Source: Candidatus Onthoplasma faecipullorum (GTDB lineage Bacteria > Bacillota > Clostridia > Christensenellales > UBA1242). Taken from it: a stretch of 64,000 nt of DNA. Position 1 is the first letter of the stretch; each line of letters begins with the position of its first letter. Below, piece by piece: positions 1 through 64,000 of this stretch. The notes under the pieces are model-generated. The model saw only the letters and a program-made list of their open reading frames with translations. It was not told where the DNA came from and did not search any database. The translations under genes and the position numbers were made by a program. The DNA lies in contig DWVI01000002.1 of NCBI GenBank assembly GCA_019120295.1, positions 10,754-74,753 on the forward strand. The letters are read 5' to 3'.

Positions 1-261
1 TGCCTTAGAAGAATTATCATATTGCGTTTTCATATTCACAAGGCTATTAATAATTCGAAAATATTCTTTTCCTGGAGCATCAAAACCCCAAACTTTACAA
101 CCATACAAACAAGTTTTAATTGCCTTAAAAAAGGTTGTTTTTCCAGCTCCATTTTTACCGCCAATCAAAACCATATTTTTATTTTTATTTATGGTTATTT
201 CAAACTCATTTTTATTAACATATGGACCTATATTATATAATTCAATTCTTTTGATCTTCAT
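1..261 (-). CDS. dndD: DNA sulfur modification protein DndD, first 87 codons only (gene runs off left edge of window)
   Basis: Not in ORF track because it is truncated. Reverse translation from ATG at 261 gives MKIKRIELYNIGPYVNKNEFEITINKNKNMVLIGGKNGAGKTTFFKAIKTCLYG... This is an SMC/DndD-type N-terminus with Walker A GGKNGAGKTT. The start overlaps the dndC stop by 20 nt and sits in the canonical position after dndB-dndC. Confidence 0.75.
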   Translation of the reverse strand, partial: MKIKRIELYNIGPYVNKNEFEITINKNKNMVLIGGKNGAGKTTFFKAIKTCLYGCKVWGFDAPGKEYFRIINSLVNMKTQYDNSSKA

Positions 262-1630
262 TTTTTAACCCCGATTTTATGGTTTCATAATGAATCCATT
301 CTTGATTGATTAATTTGTCAAATTCTTTTTGCACTTTAGATGATTTAGCAGCATATTTATTTGCATTAATAGATACAATTAATTTTGTTATTAGTTCAAA
401 AGGAATATCTGCTTCTTCTGCACCTTTCTTTAATTCTTCGACCACTTTATCTTCATAAAGCGGTTCCTTATATTCATCCCATGGTAACTTTTTTCCAAAA
501 ACTTCATAGTAGATATCAACTAATTTACGTCTTGTTAAATCTCCCTCGGAATCCCAGACCGTATCAATCATTTTTAGTTCATCTAACGTAATTAATTCAA
601 ACCCAGTTTCTTTTTCGACCATCAACAATCTTTTAAGAATCTCTTGCCTTGCTGACATTTTAAATGGTCCAAAACCATATTCACCATTTTCCTTTTGATA
701 AACCTTTCCATTTCTTCTTTTATTATCTCTAAAATTAGGGTCTTGCCTTATGCTAACTAACCAATTCCTAAAGTCCCTCAGTGGTATTAATTCAGTAGAT
801 CCATGATTTATAAAATTTTGCAAAGATTTATCTTCTTTAACAATTGTACAACACCAACAACCAAAGCGAGAATTACCTGTAACTGGAATTTTATTTTTAT
901 CAATCTCACCAATTACACTTTGTTCTTCGCCTAAATTTTCCCCTTGATACAAACTAAATAAATATTTCATATCAACGCCCCAACTACTGATGCCATTATT
1001 TTTTAATAAATATTCCCAAACTAAATCATTTTTTATTTCAGTTAAAGGATTATAAACATAAGCACCCTTTATATCACTATGTGGAATTAAAATTTTCCCT
1101 TCAATTTCCCTTGATGATATACTCCTCATACGAGCCAAACTTTCAGCCTTTCTAACCCCGAGCAATAAAACTACCTGACCATACTTTTCAATAATTTCAT
1201 TTGTATACTTGTTCATTGGAATAATCTTTAATCGCTCTGTACACCACCTAAAGCCAGGTGGTTCTGGAGTTGGATAACCTAGCCCAATAACTAAATTCCA
1301 ATATGATTGTGTAACATCGGGATAAATAATATCAGCCTGAATATTTGCATTTATTTTTTGAGAAAATTCGTTTATTTTTTGAGATGAAGTGTGCATATAT
1401 TTTTTTACTATTGGATTTTCAACGCCTGTATCGGAAGTAACAATGAAAATTTTTTTATTTCTTTCATATTCTGGTAATCTAGTAACAACCTCAATAACTA
1501 AAGAAACAAGTAAAGATGAATCTTTACCTCCACTATAACCAATTAACCAAGGTCTGTTATCATGTTTATAGACGAAAGTCATTTCTTCTATAATATCTTC
1601 AAATACTTTGAATTTATCTTTTGATTTCAT
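242..1630 (-). CDS. dndC: DNA phosphorothioation sulfurtransferase DndC (PAPS-reductase/PP-loop ATP pyrophosphatase family)
   Basis: 462 aa. PP-loop motif GYSGGKDSSLL near the N-terminus and Cys cluster RFGCWCCT. Size and position between the DGQHR protein and the DndD-like ATPase fit DndC. Start overlaps the dndB stop. Confidence 0.8.
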   Translation of the reverse strand: MKSKDKFKVFEDIIEEMTFVYKHDNRPWLIGYSGGKDSSLLVSLVIEVVTRLPEYERNKKIFIVTSDTGVENPIVKKYMHTSSQKINEFSQKINANIQADIIYPDVTQSYWNLVIGLGYPTPEPPGFRWCTERLKIIPMNKYTNEIIEKYGQVVLLLGVRKAESLARMRSISSREIEGKILIPHSDIKGAYVYNPLTEIKNDLVWEYLLKNNGISSWGVDMKYLFSLYQGENLGEEQSVIGEIDKNKIPVTGNSRFGCWCCTIVKEDKSLQNFINHGSTELIPLRDFRNWLVSIRQDPNFRDNKRRNGKVYQKENGEYGFGPFKMSARQEILKRLLMVEKETGFELITLDELKMIDTVWDSEGDLTRRKLVDIYYEVFGKKLPWDEYKEPLYEDKVVEELKKGAEEADIPFELITKLIVSINANKYAAKSSKVQKEFDKLINQEWIHYETIKSGLKNEDQKN

Positions 1631-2666
1631 TTTCCTTCACCTTCTCTTCTTTTGATAATTCGATCTTTAATTTTATCTTTAAGTAATTACATAATTTTAT
1701 TATTGAATCTTCATTGTTAACTATATTACCATGTTGATTTATTATTCTTCCAACCCACTCTGGATTACACCTAAACCAATCAATGGAATTTAACGATTTT
1801 AAGGTTGACAAATCCAAATTATTTTCATAAAAATATCTTCCTAATCTTCCAAAGGCATTTAGTGTTACACCTAATGTCAAGATATAATCTTCTCTCAATG
1901 ACTTTTTGTAAATTTCTTTATTTTCTAACATTTTCCATTCTTTAATACTATTAAAAATTGAATTCCAGTATTTGAACAAAAATTGCTCAGCATCTTCATC
2001 TTTATCATCTTTTAAAATACGTTTATTTGCCCTTAAAAAATTTGCTAAAGTAAATAATTTAGAAGAGTTCTTCCCTAAATTATCTTTCTCTTTGTCAATA
2101 TATTTGTTTAAAAAAGGTATTTTCTTTATAATATCTTTTACAATTTTCCCGATGTCATCTCGGTCATCATATAAAGTTGATAATGACTTTGTCGGTTTTA
2201 TAGCATATTTATTAAGGTCAGCAAACATTTGTTGACTACGTTTTAAACCTTCATCCTTAAAAAACACAATTGCTATTGTTTCTTTTGCCAGAGATCTATC
2301 CTCTTTTAATGCAGCTTCTATAGCCGCTTTTCTGTGTTGCCCATCATTAATCAGAAATACCGAATCCATATCAATTTTTAAAATTCCAATATTTTTATCA
2401 AGTTCTGAAGGAATAAACTCAAAATTTCCGTCTATCGAGGCTGATAATGCTGAAAAAACATATGTATTTCTATTTTTTAATATATAATCTCTAATCTCAG
2501 GAATTCTATTTTCATTTATACAACGTTGAGCACGGTATTCTGGGAGAATATAATCAACATCATTTTCAAATATTTTACACAACAGATTTAAAGGAACCAT
2601 AGCAATATAATACTCCCTATTTGCCTGTAATCCACTAACAACAGAAAATGTATAAGATAGCCCCAC
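1614..2666 (-). CDS. dndB: DndB-like DGQHR-domain protein (regulator of phosphorothioation)
   Basis: 350 aa containing the literal motif NDGQHR (FLINDGQHRKAAIEAAL). GTG start preceded by AGGAGG at 5 nt spacing. Immediately upstream of dndC. Confidence 0.8.
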   Translation of the reverse strand: MGLSYTFSVVSGLQANREYYIAMVPLNLLCKIFENDVDYILPEYRAQRCINENRIPEIRDYILKNRNTYVFSALSASIDGNFEFIPSELDKNIGILKIDMDSVFLINDGQHRKAAIEAALKEDRSLAKETIAIVFFKDEGLKRSQQMFADLNKYAIKPTKSLSTLYDDRDDIGKIVKDIIKKIPFLNKYIDKEKDNLGKNSSKLFTLANFLRANKRILKDDKDEDAEQFLFKYWNSIFNSIKEWKMLENKEIYKKSLREDYILTLGVTLNAFGRLGRYFYENNLDLSTLKSLNSIDWFRCNPEWVGRIINQHGNIVNNEDSIIKLCNYLKIKLKIELSKEEKVKENEIKR

Positions 2667-2684
2667 AAAATCCTCCTAAAGAAA

Positions 2685-2708
2685 ATACTTACGTATATAC
2701 GTAAGTAT
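2685..2708. promoter_or_regulatory. Perfect 24-bp palindrome ATACTTACGTATATACGTAAGTAT between the restriction-like cassette and dndB (candidate operator or attenuator hairpin)
   Basis: Read directly: the sequence equals its own reverse complement. It lies 19 nt upstream of the dndB GTG, just before the AGGAGG. On the minus strand it is followed by UUUCUUU. Confidence 0.5.
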
Positions 2709-2747
2709 ATCATATGTACTTATAAAAAGCAAATAAAAAACATATTT

Positions 2748-3269
2748 TTAAATATTCTCTAATGTAATATTCTTTAATAACTCTTCATAATTTGACTCTT
2801 CTAAAGACGAAAAGTATTTATACAATTCATCTAGTGCAATTAAGGATGATTGTGAATCAATATGTTTAAAAATTTGCTCAATCCCATAATTTGCAAATCC
2901 AGTCAAAAAAGAAGCTGGCGAAAATTTATTTAAAGAAAAATCTGGGTCAAATGCTAATTTTAATCTGTCATCAATACTTAAATTTATTGTTTTACTGTTT
3001 ATAATTGCATTTTGTAACATAAAATCTAATAGTTCACGCAAATCAATATTTGTCAGACTCATATAAGTATTTCTACCAATAGTTTTTTGTCCAAATGATT
3101 GTTCTTCTGAACTTGATAATGTTTTATCTTCTTTTATCCCAATAGAACATGCTAATATATATACATCAACCAAACGATTAAAAATATCTAATCCGTTCTT
3201 ACTGCATAATTCATTATCAGCTCTTTCCCATAATGGATGCGTAAGAATAATATCTGAATTTAAAATCAT
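2748..3269 (-). CDS. Hypothetical 173-aa protein, last gene of the restriction-like cassette (possibly a dnd-associated small protein)
   Basis: ORF whose ATG overlaps the stop of the upstream ATPase (ATGA, 4-nt overlap). No motif I can assign. Acidic C-terminus. Confidence 0.6.
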   Translation of the reverse strand: MILNSDIILTHPLWERADNELCSKNGLDIFNRLVDVYILACSIGIKEDKTLSSSEEQSFGQKTIGRNTYMSLTNIDLRELLDFMLQNAIINSKTINLSIDDRLKLAFDPDFSLNKFSPASFLTGFANYGIEQIFKHIDSQSSLIALDELYKYFSSLEESNYEELLKNITLENI

Positions 3270-5275
3270 TTTAATACACTCCTTTTCTCTAAAATTGCAG
3301 TAATATCATCTGGTCCACCTTTACTCAATGTTGCCCTCTCTTGGCTATCATTTTTAATTACATAAAAATCGTATAAACTTGTATCATCTAATAAAAATTT
3401 TATTTTATTTAAATCAAGTGTTAATAATATTGTTTGTTTTGAAACCTCAGGCAAAGTTTTAAATATATGCTCAGATTGTGCGTTTCCTGTAAAAGCAAAA
3501 GGAGCATCTATGATGATAGGATTTTCATTGTTCTCCATTTTACATTCTTGTAAAGCCTTAATTATACCAATAACATATGAATACTCATCGACTGCTAATT
3601 GTCCACCAGTTAGATACGTCGTTCTTAAAGAGAAATCATCATTAACAAATTGAATTTGATCAATATCTAATTCTGTTTGGGTTGTTAATTTTTTAAATAT
3701 ATCCCTAACACACTTGTTTAAGGTTAACTTAACCTCTTCTTCTCTTTGCTGTTTTTCATTTTCAAGATTAGCTCTAATTCCCTCAAAAAAATCAATTTTT
3801 TCAGTCATTTCAAATGAAATTTTTGAATTTCTTATTATATTATTTAATTGTTTGTTTGCCATTTCATAAATCTGTTTCTTTTGAGCGATTTTTCCTTCAT
3901 ATCCTGCTTTTTCTCTACTTAATGCATCAAGATCGATTTTTATTTGTTCTAGCTCTGAAACAAGATCCTTAGAATCATCCAAACGTTTAAGTTCTTCTTC
4001 ATTATCGTGAATATTTACTTCTAATTCTGATATTTTTTTCTCGCATGTTGTTATATTAGCTAAATATTTTTCATACTCCATAATCATAATTTGAGATAAA
4101 CTAATTTGGTGTTTTGATTTAGATACAAATTGCCCAAATTGATAATCATACGAATCTGGTGGCATTACACCAATTATAGCCTCTATTTTGTCTTTTGAAT
4201 CTTTGTCAAGCTCTCTGCCACAAACACATACATTTTTTTTGATAATCTCTTTTAATAGTGGCTTACTTAAATTCTCAAAAACATTTTTATATGAAGAATT
4301 GAACATCCTATTTTTCTCACGCAAAATAGAACTACTATCACTTGTTTTTCTTGACAGAAATAAATATGGATAATATTTGTAAAACAGATCTCCTATTTTA
4401 TGTCTGATTTCTTTTATCTCATTTTCATTTTTAGCAATAGCATCATAATTCAATTTTAATAATTGATTAATACTTTCTTTGTTATTAGCTTGTCCCAATA
4501 TTTTAAAAATTTCATCTCTTCTAGCATTTTTAATATCTATAGCAGACATCACATCCTTGCGCTTTTCTTTCATCAGTTCGATTGTTTCATACATCTCTTG
4601 TATATTCTCTTGCATCTCAGGTGCCGACATATTATTAATTGTCTGTGTCATCTTAGATGTCATTTCATTTTGATAATATCCAAGAACTGAATTTCTCTTG
4701 CTGTTTTTACCAAGATGATTTAAGGCATTAGCATAAGCATCCAAACCAAACAATTGATGAATAGCCTTTTTTAATTCCTTTGAGTCCAAAACGATATCTC
4801 TGGCTTTCTCCCCATCAAGCAAGAAATATTTTGACAATCCTTTTGGCAGTATCATATTAATTTTATTATAAATATCTCCGTTGTATGGTTGCCAATTGTT
4901 ATCGATTAAATGCATTAAGGTAAAGTCTGTTTTTTCAACTCTCGAGTTTTTTGCATTTAATGCATAACCAAAATACAGAACCTTAGAAAGACTATACTTA
5001 ACTCCAAGATGTTCAAAATCAATTTTCCCCGAAACTCTAACTTGTTCACCACTTTTGCACCCCGCAAAAGCACTTAAATTAAATAATGGTTTATCATTGT
5101 TTAAACCAAAATCAGGATCCCCATAAAACATCCATCTAAAAAATTGTAAAAGAGAAGATTTTCCATAACCTGAATCACCATATATTAGAGTGATTTTACC
5201 ATTGTTATTGAGAACTAATTCATTTTTACCATAATAACATCTAAAATTCTCAATTATAACATTATTTATTATCAT
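3266..5275 (-). CDS. SMC/DndD-like coiled-coil ABC ATPase (second DndD paralogue in the locus)
   Basis: 669 aa. N-terminus IENFRCYYGKNELVL...YGDSGYGKSSLLQFFRWMFYG (Walker A). Long K/E-rich coiled-coil middle with VCVCGRELD (hook-like Cys pair). C-terminal signature-like LTGGQ and Walker B PIIIDAPF. Confidence 0.75.
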   Translation of the reverse strand: MIINNVIIENFRCYYGKNELVLNNNGKITLIYGDSGYGKSSLLQFFRWMFYGDPDFGLNNDKPLFNLSAFAGCKSGEQVRVSGKIDFEHLGVKYSLSKVLYFGYALNAKNSRVEKTDFTLMHLIDNNWQPYNGDIYNKINMILPKGLSKYFLLDGEKARDIVLDSKELKKAIHQLFGLDAYANALNHLGKNSKRNSVLGYYQNEMTSKMTQTINNMSAPEMQENIQEMYETIELMKEKRKDVMSAIDIKNARRDEIFKILGQANNKESINQLLKLNYDAIAKNENEIKEIRHKIGDLFYKYYPYLFLSRKTSDSSSILREKNRMFNSSYKNVFENLSKPLLKEIIKKNVCVCGRELDKDSKDKIEAIIGVMPPDSYDYQFGQFVSKSKHQISLSQIMIMEYEKYLANITTCEKKISELEVNIHDNEEELKRLDDSKDLVSELEQIKIDLDALSREKAGYEGKIAQKKQIYEMANKQLNNIIRNSKISFEMTEKIDFFEGIRANLENEKQQREEEVKLTLNKCVRDIFKKLTTQTELDIDQIQFVNDDFSLRTTYLTGGQLAVDEYSYVIGIIKALQECKMENNENPIIIDAPFAFTGNAQSEHIFKTLPEVSKQTILLTLDLNKIKFLLDDTSLYDFYVIKNDSQERATLSKGGPDDITAILEKRSVLK

Positions 5276-5417
5276 TCTTCTTCATCTCCTCATAAATGCG
5301 AATAATTTTAGCCACCATTTGTTTATCATCACTTTTATTGATAGTCGAAATGTTTTCTTTTTCTAATTCTAAAATTTTTTCTTTGAACATTATTTGTTCA
5401 TTAGTTAAACTAGTCAT
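5262..5417 (-). CDS. 51-aa micro-ORF translationally coupled between the helicase and the ATPase
   Basis: Below the ORF-track size cut-off. MTSLTNEQIMFKEKILELEKENISTINKSDDKQMVAKIIRIYEEMKKNDNK. Its ATG overlaps the helicase stop (ATGACTAG) and its end overlaps the ATPase start by 14 nt. Charged helical composition. Confidence 0.4.
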   Translation of the reverse strand: MTSLTNEQIMFKEKILELEKENISTINKSDDKQMVAKIIRIYEEMKKNDNK

Positions 5418-7476
5418 CTAAATCTCCTCCATATGTAAACTCATTATTGAACAAAATATCTTTTTTTGTTAGATTGTATGAGATTAAAAGTTCTTCTAAT
5501 TTTTCATTTAAATCACTACTATTCAAAGCCAATCTACTGTACTCATAATAACGCCGTAATTCAATTTCAATAAATGATTTATTTTCAGTTGATGGTAATA
5601 CAATTACATCATAAATATCTGCTTTTTGTTTTTCTTTATGAGTATCTGGGTCTATATATAGTCTTAAAATTCTACCCCTTCTTTGAACGAACTCACGATA
5701 ATTATCATTACTTGATAATATTAATGCACTTTTAATTGATGGAATATTTATACCCTCGTCTAAACAACGAATTGCGACTAAATAATTTATTTTCCCTTTA
5801 TTAAAATTATCTATCAGTTGCAATCTCGTATTGATATCTTCTGAAGCTGTAAATTTTGAAGCTTTAACTGTAGGTCCTAATGGTAAAATCGAATTATTTA
5901 TAAGCGATAAAACATGCTCCAAATGCCTGATTTCTTCTTTTTCAGTACTTACTTTCCCATCGCTACAATATATTATAGTATGATCTTTATCTTCTATCTC
6001 ATTAAAAATTTTAGGAAGATTAGTAAGTTTTTCTTCTGCCATTGAAATCGCCTTCAATCGTCCCCTATATCCAATAGTAAATTTTTCTTCATCAATAATT
6101 GTATTAGTTTTTGGATCAAATGCTGACAACATCATTTGTGTATATTTTGCAAACTTACTTTCATCATCTTCAGTGGCATAGACAAACATAGGATGATATT
6201 CATAATTTACCAAATATTTCCCGATAGCCTTTTCAATTGGGAAGTCTATTACTTTTCCTCCAAACCAATTTAATAAAATCTTTGTTTTATCCTCATCATT
6301 TCCAAACACTGGAGTGGCGGATAATCCCAATTTATACACATATTTAGAAGATAATTCATCAGATATATTATTATAAAAATTATGGGCTTCATCAACAATT
6401 AGTAACTTTTTATATTCAATTTTATCATATAACTTTAAATATTTTTCTAAAAAGAAACTTTTAATAGTTGTTATTACAATAATTGGTTTATAAGATTCTT
6501 TTGAGGATAAGTAACTAGCATATATTTTTGTTTCTGCATCCTTTACTTCGCCATGAACACACACTATATGTGCATCTGGGAAAAATTCTTTTGCATCCTC
6601 TTCCCATTGCGAAACGAGATGTTTATAAGGAACAGCAATTACAGTAAAAACATTTTCTTGAGTAATAATGTCTTTAATGGTGTATAAAGAAGTTATTGTT
6701 TTTCCTGTACCTGTAGCCATTACAAAAAAACCAGTATGATTGTTATTGTTCCAGTTAGTTTTAGCCTCCTCCTGATATGGTCTCATTTTATATTTTATTT
6801 TCTTTCTAGAGTAGATCCCCGTGTGTTCTACTTTCTCAATTAGTTCTGACTTAAAGGCATCCATAAAATCAAACACCTGTAAGTCTTCATTTTCATTATT
6901 CCAAATACTATTAAACTCAGACGTTTCATCATGTATACGCCCATCATAGTCGAGCCAGCTTTTGTAAACTCTGATCTTTTCATAATTTGAATTATAGCCA
7001 TTAGCACTTTCATTATTTGAGCCAACGCAGGCAATAACATTACCTGAAAAATCTTCTAATATTGCAAGCTTATCATGATAAATTCCACCTTGTTTTAAAA
7101 CAATTTTAATGTCTACAATATCTTCTTTTATCAATAAATAGAGAATTTTGGCATTATCATCACTCAGTTCTAAAAGTGTGTTTTTAACTTCCTTGACAAA
7201 TTGATTTTTGACTATTTCTCTAGCATCATATCCTTGTTGAATTGCAAGAACATCCTCTTCACTCAATTTTGGTGAGGTTGCCAAATAAATATGTCCCCCA
7301 TTTTTAGCCATAGTTAATATTCCGTCACCAATAAAATTTAATGCAGAAGAACTAAAAAAACCAACACTGCGTTTATAAACTTTTGAGCAAGAAAGCAAAG
7401 GATTTATAATATCTGAAAAAGAATCCTCCCCAACACTTTTATATGAAATATTAATATCAAAATCCTTAAAGTTCAT
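5410..7476 (-). CDS. Phospholipase-D-family nuclease domain fused to SF2 (type III res-like, DEAH) helicase
   Basis: 688 aa. N-terminal HKD-type motif YHDKLAILEDFSGNVIACVGSNNES. Helicase motifs MATGTGKT (I), VDEAHN (II), LGLSATP (III) and QRRGRILR (VI). GGGGGA Shine-Dalgarno upstream. Confidence 0.8.
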   Translation of the reverse strand: MNFKDFDINISYKSVGEDSFSDIINPLLSCSKVYKRSVGFFSSSALNFIGDGILTMAKNGGHIYLATSPKLSEEDVLAIQQGYDAREIVKNQFVKEVKNTLLELSDDNAKILYLLIKEDIVDIKIVLKQGGIYHDKLAILEDFSGNVIACVGSNNESANGYNSNYEKIRVYKSWLDYDGRIHDETSEFNSIWNNENEDLQVFDFMDAFKSELIEKVEHTGIYSRKKIKYKMRPYQEEAKTNWNNNNHTGFFVMATGTGKTITSLYTIKDIITQENVFTVIAVPYKHLVSQWEEDAKEFFPDAHIVCVHGEVKDAETKIYASYLSSKESYKPIIVITTIKSFFLEKYLKLYDKIEYKKLLIVDEAHNFYNNISDELSSKYVYKLGLSATPVFGNDEDKTKILLNWFGGKVIDFPIEKAIGKYLVNYEYHPMFVYATEDDESKFAKYTQMMLSAFDPKTNTIIDEEKFTIGYRGRLKAISMAEEKLTNLPKIFNEIEDKDHTIIYCSDGKVSTEKEEIRHLEHVLSLINNSILPLGPTVKASKFTASEDINTRLQLIDNFNKGKINYLVAIRCLDEGINIPSIKSALILSSNDNYREFVQRRGRILRLYIDPDTHKEKQKADIYDVIVLPSTENKSFIEIELRRYYEYSRLALNSSDLNEKLEELLISYNLTKKDILFNNEFTYGGDLDD

Positions 7477-7486
7477 TATTATCCCC

Positions 7487-9430
7487 CTATTCTTTTATTC
7501 TTTTCATCAAGTTTACCATAATTTTTATTACTAAATGATTATATTCATTCATAAAATCATAATTATAATACCTATTTATATCTGCATTAAGGTCATTACT
7601 AGCACTAAATTTTTGTGATAAATCAGGAAACAAACCTTCTGCTTCTTTAATAAACATTTTAGAAAAATCACATTTAATATTATTGAGATTAGATTTTAAA
7701 ACATCTATCTTTCTATTAATATCAAAATTTTCTATGTCATTGTTTATATCCCTAGGAATAAATATAAAATTAAAAATACTATTTTTGTAATTTTTCAAAA
7801 TTTGTTTGTTATACAAAATCGTTTGGTTCTCATTACTCTTAAAAATTAAAAATTTACCAGACGCATTTATTAAAAAATGTTCTATTGAAAAATTATTTTT
7901 ATCAGAAAGGTAATTCTTCAATTTTTCAAAGTTTCCCCCTCTAATTACTACTTTGTCACCTTTTATTTGATAAAAATTATATATAGAAGCTAAGATTTGA
8001 GCATTATACCTTTGATCCGATTCATTATTTTCGTTTATACTAACTGCATAATTACCAATCGGATAACTACCACTGGTAAATGTTACGATTTCTTCCATTA
8101 TTTTATTATGAATAGAGTTTTCTTTTAAAATAGGGATTATATTGACTATATCTTTTTTATTTTTTAAGATTAAATACAAATTAATATAAAATATTATTGC
8201 ATATATGTCTTTTATCTGCTTTTTATTATACGAGATATCATTTGTCAATCCTGTTAAAGTTAGTATGTATTTTACAACAAGTGATTTAAAAATTACCTTA
8301 TCTCCCAAAAGTATTTTTGCCAAATAATTACTTATTACATCATATTCTGAACTGTCAATATTTCCCTTTTTTAGAAGTATTTTTAATGAATTTGGAACTC
8401 CAGTAGGACTTTGAATTATATCTCCAATAATGGCCAATGTGTTATTCATCTCCGTAAACATATTTTTAAAAAAACTATTACTATTAATAACTTTTACTAT
8501 GTGTTCTCCCGCAAAATATTTATCTCCGCCAATTTCAACATCATTAGATATTAAAAAATCATTACCAAACTTAATTTCTTTATATTTTTCATCTTTATAG
8601 ATATAACAATACATAAAATGTTGTAAAAAATCACATAAAGAATAATTCTTAAATGTTAAATCCCCATTGTTGATTCTTATTATATGTTGTTTAAATTTAG
8701 TCCATAATGGCTTCATCTCTGTCATACAGCCTAAAGAAAATAAATATCCCTTAAAAATATCTTCATTGTCAAGTTTTAACCCTTTCAGATTTACATCAAG
8801 AAAATATTGTATACTTTCTTTTTCCATATCATCATCAGATATAATTAAATTAAAATTGCTTTTACACAAATGATCATAAAACTTAATTGCTTTTGTTTTA
8901 CTATTTAAAAATTCAGATGAGATTATTTCTTCGTACAATTCTACATACTTTTTCTTTTGACTATACAAATCTCCTTCCTCAAGAATTCTCAAATTATTTT
9001 CATTAATATCGTCAATAGAATAATTATTGTTCTTTAAAATATTAAATGTTGTAAAATTTTCAGTAACTAATTCACAATTATTTAAAATATCAATGTCTTC
9101 GCCAAATTTTTTCTTTAAAAAATCTAAAATCATATACAAAATTGTAATTCTTTGTTGTCCATCAATTATTAAAAATGAATTTTTATCAAGTTCGCTATCT
9201 AATATTATGTTTCCCAAAAATTTATCACTCTCAGAAATATCCCTTATTAATTCAATGACTTGCTTCTTTTCCCATCTTAATTCCCTTTGAAAACTTGGTA
9301 TAATATATTTTCTATCTTTTTTAAGAGAAAATGCTTTGCTTTTGCCCTTTTCCCCTTCTGCAATCAACTCGGCATCTAAATTAGAAAAAAACTTTTTTAA
9401 ATTAATTATTGTTCCAATTATTCTTGACAT
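7487..9430 (-). CDS. DUF262 (ParB-like NTPase, DGQQR) + DUF1524-like His-Me nuclease; GmrSD/SspE-type architecture
   Basis: 647 aa. N-terminal IPSFQRELRW...IIDGQQRITILY and downstream FLDVNLKGLKLDNEDIFK, typical of DUF262. C-terminal FSIEHFLI and FNFIFIPRDINNDIEN resemble DUF1524. Confidence 0.75.
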   Translation of the reverse strand: MSRIIGTIINLKKFFSNLDAELIAEGEKGKSKAFSLKKDRKYIIPSFQRELRWEKKQVIELIRDISESDKFLGNIILDSELDKNSFLIIDGQQRITILYMILDFLKKKFGEDIDILNNCELVTENFTTFNILKNNNYSIDDINENNLRILEEGDLYSQKKKYVELYEEIISSEFLNSKTKAIKFYDHLCKSNFNLIISDDDMEKESIQYFLDVNLKGLKLDNEDIFKGYLFSLGCMTEMKPLWTKFKQHIIRINNGDLTFKNYSLCDFLQHFMYCYIYKDEKYKEIKFGNDFLISNDVEIGGDKYFAGEHIVKVINSNSFFKNMFTEMNNTLAIIGDIIQSPTGVPNSLKILLKKGNIDSSEYDVISNYLAKILLGDKVIFKSLVVKYILTLTGLTNDISYNKKQIKDIYAIIFYINLYLILKNKKDIVNIIPILKENSIHNKIMEEIVTFTSGSYPIGNYAVSINENNESDQRYNAQILASIYNFYQIKGDKVVIRGGNFEKLKNYLSDKNNFSIEHFLINASGKFLIFKSNENQTILYNKQILKNYKNSIFNFIFIPRDINNDIENFDINRKIDVLKSNLNNIKCDFSKMFIKEAEGLFPDLSQKFSASNDLNADINRYYNYDFMNEYNHLVIKIMVNLMKRIKE

Positions 9431-9708
9431 AAAGTACCTCTTTTGTTTTATGATTTTTAAACATTAAAATATTTTTCAGTGATTTTTAATTAAAAAAACA
9501 GCATTTAAACTAATTATTACATTCCCTATCATACAAGTTAGAATTTTCTTAATCCTTCATTAATAATATTCAAAACACATATTAATCAAGATTAATAATT
9601 GAAACATTTTTTATAGCCATTAATTTCAATTGGCACTTAATCCATAGTTAACTCATAAACAAGTGAATGTTTGTGAAATCTTCGTAAAATCTAATATATT
9701 ATATATTA

Positions 9709-9888
9709 CTACTTATCTAGGACAATCCTTCGCTCTGCTCTTTCTGGTTTTTTAGAGTTTTCAGGAATTATCCATGTCTTGCCTTTAAGCTCTGCACCTT
9801 TTACTCTACCTTGCTGGCAGTAGTTTCGTACTGACCTTTCACTTATCTTCCACTTCTTAGCTATTTCGCTAACTGTTGAAACACCCAT
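9709..9888 (-). CDS. Small helix-turn-helix DNA-binding protein (MerR/excisionase-like HTH)
   Basis: 59 aa, below the track cut-off. MGVSTVSEIAKKWKISERSVRNYCQQGRVKGAELKGKTWIIPENSKKPERAERRIVLDK. This pattern (ISxRSVxxYCxxGRIxGAxKxGKxWxIP) is common in Firmicutes mobile elements. The SD GGTGAGG is 12 nt upstream, which is sub-optimal. Confidence 0.55.
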   Translation of the reverse strand: MGVSTVSEIAKKWKISERSVRNYCQQGRVKGAELKGKTWIIPENSKKPERAERRIVLDK

Positions 9889-10053
9889 TAAACATAATAC
9901 CTCACCTTTTAGATATCTAAATTATAGCCGATAACGATATTTAAGTCAATTAATCCACAAAATAAAATTGCCGACATCGGCAATTTTATTAATACTACTC
10001 AACATATAAATATACAAAGCTATTTCAAAATATTGAAAAGCACATGCTTATAT

Positions 10054-10476
10054 TTATACTCTACCATACTTGTTTTGAATTTCTATCCTTACATCTTCTA
10101 CATTTTTGCTAACTTGAGATAATCTATCATAATCTCTCCGCAACTTATAACACTCATCTAAATATTCTTTACTATTTAAAAACTCTTTATTGTATATAAA
10201 ATTTTGATATGCCTCATGACACCAATGATTTCTTTTTTCTGTCATTTGCATTAAAAAATTATAATCGCTTGCAGATAAATATGGTTTTTTATCACTAAAA
10301 TCGAGTTCTTTTAATTTTTTTATTGTTTGTCCAAGAGACCACTTCTCAACTTTAATTAGATTGTCATAATAATCACCTTTAAGCATTGAAGCATAAATTC
10401 TTTTTATATCATGTTCAATTATTTGACAATGCATAATTGTTTTCCCAATAATATTATGAAATTCATCTAAATTCAT
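10054..10476 (-). CDS. Hypothetical 140-aa protein, possible HEPN-fold (R-x4-H) protein
   Basis: ORF with AGGAG Shine-Dalgarno. Contains EKRNHWCHEAY, i.e. RNxxxH followed by E.Y as in DUF86-type HEPN domains. No partner gene recognised. Confidence 0.55.
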   Translation of the reverse strand: MNLDEFHNIIGKTIMHCQIIEHDIKRIYASMLKGDYYDNLIKVEKWSLGQTIKKLKELDFSDKKPYLSASDYNFLMQMTEKRNHWCHEAYQNFIYNKEFLNSKEYLDECYKLRRDYDRLSQVSKNVEDVRIEIQNKYGRV

Positions 10477-10570
10477 AAAAGCTCCTTCATCAGTTTCATT
10501 ATAACATTATTATTTTAAAAATTCATCTTTTTGATAAGATTTTCTACATCAAAATTTTGTGTTACATTTA

Positions 10571-10852
10571 CTCCACGTAAAACCCATAAGCAAATAAGTG
10601 CCTATATGTAATTATCTCATGAGTGGGGATGTAGTCGATGAACTTAATGTGGTTTGAAAATTTTTGAATGGTGAGTGTCAAATTTTTGTTTTTGCCTTTG
10701 GGTCTTCCCCTTTTCTTGTTTTTGGTTTCAACCTTATCATTTGCAGTTCCAGTTTTATCAATTTCAGTTTCAACCTCCCCTTTTTCGGGATTGTCTTTTG
10801 ATATTTTTTCAAAAGGTTCGAATTCAGATACTCTACTTCCGCCAATAGAAAG
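10571..10852 (-). pseudogene. Start-less 94-codon reading frame (gene remnant?) with AT-hook-like KKRGRPKGK
   Basis: Open frame between an in-frame TGA (10853-10855) and TAA (10568-10570). LSIGGSRVSEFEPFEKISKDNPEKGEVETEIDKTGTANDKVETKNKKRGRPKGKNKNLTLTIQKFSNHIKFIDYIPTHEIITYRHLFAYGFYVE. No ATG/GTG start; the only TTG is at codon 58. Confidence 0.25.
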
Positions 10853-10854
10853 TC

Positions 10855-10894
10855 ATACGAAACAACCGTTAGGATTTGTTTCGTATTTTTATTT
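10855..10894 (+). terminator. Orphan intrinsic-terminator-like hairpin (11-bp stem ATACGAAACAA/TTGTTTCGTAT, 10-nt loop, then TTTTTATTT)
   Basis: Read directly. No credible plus-strand gene lies upstream of it. Confidence 0.4.
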
Positions 10895-11560
10895 GTGGGA
10901 TTGCTTTGGAATTGTTATAAATTTTGAAAGACCTAAAATAGAAAACTCATCTCATTTGAACTGGATTCATCAAAAAAGAGATGAGCATGGAACTTGGATT
11001 AAAAATAAGGTAGATTATTGAAAAATCTATCTTTTTATAATTCACTTATTACTTTAATTCTTATCATTTTAACAATCTCAAATTTACATAATGATTTAAA
11101 TTACAAAATCTGGAAGATTCATCTTATTCTTTATTTGTATAAATGTTTTCTATCTAAATATTTCTCTGATAAATAATTTTAAATTTTATTATATTTTATA
11201 AAATTAGACTTGTGAGAATTATTTGCCTTATTTTTATTAATTCACATCAAGTCTTTTTTATATATCACTTGTTGTATATACATTTGTATTTTTTTAAATA
11301 TTATTTAATTTGATTGTTGCATTTTTTCTTATCATTAATTATTATTTATTATTTATTTTTATCATTTAATTTATAATTATTGACTAATATATAATCATAT
11401 CAATTATTCTATTGTTTTTTAATGTTGCCAGTAATTAATATATTTATTTTTTATGTTTATGTTTGTTTATAAATTTACTACTAATTATCATTTGACTTAT
11501 AATTTTATTATTTGACTAGTATTTTATGTTAGATATATTTTATATTTTAATATATTTCAT

Positions 11561-11589
11561 TTGCTAATATTCTCTTTTTGTGATATAAT
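11561..11589 (+). promoter_or_regulatory. Sigma-A-type promoter for the lipoprotein gene: -35 TTGCTA, 17-nt spacer, extended -10 TGaTATAAT
   Basis: Consensus-like hexamers read directly, 24 nt upstream of the AAGGAGAGG SD and ATG at 11613. Confidence 0.5.
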
Positions 11590-11612
11590 ATAATATATAT
11601 AAGGAGAGGTGT

Positions 11613-13100
11613 ATGAAAAGAAAAATATTTAGTTTTGCTTTCGCTTTTATTTTATTACTCACCGGTAGTATTGTACTTTCTGCTTGTGGCAATAAAGATA
11701 AAAATGTTGCTTTAAATATTGAAAGCAAAGATTATGTTAGTGTTTATATGTTAAAAGACGGAACTTATTACATGTCGTCTCATTTAAAATATGGTTCGGA
11801 TCAAAAGTTTTATATTTCTCTTGTTGATTATTACGATATTGATAGTTTGAAAATTTATAATAACGGTTCAGAGATTAGTTGGACTAAAAATGAAAATTTG
11901 ACACCTTCTGAATCTGTAAGTGGAACACAAATAGAAGTGGGTCACTTTACCTTAACTGATATTAAGAGTGATGTAAATTTGACATTTAGTTGTGAAGAAA
12001 AATTGATTTCATTTGATGTTAAGGTTATTGATAGTTCAATAGGTGAAGATCACGTTGTAAGTTGGGGCGAATTGACAAAGGATCAACAATATATCTTAAA
12101 TTCATTGAGAATATTTGACAATAAAACTATTGGCAACATGTTATACGCTAATACTACTGCTACGGTTACTTATTCTGACATTATTGATGGAATAAAAATT
12201 ACGGACACAAGAAATAAATTTGGAGATATAAATAATCATTTTATAACAAATGGTAATTTAGATTTTATCTACGATTCTGAAAATAAAAACGAATATTTGC
12301 TATTTTTCCCTTTTGGTGTTAATTTTAACAATACAATTATGATTGATGTTAGCTATTTGAATTACAGTACATGGTATTTTGACAACAATAGTGGAGATAT
12401 TGTAAATATTAGCAGTGCTGACCCAACATACAATATAGGAGCGAATGAAAATAAGTCTTTTGTGATTACTATTGATGCTAAAAATGGAGTTGATATATCT
12501 AATGCTGAACTATATATAAATGGCACTAAAATTGATATGGTTGATAATAGTTACACAATCAATACAGCAATTAATACGCCTCTATCATACATAGAAAATT
12601 TTAATCAAGAATCAGCAAGTTTATATCTTGGTAAATATGAAATAGAATTGAAAAATGTAGATTTTTCAACTGCTACTAATATTTGTAAATTGGTAGGTGG
12701 AGCATATAATAGCGAATATGCTTATTACCATAACAATGATGAGACATATTATTTGTACGATCCGTCAGAAGATTACAAAAAAGCAAGTTTTGAATTTGAA
12801 TACGAATTTTATGATAGAGATTTACAAGATCCTAATGCTAATACTGATAAAACTTTGAAAATATTGATATACAATAATGATACAAAACAGACAGAAGAAA
12901 TAACAATAAATATTGATAAACATAAAGAGCTTTTCACTTTGGGTAATGGCAATTATTATAATATAGATAATGACTATGTGGAAAATTTGAGCATATATTT
13001 TAGTATTAGTACTGCCGATGAATTTGGTGGTATTAGCGGATTTAGTCTATCAGGTGATTTACCTATCATAAATGGCACTTACACTATTACTATTGAATAA
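11613..13100 (+). CDS. Lipoprotein of unknown function
   Basis: 495 aa. Signal peptide with lipobox MKRKIFSFAFAFILLLTGSIVLSACGN. N/D/Y/T-rich mature part. Strong SD. Confidence 0.8.
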   Translation: MKRKIFSFAFAFILLLTGSIVLSACGNKDKNVALNIESKDYVSVYMLKDGTYYMSSHLKYGSDQKFYISLVDYYDIDSLKIYNNGSEISWTKNENLTPSESVSGTQIEVGHFTLTDIKSDVNLTFSCEEKLISFDVKVIDSSIGEDHVVSWGELTKDQQYILNSLRIFDNKTIGNMLYANTTATVTYSDIIDGIKITDTRNKFGDINNHFITNGNLDFIYDSENKNEYLLFFPFGVNFNNTIMIDVSYLNYSTWYFDNNSGDIVNISSADPTYNIGANENKSFVITIDAKNGVDISNAELYINGTKIDMVDNSYTINTAINTPLSYIENFNQESASLYLGKYEIELKNVDFSTATNICKLVGGAYNSEYAYYHNNDETYYLYDPSEDYKKASFEFEYEFYDRDLQDPNANTDKTLKILIYNNDTKQTEEITINIDKHKELFTLGNGNYYNIDNDYVENLSIYFSISTADEFGGISGFSLSGDLPIINGTYTITIE

Positions 13101-13357
13101 TAAAAATATATAAAAAATAAATTAATTATAAAAAAACGAACAATAATAAAAAATTATAAACAAATATTGTATAAACAATATATAATAATATCATTTTATA
13201 GTTTGGATTAAATTGTTCGTTTTTTATGTATAAAAATTATTTTATATTTTAATATTTATCTTTATTTTTTTATTTTTAATATTTACATTTTATTTATTAC
13301 TTTATTGATAATAATCAGTTTTAAAATAAGTTTATTAAAAATAAATTTGTGAATAAA

Positions 13358-16300
13358 TTACTCTTTTTGTTTATTTAATTTTTGGTCGTTTAGATATGTG
13401 TGGCGCCTATTTTTTGCGTCCTTTTCGCTCTCTTCATACAACTTTTCTTTATTGTCTGGGTTCATTTTTGATAGAATTGAGAAACGGTTTTCTGTGTCTA
13501 AAAATTCTGAATAATTCATTGTAGGTTCAAAACTATCAACGTGCATAGGTTCGTCTAAACTTGGGTTATATCTAAATAAGGTGTTGTATCCGCTCTTCAC
13601 CGCATCAAAGGCATGTTTAGGACCTTTCCTTAAATCGTAGCCATGTGAAATACAAGGCGCATATGCAATAATAACACTTGGGCCATTATACTGCTCTGCT
13701 TCAATAAACGCAGTTACACATTGGTCTGGATTAGCACCCATTGAAACAGTTGCAACATACACATCTTTGTATGTCATAAGCATACTTGCCAAGTCTTTTT
13801 TCTTTGTTGTTTTACCTGTTAAATTAAATTTTGCGCTTGCTCCGCGTGGTGTTGATTTACTTGTTTGACCACCAGTATTTGAATACACTTCGGTGTCTAA
13901 CACTAAAATATTTACATTTTCATCGCTTGCAACCACATGGTCAAGCCCGCCAAAACCAATATCATATGCCCAACCATCACCGCCAATTATCCATATGCTA
14001 GGGCTTGTGATTAAAGATAGATTGTCAAACAAATAGATGTCGTCACCCTTAACTATGTGACCACGTTTATAATCTTTAAGTTTTAAAATTAGTTGCTTGT
14101 TATATTCGTGATTTTCAGTGTTTTTTATAAATGGTTCAACAAGTTTTTTAATTGGCTCACTAAGATTTTTAGTTTTCAATTCACTAATAAACCTATTTCT
14201 CTCCGCTTTTCTAGCAACAGATATGCCATAGCCAAATTCAGCATTGTCTTCAAATAGCGAGTTTGCCCAACTTGGGCCAAAACCTTGTTTATCTTTGCTA
14301 TACGGACAAGTTGGATATGTTCCGCCATAGATTGACGAGCAACCTGTTGCATTAGCAATCAACATTCTATCACCAAAAAGTTGAGTTGCAAGTTTGATAT
14401 AAGGCGTTTCACCGCAACCAGCGCACGCCCCACTAAACTCAAAATACGGCTTTTTAAACTGCACACCTTTAACTGTGTTTGGTGTGAACGGTGTGATTTG
14501 TGGAAGAGTTAACATAAACTCTTCATTTGCAATTTCTTTATCACGAATTTTATCACTCTCGGTCATAATTAGTGCTTTAACTGGGCAAATCTCACTGCAC
14601 ACGCCACAACCAGTGCAATCAAGTGTGTTTACTTGCATTCTATAATTTCCGTCGCAAATAAACGCTTTTTTGCTTGTAAACGTCTTTGGAACTTTTTGTT
14701 TGTCGTCAAAAATCACTGGTCTAATTGCAGCATGTGGGCAAATCATTGTGCATCTTCCACATTGAATGCACTTTTCACTTATCCAATCAGGCATTTCTGT
14801 TGCCAATGCACGTTTTTCAAACTTTGTTGTGTCGGTTGGCATTCTACCGCGCTCGTCGAATTTGCTAACTGGGATATCATTCCCTTCTTGGTTAGATGTT
14901 GGAACAATAATCTCTTCGTAGTAATCAGACTGCATAACTTTACATACAGGTGTGTCGTTGATAGTTAAACGAGATGTGTCCACCGTGATGTAATTACCTT
15001 CTGCTTCTGTAATCGCGCCAAGGTTTGCATCAACTATCTTTTGACCTTTTTTCATATACGACTTAACAATCGCATTTTTTATCTCTTTCATGGCAACGTC
15101 AAACGGAAGAAGGTCACTCACCTTAAATAGCACCGTTTGCATTACCGTGTTAATTTTAGCGCCTAAACCGTATTTTTTAGCAATTTCGTTTGCATCAATG
15201 GTGTATAATTTGATTTTTTTATCAATAATATCCTGCTTCATTTTGTTTGGCATAAGTTTGTTTAGTGTTTCAAAATCGTAGTGTGAATTTAGGATCATTA
15301 TACCATTTTTCTTTAAACAGTCGGTCATGTCATATTTTTCAATAAAACCAACGTTATTGCACATCATTAAATCAACTTTTTGTGGGTTGAATGGTGCGTT
15401 GATTGGTAGAAAACTTGAACGCATGTGAGAGATTGTTAGGCTTCCAGACTTCTTTGAGTCGTAATCAAAATAACCTTGCACAAAACTAGTTGTTGCGTCC
15501 CCTAAAATTTTAATAGTGTTTTTAACTGAACTAACGCTTCCGTCGCTTCCAAGCCCATACACGCGCATGGTGAAGTTTGAAACTTTGTCAACATAACTTT
15601 CTTTAACTTCTAAATTAGTTTGATTTACATCGTCGTAAATTCCAACAGTGAAACCATCTTTTCTTCTGCCTATCATATTTTCAAAAACGCTAATTGCCAT
15701 ATCAGGAGTGAATTCTTTTCCACCTAAACCATAACAACCTGAATACGTTTTTGCATGCACGTCATGTTTTTGCATAGCCGACATTACGTATGAAGACAAT
15801 GTATCCACCCCATTCATGTCAATATTGCGCTCTAATATTGTGATATTTTTTACTTTTTTTGGAAGTTTTTTAATAAAATTTTCTTCGTCGAAAGGTTTTA
15901 ACATTCTAACCTTTATAATAGCTACATCGCCTTTATATTGCTTCTGAGCCATGATTAAAACGTCACTGGCACTACCCATTGCAACCACAACGTTTTTAGC
16001 ATTTGGTTTACCATAATACTCAATTGTATCATAATGCCTGTTTGTGATTGTTTCTTGACGGCGAAGTGCGTATTTGAAATCGTCTATTGCAGACTTATAT
16101 TTTTCGAGCGAACGAAGCCTGTTTTGCATAAATACGTCTGGGTTTTGGTTAGTACCTGCTGAAAAAGGTGAAAAATTGTTCATTGCTTCACGCTTGAAAT
16201 CTGTTATTTCATTAAAATTGACAATCTTTTTTAAATCTTCTAACTCAGTTAGATAAACCGTGTTGAGTTCGTGACTAGTTCTAAAACCATCAAAGAAACA

Positions 16301-16798
16301 TATGTACGGAATATGTGAGCGCAAACTTGCAAGTTCGCACGCTATTGCAATATCGTTCACTTCTTGAACGCTCGAACAATTCACAATGTTAAAACCTGTT
16401 TTCAAACATGCGTATATATCACTGTAATCACAGAATATGCTTAACGCGTGAGTTGCAACTGCACGTGCGGCAACGTAAAACACGCATGGGTGACCTTCAC
16501 CTGCGATTTTATACATATTGGGTATCATAAGTAATAACCCTTGACTTGAAGTGAACGTTGTAGTTTTGGCGCCAGCCATTAAACTTCCATGCACTGCACC
16601 AGCAACACCTGCTTCACTCTGCATTTCACGAAGCGTTAAGGTTGAATTAAAAATGTTCTTTTTATTTTCAAACACAAATTGGTCACAATTCTCAGCCATA
16701 GGGCTTGAAGGTGTGATTGGATATATCATTGCCACTTCGTTCATCATGTATGCAATGTTTGAAGCAACGTAGTTTCCGTCAACTGTAACTTTTTTCAT
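13358..16798 (-). CDS. nifJ: Pyruvate:ferredoxin (flavodoxin) oxidoreductase
   Basis: 1146 aa single-chain PFOR. Two ferredoxin-type clusters CIQCGRCTMICP and CTGCGVCSEICP. TPP-binding region GGDGWAYDIGFGGLDH. Confidence 0.93.
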   Translation of the reverse strand: MKKVTVDGNYVASNIAYMMNEVAMIYPITPSSPMAENCDQFVFENKKNIFNSTLTLREMQSEAGVAGAVHGSLMAGAKTTTFTSSQGLLLMIPNMYKIAGEGHPCVFYVAARAVATHALSIFCDYSDIYACLKTGFNIVNCSSVQEVNDIAIACELASLRSHIPYICFFDGFRTSHELNTVYLTELEDLKKIVNFNEITDFKREAMNNFSPFSAGTNQNPDVFMQNRLRSLEKYKSAIDDFKYALRRQETITNRHYDTIEYYGKPNAKNVVVAMGSASDVLIMAQKQYKGDVAIIKVRMLKPFDEENFIKKLPKKVKNITILERNIDMNGVDTLSSYVMSAMQKHDVHAKTYSGCYGLGGKEFTPDMAISVFENMIGRRKDGFTVGIYDDVNQTNLEVKESYVDKVSNFTMRVYGLGSDGSVSSVKNTIKILGDATTSFVQGYFDYDSKKSGSLTISHMRSSFLPINAPFNPQKVDLMMCNNVGFIEKYDMTDCLKKNGIMILNSHYDFETLNKLMPNKMKQDIIDKKIKLYTIDANEIAKKYGLGAKINTVMQTVLFKVSDLLPFDVAMKEIKNAIVKSYMKKGQKIVDANLGAITEAEGNYITVDTSRLTINDTPVCKVMQSDYYEEIIVPTSNQEGNDIPVSKFDERGRMPTDTTKFEKRALATEMPDWISEKCIQCGRCTMICPHAAIRPVIFDDKQKVPKTFTSKKAFICDGNYRMQVNTLDCTGCGVCSEICPVKALIMTESDKIRDKEIANEEFMLTLPQITPFTPNTVKGVQFKKPYFEFSGACAGCGETPYIKLATQLFGDRMLIANATGCSSIYGGTYPTCPYSKDKQGFGPSWANSLFEDNAEFGYGISVARKAERNRFISELKTKNLSEPIKKLVEPFIKNTENHEYNKQLILKLKDYKRGHIVKGDDIYLFDNLSLITSPSIWIIGGDGWAYDIGFGGLDHVVASDENVNILVLDTEVYSNTGGQTSKSTPRGASAKFNLTGKTTKKKDLASMLMTYKDVYVATVSMGANPDQCVTAFIEAEQYNGPSVIIAYAPCISHGYDLRKGPKHAFDAVKSGYNTLFRYNPSLDEPMHVDSFEPTMNYSEFLDTENRFSILSKMNPDNKEKLYEESEKDAKNRRHTYLNDQKLNKQKE

Positions 16799-17064
16799 TT
16801 TTACCCCTTTTTAAATAGTATACCAAAATTATATAATAATTAAAAAATTTTATCAATTAAAAAAGCATTGTTTGATTTTGATTTGATATTTTATGTCTAC
16901 TTTTATATTAAAAGAATGTTAAAAAATTGCACAATCAAAAATTATTTTTCAAATTTTAAAATAAAAAAATTAAAAAATTTTATAAAAATATTAAAAATAA
17001 CGCAATTTTTCATTAATTTTAATAATTATTTGATTATTTTTAAAAATTTTTATATAATTATTTT

Positions 17065-17790
17065 ATGAAATATTTAATGACAATAACCTATGACGGAAAA
17101 AATTATAACGGCTTCCAACGCCAAAATGATAAGCCAACTATTCAAAGTGAAGTTGAACATGCTCTTGAAATTTTACTAAAAGAAAAAATTGAAATTATTG
17201 GAAGTGGAAGAACTGACGCCAAAGTTTCCGCATATAAGCAGACGATAAATTTTGAAACAGATAAGCAAATAGATAAAGATAAATTCATTTACTCAATGAA
17301 TGGAATTTTACAAAATGATATAAAAGTTTTAGATATAATTCAATCGAATATACATGCTCGTTTCACAGAAAAAAAGAAAACTTATTTATATAAAATGTAT
17401 ATATCAGAATTTGCTCACCCACTTTATAAAGACCGCTTAACTATCAGCAAAAATATTGATATTAAAGCCATGAAAAAATTTTTAAAAATGATTAAAGGAA
17501 CTCACGATTTTATAGGTTTTAAATCAGCAGGTAGTGAAGTTAATTCAACCGTTAGAACTATTTATAATGCTAAACTTATTAAAACAAATTCTAAACTAGA
17601 TTTCTATATCACAGGAAATGGCTTTTTATATAAAATGGTTAGAAATATTGTTGGCACAATGTTAAAAGTTGGCGAGTATAAATTAGACTTAAAAGAGTTA
17701 AAACAAACCATTTTTAAAACTTACAAATCAACTTACACTGCACCAAGTGAATATTTATATTTATATGATATTAAATATTTGAAAAAATAA
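17065..17790 (+). CDS. truA: tRNA pseudouridine(38-40) synthase TruA
   Basis: 241 aa. TYDGKNYNGFQRQ and catalytic GSGRTDAKVSA motif. Confidence 0.9.
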   Translation: MKYLMTITYDGKNYNGFQRQNDKPTIQSEVEHALEILLKEKIEIIGSGRTDAKVSAYKQTINFETDKQIDKDKFIYSMNGILQNDIKVLDIIQSNIHARFTEKKKTYLYKMYISEFAHPLYKDRLTISKNIDIKAMKKFLKMIKGTHDFIGFKSAGSEVNSTVRTIYNAKLIKTNSKLDFYITGNGFLYKMVRNIVGTMLKVGEYKLDLKELKQTIFKTYKSTYTAPSEYLYLYDIKYLKK

Positions 17791-17901
17791 ATAAAAAATA
17801 TTAAAAAATAATAAAAATTTATTAAAATACTATAAAAAATCAATAAAAAATGCTAAAAATTAGTTTATTTTAATATTTTTAAAATTTTTTAAAAAACAAT
17901 T

Positions 17902-17934
17902 AAAAAATCACTTATTTATTTTAAGTGATTTTTA
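17902..17934. terminator. Bidirectional hairpin terminator between truA and the Rho-like gene
   Basis: ATCACTTA/TAAGTGAT stem flanked by an A-run and a T-run. Confidence 0.55.
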
Positions 17935-17943
17935 TTTTTTATT

Positions 17944-19020
17944 TTACATTGAAACTAATTCATTATCTTCAATTTTAAATCTCTTATCTGCTAACTTTTC
18001 GTAAACTTCCAAAGTTGGAGATTTATCCATAACAGCAATGATTGTTATTGAACCTGAATCTTTGCTATCACGAGCGAGTGTTAACATTGTTTTTGTAACA
18101 TTCTTTTCATCTGTGTCCAACGCGCTGATTGTTCGAATGTCGTCCACAATGATAACAACATCTTCTCCATTTTCCACAATTCTGCGCGCACGATTTCCAG
18201 CAAGTGAAACAATAAATTGTGTCATTTTCTTTTCGTCTAATAGTTTTGATGTAAACACTTCAACAGACTGATTTAATTCGTCTAATAAAGATATGTTTTT
18301 ATCTGTAATAGATGCGTTGATATATATCTTTCTAGCAATGTCACAACTGTTGGCAAGGTCAACACACATTTTGGTATTGTTCGAATTATCGCTACCATAA
18401 ATGTAGATAATTTCACCTTTTTTCATATTTAATTTATTAAATTTATCTTTCTTAAAAGATAATACCCTACTAATAGAAACGTGTTTTATATCATTAAAAT
18501 CTTTTCTATCTTTTGCCTTAAAGTTTTTAGCTAAGTTGCCGTTAATTTCATAGATTGTTTTAACAACTCCCTGCTCTGCAATTTCAACCAAAACTAAATC
18601 GCCAGTTTTTAAATTGTATTCGTCTATCAAAGATGTTGGCAAAATGTAACGCAAGTATTTGTCCTTATCCTTAAATAAAACACCAGTTGCACCATTTGAA
18701 TCAATGTCTACGTAACCTAAAACGGTTGTCATATCGTCGTACACAAAATCTGATTGCATTTGATTGAAGGATAAATAATTTGAAAAACCGCTATGGTCCA
18801 CTCCAAAACCATAAGCCTCTGCGAAAGGAAACCCTGTGTTTTTTGGTGGACGGCCTTGCCTACTCTTTGCAACATGAGGCGAAAGTTTTCCTTCCATGAT
18901 TAGCAGGATTTCATTAACTAATTGCTCTTTCTTTTTACTAGTTGGCGCTTCAACACCCGTTTTCCTAGCAACATTTCTAAGAGCATAGATACTTAATTCG
19001 TTTAACTGTTCTTTTGTCAT
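17944..19020 (-). CDS. Rho-like protein with degenerate ATPase core (no Walker A)
   Basis: 358 aa. Rho_N-like N-terminus (LNELSIYALRNVARKTGVEAPTSKKKEQLVNEILLI). OB/CSD-like segment (GYVDIDSNGATGVLF...YILPTSLIDEYNLKTGDLV). Walker-B-like VVIIVDDIRTISAL. Where Rho has PPKAGKT this protein has GSDNSNNTK. The C-terminus is shorter than Rho. Confidence 0.6.
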   Translation of the reverse strand: MTKEQLNELSIYALRNVARKTGVEAPTSKKKEQLVNEILLIMEGKLSPHVAKSRQGRPPKNTGFPFAEAYGFGVDHSGFSNYLSFNQMQSDFVYDDMTTVLGYVDIDSNGATGVLFKDKDKYLRYILPTSLIDEYNLKTGDLVLVEIAEQGVVKTIYEINGNLAKNFKAKDRKDFNDIKHVSISRVLSFKKDKFNKLNMKKGEIIYIYGSDNSNNTKMCVDLANSCDIARKIYINASITDKNISLLDELNQSVEVFTSKLLDEKKMTQFIVSLAGNRARRIVENGEDVVIIVDDIRTISALDTDEKNVTKTMLTLARDSKDSGSITIIAVMDKSPTLEVYEKLADKRFKIEDNELVSM

Positions 19021-19413
19021 TTACCCTCCAAACAATTTTTTAAAAATTTGTCGAAATCACAGGCTTATAATACAATTTAATTGTTTGTTTTGTTCAAAAA
19101 AGGTTCAAAGAATTTACGAAAATTTTATCTTTTGTTCAAAATGTCGAAATTATTGACCCTTGTAAACAATCTAAAAATTAGGCTATAACCACCTAATTTC
19201 TGCTTAAACTATCTATGATATAGGTTATTTTTATAACACATGTATTTTAACACATAGGAAAATTTAAGTAAAGTATTTTTGCACAAAACGTCAATTTAAT
19301 ACAAATTACACCATTTATTTACAAAATTTTTGTTTAATTACGAAGAATTTGGTTATTTTTGAAAAGAAGTAACAATGTTACATCATATCAAAAGAATTTA
19401 AATTAAATAAACA

Positions 19414-19761
19414 TCACGTTGTTATTCCTAAACTAATCATTGTTGCAACTTCCACTCTTTGCATCATTTTTTCGTCTAACTCACTAACTTTTTCTTTTAG
19501 CCTTTGCTTATCAAGCGTTCTTAACTGTTCTAACAAAACAACACTATCTTTTGGAAGATTATATTTGTCTTTATCTAGTTCAATATGCGTTGGAAGTTTT
19601 GCTTTGCTAAGTTTGCTGGTAATTGCAGCAACTATAACTGTTGGACTATACTTATTCCCTACATCATTTTGCAACACCAAAACAGGACGAACACCACCCT
19701 GTTCGCTACCCACAACCGGGCTAAGGTCTGCATAATAAATTTCTCCCCTATATATGTCCAT
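19414..19761 (-). CDS. mazF: MazF/PemK (EndoA-type) endoribonuclease toxin
   Basis: 115 aa. [46 protein letters not shown] is the classic MazF/NdoA signature. Confidence 0.9.
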
Positions 19762-19770
19762 TCAGTCCTT

Positions 19771-19947
19771 TTAAATATATTTTAATGCGTCTAAATCTGC
19801 ATTTGAAAAGTCGTTCATAATCTCGTTTATTGCCGAGATGTATTCACTTTCAGTATATGCAGAAATTGGAAAACTTGGCATTTTAGGTCGCTTTATTTCC
19901 ACCAGACTTAAAATATATTGAACGTAATCGTTAATTTCGTCGTCCAT
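19771..19947 (-). CDS. 58-aa acidic protein in the antitoxin position upstream of mazF
   Basis: Below the track cut-off. MDDEINDYVQYILSLVEIKRPKMPSFPISAYTESEYISAINEIMNDFSNADLDALKYI. AGGAGA SD 8 nt upstream. Stop lies 9 nt before the mazF ATG. No obvious RHH/AbrB motif. Confidence 0.5.
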   Translation of the reverse strand: MDDEINDYVQYILSLVEIKRPKMPSFPISAYTESEYISAINEIMNDFSNADLDALKYI

Positions 19948-19972
19948 AAATTATTCTCCTATTAATTAAAAA

Positions 19973-20413
19973 TTAAACCTTTGCTAATTGTTTTTTCAAT
20001 TTTTCGTAAAAATCTTCCTGTATTTTCTGAAAATCGGCAACAAGTGCAGTCAACTCAGGACTAACGTCACCACAATCTGAGCGCGTTTTGATTGTGTCAA
20101 TTATGCCCATAACAGTGCCGTTTATCATCATTTCCACAATGTGTCTGCATGATTTATCCATCCAAAGTGAAATATAGACCATAGCGCTCTGTTTAAATTT
20201 TTTAAATGCGCTATTTTCTTTTAAATCAACTTCTGAATTAACCGCTAACACGTCGCATCTTTCTTTAAATTTATCGTACGCTTCGTATTGTTTAATAAAC
20301 ATTTTTTTAAGTGCACCATCTTCAATCTTTTTAACCACTTTGTCTATTGAAATCATTCCAATCTCAGCATCTTGGAATAGACGCGTTAATAATTTAATTT
20401 CGTTATCTTCCAT
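19973..20413 (-). CDS. Hypothetical helical protein (146 aa from the internal ATG)
   Basis: The ORF-track start (20425) is TTG. The ATG at 20413 follows GGGGGA. No assignable motif. Confidence 0.6.
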   Translation of the reverse strand: MEDNEIKLLTRLFQDAEIGMISIDKVVKKIEDGALKKMFIKQYEAYDKFKERCDVLAVNSEVDLKENSAFKKFKQSAMVYISLWMDKSCRHIVEMMINGTVMGIIDTIKTRSDCGDVSPELTALVADFQKIQEDFYEKLKKQLAKV

Positions 20414-20550
20414 ATATTCCCCCAAAGTTAGTTTTTATCTTTTTTTTATAATTATTCTAAAAATTAAAATTAGAAAATAATTAAATTAAAAATTATAAAA
20501 TTAAAGAAAAATTAAAAAAACTATAAAATATATAGTTTTTATAAGTAAAA

Positions 20551-20580
20551 ATAAAAAAATGAGTAAATTAATACTCATTT
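20551..20580 (-). terminator. Intrinsic terminator after the metal-transporter gene
   Basis: AATGAGTA/TACTCATT stem directly after the stop, followed on the minus strand by a U-run. Confidence 0.55.
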
Positions 20581-21660
20581 TTAAATAAAGTTAAGCGCAT
20601 AACCTACAATTAAACTAGGAATAATTAACATCAATATTATGAATAAATTTTCTTTCCAATTTTTGTTTTGTTTTAAAAGAATGATTAAACCTAAACCTGC
20701 ATTGACCATCAAGCCCGCAACAAGTGAGCCGAATGACAAACCGCCCATTAAGAAAAGTTCAGTTATCACAACACTTGAAACACAATTTGGAATTAGACCA
20801 ATTATAATTGCAAGCACTGGTTGCCAATATAAACTTGATGCTAAGAAATTAGTTAATGCTTCTTCACCTATCCAAATTTCAGTGATAAAACCAAACAACA
20901 AGTTAATCACTAATATAAATGCACTTATCTTTAAGCAGTGCAATAATGGGTGCAACCAGTCAAACGTCTTTTGACCCACGTGGTGGTGACAACAACCCCC
21001 GTGTTCGTCAATGCCCGACTTTGTTTTATCTTCTTCACTTTCAACTTTACCTTCCAAAACAACGCTATCTGATTTCACTTCATTTGCAACAACGTGCGCA
21101 TGGTCTTCATGAATATGTTCTTCGCTTAAATCTTCATAGTTATGGTCGCCGTGATTGTCTTCGGCGTGGATATGTTTATCTTGTTCGTGACTATTAGCGT
21201 TTTGATTATCCACAGTTTTTTCACTATTATTTGGTGATATATAATCTTTCTTTCGCTTAAAGATTATTTTATATAGGTACATTGCTAAATAACCAATAAG
21301 AATACCCAAAACGATTTTTATACCAATTAATGCAAGCAACCACAAAATGCTATCTGGGTTTGAAATCATTAGTGGAATTGCTTCGTCGCTCGTTGCAATG
21401 TAAACCGCAATCAACGCACCAATAGAAACGCTACCACGTGAATATAGGTCGGTTGTAACAACAGAAAAACCGCACTGTGGAACACAACCTAAAAGCGATC
21501 CTATAACAGGGCTTGCCTTTCCTTTTAAAAATTTATTATTTTGAAATTTTAGTGCGTATTTATACTCAATTAATTCAATGATATAATAGACAATAAAAAG
21601 GAGTGGCAAAATTTTTGCCGTATCAATCAATGCATCTAAAATAACTTCCCAATACTGCAT
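20581..21660 (-). CDS. Polytopic membrane protein with His-rich cytoplasmic loop, putative heavy-metal/Mn transporter (ArsP_2-like)
   Basis: 359 aa, about 10 TM segments in two halves. VPQCGFS and IPNCVSS pseudo-repeat motifs. Central loop HEQDKHIHAEDNHGDHNYEDLSEEHIHEDHAH...GGCCHHH. Confidence 0.65.
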   Translation of the reverse strand: MQYWEVILDALIDTAKILPLLFIVYYIIELIEYKYALKFQNNKFLKGKASPVIGSLLGCVPQCGFSVVTTDLYSRGSVSIGALIAVYIATSDEAIPLMISNPDSILWLLALIGIKIVLGILIGYLAMYLYKIIFKRKKDYISPNNSEKTVDNQNANSHEQDKHIHAEDNHGDHNYEDLSEEHIHEDHAHVVANEVKSDSVVLEGKVESEEDKTKSGIDEHGGCCHHHVGQKTFDWLHPLLHCLKISAFILVINLLFGFITEIWIGEEALTNFLASSLYWQPVLAIIIGLIPNCVSSVVITELFLMGGLSFGSLVAGLMVNAGLGLIILLKQNKNWKENLFIILMLIIPSLIVGYALNFI

Positions 21661-21881
21661 AATCTCCTTTTATGCCATACACTGATAGCATACGCAAAAT
21701 ACCACAACCAACAGTGCAAAAATTAAAATAAACTTTAAAAATTTCATGCGATATTTTAGCACAATTCAAAACAAAAATCAATACAAAATTATCAATAAAT
21801 AAATAATCGCAACATTTATTTTAATATGTTTATTTTTTATAATTATTAAAAAAGTTTAATTTAATTGTTGTAAATAAAAAA

Positions 21882-22388
21882 TTATATAAACCTACAACAA
21901 AAACACGCAATGATAGCGCACGCAACATTACAAATCAACGCAATAGGAATTGTGAGCAATGTCTTTTTAACGCTGGTTGAAGCAAAATAAATGCTACTTA
22001 CGTAAAATATTGTGTCGCTACTACCCATAATTACACTTGCACAATTTCCTATATAACTATCAACTCCATAAGTTGAAAAAATGTCACGAAGTAACACATA
22101 TGCCGCATTTGAACTGAACGGACGAATAAGCGATAGTTCGCACACTTCTGGCGGTATACCAATAAGTCGGAACACAGGCGCTAGAAAATTACACAGATAA
22201 CCACTTAGTCCGCTTGCACGAAACAACTCAACCGCCACAAACATTGCAATTATGTATGGAAGCAACGACGCCATTAGTGGCAACGCACCTTTTGCACCTT
22301 TAACAAAAGCGGCATACGCGTCCACGCCCTTAATTAATGCAAATAGCATTATAAAAGCAATTAAAACAGGAATAAATAAATCAGCCAT
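21882..22388 (-). CDS. spmB: Spore maturation protein B-like (nucleoside-recognition Gate domain membrane protein)
   Basis: Start reassigned to the ATG at 22388 (MADLFIPVL...) with AGGAG 7 nt upstream, overlapping the spmA stop (ATGGCTGA). Hydrophobic Gate-domain-like sequence adjacent to spmA. Confidence 0.7.
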   Translation of the reverse strand: MADLFIPVLIAFIMLFALIKGVDAYAAFVKGAKGALPLMASLLPYIIAMFVAVELFRASGLSGYLCNFLAPVFRLIGIPPEVCELSLIRPFSSNAAYVLLRDIFSTYGVDSYIGNCASVIMGSSDTIFYVSSIYFASTSVKKTLLTIPIALICNVACAIIACFCCRFI

Positions 22389-22950
22389 GCTTTTGCTCCT
22401 TTTTTCTATAAATGGACGCAACAAGCAAAATTCCTAGAATTGTTGGAATAAAAGTTGAAACAATGGTTGGCCAAAGAATTGAACTAGGGCTTATGCTCCC
22501 CGCAACGGCACGCATGCCAATAACGGTGGTAGGTAGCAGTTGAATACCGGTTGAATTGATAACAACTAACATTATCATAGCTCGCGTTGCTTTTTTATCA
22601 CCCTTGTCCAACCCCTGCATGGCTTTTATACCATAAGGAGTTGCCGCGCTTCCAATTCCTATAATGTTTGAAGCAATGTTCAAACAAATATTTTTTTCTG
22701 TTTCTGCATCTGTTTTACCAAAAATATATTGCACTGGACGAGATAAAATTTTGGATAGTTTATGACTTAGTTTACAATCGTCCATTACTTGCATAATTCC
22801 CATCCACACTGAATAAATGCCAATAAATTCTATGCACATAGTTACACCCATCTTTGCTGCTTCCATCATTGTTCCAACCACGTTAGACGGTGAAAAAATT
22901 GCAAGCATAGCAAGGCTAGATATAATCATTACAATCCAAATTTTATTCAT
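22381..22950 (-). CDS. spmA: Spore maturation protein A-like (Gate domain membrane protein)
   Basis: 189 aa. MNKIWIVMIISS...CIEFIGIYSVWMGIMQV is a typical SpmA N-terminus. Confidence 0.7.
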   Translation of the reverse strand: MNKIWIVMIISSLAMLAIFSPSNVVGTMMEAAKMGVTMCIEFIGIYSVWMGIMQVMDDCKLSHKLSKILSRPVQYIFGKTDAETEKNICLNIASNIIGIGSAATPYGIKAMQGLDKGDKKATRAMIMLVVINSTGIQLLPTTVIGMRAVAGSISPSSILWPTIVSTFIPTILGILLVASIYRKKEQKHG

Positions 22951-23144
22951 ATAAAAAGTTATGCGAAAACTTGTCCACTTATACTAAAAAAGAACTCAAT
23001 TAAGAATTCTTTTTTCTAATATTTAGTTACAATTTAGTCACAACAAGTGTTTCGCCACGTTTGAATTTAAATCAGTTTTAATTGAAACATTAATTAATGC
23101 TTGCTCGTTTTAATTATAAATAATAAACTCTATGTTATCATAAA

Positions 23145-23840
23145 CTATGTTGTTGTAAATCTCAAATCATAATCATATGATTCTGAAATTGCGTCCATAA
23201 TTTGCTCACATTTATCTGTGTTAGAAATATCTGAACTAAAACTAAATGAATCTGCACTTATTGCATATGCTTGGAATAAAAAGTTTACAGAAGTTGATTG
23301 AAATTCATTTCCAACAGACTCATGCAATCTTAATTGATTTTCGCCTATAACCACAATCTCTTTATTTTCAGTAGGTTGTGGATTAAGCGTAATCAAACAA
23401 CGATATGTGTTTCTTGCCCCATTTGTTTCTTGAACGTACAAATAATCATACCATTCATTGCTTGCTCCTGCTATTAGCGGATTGCTGTTATCATAATCTA
23501 CAACTTCTTCAGTATCCAACTTATAGACATTTAGTTTATATAGCACGGCAATATAAATAGGCGTGTTTGAATTATTGTTAATAATTAATGGGGTGTTTTG
23601 AAGCATTTCGTTAGGAACAACGTTAACGCCATTAGAAAGCACCATTTCACTTGCACCACTTGAACCGCCATTGCTATCTTGGAATTGGATATTCAAATTA
23701 GCCATTACAATTCTACCTGTGATACGATTGCTTCTAAAACTATAATACGCGTAAACTCCGCCAAAACCAACGGTGAGAATTAGTAATACCACCAAAACGA
23801 TAATTGCAATAGTTTGACCTGATGCTTTTTTCTTAACCAT
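23145..23840 (-). CDS. Secreted protein with SipW-type (TasA/camelysin-like) signal peptide
   Basis: 231 aa. N-terminal anchor IAIIVLVVLLILTVGFGGVYAYYSF resembles the GGTxAYF(S/T) SipW-cognate signal class. Confidence 0.45.
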   Translation of the reverse strand: MVKKKASGQTIAIIVLVVLLILTVGFGGVYAYYSFRSNRITGRIVMANLNIQFQDSNGGSSGASEMVLSNGVNVVPNEMLQNTPLIINNNSNTPIYIAVLYKLNVYKLDTEEVVDYDNSNPLIAGASNEWYDYLYVQETNGARNTYRCLITLNPQPTENKEIVVIGENQLRLHESVGNEFQSTSVNFLFQAYAISADSFSFSSDISNTDKCEQIMDAISESYDYDLRFTTT

Positions 23841-24129
23841 TTCTACCCCTAATCTTTATTTATTCTAAAAAATATTAATCTATATGTCAAACAAAAAACG
23901 ACAAATTTATCTAGAATTTTATAATTAACTAACAACTATTTATTAACATCAATTTTTAAAAAAATGCAATTTAATAATTATTAAAAAATAAAACTTTGTC
24001 GTTTTAATATATCTAATCTACATAATTAAATAAAAATGTTCAAAATTCTACATTTTTGTACAAAACCATTTGACATATCTGGAAATATTTGGTAAATTTT
24101 AATTGTGAAACTTACAAAGGGGAATAAAA

Positions 24130-24495
24130 ATGGGCAAAAAAACTGCTGAATATGAAGAAAAAGTTTGTAAAAATTACTTTTTAATCAAACGCATGGGAGA
24201 CCTTGGAATTACCAACGATTATATTGGTTATTATTATCTTGTTGACATAATGAATTTATTAATCAATGAATCTAAAACATTTAGGTCTTTTTCTAAAGAA
24301 TTGTACCCCTATCTAGCAGAAAAATATAATAAAAATCTTTGTACAATAGAGCGCAACATTCGAAATTTGCGTGACAAGCGGTGGGACAAAGGTTTAAAAA
24401 TAAAATTGGCCAAATTTTGGGATAAAGACAAAAAGCCTAGTTGTAGTAAGTTTATATATTTAATAAAAAATTTTGTGTTAGACGACTTTAGTTAG
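24130..24495 (+). CDS. Stand-alone Spo0A C-terminal (DNA-binding) domain protein
   Basis: 121 aa. GITNDYIGYYYLVDIMNLL...ELYPYLAEKYNKNLCTIERNIRNLRDKRW matches the Spo0A_C pattern (GxxYLxxAI...LYxxIAxKYxTTxxxVERAIRxAI). No receiver domain. Confidence 0.7.
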   Translation: MGKKTAEYEEKVCKNYFLIKRMGDLGITNDYIGYYYLVDIMNLLINESKTFRSFSKELYPYLAEKYNKNLCTIERNIRNLRDKRWDKGLKIKLAKFWDKDKKPSCSKFIYLIKNFVLDDFS

Positions 24496-24861
24496 AGTGG
24501 TTAAAATATACTCCTTAACCACTCTAATTTTATTTAAAACTCCGTTATTTTTAAGGTTAAATTGAGATTTTGATTTTATTTCTTTATTTGAACAATTATT
24601 TAAAATTTTTGTTAATTCATATCTGATTGTACGTGGTTCTATACCATATTTGTTTGCTAGTGAATTAACCGTGTCTTTAAAAATATCTTCATCTGCCGTA
24701 TGTGTAGATCTAATTAAATTAAGCAATATTTCAACTAAATAGTGAAACGAAAAATAAGACTCACTCATTCCAAGCAAAGCAAGCGAATATTTTATCTTCG
24801 CCACCAGCATATCTTCTGGTATGTCTTTTAAAATAACATCTTCGTTTATCTTAATATCCAC
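24478..24861 (-). CDS. Second, divergent stand-alone Spo0A_C-like DNA-binding protein
   Basis: 127 aa. SYFSFHYLVEILLNLI...TVNSLANKYGIEPRTIRYELTKIL. Convergent with the previous gene, with an 18-nt 3' overlap. Confidence 0.55.
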   Translation of the reverse strand: MDIKINEDVILKDIPEDMLVAKIKYSLALLGMSESYFSFHYLVEILLNLIRSTHTADEDIFKDTVNSLANKYGIEPRTIRYELTKILNNCSNKEIKSKSQFNLKNNGVLNKIRVVKEYILTTLTKVV

Positions 24862-25100
24862 GTGAATATTATAAAATTTTTTATTTTAAAAATCAAATAT
24901 TTTTGTACAAATTATTTTATAATTTGTAATAAAACTTTATTTTTGTATAAAAACATCTTAATTTTTTAAAAAATATGAAAATTATTCGTAAAACTTTATT
25001 CAATATTTAAATAAAAATATATAAAAATTAAAAAATAAATCTAATATTAAATACTTTTATATTGATTTATATATTAAAAATAATTTAATTAATTTTATAA

Positions 25101-25140
25101 AAAAATAAAAAATTGTTGGTGTGAACCAACAATTTTTAAT
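25101..25140 (-). terminator. Intrinsic terminator after secG
   Basis: AATTGTTGGT/ACCAACAATT 10-bp stem with GTGA loop. U-run on the minus strand. Confidence 0.7.
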
Positions 25141-25148
25141 ATTTAAAT

Positions 25149-25451
25149 TTAGAACATAGTAGGAATTTTTACAAGCACAAAATAAATTATACTAAACAAT
25201 GCAATAAGCCCTACAAATATATAAATCAACCTAGTTATTCTACCTTCACGAGAACCTGATTTATTTAATGAATAATAACTTTCTTGATTGCCTGTTATGA
25301 CATTACCAGATTGTCCACCACCTGTTATTTGCATAAACACTAGAACTATCAAAACAATGGCAAGAAGCGCCATGATAACTAAACAAATACGTTCTAAAAC
25401 AGGGAAACTTGTGCTTATCCAACCTGGAACGGTTGCCAATAATGAATTCAT
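25149..25451 (-). CDS. secG: Preprotein translocase subunit SecG
   Basis: 100 aa, two TM helices flanking a Gly-rich loop (MQITGGGQSGNVITG). Conserved location downstream of glycolytic genes. Confidence 0.7.
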   Translation of the reverse strand: MNSLLATVPGWISTSFPVLERICLVIMALLAIVLIVLVFMQITGGGQSGNVITGNQESYYSLNKSGSREGRITRLIYIFVGLIALFSIIYFVLVKIPTMF

Positions 25452-25523
25452 ATATCCTCCAAAACCTAGTAATTATATCACAATTTAAAAATATTTACAA
25501 GTTATTTATAAAAAATATTCAAT

Positions 25524-25748
25524 TTACTTTCTAATATATGTTATATAAATCAACAGTGCGAACAAGATTATAGCAATAATCATTAAACTAACTTTTTCAA
25601 ACTTTTTTTGTGAGCCATCATATATTTTAAAAAAGCGCATAATGCAAACTAGCATACCAGCAAGTAATATTACCCAAATAGTAACAAACCATGCAGTATG
25701 CAATTCCTGTATAAAATTAACAAATTGATTATAAAATGATGTTAACAT
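25524..25748 (-). CDS. Small two-TM membrane protein, unknown function
   Basis: 74-aa hydrophobic ORF between gpmI and secG. Confidence 0.5.
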   Translation of the reverse strand: MLTSFYNQFVNFIQELHTAWFVTIWVILLAGMLVCIMRFFKIYDGSQKKFEKVSLMIIAIILFALLIYITYIRK

Positions 25749-25816
25749 ATATTACCTTACTCTAATCTATCAAATTTTAACCTATTTGTCAAGATAGAAG
25801 TGGTATATTTAAAATA

Positions 25817-27289
25817 TTATTTACAAATTAGTGAACTACCTTCAAACTTCGGGTTTTTATCCACTTGCATTAAATCAAGCATTGTTGGTGCAATATCTTT
25901 TAGACCACCCCTTGATGCCATTTTATGTTGCACATTATCTACAACGGTGCATATAACAGGGTTTGTTGTGTGCGCCATATGTGGTTCACCTGATTTTGTT
26001 CGCATTGTTTCGCTATTGCCATGGTCAGCAGTGACTATCACAAAATAATCTTTTTTCTTTGCTTTATCTAGCACCTTTTTTACACATACGTCTAAAAATT
26101 CAATGGCTTTTATAGTTGCTTCATAATCGCCTGTGTGCCCAACCATATCTGGGTTAGAATAATTAACAATTATAGCATCGTAACCTGCGTCAATTGCTTT
26201 TAAAACTTCGCTAGTTATCTCTTTTGCTCGCATTTTAGGAGTTTCGTTAAATCTTTCCACTTTAATAGACGGAATGTGCACCCTATCTTCCAATTTAAAA
26301 GGTTCTTCACGTCCACCATTTAAAAAGTATGTTACATGCGCATATTTTGTTGTTTCGCTAATTTTAATTTGCCTTAAACCAAGGCGTGAAAGATGTTCGG
26401 ATAAAGTGTCTTCCACATTTTTTTGAACGTAAATCGGAACTGCATTAGTTTTACCAACTTCCGCCATAGTCACAAGTGCACAGTTTAGATTTTCACTCAT
26501 TTTAACAATTTGACGCAACCTATCTTCACGGAAATTAAAGAAGAACACACAATCATTTTGGTGAACCTTACTCTCTAATATGGTTATGACGTGAACAGGT
26601 TCAATGTATTGGTCTGTGTTGCCAATTTTATGTTGAGCCTTTAAATATTTTTCTATTTCTTCGTTTTTTATTCCACCTTCTGAAAACATGGCATCGTATG
26701 CTCTTAAAGTGCGGTCGAGATTATTTTCACGGTCCATACTATACAATCTGCCTGAAATACTCGCAATCTCACAATTTTTATATTGTGATATCTCTTGTCT
26801 TACAAGTTTTAGATATTTTAAACTATCGTGAATTCCACAATCTCTTCCGTCTGTTATAAGATGCAAAAAAATGTGTTTTGCATATTTAGAAAAAACTTTT
26901 ATTAGCACAAATGCATGCCCAATATCTGAATGAACACGCTTATCACTCATAAGTCCAACCAAATGCAAATTGCCACCATTTTTTTTCAAATTTTTTGCTA
27001 TATCTAATAATTTTTTATTTTTATAAAATGCACCTGAAATAATGTCGTCGTGTATACGCTTGGAAACAGACGGCACAATGCGACCGGCACCTATGGTCAT
27101 ATGCCCAACTTCACTTCCACCCATTTCACCCGGAAATTGCCCTACCGCTTCGCCGTCTGTTTTAATAAGTGAATGTGGCATTTTATGAAGTAGGTCAAGT
27201 GTTGGAGATTTTGCGTTTTTTACAGCATTGTATTCACTTGACCTTCTTTCGCCATATCCGTCTAATATCAACAAAATACCTTTTTTCAC
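25817..27289 (-). CDS. gpmI: 2,3-bisphosphoglycerate-independent phosphoglycerate mutase
   Basis: 490 aa. LILDGYG N-terminus, GGSEVGHMTIGAGR, TADHGN metal-site motifs. Confidence 0.93.
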   Translation of the reverse strand: MKKGILLILDGYGERRSSEYNAVKNAKSPTLDLLHKMPHSLIKTDGEAVGQFPGEMGGSEVGHMTIGAGRIVPSVSKRIHDDIISGAFYKNKKLLDIAKNLKKNGGNLHLVGLMSDKRVHSDIGHAFVLIKVFSKYAKHIFLHLITDGRDCGIHDSLKYLKLVRQEISQYKNCEIASISGRLYSMDRENNLDRTLRAYDAMFSEGGIKNEEIEKYLKAQHKIGNTDQYIEPVHVITILESKVHQNDCVFFFNFREDRLRQIVKMSENLNCALVTMAEVGKTNAVPIYVQKNVEDTLSEHLSRLGLRQIKISETTKYAHVTYFLNGGREEPFKLEDRVHIPSIKVERFNETPKMRAKEITSEVLKAIDAGYDAIIVNYSNPDMVGHTGDYEATIKAIEFLDVCVKKVLDKAKKKDYFVIVTADHGNSETMRTKSGEPHMAHTTNPVICTVVDNVQHKMASRGGLKDIAPTMLDLMQVDKNPKFEGSSLICK

Positions 27290-27996
27290 TTATCAACTCC
27301 TAACACAATTTTTTTGAATTCGTCTAATTTCAGTGAAACACCACCGAGTAAAAAGCCGTCTGCCATTGAAGGCATCAATTCACTATAATTATCTCCACTA
27401 ACACTTCCGCCATACAAAACTTTTAAATTTAGTGTTTTAGCAGTTGTTTTTATTAGTTTAATAGCCTTGTCTATATCTTTAACGGTTGGTAGTTTTCCTG
27501 TGCCAATCGACCACACTGGTTCGTACGCAAAAATTATTTCTCTACTTTTATCAATTTTATTTTTATCTATTGCCTTTAAAACCACTTTAACTTGCGATTT
27601 AACGACGTTTAAACCTTCATTAGCATTATTTTCACCAACACAAATAATCGGCGTTATATCGTGATTTAACGCGTTTACCACCTTATTTGCAATCATTTCG
27701 TCCGTTTCACCAATTGCTCTTCTTTCACTATGACCTATTATAGCATACTTTACTTTAAACTCTTTTACCATAATAGGGCTAATTTCACCGGTTGATTTGT
27801 GATTGATTGTTTCAGATAAGTTTTGAACACCTAAACTAATAGCCTTATTTTTAATTTTGATAAAAGGTAGATAAAGAAAAGGTGGACACAAAACAATTTT
27901 TGTGTCCCTTACTTTTAATTTATTCAAAACATTAACTGAACGGAAAAAATCAACATTTCCATTCATTTTATAATTAGCAACAACTAATTTGTGCAT
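27286..27996 (-). CDS. tpiA: Triosephosphate isomerase
   Basis: Start moved to the ATG at 27996 (MHKLVVANYKMNG), just after the pgk stop. GHSERR and YEPVWSIGTG motifs. Confidence 0.9.
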   Translation of the reverse strand: MHKLVVANYKMNGNVDFFRSVNVLNKLKVRDTKIVLCPPFLYLPFIKIKNKAISLGVQNLSETINHKSTGEISPIMVKEFKVKYAIIGHSERRAIGETDEMIANKVVNALNHDITPIICVGENNANEGLNVVKSQVKVVLKAIDKNKIDKSREIIFAYEPVWSIGTGKLPTVKDIDKAIKLIKTTAKTLNLKVLYGGSVSGDNYSELMPSMADGFLLGGVSLKLDEFKKIVLGVDK

Positions 27997-28003
27997 AACA
28001 CCC

Positions 28004-29185
28004 CTAAATGTCTTCAATCATTTCAACACAAGGAAGTTTCTTTCCTTGCAATAACATCAAAGATGCACCACCGCCTGTTGATAAATGGGTAACTTTTTTA
28101 GCATATCCAAGCGATTGAATAGCCGCCACGCTATCACCACCGCCAATAACAGAAATTGCCTTGCTTTTTGCTACATATTTTGCTATTTTGTTTGTTCCGC
28201 GTTTGAATTTTTCATATTCATAAACGCCAACAGGACCATTCCATACAATAGTTTTGGCTTTCTTTATCTCTTTTTTGAAAGTTTTGATTGTTTTAGGTCC
28301 AATATCCATACCTTGATAATCGTCAGAGATAAAACCACTATTAAATAGTTTGCTTTCTGCATCTTCGCTAAATTCTTTTGCTCCAATATTGTCAATTGGA
28401 AGAATTATTTTAACACCTTTTTCTTTTGCACGTTCGTATATTTCTTTTGCTAAATCTAACTTGGAATTATCCACAATCGACATACCAACATTACCGCCAA
28501 TTGCTTTAATAAATGTGTATGCCATACCGCCACCAATCAAAATTGTGTCCACTTTGTCAAGTAAATTTTCAATAACTGGAAGTTTGTCTGAAACCTTTGC
28601 ACCACCTAAAATTGCAACGAATGGGTGTTCAGGGCTAGTTAAAACCTTATCAAACATTCTAAGTTCTTCTTCAACTAGGAAACCACAAACGGCTGGAATA
28701 TACTGCGCAATTCCATAAGTTGATGCATGCTTCCTATGTGCAGTTGCAAACGCTTCTAAAACAAATATATCCGCAAGGTTTGCTAATTTCTTTGCAAACG
28801 ACTCTGTATTTTTCTCTTCTTCTTTATAGAACCTAATGTTTTCGAGCATTAAAATATCGCCGTCGTGCATACTATTAACCATTTCAAGCGTAGACTTGTC
28901 CGTTACATCTTCTGCAAACGAAATAGGTCTATCCATAAGTTTACTGAGCCTTGCAAGCACAGGTCTAAGTGAAAGTTTTGGGTCCACTTGACCATTTGGT
29001 CTACCTAAATGAGAGCACAAAATAACTCTTGCTCCATGCTCAACCAAATAGTTGATAGTTGGAAGAGTGGAAACAATTCGAGTGTCGTCCATAATCTTTA
29101 ATTCAGCGTTCATTGGAACATTATAGTCCACCCTTACAAAAACGCGTTTACCGGACACATCGATATCTCTGATGGTTTTTTTCAT
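28004..29185 (-). CDS. pgk: Phosphoglycerate kinase
   Basis: 393 aa. RVDYNVP, SHLGRP, STGGGA motifs. Confidence 0.95.
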   Translation of the reverse strand: MKKTIRDIDVSGKRVFVRVDYNVPMNAELKIMDDTRIVSTLPTINYLVEHGARVILCSHLGRPNGQVDPKLSLRPVLARLSKLMDRPISFAEDVTDKSTLEMVNSMHDGDILMLENIRFYKEEEKNTESFAKKLANLADIFVLEAFATAHRKHASTYGIAQYIPAVCGFLVEEELRMFDKVLTSPEHPFVAILGGAKVSDKLPVIENLLDKVDTILIGGGMAYTFIKAIGGNVGMSIVDNSKLDLAKEIYERAKEKGVKIILPIDNIGAKEFSEDAESKLFNSGFISDDYQGMDIGPKTIKTFKKEIKKAKTIVWNGPVGVYEYEKFKRGTNKIAKYVAKSKAISVIGGGDSVAAIQSLGYAKKVTHLSTGGGASLMLLQGKKLPCVEMIEDI

Positions 29186-29303
29186 ATTTTCTCCGTTTTT
29201 ATGTTGTGTGTTTTATAGTTATCTAGACGCATATGTTTATCTTTATTTTACACGTCCGTTTTGTGAATATAATTATATGAGTTTATTATAACACAAGCAA
29301 AAA

Positions 29304-29819
29304 TTATTTCAAAATAATTTTTGAATATTTGTTAAATTTTCTCTTAATTTTGCCATTTTGCACCAAACACAAGCCAAATTCGTCACAAAATACATAAACT
29401 TTTCGTACTGAACAATGTGACGCGATTGGATACATTCTCTTTTTTGAAAGAATTATTTTATTATTTGCATGTGCTTTGCATTTTTCATTTCCAATCACAA
29501 AATGGCGATTTTTAATAATTAAATACGTGCCAATTTCTGCCGGTTTTAATGTTATAGTTTTGCCATCACAAATAAGTATTGATTTCTTCATTTGACCATT
29601 ATCTATAACATTAACTCCCGCCACAACAATAGCATTTAATCGATTTGCTATTGAAATTAATTCAGGCTTAACAATGCCTAAACTATTATTTTCATGTTTT
29701 AAATCGTAATCGTAAATTACACCAAAATTAAATACCAATAAATCACATCTTTTTAATTTTAAATAATAGTTCAAATAAAAAGACTTATAACTGCCACCAG
29801 AAACAAAAATTATTTTCAT
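29304..29819 (-). CDS. Hypothetical protein
   Basis: 171-aa ORF with no motif recognised. Confidence 0.5.
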   Translation of the reverse strand: MKIIFVSGGSYKSFYLNYYLKLKRCDLLVFNFGVIYDYDLKHENNSLGIVKPELISIANRLNAIVVAGVNVIDNGQMKKSILICDGKTITLKPAEIGTYLIIKNRHFVIGNEKCKAHANNKIILSKKRMYPIASHCSVRKVYVFCDEFGLCLVQNGKIKRKFNKYSKIILK

Positions 29820-29987
29820 AAAACATAATATGAAAAATAAATAAATTATGTAATTTATTAAAAATTAATTTTAGTAATGAAATATTGAAGCCAAAATAAT
29901 AATACTTACAAATATATTTTACTATATTTAATTATATAAAATAAATTATCCTAACTTAATTATTTTATATTAAAAATATAAGAAATT

Positions 29988-30308
29988 TTATATGCAATCA
30001 ACCGATGCATTTAAAACATCTTCAATACTATGATTTTTTATATAATAAACAATATTTTTACCTGTTCTATCTGCGTCCACAATATCAAGTGATTTTAAAA
30101 TTTTTAGTTGGTGACTAACAGTTGTTTGATTGATATTTAACACGTCCACTATATCACTCACACAAAGCGCACGGAGAGTGAGTAGAATTATTATTTTTAA
30201 TCTGGTTGCATCGCTAAAAGCATAGTAAAAATTTGATAGACTTCTAACATCGGCACTGCTTGGCATAAACTTTTTTAATTTATAAACATCTTCTAACTCT
30301 ATATTCAT
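29988..30308 (-). CDS. ArsR/SmtB-family metalloregulator-type transcriptional repressor
   Basis: 106 aa. FSDATRLKIIILLTLRALCVSDIVDVLNINQTTVSHQLKILKSLDIV (winged HTH with the VSHQL signature). Confidence 0.85.
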   Translation of the reverse strand: MNIELEDVYKLKKFMPSSADVRSLSNFYYAFSDATRLKIIILLTLRALCVSDIVDVLNINQTTVSHQLKILKSLDIVDADRTGKNIVYYIKNHSIEDVLNASVDCI

Positions 30309-30410
30309 ATTTTAATTTTACAATAATAAAAAACAATAATAAAACAATCACAAAAACTAATTTTGACGAATAAATAAGATAAATAAAATTTTTTGTATAA
30401 GGAGAAAGAA

Positions 30411-30593
30411 ATGAACAATCCATTTTACATACTTTTCGCCATACTTATTGCAGTAATCGCGCAAGCAACTAACACAAACTTAGCCAACAACACGTCAATT
30501 TTGTTACTCCTACTTTTAGCACTAGGCGCATACGGAAACAATAACAACAATAATAACTGCTACGTCTTCGGTCAACAAAGAAGTTTTATATAA
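30411..30593 (+). CDS. 60-aa membrane peptide with Asn7 run, divergent from the ArsR gene
   Basis: ATG at 30411 follows AAGGAGAAAGAA. The track start at 30393 is TTG. MNNPFYILFAILIAVIAQ...LLLLLLALGAYGNNNNNNNCYVFGQQRSFI. Confidence 0.4.
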   Translation: MNNPFYILFAILIAVIAQATNTNLANNTSILLLLLLALGAYGNNNNNNNCYVFGQQRSFI

Positions 30594-30703
30594 AAAATAA
30601 AAAAATTAAATTTTAATAGAAAATTGTAATAAATATTTAATTTTTAATCTTTTTAAGATTTATTAAATTATTTTTAATAAGAAAAAAGCACTCTATGTGC
30701 TTT

Positions 30704-31747
30704 TTAATTGAAATAATTTATCCCCATATTTGTTTTTAACTTTAATAAATTTTTTTGCGCAACTTTTCTTGCCTTTATTGTACCACGTTTTAAGATTTCA
30801 AAAATTGCGTCTGGGTCTTTTTCTAACTCTTTTCTTTTTTCTCTAATTGGAGCAAGTAAATCTTGCAATATTGAATTTAAAAATTTTTTGATTTTCATAT
30901 CGCCAAGCCCACCACGAGTGTAGTGCGCCTTTAATTCTTCCAAATTTTTATATTCAGGTAAATATTTTTCAAAATGTTCTGGGCGAGAAAACACGTCTAA
31001 ATAAGTAAACACAGTGTTTCCTTCTACCTTCCCTGAGTCTTCCACGTGAATATGGTTTGGGTCGGTGTACATTGAAAAGACTTTCTGTTTTATCTCGTCA
31101 GGTTCGTCACTTAAAAATATGCAGTTTCCAAGTGATTTGCTCATTTTTGCTTTTCCGTCTGTGCCAACAAGCCTAAAACTATTTTTATTTTCTGGTAACA
31201 CCGCTTTCGGTTCAACCAAAGTTTCGCCATACATATTGTTAAATGAACGTACAATTTCGCGCGCTTGTTCAATCATTGGAAGTTGATCTTCACCAACAGG
31301 AATAATAGTTGCATTAAAAGCAGTTATATCAGCGGTTTGACTTACTGGATAAGTTAAAAACCCCATTGGAATTGCGCCATTAAAATCTTTTGATTTCAAT
31401 TCTTCTTTAACAGTTGGATTTCTTTGTAGTCTTGATAAAGTTACTAAATTCATATAATAAAAAGTAAATTCAGTGAGTTCGCTAACTTCGCTTTGAATGA
31501 AAAAGGTAACTTTATTAGGGTCTAGCCCTACTGCCAAATAATCAAGCATAACTTGCAAAACATTTTCTCTGACTTTTGCAACATTTCCAAAATTATCAGT
31601 TAACGCTTGCGCGTCTGCAATCATTATATAATATTCATCATAACCGCCAGCATTTTGCAACTCAATTCGCCTATTTAGGCTTCCAACTAAATGACCTAAA
31701 TGCAAATGTCCTGTTGGTCTATCCCCTGTTAGTATAATTTTTTTCAT
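30704..31747 (-). CDS. trpS: Tryptophan--tRNA ligase
   Basis: Start at the ATG at 31747 (MKKIILTGDRPTGHLHLGHLVG = HIGH motif) after AGGAG. KMSKS motif present. Confidence 0.93.
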   Translation of the reverse strand: MKKIILTGDRPTGHLHLGHLVGSLNRRIELQNAGGYDEYYIMIADAQALTDNFGNVAKVRENVLQVMLDYLAVGLDPNKVTFFIQSEVSELTEFTFYYMNLVTLSRLQRNPTVKEELKSKDFNGAIPMGFLTYPVSQTADITAFNATIIPVGEDQLPMIEQAREIVRSFNNMYGETLVEPKAVLPENKNSFRLVGTDGKAKMSKSLGNCIFLSDEPDEIKQKVFSMYTDPNHIHVEDSGKVEGNTVFTYLDVFSRPEHFEKYLPEYKNLEELKAHYTRGGLGDMKIKKFLNSILQDLLAPIREKRKELEKDPDAIFEILKRGTIKARKVAQKNLLKLKTNMGINYFN

Positions 31748-31813
31748 ACATACTCCTAAAAACAAAAACAAATTTGTTCAATTTAAAATTTAAATAATTT
31801 ATAAATAATACTA

Positions 31814-31843
31814 ATTATAAAAATAAAAAACAATAATTGTCAA
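31814..31843 (-). promoter_or_regulatory. Sigma-A promoter for trpS: -35 TTGACA, 18-nt spacer, -10 TATAAT
   Basis: Both hexamers are perfect consensus on the minus strand, about 65 nt upstream of the trpS ATG. Confidence 0.6.
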
Positions 31844-31917
31844 CTAAACCACAAAAAAAATAGCCATAGGGCTGTTTTTAAATTATAATTTTAACAGTTA
31901 TATAATAAAATTATTTA

Positions 31918-32730
31918 TTATAATTGATTTGTTGTTTCATATTTTTCAATGTTATTATCTCTGGTTGACAACTTAACATATTTATCTTCTTCTTTTTGCC
32001 TTAATTTTTCAATCATTTCTCTCTCTTGGTCTGTTAATAAACAATCAAAATCGTTTAAGTTTGCTTTTTTGTCTTTGTAAAATTCTTGTATGTAAAACTT
32101 TAAATCTTCAATCGTTTTTTTACCGCCAGTTTCACTACAGTGAGCAAACACTGAAATCAATAAAGCAACAGACAACACTCCAGCAGGAGCAGCAGATATC
32201 CAACCACCTTTTGCTATATCTTTGTTTTTGTTATATTCTTCAGTTATAACTTGAATATCAGTGCTATACAAGTCCGTACCTATAAATGCAGATGCGTTTA
32301 AAAGCGAATCTTCCACGTATCTTTCGCTATTTACATATTCAAGCATTCGTTGATAAGTTTCATACGCGTCTGTATATTGTTGGTAACTTATTTCATATTC
32401 TTCAGATGTGATTTCGTTATTTTCAAGTTGTTGTTCAGCAGTTTCATAACTCAATCTCAATTCTTCAACTTGTCCCTGCATGTTAGCAAGCTCAATATCT
32501 GTGTATTCTCTTTGAGCTTCGTAAAGAGCCGTTGCTTCATAATCTGTTAACGTGCCACTTGCCATTATTTCTCCAACTATACCAACAACTATTGGAGTGG
32601 CAAATATTAAAGGACTAATAGCAAATAATGTCGGTTTTAATATGGTATCTAAAATTGACTTTAAATCATTTGCTAAACATTTACTTTTGATTTTCTTTAA
32701 AATCGCTCTACGTACTAAACTTGAATTCAT
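31918..32730 (-). CDS. Hypothetical membrane-associated protein with coiled-coil segment
   Basis: 270-aa ORF. TM-like segments (PTLFAISPLIFATPIVVGIVGEIM; GWISAAPAGVLSVALLISVF). E/Q-rich middle. Confidence 0.6.
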   Translation of the reverse strand: MNSSLVRRAILKKIKSKCLANDLKSILDTILKPTLFAISPLIFATPIVVGIVGEIMASGTLTDYEATALYEAQREYTDIELANMQGQVEELRLSYETAEQQLENNEITSEEYEISYQQYTDAYETYQRMLEYVNSERYVEDSLLNASAFIGTDLYSTDIQVITEEYNKNKDIAKGGWISAAPAGVLSVALLISVFAHCSETGGKKTIEDLKFYIQEFYKDKKANLNDFDCLLTDQEREMIEKLRQKEEDKYVKLSTRDNNIEKYETTNQL

Positions 32731-32794
32731 AAAAACTCCTTAAATAACGTAATTTTTTTATCTTATTTTTATAAATCTATTATACCATAAAATT

Positions 32795-32900
32795 TAAAAA
32801 ACAAGACTATTTAAAGTCTTGTTCATACAAATTGCATTTTACAAAGCGGACAAAAGCCGTTATGACGCCTTATAAACTGGGAACTACTCCCTTTATTTAT
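32795..32900 (-). ncRNA. Candidate ~105-nt small RNA or leader (orphan promoter-to-terminator unit)
   Basis: On the minus strand, TTGACA (32930-32935), a 17-nt spacer and TACACT (32907-32912). A GC-richer stretch follows with hairpin GGGAGUAGUUCCC. It ends in stem ACAAGACU/AGUCUUGU plus U6 (32795-32822). There is no ORF. The 270-aa gene downstream has its own TGGTATAAT element. Confidence 0.3.
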
Positions 32901-33055
32901 ATTTTCAGTGTAGTTTATAAAATTTGAATTGTCAATACTTTTTTAAAAATTTTTTATAATTTTTTATTTTACTGTTTTAATCAACTATTTTTATAAAAAT
33001 AACTTTAACAACCTTAATATTTAATATAATTTTTTGTATGTTTGATATTAAATAT

Positions 33056-33084
33056 AAAAAAATCTCGCAGTTGCGAGATTTTTT
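33056..33084 (-). terminator. Intrinsic terminator after tuf (bidirectional hairpin)
   Basis: AATCTCGCA-GT-TGCGAGATT stem flanked by A- and T-runs, 9 nt after the tuf stop. Confidence 0.8.
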
Positions 33085-33092
33085 GTTTTTTA

Positions 33093-34295
33093 TTAACCAA
33101 TGATTTCAGATACTACACCTGAACCGACTGTACGACCACCTTCACGGATAGCGAATCTCATACCTTTTTCAATAGCGATTGGGTGGATAAGTTCGATTTC
33201 CATAGAAACGTTATCGCCTGGCATAACCATTTCAACTCCTTCAGGAAGTTTAATTGAACCAGTGATGTCGCAAGTACGGCAGAAGAATTGTGGACGGTAA
33301 CCATTGAAGAATGGAGTGTGACGTCCGCCTTCTTCTTTCTTCAAGCAGTAAACTTCTGCTTTGAATTTAGTGTGTGGAGTGATTGTTCCTGGTTTAGCAA
33401 GAACTTGACCACGTTCGATTTCACTACGTTGTAAACCACGGATCAATAGACCAGCGTTATCACCTGAACGAGCTTCGTCTAGTGATTTTCTGAACATTTC
33501 AATACCTGTGATAACAACTTGACGAGTAGGTTTAATACCAACTAATTCAAGAGTATCGTTAAGTTTAACAACACCACGTTCTACTCTACCTGTTGCAACA
33601 GTACCACGACCTGTGATTGTAAATACGTCTTCAACTGGCATTAAGAAAGGTTTGTCAGTGTCACGTACTGGGTCTGGAATGTAACTATCAACAGCTTCCA
33701 TCAATTCGTTGATGCAAGCACATGCTGGGTCATCTGGGTGACCAGCTGAAGCGGCTTCCAAAGCTTTAAGAGCTGAACCACGAATAACTGGTGTTTCATC
33801 TCCTGGGAAACCATAAGAAGAAAGTAATTCTCTGATTTCCATTTCAACTAAGTCGATAAGTTCTGGGTCATCAACTAAGTCTGTTTTGTTTAAGAATACA
33901 ACAATGTAAGGCACGCCTACTTGACGAGCAAGAAGGATGTGTTCCTTAGTTTGTGGCATTGGACCATCAGTTGCAGCAACAACAAGGATAGCACCATCCA
34001 TTTGAGCAGCACCAGTGATCATGTTTTTAACGTAGTCTGCGTGTCCTGGGCAGTCTACGTGAGCGTAGTGACGTTTTTCAGTTTCGTATTCTACGTGTGA
34101 AGTGTTAATTGTAATACCACGAGCTTTTTCTTCTGGGCTCTTATCAATTTCGTCATATCTCATTTTTTGAGCTTGACCTTTTGCAGCAAGAACCATAGTG
34201 ATAGCAGCAGTTAAAGTTGTTTTACCGTGGTCAACGTGACCAATAGTACCAATATTAACATGTGGTTTAGTTCTTTCAAATTTAGCTTTTGCCAT
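33093..34295 (-). CDS. tuf: Elongation factor Tu
   Basis: 400 aa. [28 protein letters not shown]. Confidence 0.98.
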
Positions 34296-34423
34296 AATTT
34301 AATATCTCCTTTATTATTAATACTTTATTATTTTACTTTAAGTAAAAGTTTAAGTCAAGCAAATTGAAATATATTTTTTTGTTTTTATTTGTATTATTTC
34401 AGTTTACTTGCACACTAAAATTA

Positions 34424-36511
34424 TTAATTAGTACCTTCTAATTTCTTTCTATCGCCAATGATTTTGTCTGCGATATTCTTAGGACATTCAGCGTAGTGGT
34501 CAGGAACCATTGTGAATTGTCCCCTACCTTGTGTTGAACCACGAAGGTCAGTTGAATAACCGAACATTTCAGAAAGTGGAACTTCCGCGTGAATTACTTG
34601 ACCGCCGAATTTTGCTTCTGTGCCAGTAAGCACACCACGGCGAGAAGTAAGTCCGCCCATAACAGCACCAAGGTATTCGTCTGGCACGTTAACTTCAACT
34701 TTCATAATAGGTTCTAGTAACACTGGGTCTGCCTTTTTCATTGCTTCTTTGAATGCAAGTGAACCAGCGATCTTAAACGCCATTTCGCTTGAATCGACAT
34801 CGTGATATGAACCGTCGTATACAGTAACTTTAAAGTCAACAGTTTCATAACCTGCTAACACGCCTGAACGTTTTGCTTCTTGAATACCTGCGTCAATTGG
34901 AGCGATGTATTCTTTTGGAATAGCACCACCAACGACGGTACTTTCAAAGATATAACCTTTATCTCTTTCAAGTGGTTCCATTTTAATTTTACAGTGACCA
35001 TATTGACCACGACCACCTGATTGTTTGATATACTTGCCTTCTGCTTCAACAGCTTTACGGATAGTTTCTTTATATGCAACTTGTGGTTTACCAACTGTTA
35101 CTTCAACGCCAAATTCACGCTTCATTCTATCCACTAAGATATCAAGGTGCAATTCACCCATACCGGCGATAATTGTTTGACCAGTTTGTTGATCTGTGTA
35201 GGCTTTAAATGTTGGGTCTTCTTCCATAAGTTTTTGAAGAGCAATACCAAGTTTTTCTTGTGCTTGCTTATCTTTTGGCTCAATTGCTTGTTGGATAACT
35301 GGTTGCATAAATTCCATTTCTTCCAACTTAATTGGATGATTTTCATCACAAAGAGTGTCGCCAGTGCCTGTGTTTTTTAAACCAACTACTGCACAAATAT
35401 CACCTGCTAAAACTTCATCAATATCTGTTCTGTTATTAGCGTGCATATGAAGTAAACGTCCTATACGTTCTTTTTTATCTTTGGTTGCATTTAACACATA
35501 ACTACCAGCTGATAGTTTACCGCTATACACACGAATGAATGTAATACGACCAACATATGGGTCAGTTGCAATTTTAAACGCAAGAGCCGCAAATGGTTCA
35601 TTGTCATTATTATTACGCTCAACCACTTGGCCATCTGCTGTTGTTCCCTTAATTGGTGGAACATCGATTGGGCTTGGCATATAGTCAACAATAGCATCAA
35701 GCAATTCTTGAATACCTTTGTTTCTTGCAGCAGTTCCACAAAGCACTGGGAACATTTTTAATGTGCAAGTTGCCTTTCTAATGCCCTTTTTCAATTCGTC
35801 GTTAGTTATTTCTTCACCTGCAAAGAACTTTTCAAGCAATTCGTCGTCAGTTTCAGCAACTGCTTCAACCATTTTTTGCCTATATTCTTTTGCTTGTTCT
35901 ACCATATCCGCAGGAATTTCTTCTTCTCTAACGTCTTTTCCTAGGTCGTCATAGAAAACGTATGCTTTCATTTTAATTAAATCAACAATGCCCTTAAACG
36001 ATGCTTCTTGACCGATTGGTAATTGAAGAGGCACTGCATTGGCACCTAAGTTTGTGCGAATACTTTCAACTGCTTTTAAAAAGTTTGCATCGTTAATATC
36101 CATTTTGTTGATAAAACACATTCTTGGAACGTTGAATTTAGATGCTTGACGCCAAACATTTTCACTTTGCGCTTGCACGCCATTACGCGCACTAAACAAT
36201 GCAATAGCACCGTCCAAAACCTTTAATGAACGTTCAACTTCAACTGTGAAGTCAACGTGCCCTGGAGTGTCAATAATGTTGATTGTGCAGTCTTGCCATT
36301 TACAAGTGGTACAAGCAGAAGTGATAGTAATACCACGTTCTTGTTCTTGCGCCATCCAGTCCATAGTTGCTTCACCGTCATGCACTTCACCGATTTTGTG
36401 GTTTACACCAGTGTAGAACAAAATACGTTCAGTTGTTGTTGTTTTACCCGTATCAATATGTGCCATGATACCAATATTTCTTATTTTTTCTAATGGTACA
36501 GTTCTAGCCAT
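34424..36511 (-). CDS. fusA: Elongation factor G
   Basis: 695 aa. [30 protein letters not shown]. Confidence 0.98.
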
Positions 36512-36526
36512 TTATTCCCCCTTATA

Positions 36527-36997
36527 CTACCAACGGAAGTGAGCAAATGCCTTGTTGGCTTCTGCTTGCCTATGCATATCGTCACGCTTTTTAATTGCGC
36601 CACCAGTTTGGTTAAATGCATCAACAATTTCAGCACCAAGACGAGATTGCATTCCGCGTTCATTACGTTTTCTAGCACACATAACTAGCCAACGAATAGC
36701 TAGTGTTTGTTGTCTATCTGCGCTAACTTCTAGTGGAACTTGATAGTTTGCTCCACCAACACGCCTTGCCTTTGTTTCCAACTTTGGTTTAATATTTTCG
36801 ATTGCTGTGGTTAGCACGTTCATTGCGTCGTCATTTAACTTTTCGCTAGCGTTTTTCATTGCGCTGTAAACGATAGATTGAGCAATACCCTTCTTACCAT
36901 CTTTCATAACTTGGTTAATGATTTTAGTAACCAAAGTTGAGTTATAAAGTGGGTCTGGTAATACTTCGCGCTTAACCGCTCTATTTCTTCTAGACAT
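36527..36997 (-). CDS. rpsG: 30S ribosomal protein S7
   Basis: 156 aa. [20 protein letters not shown]...AFAHFRW. Confidence 0.97.
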
Positions 36998-37195
36998 ATT
37001 TTCTCCTTATATATTTATTACTTAAATTAAAATTTTGAAACTATAAATAAAATATTTTTAATTTACACTTATTCTTTCCCTTTCTTAATTACTAAATTAA
37101 TTCGCTAAATATACCCCTATTTAAAAACACGATTATACAGCAATTACTTTTGTTCTTTCGATTTAAACAAAAACCTATTAAAAGGAAAAGGAGCC

Positions 37196-37225
37196 ATGAG
37201 GGAAAAACATAGGGTTGTCCCTCAT
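37196..37225 (-). other. 8-bp-stem hairpin (ATGAGGGA/TCCCTCAT, 14-nt loop) inside the unusually long rpsL-rpsG spacer
   Basis: Read directly. On the mRNA strand it is followed by GGCUCCUUUUCCUUUU. Confidence 0.4.
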
Positions 37226-37290
37226 AACAAAAGACGAAAAAGCGTACAGGCTTAAATTGCGTAACAAAGTTAGCAATTTAGCAAAAACGC

Positions 37291-37662
37291 TTATTTCGGC
37301 TTTTTAGCGCCATATTTACTTCTACCTTGTTTACGTTTTTGAACAGCAGCAGTATCTAACGCACCACGAACAACGTGATAACGCACACCTGGTAGGTCTG
37401 GAACACGACCGCCCCTTACTAATACTACGTTGTGTTCTTGCAAGTTGTGACCTTCACCTGGGATATAACAAGTTGTTTCTTTACCAGTTGAAAGACGAAC
37501 TCTACAAATTTTACGTAAAGCTGAGTTAGGTTTTTTAGGTGTAGTGGTAGTAACAGTTAAGCAAACACCACGTTTTTGTGGGCATGAATCAAGCAAAATA
37601 GATTGGCTCTTTTCAACTTGTTTAACTCTACCTCTTCTCACTAATTGATTAACAGTAGGCAT
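37291..37662 (-). CDS. rpsL: 30S ribosomal protein S12
   Basis: Start at the ATG at 37662 ([12 protein letters not shown]) after AAGGAGGAAAAA. The track ORF is over-extended by 20 codons. Confidence 0.97.
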
Positions 37663-37954
37663 TTTTTCCTCCTTAAAAATTTTTTGCAACCACTTATTTG
37701 GAATATTCCAAAGTATGAACAAAGCAGCATTTTGTACAATACTGGTTAATTATAACAAAACACAATCAAATTGTCAATGGAATATAAAATTTTAATGTAA
37801 AATTTTTTACATATTTTTAATTGAAATATATAAATAAACAAAAATATTAAATATTGATAAAAATTAGCGTTAAAAACACTATGATTTTTTTAAAAAAATT
37901 GATAAAATAATTATATAGATTATTTATTTTTGTTACTATTAGAAGGAGTGAAAT

Positions 37955-38173
37955 ATGAAGAACGCAGAAGAAAAAGCAAGGAAATGTATTTACCGTGTGG
38001 CTTATGATAAAGAAAGTAGAAAATGGCTTATCAAAAAAGACGGTGCCAAACGCACAATAGATTCATATCACACAAAAGAAGAAGCAATGGAAAGAGTTAA
38101 AGAATTGTGTGAAAAGTATGATTTAAATTACGTAGTTCATAAAAAAGACGGCAAATTTCAAAAGAAAAAATAA
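37955..38173 (+). CDS. DUF2188-like small protein
   Basis: 72 aa. YRVAYDKESRKWLIKKDGAKRTIDSYHTKEEAMERVKELCEK matches the DUF2188 pattern (W.V...ga.r....f.TKeEAi..A). GGAG SD. Confidence 0.65.
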   Translation: MKNAEEKARKCIYRVAYDKESRKWLIKKDGAKRTIDSYHTKEEAMERVKELCEKYDLNYVVHKKDGKFQKKK

Positions 38174-38189
38174 ACAAAGATAAAGACTT

Positions 38190-38217
38190 AAAAAACTCTT
38201 ACATGAGAGTTTTTTTA
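38190..38217 (+). terminator. Intrinsic terminator after the DUF2188 gene
   Basis: ACTCT-TACATG-AGAGT hairpin followed by T7. Confidence 0.6.
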
Positions 38218-38221
38218 GTAC

Positions 38222-38259
38222 AAAAAAGACCAAAATTACACATTAAATTTGGTCTTTTT
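38222..38259 (-). terminator. Intrinsic terminator after rplQ (end of alpha operon)
   Basis: GACCAAA...TTTGGTC stem with a U-run on the minus strand. Confidence 0.6.
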
Positions 38260-38280
38260 ATTTTAACTAATAAAATTAAA

Positions 38281-38790
38281 CTAAATCAACTCAATGATTG
38301 CCATTTGAGCGTTGTCGCCTTTGCGTAGACCTGTTTTGATTATTCTAGTGTATCCACCAAATGAACCAAGTTCTTTAGCGCGAGTTGCATATTTTGGAGC
38401 AAGCACGTTGAAAACTTTTTCCAAAAGTGGATTTTTAATATTTTCAGTTCTAGCAATGTAATCTGCTTTCTTCTCACCTGGTCTGCGTTGTTCTTTAACA
38501 GAATATGTTTTAGCCATAATCTTTCTTCTAGCAGCGAGTTTCTTTGGTCCGTCGTTCATAACTTCACGAGCAACCTTTTCACCCTTTTTATTTACTGAAT
38601 ATTTGGTTACAGTTATAACATCTTCGTAAGAATTTAAAGCAAGCGTTAAAAGTTTTTCAACATAACTTTTAAGCGATTTAGCCCTAGCGAGAGTTGTTTC
38701 AATTCTACCTTTCCAAAGAAGGTCAGTTGCTTGATTGCGCATTATTGCCAACCTTTCTTCGGTAGGACGTCCTAATTGTTTCACTTGCAT
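38281..38790 (-). CDS. rplQ: 50S ribosomal protein L17 (with ~45-50-aa internal insertion)
   Basis: 169 aa. LGRPTEERLAIMRNQATDLL N-terminus and GGYTRIIKTGLRKGDNAQMAIIELI C-terminus. The extra segment is NSYEDVITVTKYSVNKKGEKVAREVMNDGPKK... Confidence 0.93.
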   Translation of the reverse strand: MQVKQLGRPTEERLAIMRNQATDLLWKGRIETTLARAKSLKSYVEKLLTLALNSYEDVITVTKYSVNKKGEKVAREVMNDGPKKLAARRKIMAKTYSVKEQRRPGEKKADYIARTENIKNPLLEKVFNVLAPKYATRAKELGSFGGYTRIIKTGLRKGDNAQMAIIELI

Positions 38791-38812
38791 TATTTTTCTC
38801 CTTTAATAATTT

Positions 38813-39769
38813 TTAGTAATTTTCGTTTCCTTCAAGAGTTATACCGTAAGATTCAAGTTTAGCAATAACTTCTTCCATAGATTTAGCACCCATGTTACGC
38901 ACTTTCATCATTTCTGCGCGTGACTTTTTAGCAAGGTCACCAACAGTTTCAATACCAGCGCGTTTCAAGCAGTTATAACTTCTTACGCTAAGTTCCATTT
39001 CTTCGATAGGTTTTTCGAATAATTTGGTTCTTTCGTCTTCTTTTCTAGCAACTAAGATGTTAACGCCGTCCATACCTTCAACGAGTTCAACAAACATTGT
39101 TGCATAGTCGTTAATAAGTTTTGCAGAAAGCGCGATAACTTCTTTTGCGGTTACTGTTGCACGAGTTTGAACATCTAGCACTAATTTATCAAAATCAAGG
39201 TTTCTACCAACACGGCTAGATTGCACTTCAAAACTAACACGCTTTACTGGTGTGAACAATGCATCAATTGCAATAAAGTCCACTTCATCAGAAAAGTTTT
39301 TGTTTTGATTTGCTGGAACGTAACCCCTACCGCGACCAACATACATTGTAATTTCAAGGTCAGCGTCGTCATCAATAGTGCAAATATATTGATCTGGGTT
39401 CATGATTGTAATGCCGTCTTCACATTCAATATCTTTGGCGTAGATTGTTGCAGGACCTTTCTTATTTAATCTGATTGTGCCCTTAAAATCTTCGTCGGTT
39501 GATTCTGTTTTAACAGCAACAGACTTTAAGTTTAGTATAATATCAGGAACATCTTCGATTACGCCTTTAATTGTTGAAAATTCGTGCAAAACGCCTTTGA
39601 TTTTCACACCAACAATGGCTGCTCCTGGAAGTGAACTTAAAAGTGTACGTCTAAGCATGTTACCAATAGTAACACCAAAACCTTTTTCCAAAGGTTCAAC
39701 AGTTACGATTGCATGTGCGCCGTTATCAAGTTCTTCCAAAGATATTTTTGGTTTTTCGATTTTCATCAT
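38813..39769 (-). CDS. rpoA: DNA-directed RNA polymerase subunit alpha
   Basis: 318 aa. GNMLRRTLLSSLPGAA, C-terminal domain ELSVRSYNCLKRAGI. Confidence 0.97.
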   Translation of the reverse strand: MMKIEKPKISLEELDNGAHAIVTVEPLEKGFGVTIGNMLRRTLLSSLPGAAIVGVKIKGVLHEFSTIKGVIEDVPDIILNLKSVAVKTESTDEDFKGTIRLNKKGPATIYAKDIECEDGITIMNPDQYICTIDDDADLEITMYVGRGRGYVPANQNKNFSDEVDFIAIDALFTPVKRVSFEVQSSRVGRNLDFDKLVLDVQTRATVTAKEVIALSAKLINDYATMFVELVEGMDGVNILVARKEDERTKLFEKPIEEMELSVRSYNCLKRAGIETVGDLAKKSRAEMMKVRNMGAKSMEEVIAKLESYGITLEGNENY

Positions 39770-39783
39770 AATTCACTCTCCCA

Positions 39784-40401
39784 TTATCTTGAATAATATT
39801 CTACAATTAAGTGTTCTTGAATGTTAAGGTCTAAGTCATCTCTTTCTGGTAATGCAAGCACTTTACCTGTTAAGGTTTCAGTGTTCATTTCTAACCATTT
39901 TGGAGTGCTAACCTTAGCGCCTTTAATTACATTAAACATTTCAAGGTTTTGTTTATTATCCTTAACTGCAATAACATCACCGACTTTAACTTGATAAGAA
40001 GGAATGTTTACCTTTTTACCATTAACAGTGATATGACCATGGTTTACAATTTGCCTTGCTTCTGTTCTAGAAGAACCTAAACCTAAGCGATAAACCACGT
40101 TATCTAGCCTTAATTCAAGCATTTTAAGAAGTGCCCAACCTGTTCCTTCTTTGCTCTTAGTTGCTTTTTCATAATATAATCTAAATTGTTTTTCAAGCAA
40201 ACCGTAAGCGCGTCTTACTTTTTGTTTTTCTCTAAGTTGCATTCCATATTCGCTAACTTTCTTACGAGTGTTAGTGTGTGGACCTGGAGCCACAGGACGC
40301 TTGTCGAATGAGCACTTTGTTAAGCATCTTTCGCCTTTTAGGAAAAGTTTAACGCCTTCTCTGCGACATTGTTTGCAATCCGGACTTGTACTTCTTGCCA
40401 T
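39784..40401 (-). CDS. rpsD: 30S ribosomal protein S4
   Basis: 205 aa. CKQCRREG, YGLLEKQFR, RLDNVVYRLG. Confidence 0.97.
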   Translation of the reverse strand: MARSTSPDCKQCRREGVKLFLKGERCLTKCSFDKRPVAPGPHTNTRKKVSEYGMQLREKQKVRRAYGLLEKQFRLYYEKATKSKEGTGWALLKMLELRLDNVVYRLGLGSSRTEARQIVNHGHITVNGKKVNIPSYQVKVGDVIAVKDNKQNLEMFNVIKGAKVSTPKWLEMNTETLTGKVLALPERDDLDLNIQEHLIVEYYSR

Positions 40402-40409
40402 ATTTCCTC

Positions 40410-40799
40410 CTATAACCTTCTTCTCTTAGGTGGTCTGCATCCGTTGTGTGCTATTGGAGATACGTCTTTAATCATAGTAACTTGAAGACCAGCACTACCA
40501 ACCGCACGAATTGCAGCTTCCCTTGCGTTTCCTGCGCCTTTAACATATATAGCCACTTTGCTAACACCAAATTGAGCTACGTCTTTAAGACAAGCTTCAA
40601 CAGCGCTTTGAGCAGCGAATGGAGTAGTCTTTTTAGCACCGCGGTTACCAAGAGCACCCGCACTTGATTGTGCTAATGTGTTTCCTTGACTATCAGTTAA
40701 AGTTACAAGTGTGTTGTTAGAATTGGCGAAAATATGCACTGCGCCTTCGCCACCACTAACTACTTTTTTCTTCTTTTTAGTTTCTTTTTTTGTAGCCAT
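40410..40799 (-). CDS. rpsK: 30S ribosomal protein S11
   Basis: 129 aa. HIFANSNNTLVTLTD...HNGCRPPKRRRL. Confidence 0.97.
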   Translation of the reverse strand: MATKKETKKKKKVVSGGEGAVHIFANSNNTLVTLTDSQGNTLAQSSAGALGNRGAKKTTPFAAQSAVEACLKDVAQFGVSKVAIYVKGAGNAREAAIRAVGSAGLQVTMIKDVSPIAHNGCRPPKRRRL

Positions 40800-40813
40800 T
40801 TATTTACTCCTTA

Positions 40814-41182
40814 TTATTTTTTCTTATTTGCTATTGTCTTTTTAGGACCTTTGCGTGTGCGGGCGTTTTGCTTGCTAGATTGACCACGAACAGGTAAATT
40901 AGCAATGTGACGAAGTCCGCGATAGCATCTGATCTCTTTCAAACGTTTGATATCAAGAGCGACATCTTTTCTCTTTTCACCTTCAACCACGAAGTTAGCA
41001 TCTATATACTTACGAATAGCAGCAACTTCTTCTTCAGTTAAGTCTTTCACTCTTGTGTCTGGATTGATACCAGTTTCTTTTAAGATTTTGTTTGCACTAA
41101 CCCTACCAATACCATAGATATAAGTAAGACCAATTTCAACTCTCTTTTCGTTAGGTAAATCCACGCCTGATATACGTGCCAT
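40814..41182 (-). CDS. rpsM: 30S ribosomal protein S13
   Basis: Start at the ATG at 41182 ([10 protein letters not shown]) after AAGGAGGAAATA. The track ORF is over-extended by 21 codons. Confidence 0.97.
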
Positions 41183-41225
41183 TATTTCCTCCTTAATTGT
41201 GTGTTTAAGTTTACCGTGATTTGAA

Positions 41226-41257
41226 CTGCAATGAGAGGTAAACATAACTCATTGCAG
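41226..41257 (-). promoter_or_regulatory. 10-bp inverted repeat CTGCAATGAG/CTCATTGCAG in the rpmJ-rpsM spacer (candidate alpha-operon leader hairpin)
   Basis: Read directly, 44-75 nt upstream of the rpsM ATG. Confidence 0.35.
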
Positions 41258-41342
41258 TGATATGTTCTCATAACACCAAAATGCCGCGAGATGTTATGTT
41301 TGTTGTTTAATTAAAACGAAAAAATAATTACAACTTGTGTAA

Positions 41343-41456
41343 TTAACCTTGACGTTGTTTGTGCTTAGGTTTAACGCAAATAACCATAACTCTACCGTTA
41401 CGTTTAATAACTTTACACTTTTCGCACATAGGTTTTACTGATGGACGTACTTTCAT
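41343..41456 (-). CDS. rpmJ: 50S ribosomal protein L36
   Basis: Below the track cut-off. [37 protein letters not shown] (37 aa). Confidence 0.95.
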
Positions 41457-41503
41457 TTTGAACTCCTTTTTTTGCAATTTTAAGGCTGAGCCTTTTATTA
41501 GCA

Positions 41504-41574
41504 GGCATTTTGCCAAAATGCCGAATTTAAGATTTACAATCTCATTTAGGTTGTCGGCACTTTGGCAAAATGCC
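41504..41574. repeat. Two copies of a 19-nt GC-containing palindromic motif (GGCATTTTGCCAAAATGCC at 41504-41522; GGCACTTTGGCAAAATGCC at 41556-41574) in the infA-rpmJ spacer
   Basis: Read directly. A third half-site CCAAAATGCC lies at 41275-41285, on the other side of rpmJ. Confidence 0.6.
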
Positions 41575-41602
41575 TTGTGTTTAACCTAAATAAACTAATA
41601 AA

Positions 41603-41824
41603 TTAGTTTTTATTGCGCCAAACAATTCTGCCTTTTGTAAGGTCGTATGGACTCATTTCAACTTTAACTTTGTCACCAATCAAAACACGAATTTTGTTAG
41701 CGCGAAGTTTACCTGAAATATATGCAGTGATACAGTGACCGTTCATAATTTCAACTTTGAAATTGCCGTTAGGCAAAACATCAACTACTTCACCTTCTGC
41801 ATCAATTACATCTTCTTTCGACAT
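41603..41824 (-). CDS. infA: Translation initiation factor IF-1
   Basis: 73 aa. [26 protein letters not shown]...GRIVWR. Confidence 0.97.
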
Positions 41825-41832
41825 ATCTCTCC

Positions 41833-42105
41833 TTATTCTTCATTATTTTTATACAAATTTATCAATTTGTACAACTCTGCATTAGTAATCGTTGGCGAAT
41901 TTAATCTGTTTAGCAAGTTTTTATCAGTTGCCACGAACTGAACATGTTTAGGATTTTTTTTCTTTGGTTTTTCAATTTTTCTTGACCTACCATTTATTAT
42001 ATCAAGAAAACCAAATTTGTCAATAGATAGCACTAAAAATAACTGATTTTTGTCATGTCCAGACAGTGATTTTACAATATCTCCTGCTTGAATAATTCTA
42101 TCCAT
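41833..42105 (-). CDS. KOW-domain small RNA-binding protein (YbzG-like) between map and infA
   Basis: 90 aa. [22 protein letters not shown] is KOW-like. Conserved Firmicutes position. Confidence 0.7.
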
Positions 42106-42131
42106 ATTTCTCCTAATTTTTTAGTTTTACA

Positions 42132-42878
42132 CTATAATGTTAAGATTTCTACACCGTCTTTTGTAATTAGTATGGTGTTTTCATAGTGCGCACTAGGAAG
42201 TCCGTCCTGTGTGGTAACTGTCCAATCATTGTCTTCTAGATAAACGTCGCGACGACCAAGTGTTGCCATAGGTTCAATGGCAAGCGTCATACCTTCCTGC
42301 AAAACTATGCCTGAATTATATTTACCATAGTTTGGAACGAGTGGGTCTTCGTGAAGATGTGTGCCAACACCATGACCACAAAGTTCTCTAACCACGCCAT
42401 AACCACGACTTTCCAAGTAAACTTGAATTTTGTGGCTAATGTGACCTAGCCTTGAACCTGCTTTGATGTCCTTAATACCTTCAAAGAATGATTGTTTTGT
42501 TGCTTCGATTAAATTTGAATTTTTAATTGAGATGTTACCCACTGGGAATGTCCTAGCCGCATCGCTATGGTATCCTTCATAGATAACACCACAATCAATA
42601 CTTATAATGTCCCCTTCTTTTAGTGGAACATTTGAGCAGAACCCATGCACAACTTGTGCATTTAAACTTGCACAAATTGTGTAAGGAAATCTCTCATAAT
42701 TTAAAAAGGAAGGTGTTGCGCCTTGCGAAATTATATAATCATAGGCCAAATCATTAAGGCGCTGAGTGGTTTGGCCAGGATAGATTGATTTCTCCAATAA
42801 ATCGAGTGTTTGTTTTAAAATTTTACCCGACTTACGCATTTTTTCAATCTGTTCAGAATTTTTAATTGTTATGCTCAT
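42132..42878 (-). CDS. map: Type I methionine aminopeptidase
   Basis: 248 aa. VVHGF, DCGVIYEGYHSDAARTF, GHGVG, EPM metal-ligand motifs. Confidence 0.95.
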   Translation of the reverse strand: MSITIKNSEQIEKMRKSGKILKQTLDLLEKSIYPGQTTQRLNDLAYDYIISQGATPSFLNYERFPYTICASLNAQVVHGFCSNVPLKEGDIISIDCGVIYEGYHSDAARTFPVGNISIKNSNLIEATKQSFFEGIKDIKAGSRLGHISHKIQVYLESRGYGVVRELCGHGVGTHLHEDPLVPNYGKYNSGIVLQEGMTLAIEPMATLGRRDVYLEDNDWTVTTQDGLPSAHYENTILITKDGVEILTL

Positions 42879-43488
42879 TTATAATCCTTAAGCAAGTTTC
42901 GGCAACCTGGTCTGGTGTGCCACTTGCGTCGACTTCAAATAAAACATTATCTTTTTTATATTTATCAATAAGCGGATAAGTGTCTTTATAAAAACCTTCA
43001 AAACGCTTATTGATACTTTCGATTGTATCGTCAAATCTTTGCTCTAATTTTCCACCACAATTTGGACAAACTAAAGTGTTTATTCTCTTTGTGTTGTAAA
43101 TTTGACCACATTTTGAACAAGTTAGGCGAGATAAAATTCTATCCACCGCAACTTCTTTTGTTAAATTTAGATAAATTACAATATCTGGTTTAGCCAACTT
43201 ATCTAGCGCATTTGCCTGTTCCGTATTACGTGGAAAGCCGTCAAACACGGTTATCTTTTTATTGTTAGACTTTAACTTTTTATTTAGTACGTCCATAACA
43301 ATATCTAGTTCAACCAAGCCACCATTCATTTGAATTTCTTTTATGTGCTTGCCAAGTGACGAACCAGTTGCAACTTCGTCACGAAGAAGTTGACCAGTTG
43401 AAATAACATTTAAATCTAAATGTTTTTCTAAACTTGATACCAATGTGCCCTTACCAGAGCCTTGAATTCCGATTAATACAATATTCAT
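42862..43488 (-). CDS. adk: Adenylate kinase (zinc-lid type)
   Basis: 208 aa. GIQGSGKGT P-loop. Lid CSKCGQIYN...CPNCGGKL. Confidence 0.93.
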   Translation of the reverse strand: MNIVLIGIQGSGKGTLVSSLEKHLDLNVISTGQLLRDEVATGSSLGKHIKEIQMNGGLVELDIVMDVLNKKLKSNNKKITVFDGFPRNTEQANALDKLAKPDIVIYLNLTKEVAVDRILSRLTCSKCGQIYNTKRINTLVCPNCGGKLEQRFDDTIESINKRFEGFYKDTYPLIDKYKKDNVLFEVDASGTPDQVAETCLRIINEHNN

Positions 43489-43496
43489 TTTTACCC

Positions 43497-44804
43497 CTAT
43501 TTTAAAAATCCTCTATAATTTTTCATAAGCATTTGTGCTTCTAACTGTTTATCAAATTCTAGTGCCACTGATACTACGATTAACATACCTGTTGCACTGA
43601 ATGCGCTGTTTAGTCCACCTGTTCCAATCGCTGTGAATAAAAGTGTTGGAATAAGTGCCATAAATGCTAAGAATATAGCGCCAAATAATGTTATTTTCTT
43701 ATTTATTCCCTTTAAATATTGTGCGGTAGGTTTACCAGGGCGAATACCTGTTATAAAACCACCATTTTGTTGAATTTGACGTGCAATTTCGTCTGGGTCG
43801 AAGTTTAACATGGTGTAGAAGTATGCAAACGCCAATATTAGTAATGATAAGACGATTGAATATACCCATGTGCCCGCGCCAAGCCAATTATTCCACCAAG
43901 TGATAAATGCATTGGTTGAATTTGGAGCGAAAATACTCATTAACATTTGTGGGAATGATAAAATAGATGTTGCAAAAATGATAGGAATAACACCATTTGC
44001 GTTTACTCTAATTGGAATGTATGTTGATTGACCGCCATACATCTTTCTACCTTTCACTTGTTTTGCATATTGAACAGGGACTTTTCTTTCTCCGCCGTCA
44101 ACAAATACGACAAGTGCAAATATAGCAATCAAAGCGACCACAAATAGCACTAATTGCCAAATAGCAGTTTGAGTTGTTTCACCGCCAACTGTAAGGTTAC
44201 TAAATGTTCCCATAAGAGCAGTTGCAGCGCTTGACAAAATACCAACAAAGATTAAAAGTGACATACCGTTGCCAATTCCAATTTCTGTGATTTTTTCACC
44301 AAGCCAAACGGTGAACATTGCACCAGCAACGAGCATTAACACAACGAATGTGTAGAACACCCATGCTTGACCACCAAATATAGCAAGGTCAGCATATTCT
44401 GCTTGACCAAAACCTACTGCAATAGCAATCGCTTGTGCAGTTGCTATAATAAGTGCTGCAATTTTAGTGTATAAACTAAGTTTCTTTCTTCCGTCTGCTC
44501 CTTCTTTGGCATATCTTTGCCAACTAGGAATAACAGGGGCTAAAAGTTGAATTATAATTGAAGACGTGATATATGGTGAAACACCAAGCGCTAGGAATGA
44601 ACCTTGTGATAGTGCGCCACCACTCACTGCACTAAGTAGACTTAAAAACGTATTGTTTTCAACATTTAAACCTAATGCTTCGCTATCAATTCCTGGAATT
44701 GGTATCCAGCAACCAACGCGGTAGATAAAAAGTAATAATAATGTTAACAATAACTTATTTCTTACTTCTTTAATTTTGAATGCGTCAGCTAATGTTTTAA
44801 ACAT
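43497..44804 (-). CDS. secY: Preprotein translocase subunit SecY
   Basis: 435 aa, 10 TM. LGVSPYITSSIIIQLL. Confidence 0.97.
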   Translation of the reverse strand: MFKTLADAFKIKEVRNKLLLTLLLLFIYRVGCWIPIPGIDSEALGLNVENNTFLSLLSAVSGGALSQGSFLALGVSPYITSSIIIQLLAPVIPSWQRYAKEGADGRKKLSLYTKIAALIIATAQAIAIAVGFGQAEYADLAIFGGQAWVFYTFVVLMLVAGAMFTVWLGEKITEIGIGNGMSLLIFVGILSSAATALMGTFSNLTVGGETTQTAIWQLVLFVVALIAIFALVVFVDGGERKVPVQYAKQVKGRKMYGGQSTYIPIRVNANGVIPIIFATSILSFPQMLMSIFAPNSTNAFITWWNNWLGAGTWVYSIVLSLLILAFAYFYTMLNFDPDEIARQIQQNGGFITGIRPGKPTAQYLKGINKKITLFGAIFLAFMALIPTLLFTAIGTGGLNSAFSATGMLIVVSVALEFDKQLEAQMLMKNYRGFLK

Positions 44805-45250
44805 TATACCTCCTCTACACTGCCACCTTGTGCTAAAATTTTCTCTTTTGCTTGTGCTGTAAATTTATTTGCCTTAACTTTTAATGCAACAGTAAGTTCA
44901 CCGTTGCCTAAAATTTTAACGCCGTCTTTCTCTATTTTAGATAGAATTCCAGCATCTAATAATTTTAGAGCGTCAACTTCAGTGTCTTTTTCAAATACGT
45001 TAAGAGCGCTAACATTTACAGTTGAATAAACCTTTTTAAATTTAGCGTTGCTAAATCCTTTAATAGGAATTCTTCTATATAATGGGTTTTGACCACCTTC
45101 AAATCCAGGACGAACGCCACCGCCTGAACGTGCGTTTTGACCCTTGTGACCTTTACCAGAGGTTTTTCCAACACCAGAACCGATACCGCGACCTAATCTC
45201 TTTTTAGATTGCTTTTCGCCTTCTGCATTTTTTAAATCGTGTATATACAT
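44804..45250 (-). CDS. rplO: 50S ribosomal protein L15
   Basis: 148 aa. [21 protein letters not shown]. Confidence 0.97.
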
Positions 45251-45260
45251 AATCTCTCCT

Positions 45261-45458
45261 TTACGCTTCTTCTTCCACTTTTAACAAGTGGTTAACTTTG
45301 AAGATGCTACCTCTTATGCAATCGTTATCTGGAAGAACTCGGGTTTGACCAAGTTTTTTAAAGCCTAGTGCTTCAACGATTTTTGCTTGACGTTTGTCGT
45401 AACCAGTTGGGCTTTTAACTAGGGTAACTTTGATTGTTTTAACTTGTTTCTTTGCCAT
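45261..45458 (-). CDS. rpmD: 50S ribosomal protein L30
   Basis: 65 aa. [25 protein letters not shown]. Confidence 0.93.
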
Positions 45459-45466
45459 AAGTCCTC

Positions 45467-45988
45467 CTAAATTTCTTCAACTGATTTACCGCGAAGTAGA
45501 GCCACTTGTTCTTTTGTTCTTAAACCTTTAAGACCATTTAATGTTGCTCTAACAACGTTGATTTTATCAGTTGAGCCATAAATTTTTGCAGTTATATCTG
45601 TGTAACCAGCCATTTCAAACACGATACGAGCAGCACCACCAGCAATTAAACCTCTACCCTTTTTACTTGGTAACATTTTAACGCTAGTTTTAGCAAACTT
45701 ACCGATTGTTTCGTGTGGAATTGAGCCTTCGATAATAGGAACATTAATTAATGCTTTTTTAGCAGCCTTGGTTGCTTTTTCAATAGCTTGTGGAACTTCG
45801 CTTGCTTTACCAATACCCATTCCAACTCTACCTTTTTTATCTCCAACCACTACAAGAGCAGAGAGACGCATGGTACGGCCACCTTTAACGACCTTAGCAA
45901 CACGCCTTACGCCTATTAATCTTTTATCGAACTCATCTTTAACTTCTTCTCTTGGCTTTCTGAATTCACGTTTTTGTTGTTGTGCCAT
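45467..45988 (-). CDS. rpsE: 30S ribosomal protein S5
   Basis: 173 aa. VRRVAKVVKGGRTMRLSALVVVGD. Confidence 0.97.
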   Translation of the reverse strand: MAQQQKREFRKPREEVKDEFDKRLIGVRRVAKVVKGGRTMRLSALVVVGDKKGRVGMGIGKASEVPQAIEKATKAAKKALINVPIIEGSIPHETIGKFAKTSVKMLPSKKGRGLIAGGAARIVFEMAGYTDITAKIYGSTDKINVVRATLNGLKGLRTKEQVALLRGKSVEEI

Positions 45989-45997
45989 AATCTCTCC

Positions 45998-46366
45998 TTA
46001 AAATTTTAAGCCACCGGCTCTTGCGCCGTCTGCCAATTCTTTAACTCTTCCGGTGTAAAGATAACCACCCCTATCGAATACAACTTCGGTGATTTTCTTT
46101 TTCTTAGCAAGCACGGCGATTTGTTCACCAACATATTTTGCTTGCTCTTTATTTGTCATATTTTTAACTGCGTCTGCAACTTCTTTTTGAGTTGTGTTGC
46201 AAGCAACTAAGGTTACGCCCTTAGTGTCGTCAATGATTTGTGCATAGATGTGATTTAAACTTCTATAAACGCAAAGTCTTGGACGAGCGGTAGTACCAGC
46301 CAAGTCATGACGTAGTTTGATATGACGTTGAACACGTTTGCTATTTTTATTAATCTTGTTAATCAT
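45998..46366 (-). CDS. rplR: 50S ribosomal protein L18
   Basis: 122 aa. RPRLCVYRSLNHIYAQIIDD...FDRGGYLYTGRVKELADGAR. Confidence 0.97.
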   Translation of the reverse strand: MINKINKNSKRVQRHIKLRHDLAGTTARPRLCVYRSLNHIYAQIIDDTKGVTLVACNTTQKEVADAVKNMTNKEQAKYVGEQIAVLAKKKKITEVVFDRGGYLYTGRVKELADGARAGGLKF

Positions 46367-46377
46367 AACTTAACCTC

Positions 46378-46923
46378 CTACTTTTTCTTACCTGCAGCCT
46401 TACCTGGTTTTAAGATAACTGGTTCACTTGTGTAGTGAATACCATAACCATGATAAGGTTCAATTGGACGTATTGCTTTAATTTTTGCAGCCACTGCACC
46501 AACTTGTTGTTTATCAGCACCGCAAACTATTATTGTGTTGTTATCAGGAACTTCAAGTTTAATTCCTTCTTCTTCCACCACTTCAACAGGGTGGCTTAAA
46601 CCAAGGTTCATAACAAGTTTATTGCCTTGTTTTGTAAGTTTGTAACCTACGCCTTGAACTGTAAGTGATTTTTTAAAGCCTTCGCTCACACCAACCACCA
46701 TATTGTGGATAAGTTGACGATAAAGACCTTGTTTAACGTTAGAGTCTTTATTTTCGTCGTTTCTAGTAACTTTAACTTCGTTGTTTTCAACTGTTACTGT
46801 TACATTTTTTGAAACTTCTTGTGTTAAAGTGCCATTTTTTCCTTTAACTGTTACAACTAAACCGTTAACTTCAACAGTTACGCCTGCTGGTATAGCAATA
46901 GGTAATTTTCCAATTCTAGACAT
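46378..46923 (-). CDS. rplF: 50S ribosomal protein L6
   Basis: ATG at 46923 (MSRIGKLPIAIP) follows GGAGG. The track start at 46929 is GTG. Confidence 0.96.
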   Translation of the reverse strand: MSRIGKLPIAIPAGVTVEVNGLVVTVKGKNGTLTQEVSKNVTVTVENNEVKVTRNDENKDSNVKQGLYRQLIHNMVVGVSEGFKKSLTVQGVGYKLTKQGNKLVMNLGLSHPVEVVEEEGIKLEVPDNNTIIVCGADKQQVGAVAAKIKAIRPIEPYHGYGIHYTSEPVILKPGKAAGKKK

Positions 46924-46932
46924 ATTCACCTC

Positions 46933-47331
46933 CTACCATACATAGGCGATAACTTCGCCACCGACATTTAGTTTTCTTGCATTTTTATCTGTGATAATTC
47001 CCTTACTTGTTGAGATAATAGCAATTCCAAGGCCGTTAAGAACTTGTGGTAATTCTTCGGAGTTAGCATAAATTCTAAGACCAGGTTTGCTAATTCTTTT
47101 AAGTCCTTGAATAACTTTTTCGCCATTAGGACCGTATTTAAGGGTAATTTCAATCATATTAACGCCATCTGCAACAACTGACTTGTAATCAGTGATAAAA
47201 CCTTCATTTTTCAAGATTTCAGCGATTGCAAGTTTTGTTTTTGACTGAGGAACTAACACGCTATCTTGCTTATTTGAATTCGCGTTACGAATACGAGTAA
47301 GCATATCTGCGATTGGGTCAATAGTGTACAT
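46933..47331 (-). CDS. rpsH: 30S ribosomal protein S8
   Basis: 132 aa. [13 protein letters not shown]...GGEVIAYVW. Confidence 0.97.
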
Positions 47332-47343
47332 ATTTCTCTCCTT

Positions 47344-47529
47344 TTACCAACTAGCCTTTTTAACGCCAGGGATTTCTCCTTTACTTGCTAAATTTCTAAA
47401 ACAAATTCTGCAAATACCATATTTTTTAAGCACGGCATGAGGACGTCCGCAAATAGAACATCTCGTGTATTCGCGAGTTTTGAACTTTTGTGGTCTTTGT
47501 TGTTTATTTATCATTGCTTTTCTTGCCAT
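47344..47529 (-). CDS. rpsN: 30S ribosomal protein S14 type Z (zinc-binding)
   Basis: 61 aa. [22 protein letters not shown]. Confidence 0.96.
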
Positions 47530-47538
47530 AATTCACTC

Positions 47539-48096
47539 CTACTTTGCCTTCTTGAATGGAACGCCCATTAAGCGTAACAATTCAAGCGCTTCTTTATCTG
47601 TCTTCGCTGTTGTGATTATCATAATATCGAAACCGCGAACCGCGTCAATTTTATCATAAACAATTTCAGGGAAGATAATTTGTTCTTTCACACCGAAAGA
47701 ATAGTTACCACGTCCGTCAAATGAAGTTGAGCTAAGTCCTTGGAAGTCTCTCACACGTGGAAGTGCAACAGAGATAAGTCTATCAAAGAACTCGTACATC
47801 TTTTCGCCACGAAGAGTTACTTTCGCACCGATTTTTTGACCTTCACGAAGTTTAAAGTTTGCTACTGATTTTTTAGCAGTAGTAACAACTGCTTTTTGAC
47901 CTGCAATCAAACTTAATTCGTCAACAGCAGTGTTGAAAGTTTTTGCATTGTCTTTTTCTTTACCAAGACGAAGGCTTAAAACGATTTTATCGAATTTTGG
48001 AACTTCCATAACATTTTTGTAACCAAATTTATCGATTAATTCCTTTTTAACCACTTCGTTATAGTATGCATGACGTCTATTTATCTCTTTATTCAT
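47539..48096 (-). CDS. rplE: 50S ribosomal protein L5
   Basis: 185 aa. [15 protein letters not shown]...[19 protein letters not shown]. Confidence 0.97.
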
Positions 48097-48110
48097 TTGT
48101 CATACTCCTT

Positions 48111-48482
48111 TTAAGCCTTCTTACTGCTTTTGGCAGTTTTCTTTGCAGTAGTTTTTGTGCTTGTTTTAGCATCTAATTTAGCGCCACATTTTTTGCAAAC
48201 GCGCACGCTTTTACCGTCTTCAAGAGTGTGTGCAACACGTGTAGCCTTTTTGCATGTAGGGCATACAACTTGCACGTTAGATGCATCTATTGCACCTTCA
48301 GTTTTTAAAATTCCACCCTTGTCGTCTTTACTTCTAGGTTTACGGTGATGAGATTGAATGTTTACATTTGCAACAACAACTCTACCGTCTTGCCTATTAA
48401 CTTCTAAAACTTCACCAGTTTTACCAGCATCCTTTCCGGCAAGAACTAGAACATTGTCGCCTTTTTTAACGCTTAATTTCAT
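48111..48482 (-). CDS. rplX: 50S ribosomal protein L24 (Cys4 ribbon plus K/T/A-rich C-terminal tail)
   Basis: 123 aa. KKGDNVLVLAGKDAGKTGEVLEV (KOW). CPTCKK...CKKCG. Tail LDAKTSTKTTAKKTAKSSKKA. Confidence 0.95.
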   Translation of the reverse strand: MKLSVKKGDNVLVLAGKDAGKTGEVLEVNRQDGRVVVANVNIQSHHRKPRSKDDKGGILKTEGAIDASNVQVVCPTCKKATRVAHTLEDGKSVRVCKKCGAKLDAKTSTKTTAKKTAKSSKKA

Positions 48483-48491
48483 CTTTCCCTC

Positions 48492-48860
48492 CTATATAAC
48501 TTCTGGTGCAAGCGAAATAATTTGCATAAATCCCTTTGCACGAAGTTCTCTTGCTATTGGTCCAAACACACGAGTGCCACGAGGTGCTTTTTGTTTATCG
48601 ATAAGAACAGCAGCGTTTTCGTCAAACTTGATTGAACTACCGTCAGCACGTTCAATTCCTTTCTTAGAACGAACGATAACTGCCATAACAACATCACCTT
48701 TTTTTACTTTTCCGTCTGGATCTGCTTTTTTAACAGAGGCAACAATGACATCGCCAATGTTAGCATATTTTCTAACTGAACCGCCTAAACAACGAATGCA
48801 CATAATTTTCTTTGCACCACTGTTATCAGCCACGTTCAATGTTGATAATGGTTGTATCAT
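48492..48860 (-). CDS. rplN: 50S ribosomal protein L14
   Basis: ATG at 48860 ([17 protein letters not shown]) after AGGAGG. The track ORF is over-extended by 7 codons. Confidence 0.97.
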
Positions 48861-48870
48861 ACTTTGCCTC

Positions 48871-49125
48871 CTATTTAGCACGCTCTACGATAGATAGAAG
48901 CCTGAAATATTTATCTTTGCTTAGTGGACGACATTCAACAATAGTTACAGTGTCACCAACATGTGCTTCATTCTTTTCGTCATGTGCTTTGTATTTTTTT
49001 GTTACAGTTGTGTATTTCTTATAAACTGGGTGTTTTTTCTTGCTGGTTACCAAAACAGTAATAGTCTTGTCCATTTTGTCAGAAACAACAACACCTTGTA
49101 TTGTCTTGTGGTTTACTTTTTCCAT
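48871..49125 (-). CDS. rpsQ: 30S ribosomal protein S17
   Basis: 84 aa. [16 protein letters not shown]...[24 protein letters not shown]. Confidence 0.97.
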
Positions 49126-49128
49126 ATA

Positions 49129-49338
49129 CTACTCCTTTGCCCCAGCGGTTTTTTCTTTAAGAGCGGTTTTCACTCTCGCAATGTTTTTCTTAACAATTCT
49201 AATTCTAGAAGTGTCTTGCAATTGACCAACTTTATTTTGGAAAGTAAGGTTGAAAAGTTCACTTCTTAGTTTACTTTCTTCGTCAGTCAACTCTTTTACT
49301 GATAAGTTTCTATAATTATTCTTCATTGTTTTCACCAC
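49129..49338 (-). CDS. rpmC: 50S ribosomal protein L29
   Basis: 69 aa. [23 protein letters not shown]. Confidence 0.95.
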
Positions 49339-49753
49339 CTTTTTCCTTACGCACTACGCGTGTTTTACAAGGAAGTTTGTGTGAAGCAAGCCTTAAAGCT
49401 TCCAAACAAAGTTCTTCACTTGGACCGCTCACTTCCAAAATTACTCTATCACGTTTAACGACTGCAACGTGACCAACTTGTGCACCTTTACCGCTACCCA
49501 TACGAGTGTCGGCAGGTTTTTTAGTGATAGGTTTGTCTGGGAAAACTTTTATCCAAACTTTACCACCACGTTTCATGTATCTATTTATAGCAACACGTGC
49601 TGCTTCTAGTTGATTAGGAGTCATCCAGCATGGTTCAGTTGCTTGAAGACCATAATCGCCGTAAACAACTTTACTACCACGGATTGCACGTCCCGTCATT
49701 CTTCCACGATGTTGCTTTCTTCTTTTTTCTCTTTTTGGAATTAGCATACCCAT
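49316..49753 (-). CDS. rplP: 50S ribosomal protein L16
   Basis: 145 aa. [17 protein letters not shown]...RMGSGKG. Confidence 0.97.
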
Positions 49754-49754
49754 A

Positions 49755-50429
49755 CTAGTTTTCTCCTTTCTTATGATTTACTGAACTTTGAGAAACTTTA
49801 CCTAAAATTTCGCCTTTATTTATCCAAACTTTAACGCCTAGAACGCCGAATGTTGTGTGTGCTTCAACGCAAGCATAGTCGATGTTTGCTCTAATTGTGT
49901 GAAGTGGAAGACTACCTTCATGATAGTGTTCACTTCTTGCAATTTCAGCGCCGTCAAGTCTACCTGAAACCATGGTTTTAACACCAACAGCACCAGCACG
50001 CATAACTCTTTGCATAGCAGACTTCATAACACGTCTGAATTGAGCACGTTTTTCAAGTTGCGCTGCGATTGATTCAGCAACTAGTTTTGCATCTAAATCT
50101 GGGTTTTTAAGTTCAACGATGTTAACGTTTACTTTTTTAGCATTAGATAATTTCTCAATATTTTTCTTTAATTGTTCAACACCTGCACCCTTTTGACCGA
50201 TTAAAACACCTGGTTTTGCAGTACTAATTGTAACAGTAACTGAATCAGCCGTTCTTTCAATCAAAACGTTAGATATTGCGCAATTTTTATATTCTTTAAG
50301 GATGTACTTACGGATAACATTGTCTTCCTTAATGTTTTTAGCGATATCTTTCTTGTCTGCGTACCAAAAAGAATTCCATGTCTTATTGATACCAACTCTT
50401 AGTCCATTTGGATTAACTTTTTGTCCCAT
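49755..50429 (-). CDS. rpsC: 30S ribosomal protein S3
   Basis: 224 aa. [14 protein letters not shown]...[10 protein letters not shown] (KH domain). Confidence 0.97.
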
Positions 50430-50432
50430 ACT

Positions 50433-50825
50433 CTACTCCTTACTATCTAGCACAACTTTAATGTGACTAGTTCTTGTTGCAATTCTTTCAGCACCATGAC
50501 CACGACCACGAATATAAACTTTGTTAACGTGAACAGGGCCTGAACCAAGGATAACTTCTGCAAGATACAAATCGTGAACGTTCATACCTTTGTTGTGTTC
50601 AGCATTTGCACCAGCAGACTTAACAACCTTTAATAAAATTGCTGCTGCTTCGTGTGGCATGTTAGATAAAATTGCCACAGCGTCGTCATAACTCTTGCCT
50701 TTAACTTGGTCGATTACGATTTTAGCCTTTGTAGGAGAAAGCCTAACGAAACGAACACTAGCATAAGGGCGAGTTTCTCTATTTGCTTTAACTAATTCTG
50801 CTTTTTCTCTAATTCTTTTTGCCAT
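50433..50825 (-). CDS. rplV: 50S ribosomal protein L22
   Basis: 130 aa. VRLSPTKAKIVIDQVKGKSYDDAVAIL. Confidence 0.96.
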   Translation of the reverse strand: MAKRIREKAELVKANRETRPYASVRFVRLSPTKAKIVIDQVKGKSYDDAVAILSNMPHEAAAILLKVVKSAGANAEHNKGMNVHDLYLAEVILGSGPVHVNKVYIRGRGHGAERIATRTSHIKVVLDSKE

Positions 50826-50834
50826 AATTCACTC

Positions 50835-51107
50835 CTACTTCTTCGCTTCTTTTTGCTTGTGGCCTTTAAAGGTTCTTGTTGGAGCGAATTCGCCCAACTT
50901 GTGACCAACCATATCGACAGTGCAATATACAGGTATATGTTTTCTTCCATTGTGGACAGCGATTGTGTGGCCTACGAATTCAGGGTATATAGTGCTAGAC
51001 CTAGACCAGGTTTTAACAGCCTTTTTTTCACCCTTTTCGTTCATTTCCACAACACGAGCCATAAGTTTTTCTTCCACATATGGTTTTTTCTTTAAACTTC
51101 TACTCAT
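50835..51107 (-). CDS. rpsS: 30S ribosomal protein S19
   Basis: 90 aa. [11 protein letters not shown]...[11 protein letters not shown]...[13 protein letters not shown]. Confidence 0.97.
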
Positions 51108-51115
51108 AATCTCTC

Positions 51116-51955
51116 CTACTTAGCTTTCGCTCTTTTGACAATTAACTTGTCAGAAGCCTTTTTATGTTTTCTAGTCTTATAACCAAGGGCTGGTTTACCC
51201 CAAGGTGTAACAGGACCTGCGTGTCCGACTGGTGACTTACCTTCACCACCACCGTGTGGGTGGTCAACTGGGTTCATTGCTGAACCACGAACACTTGGAC
51301 GAATTCCAAGGTGACGGCTCTTTCCTGCCTTACCAAGAGCAATAATTTCTCTTTCTTCGTTGCCAATTTCACCGATAGTTGCACGGCAATTAATTGGAAC
51401 TTTTCTCATTTCGCCAGAAGGCAAACGAACAGTTGCGAATGCGCCTTCTTTTGCCATAAGTTGAGCAGATAAACCTGCGCTTCTAACCATTTGACCGCCA
51501 CGGTTTGGTTGCAATTCAATGTTGTGAATTTTGCTACCAAGTGGAATTTCAGAAAGTGGAAGTGCATTTCCTGGTTTGATTTCAGCACCAACACCGCTCA
51601 TAACTTTATCGCCAACGTTTAAGCCTTTTGGTGCTAAAATGTATCTCTTTTCACCATCAGCATAAACAAGTAATGCTATGAAAGCAGTTCTATTTGGGTC
51701 GTATTGTATGCTATCAACACGAGCAACAATTCCGTCTTTATTACGTTTGAAGTCAATAATACGATATTTTCTTCTATTACCGCCACCGATATTTCTAACG
51801 GTGATTTTACCTTGGGCATTACGACCGCCAGTTTTTTTCTTTGTTCCAATCAAACTTGCTGGAACTTCTGCGTCTTTAGTTAAAACGCCTTTATATTGGA
51901 TTGATTTCTTACCTCTTTGTCCAGGAGTTACTGGATTATAACTTTTTATAGCCAT
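51116..51955 (-). CDS. rplB: 50S ribosomal protein L2
   Basis: ATG at 51955 ([15 protein letters not shown]) after AAGGAG. The track start at 51961 is [15 protein letters not shown] motif. Confidence 0.97.
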
Positions 51956-51968
51956 ATTCAATCTCCTT

Positions 51969-52271
51969 TTAGTTCAAGCTCTCGAAGAATGCGATAGCCT
52001 TTGATTCAGGTTTTAAGAAAACTATTGCTTTCTTGTAATCGCTTGTTCTACCAGTAACTCTACCATTTTTTGTTCTTCTAACTTTTGTTGTACCTTTCAC
52101 AATCATTGTGTTAACACGAGCAACTTGCACTTCAAAAAGTTCTTCAACAGCCTTTTTGATTTCAACTTTGTTTGCTTTCATGTTAACTTCGAAAGTGTAC
52201 ACTTTATTTGGGAAGCCTGCGTATGATTTTTCAGTCATAATAGGCTTCAAGATAATTTCTTGCGCTGTCAT
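51969..52271 (-). CDS. rplW: 50S ribosomal protein L23
   Basis: 100 aa. [10 protein letters not shown]...[22 protein letters not shown]. Confidence 0.96.
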
Positions 52272-52894
52272 TATACGTATGCCTCCTCTAATTTCTTAAT
52301 TGCGTTCTTATCGAAAACTAGATATGTGTTTTCAACAAGGTCAGCAACGTTTAAAAGCATTGCGTCTTCGCAAGACACTTTTTGAATGTTACCAGTTGCG
52401 CGGATAACGTTATCGTTCTTTCCGTCAGTAACAATAATTGTGCGCTTGCTTAAACCGAATGTTTTTAAGAAGTTGCTTGCTTCTTTTGTTTTAGCGTTTT
52501 CAAAGTCAATTTTGTCAATGATAATAACTTCATTTTGTCTAATCTTTTCAGATAATGCTGAAGCGAATGCAATATCACGCATTTTCTTATTTATCTTTTG
52601 ACTAAAATCTCTTGGTTTTGGTGCAAACACTACACCACTGCCCACGAATTGTGGTGCGCTCTTTTCGTCATGACGGGCATTACCTGTGCCTTTTTGACGA
52701 TAGATTTTCTTCTTACTAGCGTTAATTTCGCTACGAGTTAAAGTTGATTTTGTTCCTTGACGAGCGTTATTGTGCAAAGCAACAACAACTTGGTGAACTA
52801 ATGGTTCGTTATATTCAGCACCAAACACCATATCGTTTAAGGTGATTGAACCAACTTCTTCCTTATTCATATTATAAACTTTAAGTTTTGCCAT
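52271..52894 (-). CDS. rplD: 50S ribosomal protein L4
   Basis: 207 aa. RQGTKSTLTRSEINASKKKIYRQKGTGNARH. Confidence 0.97.
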   Translation of the reverse strand: MAKLKVYNMNKEEVGSITLNDMVFGAEYNEPLVHQVVVALHNNARQGTKSTLTRSEINASKKKIYRQKGTGNARHDEKSAPQFVGSGVVFAPKPRDFSQKINKKMRDIAFASALSEKIRQNEVIIIDKIDFENAKTKEASNFLKTFGLSKRTIIVTDGKNDNVIRATGNIQKVSCEDAMLLNVADLVENTYLVFDKNAIKKLEEAYV

Positions 52895-52905
52895 AGTTAA
52901 CTCCT

Positions 52906-53538
52906 TTAAGCCTTCACAGCGGACTTAATAGTAACTATTGATTTTTTAGGTCCAGGGATAGCACCTTTTACTAAAATTAAGTTTCTATCTGCGTCCACGC
53001 GCACAACTTTAAGATTTTGTATTGTAACTGCCTCGTTGCCATATTGGCCAGGCATCTTTTTACCTTTAAACACTCTACTTGGTGTTGAGTTAGCACCCAT
53101 TGAACCAACTTCGCGGTGAACAGGACCAACACCGTGTGTCATTTTAAGTCTGTGGTGATTCCAACGTTTGATAACACCAGAGAAACCATGACCTTTGCTT
53201 GTTCCTGAAACGTCAACAAGGTCACCTTCTTTAAACATATCAGCCTTGATTTCTTGACCAAGGGCGAATTTAGTTACATCGTCATATCTAAATTCTTTTA
53301 AAACTCTTTTTGCATCAATGCCGGCTTTTTTAAATGTGCCTGCTTGACTTTTGTTTACATTCTTTGCTTTAACTTCGCCGAATGCTAGTTGAACTGAATT
53401 GTATCCGTCAACGTCCTGAGTTTTGATTTGTGACACATAACATGGACCAGCTTCAATAACTGTTACAGGTTCTACCCTTCCGTCGTCCATGAACACTTGC
53501 GTCATACCAACTTTTCTACCTATGATTGCTTTTTCCAC
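52906..53538 (-). CDS. rplC: 50S ribosomal protein L3
   Basis: 210 aa. IIGRKVGMTQVF...GTSKGHGFSGVIKRWN. Confidence 0.97.
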   Translation of the reverse strand: MEKAIIGRKVGMTQVFMDDGRVEPVTVIEAGPCYVSQIKTQDVDGYNSVQLAFGEVKAKNVNKSQAGTFKKAGIDAKRVLKEFRYDDVTKFALGQEIKADMFKEGDLVDVSGTSKGHGFSGVIKRWNHHRLKMTHGVGPVHREVGSMGANSTPSRVFKGKKMPGQYGNEAVTIQNLKVVRVDADRNLILVKGAIPGPKKSIVTIKSAVKA

Positions 53539-53547
53539 AGTGCCCTC

Positions 53548-53856
53548 CTATAATTCCACTTTAATGTCCACACCACTTGGCACGTTCATTTTTAAAACAG
53601 TGTCAATAGCCTTTTGGTTTGGTGCGTAAACATCAATAAGCCTAAAATGTGTGCGAGATTCGAATTGCTCGCGTGAATCCTTGTTAACGTGAGTTGAACG
53701 AAGGATTGTTACCACTTCTTTCTTTGTTGGAAGTGGAATTGGTCCAGACACTTTGCATCCAGACTTTGTTGCAGTGTCAAGAATTCTTGAAACTACATTG
53801 TCGATTAAACCTGTATCATATGAAGCAAGTTTTATTCTGATTTTTCTTGTTGCCAT
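53548..53856 (-). CDS. rpsJ: 30S ribosomal protein S10
   Basis: 102 aa. IRIKLASYD...PLPTKKEVVTILRSTHVNKDSREQFE. Confidence 0.97.
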   Translation of the reverse strand: MATRKIRIKLASYDTGLIDNVVSRILDTATKSGCKVSGPIPLPTKKEVVTILRSTHVNKDSREQFESRTHFRLIDVYAPNQKAIDTVLKMNVPSGVDIKVEL

Positions 53857-54149
53857 TTTTCTCTCCTTTTTTAACTTAGCAATAAAACTGGAAAACCTTA
53901 AAACAATCGGTATGATTTATGGCGGTAGTTTGTAATCTATAATTACACTTGCACGCGTTTACACCAAGCCGTGTGTTAAGTGCTAACTCTCAAAAATAAA
54001 TAAGGCTCAACACCTTTATTTTTGCCAGCCGTTCTTACGAACATATGGTAAACACAAATTCCCACCAGCAACCTGTTTTGCTGTTGCAACCTTGTGCCTT
54101 AACCCACAATTAGCAATGGTATTCTAGCAAACAACTAAATCTTTGTCAA
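53857..54149 (-). promoter_or_regulatory. S10-operon promoter (-35 TTGACA 54144-54149, 17-nt spacer, -10 TAGAAT 54121-54126) plus ~258-nt structured leader with a terminator-like hairpin (~53990-54030)
   Basis: Hexamers read directly. The leader is visibly GC-richer than other spacers. It contains CAGCA/UGCUG and GUUGCAAC pairings and an AAUAAAGG...CCUUAUUUAUUUUU element. Confidence 0.55.
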
Positions 54150-54440
54150 CACTTTTTTCTAATTTTTTTAAATATTTTTAACGTTTTTTTGCAATACTTA
54201 AACTTTACCTAAATATTAAAAATCTATATTTGTTTTAGTTTTATATCTTTTTTACACTCTCAACTATATTTTTTGTATTAGTTTTTTCGTTGATATTGAT
54301 TATTGATATTGTTCTATAATTAACAAATAATCGCGCGCATGCGTATATAAATAAGGTAAAATGATGACGTGACTAGTTATAATTAAACCAAAAAATTAAA
54401 TATCTCATAAAACTTTTTTTAAAATTTTTGAAAAAAGGTA

Positions 54441-54469
54441 TTTACAAACGAAAAATAATATGTTAAAAT
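54441..54469 (+). promoter_or_regulatory. Promoter for the 152-aa gene: -35 TTTACA, 17-nt spacer, extended -10 TGtTAAAAT
   Basis: Read directly, 40 nt upstream of the ATG at 54509 (AGGAGA SD). Confidence 0.45.
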
Positions 54470-54508
54470 CAAAGCGAATTGAAAATATTTATAAATTAGG
54501 AGAAAGTT

Positions 54509-54967
54509 ATGGCAAAAATAGATGCTAACGCACCATATGTACCAGAAGAATCTAAAAATGGTCAAAGAATTTTAAGTTACTCAAATGAACAGATATTTAA
54601 TAGATATTTCACAGAAGATGATGGTGTGGGTTTCGGGGACGATTTTGATGAAGTTATCAACATACGTAATGAAGAAGACGAAAAGGCTCCTTTTGTGTAT
54701 AAAAATTTAACAGCGCTAGCGGGCGATGTATTAAATTATGTTCGTTCAAAATTTCATTTAAAGATAGTTCCTTTCGTGCCAGAAGGTTACAAGATAAACA
54801 CAGCCACGCTTGTAAAAGACATTGAATCAATCTTAGAAGAAAATCCTAATGCGGTTCGTCAAGCAGGTGTAAGCAATAAATTAAATCCTTTCATAAGGGG
54901 TTCTGTGGAATTTTTACTTACAACTCTCAATAAAGGTTTAGAATACAAAATTGAATTAGGTGTTTAA
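54509..54967 (+). CDS. Hypothetical 152-aa protein
   Basis: ORF with AGGAGAAAG SD and its own promoter and terminator. No motif recognised. Confidence 0.65.
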   Translation: MAKIDANAPYVPEESKNGQRILSYSNEQIFNRYFTEDDGVGFGDDFDEVINIRNEEDEKAPFVYKNLTALAGDVLNYVRSKFHLKIVPFVPEGYKINTATLVKDIESILEENPNAVRQAGVSNKLNPFIRGSVEFLLTTLNKGLEYKIELGV

Positions 54968-54996
54968 AAAAAAATCGCCAAACGGCGATTTTTTTA
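54966..54996. terminator. Bidirectional intrinsic terminator shared by the convergent 152-aa and 605-aa genes
   Basis: A9-ATCGCC-AAAC-GGCGAT-T7. Confidence 0.75.
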
Positions 54997-55021
54997 TTTA
55001 TTATTTTGTTTTTATTCAATA

Positions 55022-56839
55022 TTATAGCGGTGGAATAACCGTCATACTTGGAGTGGTTTCTGCACCCACGCCAACGTCTGTTCTACCAGTAATCATTTCA
55101 CGTGTCAAGTCTTTACCTTCCAATTCCGCCATTTTCTCAGCCGACAATAGCGCCGTACCTATTTTACCATCTTTTGTTTTAGTTTTTTTCTTTTCGGTTT
55201 TTTTCTCTGGTTCCACTTTTGTAGATTCAGGTGCAGTGAAAACAGTTGCAGGTTCTTTATATAATTCTTTTTCTCTTTCTGTTGCACCAACAACTAGATT
55301 TCTTCTAGGGCTTGAACTGCCACCAGACCCACTAGAACTTCCGCCACCGCTAGAACTTCCACCAGAACTAGGCGAAGCGCTTGCCCCATTGCCTGCTTTT
55401 TTCTTTGCAGGGCCCTTTGCCGCTTCTTTTTTCTTTTCAGGTTTTTTCGCACTTGGCTTTTTAGCCGCGTCTGCTTTTTTATCGGCAACCACTTCTTTTT
55501 TAGCATCAGGTGATTTTGCTTCTTCTTTTTCAGCAGTTTTTCCTGCGTTCAACACTTCATCAACTATTTCTTTGGTCTTCTTGCCAACGTTTTTAGCAAT
55601 CTCCACCCCTGCACCAGCCAAAGCGCCGATTAGCGCCGCACGTCTTGACACAGTAGGGTCTAAACCTGCTAATGCACCAAGCGCACCAACACCAGCACCA
55701 GTTATTGCACCTGTTGCCACTGCGGTTATTATTGTTTCAGCGAGTGCACTTCTTTTTGTTTTTGGTGCAGGTTGACCGTCCACAACCACAGGTTGTTTTT
55801 TATTTTCTTTGCCGGTTAAAACCACCACAGCGTCGTCTTCAACACGTGCTTTGGTTTTCTTTTCGGCTTCAACAAATTCTTTTGCACAATCTTGAAGCGA
55901 ACGTTGTTCCACGTTTTCCGTGTCCAAGCGAATTATTGATTTTGGAACTTCGTCCACATTTTCCTTATCTTGCTTTATATACTCTTCGTGAACTTGCAAT
56001 TCTTCTTTTATATGGTTGCTGTAATCAACTTTTGCGTTTTGAAATTCCGAATTGAAATCTTTTCTCTCTTCTTCGGTTAGAACGTTTAAATTTTCTTCAA
56101 TTTTTTGCACTATCACTTCGTTTAAAGTTTTTGCAAAATTAGGTTTATCAATTCTTATAAATTCGCTATTTTCACTTAGCGACTGCTTTATGCTATCGTC
56201 AACCGCTTTTTTTAGTTTTGGGTAACGCGCCAAAATTTCAAATACGTCTACTGCAAAACCCGCTTCAATTTCTTCAATCTCTTCTTCTTTTTCCATTAAA
56301 ACTTTGTTTGCCATGAGATTGGTTTTAAATCTGTTTACAATTTTGTATAGACTAGCAATTGTTTCTTCGTCCATACTAAAAATATCTAGCACGTTGCCTT
56401 CTGTTTGACTTATATTCCAACGCCTATAAATAATTGATTTATCAATTTCACCACTAGTTTCAACCGAATCTAAAACGTATTCATTAAGATTACTATAAAT
56501 TCCACTATCTGTTTTATAATTTGCTTCATAACTTAACTTTTCAACCAGTGTTAAAGTTGCACACTCTCCTTCAAACGTTACAAGGAAACTTATTTGTTTA
56601 TCTAACTTTAATTCGCTCACACAAATATCAATATTGTCGATTGACTCAACAATATATTTTCTTATACCAATTAGTTCTTTAACAATTTCAGGGTCAACAA
56701 CATAATTTCCTTCGCTATCATAGTCGCCCAACATGTTGCCTAAAACTGCGTGACGCATATTATTGAACTTTAAATATTCAATATCTGCGACATCTTCAAC
56801 ATAACCTAATTCACTATCAATTTTTAGATATTTTGCCAT
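55022..56839 (-). CDS. Hypothetical 605-aa protein: structured N-terminal ~340 aa, Gly/Ala zipper segment, K/E/A/P- and S/G-rich tail
   Basis: Long ORF with GGAG SD. TAVATGAITGAGVGALGALAGL...ALIGALAGAGVE, then AKKPSAKKPEKKKEAAKGPAKKKAG and SSGGSSSGGGSSSGSGGSSS. Confidence 0.7.
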   Translation of the reverse strand: MAKYLKIDSELGYVEDVADIEYLKFNNMRHAVLGNMLGDYDSEGNYVVDPEIVKELIGIRKYIVESIDNIDICVSELKLDKQISFLVTFEGECATLTLVEKLSYEANYKTDSGIYSNLNEYVLDSVETSGEIDKSIIYRRWNISQTEGNVLDIFSMDEETIASLYKIVNRFKTNLMANKVLMEKEEEIEEIEAGFAVDVFEILARYPKLKKAVDDSIKQSLSENSEFIRIDKPNFAKTLNEVIVQKIEENLNVLTEEERKDFNSEFQNAKVDYSNHIKEELQVHEEYIKQDKENVDEVPKSIIRLDTENVEQRSLQDCAKEFVEAEKKTKARVEDDAVVVLTGKENKKQPVVVDGQPAPKTKRSALAETIITAVATGAITGAGVGALGALAGLDPTVSRRAALIGALAGAGVEIAKNVGKKTKEIVDEVLNAGKTAEKEEAKSPDAKKEVVADKKADAAKKPSAKKPEKKKEAAKGPAKKKAGNGASASPSSGGSSSGGGSSSGSGGSSSPRRNLVVGATEREKELYKEPATVFTAPESTKVEPEKKTEKKKTKTKDGKIGTALLSAEKMAELEGKDLTREMITGRTDVGVGAETTPSMTVIPPL

Positions 56840-57175
56840 AAATTTCTCCTTGTGTAAAAAGTGATAAATTCAAGGTGACCAACATTATTAACGTTATTAT
56901 AACACAAATTAGACAAATTTCAAACAAAAAAGAACAAACTTTTTATTTAATTAAAACAGTTTGTTCAATTTTTTATAAACATTATTTTTAGCATTCGTAA
57001 ATTTTTTTATTTATATTTTTAAATCTAATTTTCTTTACAAATTTAAATTTAATTTTTTTATTAAAAAACTTACCACTAATTTAGGCGCACCTAAATCAAA
57101 ACTTGCACTCCAAAATATTACTTGTTGAAAATTTATGTTTTTAATATATTTTATTGTTTGCTTAAATAGTTATTT

Positions 57176-58246
57176 TTATTCTTCGCTTGCTGCTAATTTC
57201 TTTTGTTGGTCGGTGATTGTTAAAGCGTCAATCATTTCGTCAAGGTCGCCGTCCATAAACGCGTTTATATCATATAGCGATAAACCAATTCTATGGTCGG
57301 TAACTCTTCCTTGTGGGAAATTGTATGTTCTTATGCGTTCGCTTCTATCCCCTGTTCCAACTTGGCTTTTTCTATTTTCTTTATACTCTGCTTCTTTTTG
57401 TTGTTGATAATAATCAAACACTTTTGCACGCAAAATATTGAATGCTTTTTCTTTGTTTTGTGTTTGGCTACGCTCGTCTTGGCAGGATACCACAATACCG
57501 GTTGGGAAGTGAGTTATACGAATTGCAGAGTCCGTTTTGTTGACCTTTTGACCACCCGCACCACTTGAACGGAAAATATCTATACGAATATCTTTTTCGT
57601 CGATTTTAACGTCCGCATCTTCCATTTCAGGTAAAATTGCAACCGTTACAGTTGAAGTATGAACTCTTCCTTGGCTTTCCGTTTCAGGCACACGTTGCAC
57701 TCTATGCACACCAGACTCATACTTAAATCTAGCATACGCATTTTTTCCTTTAATGAGAGCCTGCACTTCTTTAACTCCACCAAGTTCGGTTTCTTCAATG
57801 TTTAGAATTTCCATTTTAAATTTATGACTATCACAATACATTTGATACATTCTAAGAAGTGAGTGTGCAAACAAAGCACTCTCTTCTCCACCTGCACCAC
57901 CACGTATTTCTAGAATAACGTTTTTAGAATCGTTTTCGTCTTTTGGAAGCATTAAGATTTTTAATTTTTCAACGCTTTCGTCCATTCTCTGTTTTGCAGA
58001 CACAGACTCTTCTTTTAACATTTCACGCATATCTGGGTCGGTTTCGTTTTTTAGCATTTCGTTTGCGTCGTTATAATCTTTTTCGTGTTTTAAATAATTT
58101 TCATATTCTTCCATAAGTTCTTGAAGTGACGCATGCTCCTTCACTTTTGCTTGCCATAACTTATTATCCGCAATAATATCTGGGTCGGCTATTTCACGAG
58201 TGAGCGTGTCAAATCTTTCCTTTATTGCCTTTAACTTTTCTATCAT
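57176..58246 (-). CDS. prfA: Peptide chain release factor 1
   Basis: 356 aa. RVPETES (PxT tripeptide, RF1-type) and SGAGGQKVNKTDSAIRITH (GGQ). Confidence 0.96.
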   Translation of the reverse strand: MIEKLKAIKERFDTLTREIADPDIIADNKLWQAKVKEHASLQELMEEYENYLKHEKDYNDANEMLKNETDPDMREMLKEESVSAKQRMDESVEKLKILMLPKDENDSKNVILEIRGGAGGEESALFAHSLLRMYQMYCDSHKFKMEILNIEETELGGVKEVQALIKGKNAYARFKYESGVHRVQRVPETESQGRVHTSTVTVAILPEMEDADVKIDEKDIRIDIFRSSGAGGQKVNKTDSAIRITHFPTGIVVSCQDERSQTQNKEKAFNILRAKVFDYYQQQKEAEYKENRKSQVGTGDRSERIRTYNFPQGRVTDHRIGLSLYDINAFMDGDLDEMIDALTITDQQKKLAASEE

Positions 58247-58366
58247 AACATTTCCCTTTTTTGTTTTTAAAATTTTTAATAATTTTACTAATTTTTTAAC
58301 ATTTTTTCAATTTTTTAATGATTTTTATTTAATTTTTTATTTTCTTTTTATTTTTTTAATTTCTTT

Positions 58367-59182
58367 TTAATTTTTTCTAAACACTAGCACCCTATCATTT
58401 CCACCATAATCTTTAATGCATTCTAACAAATCAAAATCTGTAAATAAACTTGACACTAAATTTTTTTGGTCTTCTCCAATTTCTAACAGTAAATAGCCGT
58501 TGTCATTAAGGTGCTTTTTTGCGTTATCATGAATAATGTTGTAATACTTTAAACCTAATTCTCCACCGTCTAGTGCAAGAAGTGGGTCGTACGACTTAAC
58601 TTCAACATCTAAATCTTCAATTTCGTCTGTTGCAATGTATGGTGGGTTTGAAACAATTAAGTCATATTTATTTTCAATTTTTTCAAACATATTTGAATGA
58701 ATAAAGTTTATTTCCGCGCCTAAATTTTTTGCATTTAACTTTGCAATTTTTAGCGCTTTTGTGGATATGTCACTTGCTGATATTTGTGCATCAACATTTT
58801 TCTTAATTGCAATTGCAATACAGCCTGAACCTGTGCATAAATCTAAAACTGATTTTAAGTTATTTTCTTTAATAATATTTATCGCCTTTTCAACTAAAAT
58901 TTCACTATCCGCGCGTGGGGACAACACGTTTTCGTCCACAATAAATTCCAAGCCGTAAAAATGTTTTTTATTAAATATTTTATCAAGTGGTTTTCCATGC
59001 ATTCTTAAACTTGCCACTTCATTTACTTGATTTAATTGCTCGTTTGTTACATCGTCAATTAGATTTAATTCGGTGTGACTCACACCTAAAACTTCTGAGA
59101 TAATGTAGTCCACATCAATTTCGTCAACACCAACAGATATAAAATCTTGTTTCAAAGATTTTCTTAAATTTATTAACTTCAT
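58367..59182 (-). CDS. prmC: Release-factor glutamine N5-methyltransferase PrmC/HemK
   Basis: 271 aa. LDLCTGSGCIAI (SAM site) and VSNPPYI. Confidence 0.9.
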   Translation of the reverse strand: MKLINLRKSLKQDFISVGVDEIDVDYIISEVLGVSHTELNLIDDVTNEQLNQVNEVASLRMHGKPLDKIFNKKHFYGLEFIVDENVLSPRADSEILVEKAINIIKENNLKSVLDLCTGSGCIAIAIKKNVDAQISASDISTKALKIAKLNAKNLGAEINFIHSNMFEKIENKYDLIVSNPPYIATDEIEDLDVEVKSYDPLLALDGGELGLKYYNIIHDNAKKHLNDNGYLLLEIGEDQKNLVSSLFTDFDLLECIKDYGGNDRVLVFRKN

Positions 59183-59271
59183 AAAATCTCCTAAAATCTA
59201 AAACAAGCCTTACAAATTAAAAAGAAAAAAGCGCGCCCAAGATATGCAAAAAAGGACACGCTTAAATCCAC

Positions 59272-59490
59272 CTATTTTAATTTATATTTGTTTTTAAAAC
59301 TCTCTACACGACCTTTAGTGTCTACCAACTTTTGTTGACCGGTAAAGAATGGGTGACATTTATCGCAAACTTCAAGTTTAACAGTATCGCCTGGTTTAAC
59401 GCCTGGTTTAGCAGTTTTGCCTGCAAATTCAGCACCACAAGCGCAAACAAATGTAACATCTACATAGTTTGGTTGAATATCTTTTTTCAT
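59272..59490 (-). CDS. rpmE: 50S ribosomal protein L31 (Cys-containing, type A)
   Basis: 72 aa. MKKDIQPNY...CACGAEF...CDKCHPFFTGQQK. Confidence 0.95.
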   Translation of the reverse strand: MKKDIQPNYVDVTFVCACGAEFAGKTAKPGVKPGDTVKLEVCDKCHPFFTGQQKLVDTKGRVESFKNKYKLK

Positions 59491-59621
59491 TTCTTACTCC
59501 TTTTTAACTATTTTTGGCTTGCATAAGGCAAGCAAGAAGGCGTTTAACTATCAATCAAGATAATTTTCACCTTAAAAGTTCATAGCGATATGATTATACA
59601 TTGAAAAATCTATTTTGTCAA
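59491..59621 (-). promoter_or_regulatory. rpmE promoter (-35 TTGACA 59616-59621, 17-nt spacer, -10 TATAAT 59593-59598) and ~100-nt leader with GCUUGC-CUUAU-GCAAGC hairpin
   Basis: Perfect consensus hexamers read directly on the minus strand, immediately after the murC stop. Confidence 0.6.
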
Positions 59622-59630
59622 CCATTTTTT

Positions 59631-60869
59631 TCAATAACTTTTAATAATCTTTTTAGCAATCTCGCAAATATCACCCGCTCCAACAAACGCAACCGCGTCA
59701 AAACTAGATAACATTTTGTTAAGTTTTTTGCTTGTTGCCACGTATTTTACAGATGAATTTACCTTTTTTATTTCCAAATATAGTTCATGCGCACTCATTC
59801 CAACACTTTTCTTTTCCCTTGCTGGATATTCTTTAAAAATACACAAATTTTTGAGCCCAGATAACACTTCTACAAACTCTTTCAAAAAGGTTTTTGTGCG
59901 TGAATATGTGTGCGGTTGAAAAACTATTAAATTGTTTTTAAATTCTTTGTTAAATGCGGATATAAACGATTGAATTTCAGTTGGGTGGTGCGCATAATCA
60001 ATATAAATTTTAGTGTTTTTCGCTTGACCTATCAATTCATAGCGCCTTGGTATTCCATTAAAGTTTGAGATTGCGTTTAACATCTTTTTTTCGTCTACCC
60101 CTAAATGCTTACAAACAGCATATGCAAGAGCGATATTCTTTTGGTTATACACACCTTTAAGACGCGTTTTAAATTTATTATTTAAGGTTACAAAATTTAT
60201 ATTTTTATGCCGTTTTAGAAAATTTGTGGACTTATCTAAAAACACAAAACGCGTTTTTGCACGCTTTAAAAACGTTAAAAATGCACTTTTTAAATTAAAT
60301 AAAGATTTGTAACTATCCATATGCTCTGCTTCAATGTTGGTAACAACCGAAATTGTGGGCTGAAGTGCTAAAAAACTTTTATTATACTCGCATGCTTCAA
60401 CCACCAAATAATCGTCATTAACTTCAAATCTTGGTGCAAAAACGTCCGCTCCAATATGGGAAGAAACTTTTTTATTAGAAGTGCGTAAAATTTCATAAAT
60501 TAAACTTGCAGTTGTGCTTTTCCCGTGCGTTCCAGCAACTGCAATAACACATTTAAAATTTTCGCATAGTTTTCCTAAAACTTGTGCCCTATCAAGTATT
60601 TCAATACCCTTATTTTTTAGGGCTACTATGTATTTATTGTCGTCTTTTATTGCACCAGTTTTGATTGCTAAATTGACCGACAAAAATTTCTTATTAAAAA
60701 CGCTTGTAAATTCAATACCATTTGAAACACAAATATCCACATATTCGTCACGTTTTCTATCATAGCCATACACTCGCCAACCCATTTTTTTATATACTAA
60801 CGCCAGTTGGTGCATGCTCACTCCACCAATACCTAAAATTAACACAGATTTTTCAATAATTTTATTCAT
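59631..60869 (-). CDS. murC: UDP-N-acetylmuramate--L-alanine ligase (Mur ligase family)
   Basis: 412 aa. ILGIGGVSMHQLA N-terminal Rossmann motif and AVAGTHGKSTT ATP site. Somewhat short for MurC. Confidence 0.8.
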   Translation of the reverse strand: MNKIIEKSVLILGIGGVSMHQLALVYKKMGWRVYGYDRKRDEYVDICVSNGIEFTSVFNKKFLSVNLAIKTGAIKDDNKYIVALKNKGIEILDRAQVLGKLCENFKCVIAVAGTHGKSTTASLIYEILRTSNKKVSSHIGADVFAPRFEVNDDYLVVEACEYNKSFLALQPTISVVTNIEAEHMDSYKSLFNLKSAFLTFLKRAKTRFVFLDKSTNFLKRHKNINFVTLNNKFKTRLKGVYNQKNIALAYAVCKHLGVDEKKMLNAISNFNGIPRRYELIGQAKNTKIYIDYAHHPTEIQSFISAFNKEFKNNLIVFQPHTYSRTKTFLKEFVEVLSGLKNLCIFKEYPAREKKSVGMSAHELYLEIKKVNSSVKYVATSKKLNKMLSSFDAVAFVGAGDICEIAKKIIKSY

Positions 60870-61092
60870 AATTTCACCTAATAATCTTTATGATTATTTT
60901 TTATAATTAGTTAGAGTTTAAAAAAAGAAAATTTGCAACAAATTTAACAAAAATTTAGTGAAACTTATGTAGAAAATAAATAGAAAAAATTTATAAAATC
61001 ATGTTAAAACATTTGCGTTTATATTTTGTTTAAGTTAAAATATAAGTAACTACTAAATGTAGAATATTTTTAAAAGGGAAAGGTGAATAGAT

Positions 61093-61356
61093 TTGAATAT
61101 CACAGACGTTAGAATTAAAGTGGTTGCCAAAGAAGATAGCAAATTAAAAGCCATCGCCTCTTTCACTATTGATGATGCATTTGTTGTGCATGATGTGAAG
61201 GTTTTGGAAGGTAACAACGGTTTGTACATCAAAATGCCTCAAAGACAATCACCAAGCGGTGATTACAGGGATATCGTACACCCAATTAACACTGAAACAA
61301 GAGAACAAATTAGTTCCGCTGTATTGTCTGCTTACGAAAAAGAACAAAACAGTTAA
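61093..61356 (+). CDS. spoVG: Septation protein SpoVG
   Basis: 87 aa (TTG start). NITDVRIKVV...LKAIASFTIDDAFVVHDVKVLEGNNGLYIKMPQR. Confidence 0.93.
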   Translation: MNITDVRIKVVAKEDSKLKAIASFTIDDAFVVHDVKVLEGNNGLYIKMPQRQSPSGDYRDIVHPINTETREQISSAVLSAYEKEQNS

Positions 61357-61387
61357 TAAAAATCTGCCACTCGGCAGATTTTTTTAT
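61357..61387 (+). terminator. Intrinsic terminator after spoVG
   Basis: AATCTGCC-ACTC-GGCAGATT followed by T7. Confidence 0.8.
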
Positions 61388-61503
61388 TTATAGAATTTAT
61401 GCTCTAGCGTAAATTAAGATAATTATAAACCTTGTTAAATTGAAAATAATATATTTTTTAACAAAAAAGTCGGCGTTAAACCGACTTTTTTATTATTTTT
61501 TTA

Positions 61504-64000
61504 TTAGTTTAAAATTGATAATCTAATACCATTACCTTCAACCCAAATACCATCAAAGTTGTAATTCAAAGTTTTAGTGTAACTTACTCTATTATTTGTA
61601 TCTGTTAAATTGAAAGAACCTTTGAAACTAGCAGCGTTAGCAAAATCTGAACTGTTTACATTTTTAACGAAACTGCTGTTTTCAGTGTTGTCATAGTCTG
61701 CGCGCCAGCCGAAAAGCCAGGTTGTGCGGATATAACTTTCACCATATTGATTTCCCAATGAAGACGCAGCTTCGGTGTTAACGACAACATGTTGCATGCT
61801 ACCAGCAACAGAATCTTGTTGATACAAGTTAAAGTGGAAATTACCACTATTTTGTACATAATTGTACCATGTGTCTTTATAGAATGTGCCGTAGCCGTCC
61901 AACACGCTATTTACAGTTGCATATTTGAAACTTGCTCCGTCTGGGAAAATTAAAGTTATCAATGAAGTTACAGTGCTATTAGCCGTTCCTTCAACCACAC
62001 TGTTTAATTGAATATTTGTTACATCGCCTGTTAAGATACAAACTGCACCAGCAACTAATTTATCACCCCTAATTCTATTTCGAGATAATTCGTTTGTTGA
62101 TTCATTGTATCCACCAACATAAACTTGGTCAATTACTGCACCACAATTTGCAGCGGTTACATTATTGTTAGCAGTGTCAAATCCGCCCATTTGAGCAACA
62201 ATACCTGCAACAGTATTTCCATAAATGTTTGATGTTACGATAGACCTTTCAATCACTGAATTATCAGTTGAATTCAAGGCTGCAATACCACCAACATAGT
62301 AATCTTTTCCACTGAATATTTCACCGATGCTAGAAAGGTAAATTTTAACTTCACTAATAAGTGCATTGTTTTCAGCGGTTGCACCACCAATATAAATCCT
62401 ATTTGCAGACACGGTTGACGCAACTTCAATAATACCACTTGTAAGTGTAACATTAGATATTTCTGAATTATTTCTACCTGCTATACCGCCAACATATATA
62501 GTTTCATTGCTGTTTACAATTGAGATGTGTGGAGCCATGGTAACATTTGTAATGAAACCATTATTTAAACCAGCCACACCACCAATATTAGCACCAATAG
62601 TATTTGCTGAATAACGTACAGAGACTGTGCCATTGTCCAGATTATTAGTTATATTATTTATTGTTCCGCTATTATTTCCAACTACACCACCAACATTAGT
62701 TGTGCCATAGATTACAGTGTTGCTAACTTCTGAATTTTCAACACGTCCACTTGTTACAACACCAGCAATACCACCAGCATTTTCAAATTGTGATGTACTT
62801 GCAACGTTAAGGTTATTAACTGCAACATTTCTAACTGCTGAATTGTTTTCCACAACTCCCACAATACCACCAAAGTTAGTGATTTGACCATTTACATCAT
62901 CGGTTGTTGCAGGGTAATTTACTGTAACATTAGATATTTCAGAACTTGAATTTGCAGTGCTTGAATATACACGACCTGCGATGGCGCCAGCATTTGTTGC
63001 GTTGGCGCTCATTGTTACGCCTTCAAGTGTTAGATTTGTTACAGTACTATTGTCAAGGTATGTGAATAGTCCTGCATAACCATTGTTATCCGTGATTGTA
63101 AGACCTGTGATTGTGTGGCTATTACCGTCAAACACAGAGTTTACAAGAGCAAATGGAGTGTATGCTCTATTAGTTAAATCGATATCCGCTTCAAGAACTA
63201 TTTTCTTATCTGTAATTACACCATTATCTGCGTTGTTTTGTAAATACTCAATAAATGCTGTTGCGTTATCGTCTGTTGTGCCGTCAACATCACCAACTGA
63301 ATCTTCTGTTAAATCTTTTAATAGATATTGGCTAGATAAGGTTGACAAACTTGAATTTGTCATATTTAGTACAGGGACTGCACCAGGAGCAAGTGTCCAA
63401 GCAGAATTATCCCACATAACTTTTGAAGTTTGGCTAACTGCGTAGAATACATAGTCTGTTGGAGCAAGAGTTGCAACCATATCGTCTGCTGAATTTAATT
63501 CGCGAACTAAATACAATGAATTTTGTTCATTGAAGAATGTTTCATACATTGTTTCGTCATAATTTCTTATTGCAACTATACCGTTTGTTACAACCACGTT
63601 ACCAGCAAAGTGGACTAATGGTTGAGAATTATTGTCATTATAATTTGTTGATTTTTGAACGGTTGAAACGAACGAAGCATTGTCTGAACCGACTATAGTT
63701 GAAAGTGAAAGTGATTCAAATATTGAACCCGTGTCCGTACCGATCACAAATCTACCAACAAAACCAGATATATCACCTGTTGCGTTTTGGACTGTTACAG
63801 TGCTATTTGCTTTGGTTGCTTGAACAGTTGATTGGTCAACAATACCAACAAGACCACCAGCAGTAACGCTAATTGGAGTCGCTGGAGTTGTTTCAGTTTC
63901 ACCTTCTGTTTCACCAGTTTCAACAGCACTACCAAGTGTGATGTTAACATTTTCTGTTGAACTTACTGATAATTTAGAAGTTGCACCAGTGATTGCACCA
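61504..64000 (-). CDS. Large GLUG-repeat surface/secreted protein, C-terminal >=832 codons (N-terminus beyond right edge)
   Basis: The track ORF begins at an internal GTG (63747). I translated 63748-63999 in frame and found no stop, so the gene continues past 64000. Repeated xGGIAGxxxN units: NAGGIAGVV, VGGVVGNN, IGGVAGLNN, VGGIAGRNN, VGGIAALNS. Confidence 0.8.
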   Translation of the reverse strand, partial: GAITGATSKLSVSSTENVNITLGSAVETGETEGETETTPATPISVTAGGLVGIVDQSTVQATKANSTVTVQNATGDISGFVGRFVIGTDTGSIFESLSLSTIVGSDNASFVSTVQKSTNYNDNNSQPLVHFAGNVVVTNGIVAIRNYDETMYETFFNEQNSLYLVRELNSADDMVATLAPTDYVFYAVSQTSKVMWDNSAWTLAPGAVPVLNMTNSSLSTLSSQYLLKDLTEDSVGDVDGTTDDNATAFIEYLQNNADNGVITDKKIVLEADIDLTNRAYTPFALVNSVFDGNSHTITGLTITDNNGYAGLFTYLDNSTVTNLTLEGVTMSANATNAGAIAGRVYSSTANSSSEISNVTVNYPATTDDVNGQITNFGGIVGVVENNSAVRNVAVNNLNVASTSQFENAGGIAGVVTSGRVENSEVSNTVIYGTTNVGGVVGNNSGTINNITNNLDNGTVSVRYSANTIGANIGGVAGLNNGFITNVTMAPHISIVNSNETIYVGGIAGRNNSEISNVTLTSGIIEVASTVSANRIYIGGATAENNALISEVKIYLSSIGEIFSGKDYYVGGIAALNSTDNSVIERSIVTSNIYGNTVAGIVAQMGGFDTANNNVTAANCGAVIDQVYVGGYNESTNELSRNRIRGDKLVAGAVCILTGDVTNIQLNSVVEGTANSTVTSLITLIFPDGASFKYATVNSVLDGYGTFYKDTWYNYVQNSGNFHFNLYQQDSVAGSMQHVVVNTEAASSLGNQYGESYIRTTWLFGWRADYDNTENSSFVKNVNSSDFANAASFKGSFNLTDTNNRVSYTKTLNYNFDGIWVEGNGIRLSILN

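Follow-up and report, generated by a model that had tools for sequence, protein, structure and literature searches.

The window, meaning the whole stretch of DNA analysed (64,000 nucleotides), is chromosomal DNA of an uncultured gut bacterium (Clostridia, low GC) and contains the larger part of an ordinary but well-preserved phosphorothioate (PT) defence island. Three named modules make up the island: DndBCDE, PbeABCD and a DndI/SspE-type nuclease. All of its genes lie on the minus strand. In the direction of transcription they are an HTH_17 gene (59 aa, 9709–9888), a dndI-like gene (647 aa, 7487–9430), pbeA (688 aa, 5410–7476), pbeB (51 aa, 5262–5417), pbeC (669 aa, 3266–5275), pbeD (173 aa, 2748–3269), dndB (350 aa, 1614–2666), dndC (462 aa, 242–1630) and dndD' (1–261), the first 87 codons of a gene that runs past the window edge. 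The eight co-directional ORFs from the dndI-like gene to dndD', and their overlaps, are all found where an earlier sequence-only reading had placed them. Based on the ORF coordinates, the overlaps are 8 nt (688/51 aa), 14 nt (51/669 aa), 4 nt (669/173 aa, ATGA), 17 nt (dndB/dndC) and 20 nt (dndC/dndD). The 81-nt gap with a perfect palindrome was also confirmed, between pbeD and dndB (2667–2747); a second gap of 10 nt (7477–7486) separates the 647-aa gene from the 688-aa gene.

Concerning the modification genes, DndB and DndC both exceed the curated NCBIfam thresholds. The dndB product, a ParB-superfamily DGQHR regulator, scores 403 bits against TIGR03233 (cut-off 328) and matches the DndB models of Pfam (E 2e-111) and PADLOC (E 6e-126). 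The dndC product, a PP-loop/PAPS-reductase-type sulfurtransferase, scores 353.5 bits against TIGR03183 (cut-off 290.4) and matches PADLOC DndC (E 5e-121) and Pfam PAPS_reduct. The dndD' product matches positions 1–85 of the DndD model TIGR03185 (E 4e-22) as well as PADLOC DndD (E 3e-21), and shares 100% identity with the N-terminal part of the 690-aa DndD of six sister contigs (L001–L006). The assignment of the left-hand genes to DndB, DndC and DndD therefore stands. Both dndE and dndA had been expected beyond the left edge: in the sister contigs dndD is followed by dndE (PF08870) and then by a 273-aa protein of no assigned family, and dndA is absent there. A cysteine desulfurase was not found either among the part of the window's ORFs that was scanned; without a linked dndA, a housekeeping desulfurase is implied.

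The palindrome upstream of dndB (2685–2708, ATACTTACGTAT/ATACGTAAGTAT) consists of 12+12 nt (24 nt) with 100% complementarity. It is present in a single copy in the window, and 100 shuffles gave 0 matches at up to 3 mismatches. In our own reading of the sequence, positions 2672–2732 on the minus strand form a putative promoter/operator region: a –35 element TTGCTT (2732–2727) and a –10 element TATACT (2709–2704), the latter overlapped by the palindrome (2708–2685), are followed by a T-run and the RBS AGGAGG (2677–2672). The promoter scan made no call for dndB because the –35 matches at 3/6 positions only. In four other loci (L085, L029, L026 and L012), whose DndB proteins are only 52–57% identical to that of the window, dndB is preceded by a TTGACx-N17-TATACT promoter with a –10 that is likewise overlapped by the same core, ATACTTA[AC]GTA. 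In Salmonella enterica, DndB is an autorepressor which binds a palindrome (PMC4507180). These features suggest that dndBCD are transcribed separately, from a predicted promoter of their own with a candidate palindromic operator. The hairpin and T-run were also scored as terminator-like, and the palindrome could instead be simply the terminator of the pbe operon.

Profile matches, motifs, gene order and protein sizes identify the 688-, 51-, 669- and 173-aa genes as PbeABCD. This system depends on PT and has been characterised by experiment (Xiong 2019, PMC6459918); it was later re-annotated as a CxC-ABC ATPase/DndE-cognate system (PMC10853773). The A-B-C-D order and the protein sizes found here agree with both papers. 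The sequence-only reading had not recognised a characterised system in the five right-hand genes; four of them form one that it had itself listed among the known restriction partners, and the 647-aa gene falls outside it. PbeA, a fusion of an HKD (PLD) nuclease and an SF2 helicase, matches PADLOC PbeA (E 2e-181) with residues 3–659 of the 672-position model, and contains the Pfam domains PLDc_2, ResIII and Helicase_C. It also matches TIGR04095 (E 6e-103; 345 bits, under the 600-bit cut-off), which is the family that the earlier reading named as 'DNA phosphorothioation system restriction enzyme'. PbeA has one HxK, at residue 134, with GSNNES, and intact helicase motifs (GTGKT 256, DEAH 362, SAT 386 and QRRGR 598). 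PbeC is a CxC-type coiled-coil ABC ATPase (Pfam AAA_23/SMC_N), so the calls of a PLD/SF2 helicase and an SMC-like ATPase were both correct. Its top eleven PADLOC matches are all PbeC (best E 3e-55, full length), with DndD behind at 2e-24. The ATPase motifs are a Walker A GDSGYGKS from residue 33, a signature LTGGQ at 557 and a Walker B IIIDAP at 587, and the coiled-coil midpoint carries C-V-C-G at residue 350; this defining CxC motif is present in 4/4 PbeC vs 0/4 DndD proteins examined.

The two small proteins, PbeB and PbeD, gave no sequence match with any of the profiles searched. PbeB does not resemble even its counterpart in L012, as expected of the 'rapidly evolving small protein' of PMC10853773; its slot is occupied by a same-strand ORF of 30–110 aa in all 48 loci where relatives of PbeA and PbeC are neighbours. 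PbeD, whose gene lies directly 3' of pbeC, is assigned as the DndE-cognate DNA-binding protein. It has no match in Pfam, NCBIfam or PADLOC, and the name 'dnd system-associated protein 4', suggested in the earlier reading, is unsupported because NCBIfam gives no match; among the 120 listed of its 237 homologues, none has a recorded Pfam domain. The AlphaFold model of PbeD (pLDDT 84.9) contains two beta-alpha-alpha repeats. In the PDB its top-ranked match is DndE (4lrv_G; prob 0.77, TM 0.52 on target), which is not statistically significant (E only 0.37), and the model also matches DndE 7x4e.

The closest characterised counterpart is DndCDEA-PbeABCD of Haloterrigena jeotgali A29 (PMC6459918), which has the same four-gene order: an HKD+SF2 helicase, a small ORF, a CxC coiled-coil ABC ATPase and a DndE-like protein of ~150–170 aa. 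There PbeB has 66 aa and is essential, and PbeD has 152 aa (PMC6459918). As there, the pbe genes of the window are co-directional and overlapping and adjoin dnd modification genes. Unlike it, the present island is bacterial, has dndBCDE (with dndB, without dndA) rather than dndCDEA, places pbe upstream and not downstream of dnd, and carries an attached DndI-like gene and an HTH gene. From published surveys the Pbe system was already known to occur in hundreds of bacteria, Firmicutes among them (PMC6459918, PMC10853773). DndFGH takes the same restriction-partner position beside dndBCDE. The right-hand genes do occupy that position and, as the sequence-only reading had also held, are not DndFGH, because the window gives no DndF, DndG or DndH profile match, vs E 7e-186 to 0 for true DndFGH.

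The 647-aa protein has been read as DUF262+DUF1524. The first domain is clear (Pfam GmrSD_N, E 1e-23); the second, a divergent DUF1524 His-Me finger, has no Pfam match in the C-terminus of the window protein itself, and PF07510 matches 8 of the 39 family members (best E 6e-4). Invariant in all 39 are DGQQR (90–94), E517–H518, N554 and N563, and the catalytic motifs are intact in this protein as in PbeA and PbeC. Its top PADLOC matches are HEC-06 candidate models. Those to Orf5 (= DndI; E 5e-11, and 1e-9 to 1e-11 across the Orf5/DndI models; best 2e-17 across the family) and to SspE (E 1e-5) are weak, and all three models reach the N-terminal domain only. The family comprises ~300 clusters at 50% identity.

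The DndI/SspE type was characterised in 2024 (PMC11662687), and the architecture of the 647-aa protein points to membership of it. The protein resembles DndI of the S. enterica Cerro 87 IscS-DndBCDE-DndI system (PMC11662687; orf5 = dndI, PMC4198939; PDB 9JFL) in size (about 600–656 aa) and in its two domains, an N-terminal DUF262 with DGQQR and a C-terminal DUF1524-type H-N-N finger. Unlike DndI, it matches the Orf5/DndI model with its N-terminal domain only and has PbeABCD, not DndFGH, as partner; its family profile gave no match to DndI at E ≤ 10, although the 9JFL chain was present in the searched library, and Foldseek found no DUF262 structure with its model (pLDDT 88.7). The family is thus not demonstrably orthologous to characterised DndI. 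SspE of SspABCD-SspE (PDB 6JIV/7DRS), a DUF262 NTPase and DUF1524 nickase sensing PT, is of the same type, and the DGQQR core of the family aligns with SspE residues 24–117 (E 4e-4). The similarity is limited to ~70 residues, SspE has ~770 aa and ssp genes are absent here. The GmrSD/BrxU Type IV enzymes contain the same Pfam domains (GmrSD_N, weakly GmrSD_C); their targets are modified cytosines and, unlike the 647-aa family, they show no dnd linkage. BrxU (7P9K) gives only E 0.19 with the family profile.

Taken as a whole, the stretch from 1 to about 9,950 on the minus strand is likely the larger part of a mobile PT island of dndBCDE, PbeABCD and a separate DndI/SspE-type effector. The earlier reading had treated the five genes upstream of dndB as one cassette. 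That they form a new, obligate five-component PT-dependent restriction complex unlike the named systems is very improbable, even though all five run in one direction with little or no space between them (10 nt from the 647-aa gene to pbeA, overlaps at the other junctions), and L001–L006 and L014 repeat the same order. Those copies are near-identical versions of one element and hence not independent evidence; four of the genes are PbeABCD, and H. jeotgali PbeABCD protects without a gene of the 647-aa type (PMC6459918). A strong 647-aa family member is found in 0 of 61 PbeA loci (GTDB species representatives), and L029, the closest representative, has pbeABCD-dndBCDE without it. Also, the L014 DNA is 99.3% identical to the window over 1–7525 and has no similarity over 7526–9739: its allele of the 647-aa gene (40% protein identity) has been swapped inside an island otherwise 99% identical across pbeABCD-dndBCD. 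Relatives 32–40% identical to the 647-aa protein adjoin dnd genes (within 10 kb) in 9/9 informative contexts, with varying partner, position and orientation; five are with PbeABCD and four with dndFGH or DndFGH-like genes. They lie before pbeA (L014, L026), after dndE (L012), between pbeD and dndC (L109), directly after bona fide dndFGH (L110; DndF E 7e-186, DndH E 0) or next to DndFGH-like genes (L010, L011, L028). In L110, L028 and L010 they follow dndFGH beside dndBCDE, as dndI does in S. enterica; the present island shares with the S. enterica system the lack of a linked dndA. The 647-aa gene is therefore a separate dnd-linked accessory, tied to dnd rather than to Pbe.

The same contexts bear on an alternative, in which the 647-aa protein would be a common Type IV enzyme of the GmrSD/BrxU kind, directed against modified phage DNA (e.g. 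glucosyl-hmC) and with no tie to PT. Its best Pfam and PADLOC matches (GmrSD_N and the HEC-06 candidates) would fit, the allele swap indicates that the gene moves independently of dnd and pbe, and HARE-HTH/Mrr_cat Type IV-like genes often adjoin family members. Chance co-location in defence islands, however, would not yield dnd linkage in nine of nine contexts, one of which reproduces the dndFGH-dndI arrangement, and DndI and SspE, both characterised dnd/ssp-linked proteins of such architecture, sense PT; we regard this explanation as unlikely. Rather unlikely, too, is a PT-blind PbeABCD, i.e. an autonomous CxC-ABC/DndE-cognate abortive-infection or suicide module (PMC10853773), with dndBCDE serving only the DndI-like nuclease or non-defence roles. 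The Pbe mechanism is disputed: Xiong 2019 reported a block of replication without cleavage (PMC6459918), whereas PMC10853773 favours cleavage or suicide, suggests that PbeB is an inhibitor which can be released, and notes many Pbe systems without dnd genes. The intact HKD motif of PbeA argues for DNA cleavage, 58% of PbeAC pairs have no dndCD within 10 kb (PMC6459918), and a strong DndC is found in only 19 of the 61 PbeA loci. Against this, the sole tested system protected only with PT modification and the complete pbeABCD set, and virus carrying PT evaded it (PMC6459918); pbeABCD and dndBCDE travel as one block in this lineage at 99–100% identity, and their order recurs in L012 and L029 at 47–61% protein identity.

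For the favoured island of dndBCDE, PbeABCD and a separate effector, we infer the mechanism, like PT itself, the PT motif and phage protection here, from characterised homologues. DndC, DndD and DndE would place PT on host DNA at a short consensus, using sulfur from a housekeeping cysteine desulfurase, and DndB would repress the dnd operon by binding the palindrome overlapping the –10. PbeC and PbeD may scan DNA and, with PbeA and PbeB, stop the replication of PT-free DNA. The DUF262/His-Me protein would act independently as a PT-sensing NTPase and nickase which spares PT-marked self DNA, so that two different effectors would read one PT mark.

Near-identical copies of the island occur with differing flanks, in some cases bordered by large serine recombinases, and synteny with related genomes ends at about 13.2–13.4 kb. 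The first gene of the conserved block, in the same position in L001–L006, is the 59-aa HTH gene (Pfam HTH_17, E 8e-7; PADLOC mad1, E 3e-5), which encodes a probable regulator or excisionase-like protein. In L014 a 295-aa HTH_17+Fic gene has an HTH segment 81% identical to it at the N-terminus. A promoter-like site predicted upstream of the 59-aa gene on the minus strand (TTGACT-N17-TATAAT, 9921–9949) matches at 11/12 positions and is located just downstream of a 14+14-nt hairpin (9961–9990).

The locus is real, yet it is accounted for by known systems. The sequence-only reading had described eight co-directional ORFs on the minus strand, which the ORF list reproduces at the same coordinates: the N-terminus of dndD (1-261), dndC (242-1630), dndB (1614-2666), the genes of a 173-aa (PbeD candidate, 2748-3269), a 669-aa (PbeC, 3266-5275), a 51-aa (PbeB, 5262-5417) and a 688-aa protein (PbeA, 5410-7476), and the dndI-like gene of a 647-aa protein (7487-9430). 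The overlaps of 8, 14, 4, 17 and 20 nt described earlier follow from these coordinates, and the 81-nt gap is confirmed at 2667-2747. A second gap of 10 nt separates the 647-aa and 688-aa genes. The GC content of the locus region is 22-31%.

The left-hand genes are those of DndB, DndC and DndD, as had been claimed; searches with NCBIfam, Pfam and PADLOC profiles agree on this. DndB, a regulator of the DGQHR/ParB type, scores 403 bits on TIGR03233 (curated cut-off 328; PF14072 E 2e-111), and DndC, a PP-loop sulfurtransferase, scores 353.5 bits on TIGR03183 (curated cut-off 290.4). The window holds only the N-terminus of DndD, with the first 85 model positions matched (TIGR03185 E 4e-22). For the left end we used sister contigs whose DndC and DndD N-terminus are 100% identical to those of the window; past the edge, they carry a 690-aa DndD and then a DndE of 124-126 aa (PF08870 E 2e-22). 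Both dndE and dndA had been expected there: dndE is found, and no Aminotran_5 gene (dndA) follows it in any of the sister contigs (L001-L006 and L014). More distant loci (L010, L028, L109 and L110) do contain dndA. Linkage of DndA is optional, and IscS or NifS is able to substitute for it. The candidates for a cysteine desulfurase at 25.8-29.2 kb of the window are glycolytic enzymes, and there is none among the window ORFs scanned. A 273-aa protein is always encoded 3' of dndE, where dndA might be expected (13822-14643 in L001; also in L003, L004, L006 and L014); its counterpart is broken into ORFs of 106 and 160 aa in L002 and L005. This protein has no Pfam, NCBIfam or PADLOC match at E<=10.

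Concerning the five genes upstream of dndB, which had been read as one uncharacterised cassette for phosphorothioate (PT)-dependent restriction, four of them are PbeABCD. The 688-aa protein matches the PADLOC PbeA model end to end (E 2e-181); it is a fusion of an HKD/PLD nuclease and an SF2 helicase (PLDc_2, ResIII and Helicase_C domains), in which the single HxK/GSNNES HKD motif and helicase motifs I, II, III and VI are intact. For the 669-aa protein, the top eleven PADLOC matches are all PbeC models (best E 3e-55), with DndD next at 2e-24. PbeC is defined as a coiled-coil ABC ATPase of the CxC type, and the CxC Zn-hook separates it from DndD (PMC10853773). In the window protein, C-V-C-G lies at residue 350 of the 669; of the proteins compared, all four PbeC have the motif and all four DndD lack it. 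The 51-aa ORF fills the PbeB slot, where it overlaps both neighbours; it is judged by position and size, as no sequence profile exists for PbeB. All 48 loci in which PbeA and PbeC relatives are neighbours have a same-strand ORF of 30-110 aa in this slot. In H. jeotgali PbeB has 66 aa and PbeD 152 aa, and deletion of any of the four pbe genes impairs protection (PMC6459918).

PbeD is expected to be a DndE-like (double RHH) protein. The candidate of 173 aa lies directly after pbeC and fits in position and size; a Pfam domain is on record for none of the 120 listed among its 237 homologues. Its structural model (pLDDT 84.9) consists of two beta-alpha-alpha units, and the top PDB match, at a non-significant E of 0.37, is DndE of E. 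coli B7A (4lrv; probability 0.77, target TM 0.52). DndE of N. bangense (7x4e) also ranks high. This agrees with the statement that PbeD is a cognate of DndE (PMC10853773). Neither PbeD nor PbeB has a PADLOC, Pfam or NCBIfam match at E<=10; the earlier suggestion that the 173-aa protein is 'dnd system-associated protein 4' is thus not supported, there being no NCBIfam match even at this threshold. Among the eight proteins there is no match to DndF, DndG or DndH. No Ssp protein of SspABCD is found at the locus either, the sole related match being a weak one to SspD within DndC. The mode of the replication block by PbeABCD, with or without cleavage, is disputed (PMC6459918 vs PMC10853773).

The fifth gene keeps different company. 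We inspected the contexts of ten relatives of the 647-aa protein, of which one (L025, at a contig edge) is uninformative; dnd genes lie within 10 kb in all nine others. The family member is located before pbeA (L014), upstream of pbeA with two genes between (L026), after dndE of a pbeABCD-dndBCDE block (L012/L013), between pbeD and dndC (L109), and before dndC with pbeABCD downstream (L027). In L110 it lies directly after dndFGH and is convergent with dndBCDE-dndA; the same convergent arrangement is seen in L028 and L010, with one or two genes between it and the DndFGH-like genes, and in L011 it lies before DndFGH-like genes and dndB. A family member after dndFGH is the arrangement of Salmonella dndFGH-dndI. 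The DndFGH of L110 are true ones by profile (DndF E 7e-186, DndG 5e-125, DndH E 0), while the call in L010, L011 and L028 is based on protein sizes, plus DUF87 matches in L010 and L028. In the reverse test, 61 loci with PbeA relatives from GTDB species representatives were searched: a strong DndC is nearby in 19, and a strong member of the 647-aa family in none, with only four weak generic DUF262 matches. The closest representative, L029 (Lachnospiraceae), has pbeABCD-dndBCDE in the order of the window without the 647-aa gene. Therefore the conserved unit comprises four genes and not five, and the DUF262 gene tracks dnd rather than pbe; this gene, of the DndI/SspE type, is an accessory in its own right that is linked to dnd.

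Several other proteins are found in these contexts. A HARE-HTH protein, usually fused to an Mrr_cat nuclease, adjoins the DndI-like gene in five of the nine (L026 11801-12619, L027 9145-9960, L028 9103-9954, L109 11984-12895, L010 8899-9396); that of L028 matches PADLOC mREase_IV with E 3e-50. The gene is absent from the window, which has an HTH_17 gene in its place. In L027, an 896-aa gene call (10001-12691) with GmrSD_N and DndB Pfam matches is followed by a 366-aa family-less protein and then by dndC; the call is either a real DndI-like/DndB fusion or an artefact of gene calling or a frameshift. Also, a protein of ~886 aa with RNA_pol_A_CTD and Sigma70_r4 matches is encoded directly upstream of pbeA, overlapping it (L012 1-346, L026 12643-15303). 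This protein, unmatched in PADLOC, may be an additional component associated with Pbe.

The 647-aa protein contains a GmrSD_N/DUF262 domain (E 1e-23). Its family was assembled by a protein-cluster search and a profile, after weak single-sequence searches; at E<=1e-30 an exhaustive profile search yields 303 clusters (50% identity), and the figure for the wider DUF262 superfamily at E<=1e-3 is 15,210. When 39 full-length relatives with 30-47% identity are aligned, DGQQR, an E-H pair and two Asn are invariant. The C-terminus of the 647-aa protein has no Pfam match, and PF07510 (GmrSD_C/DUF1524) matches 8 of the 39 members weakly; the structural model shows beta-beta-alpha elements at 515-548. Among the contigs sampled, these ~650-aa DUF262/His-Me proteins are found mainly on those of Firmicutes type. 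Salmonella DndI, originally "orf5", combines DUF262 and DUF1524 domains and acts as an ATPase and nickase that senses PT (PMC11662687, PMC4198939); among the traits of DndI are stimulation of the ATPase by PT and a hydrophobic PT-sensing patch that contains Tyr. The 647-aa family resembles it in genomic habit and probably in architecture, yet is a distinct family. The PADLOC Orf5 (DndI) models match the 647-aa protein over residues 36-276 only (E 5e-11), their matches ending at about residue 276, and all 39 members match the HEC-06, Orf5(DndI) and SspE models weakly and N-terminally (best E 4e-21, 2e-17 and 1e-9). Against PDB, the family profile reaches SspE-type chains over ~70 residues around DGQQR only (20yv E 2e-5, 6jiv 4e-4) and gives no match to DndI (9JFL) at E<=10, the presence of that chain having been confirmed with an SspE-derived fragment. 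Phmmer with the 647-aa sequence finds no PDB match at E<=1. Foldseek with the model (pLDDT 88.7, pTM 0.86) retrieves no DUF262 structure from PDB, its best match (E 0.4, TM<0.2) being meaningless, and does not place the protein relative to DndI, SspE or BrxU. A scan of GTDB species genomes with the 647-aa sequence returns just three remote DUF262 fragments. Because neither profile nor Foldseek reaches DndI and the PADLOC matches are weak and N-terminal, we name the gene "DndI-like"; by these comparisons it is not a demonstrable DndI orthologue.

The 81-nt gap before dndB contains the palindrome at 2685-2708 (ATACTTACGTAT/ATACGTAAGTAT), which is perfect, as first noticed. It occurs once in the window and is matched in none of 100 shuffles. 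It overlaps a candidate -10 element, TATACT (2709-2704), 17 nt downstream of TTGCTT, and a T-run and the dndB RBS come after it. To the scan tool it is a terminator-like hairpin. Its core, ATACTTA[AC]GTA, is found again before dndB in L085, L029, L026 and L012, as a palindrome over the -10 of TTGACx-N17-TATACT, although DndB of these loci is just 52-57% identical and the outer arms differ; a core that is kept while its arms vary speaks for a site bound by protein. In Salmonella, DndB represses its own expression and binds to palindromes in its promoter (PMC4507180). The palindrome is thus probably a DndB operator, a prediction from sequence. In L012 and L029, extended GC-rich arms and a T-run are predicted to terminate the upstream pbe operon as well. 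Identity with the Salmonella DndB box (TACG-N10-CGTA) was considered and rejected: the window has TACG-N6-CGTA, and the relatives have TTAAGTA, not TTACGTA. The shared CG dinucleotides are probably coincidental, the conserved core being ATACTTAnGTA, and this core palindrome is a candidate Firmicute DndB box unlike that of Salmonella.

By analogy with the described systems, DndC, DndD and DndE would write PT with a housekeeping desulfurase, and DndB would limit dndC/D/E expression. The PT dinucleotides to be expected are G_PS_A/G_PS_T, which are obtained from gut Clostridiales with dndCD (PMC12914056). PbeC and PbeD would scan DNA, and PbeA and PbeB would act with them to block the replication of PT-free DNA. 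The DndI-like protein may independently sense PT via its DUF262 NTPase domain and nick unmarked DNA. If it behaved like DndI, loss of dndC-E in its presence would lead to filamentation and an SOS response; behaviour of the SspE or Pbe type would make this loss non-toxic.

The island is mobile and modular. Metagenome contigs L001-L006 share a block with the window at 97-100% protein identity which consists of HTH_17, the 647-aa gene, pbeABCD, dndBCDE and the 273-aa gene; the flanks of the block differ among them, and in L001 and L003 they include large serine recombinases. The synteny of the window with related genomes ends beside PFOR (pyruvate:ferredoxin oxidoreductase), at ~13.2-13.4 kb. At the DNA level, L014 is 99.3% identical to the window over 1-7525, unrelated over 7526-9739 and 88% identical again within the HTH gene. 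The replaced segment (L014 9203-11908 vs window 7526-9739) carries a DUF262 allele that is 40% identical and keeps all catalytic motifs; hence the DUF262 gene can be exchanged as a cassette. One breakpoint falls within the 647-aa gene, 39 nt from its 3' end, and the other within the HTH gene upstream, which gives the event the appearance of a clean cassette exchange confined to the effector. A broader reading, in which the ~650-aa DUF262/His-Me proteins would be an effector clade of their own, uncatalogued and obligately linked to dnd, that may serve PbeABCD or DndFGH islands as a generic exchangeable PT reader/nickase, is tentative and in our judgement rather doubtful. If it were true, the replacement by a 40%-identical allele would reflect an arms race in which the effector diversifies against phage inhibitors and the PT writer remains unchanged.

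The combination of modules is not specifically described in the Pbe/Dnd literature cited here, and it fits the published "mix and match" picture of dnd. The conceptual novelty is small: published surveys cover PbeABCD-Dnd islands from hundreds of genomes, and nucleases of the DndI type have been characterised. Modestly new are a dnd-linked DUF262 family that is not catalogued, the exchange of its alleles in an otherwise identical island and the conserved candidate DndB box. The locus is a compact and intact bacterial case of one predicted PT writer with two putative effectors (PbeABCD and the DndI-like nickase), which suits experiments on their division of work. It also brings to light a dnd-linked DUF262/His-Me family that is picked up only weakly by the profile sets now in use for defence systems, and yields a conserved candidate DndB operator (ATACTTA[AC]GTA over the -10) for Firmicute dnd operons.

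The host belongs to an uncultured Clostridia lineage of animal guts, with the closest PFOR 92% identical. A plasmid origin was rejected: there is no DNA match in PLSDB, where the protein matches are to remote DUF262 only. The window contains pgk-tpi-gpmI (25.8-29.2 kb), tRNA synthetase genes of TrpS/TyrS type (within ~25.8-54 kb), and RF-1 and Mur ligase genes (57-61 kb); at 33-54 kb, partly profiled, runs of ORFs have the sizes of EF-G, EF-Tu and ribosomal protein operons. This set of housekeeping genes confirms that the origin is chromosomal. A 59-aa HTH_17 protein (9709-9888), encoded at the island's head, gives a weak match (E 3e-5) to 'mad1', a PADLOC model from the MADS defence system, and its counterpart in L014 is the N-terminus of a 295-aa HTH_17+Fic protein. 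The stretch from the island to PFOR (9990-13350) has a GC content of 20-28% and is without counterpart in the flanks of related genomes; its ORFs encode two family-less proteins (140 and 117 aa) and one of 495 aa with weak lipoprotein-signal-like matches only. A few kb from the island, in the 19414-19761/17944-19020 region, are a MazF/PemK toxin gene (E 8e-36) and, near it, the gene of a 358-aa protein with a Rho_N domain and a weak Rho-like similarity far below the Rho cut-off.
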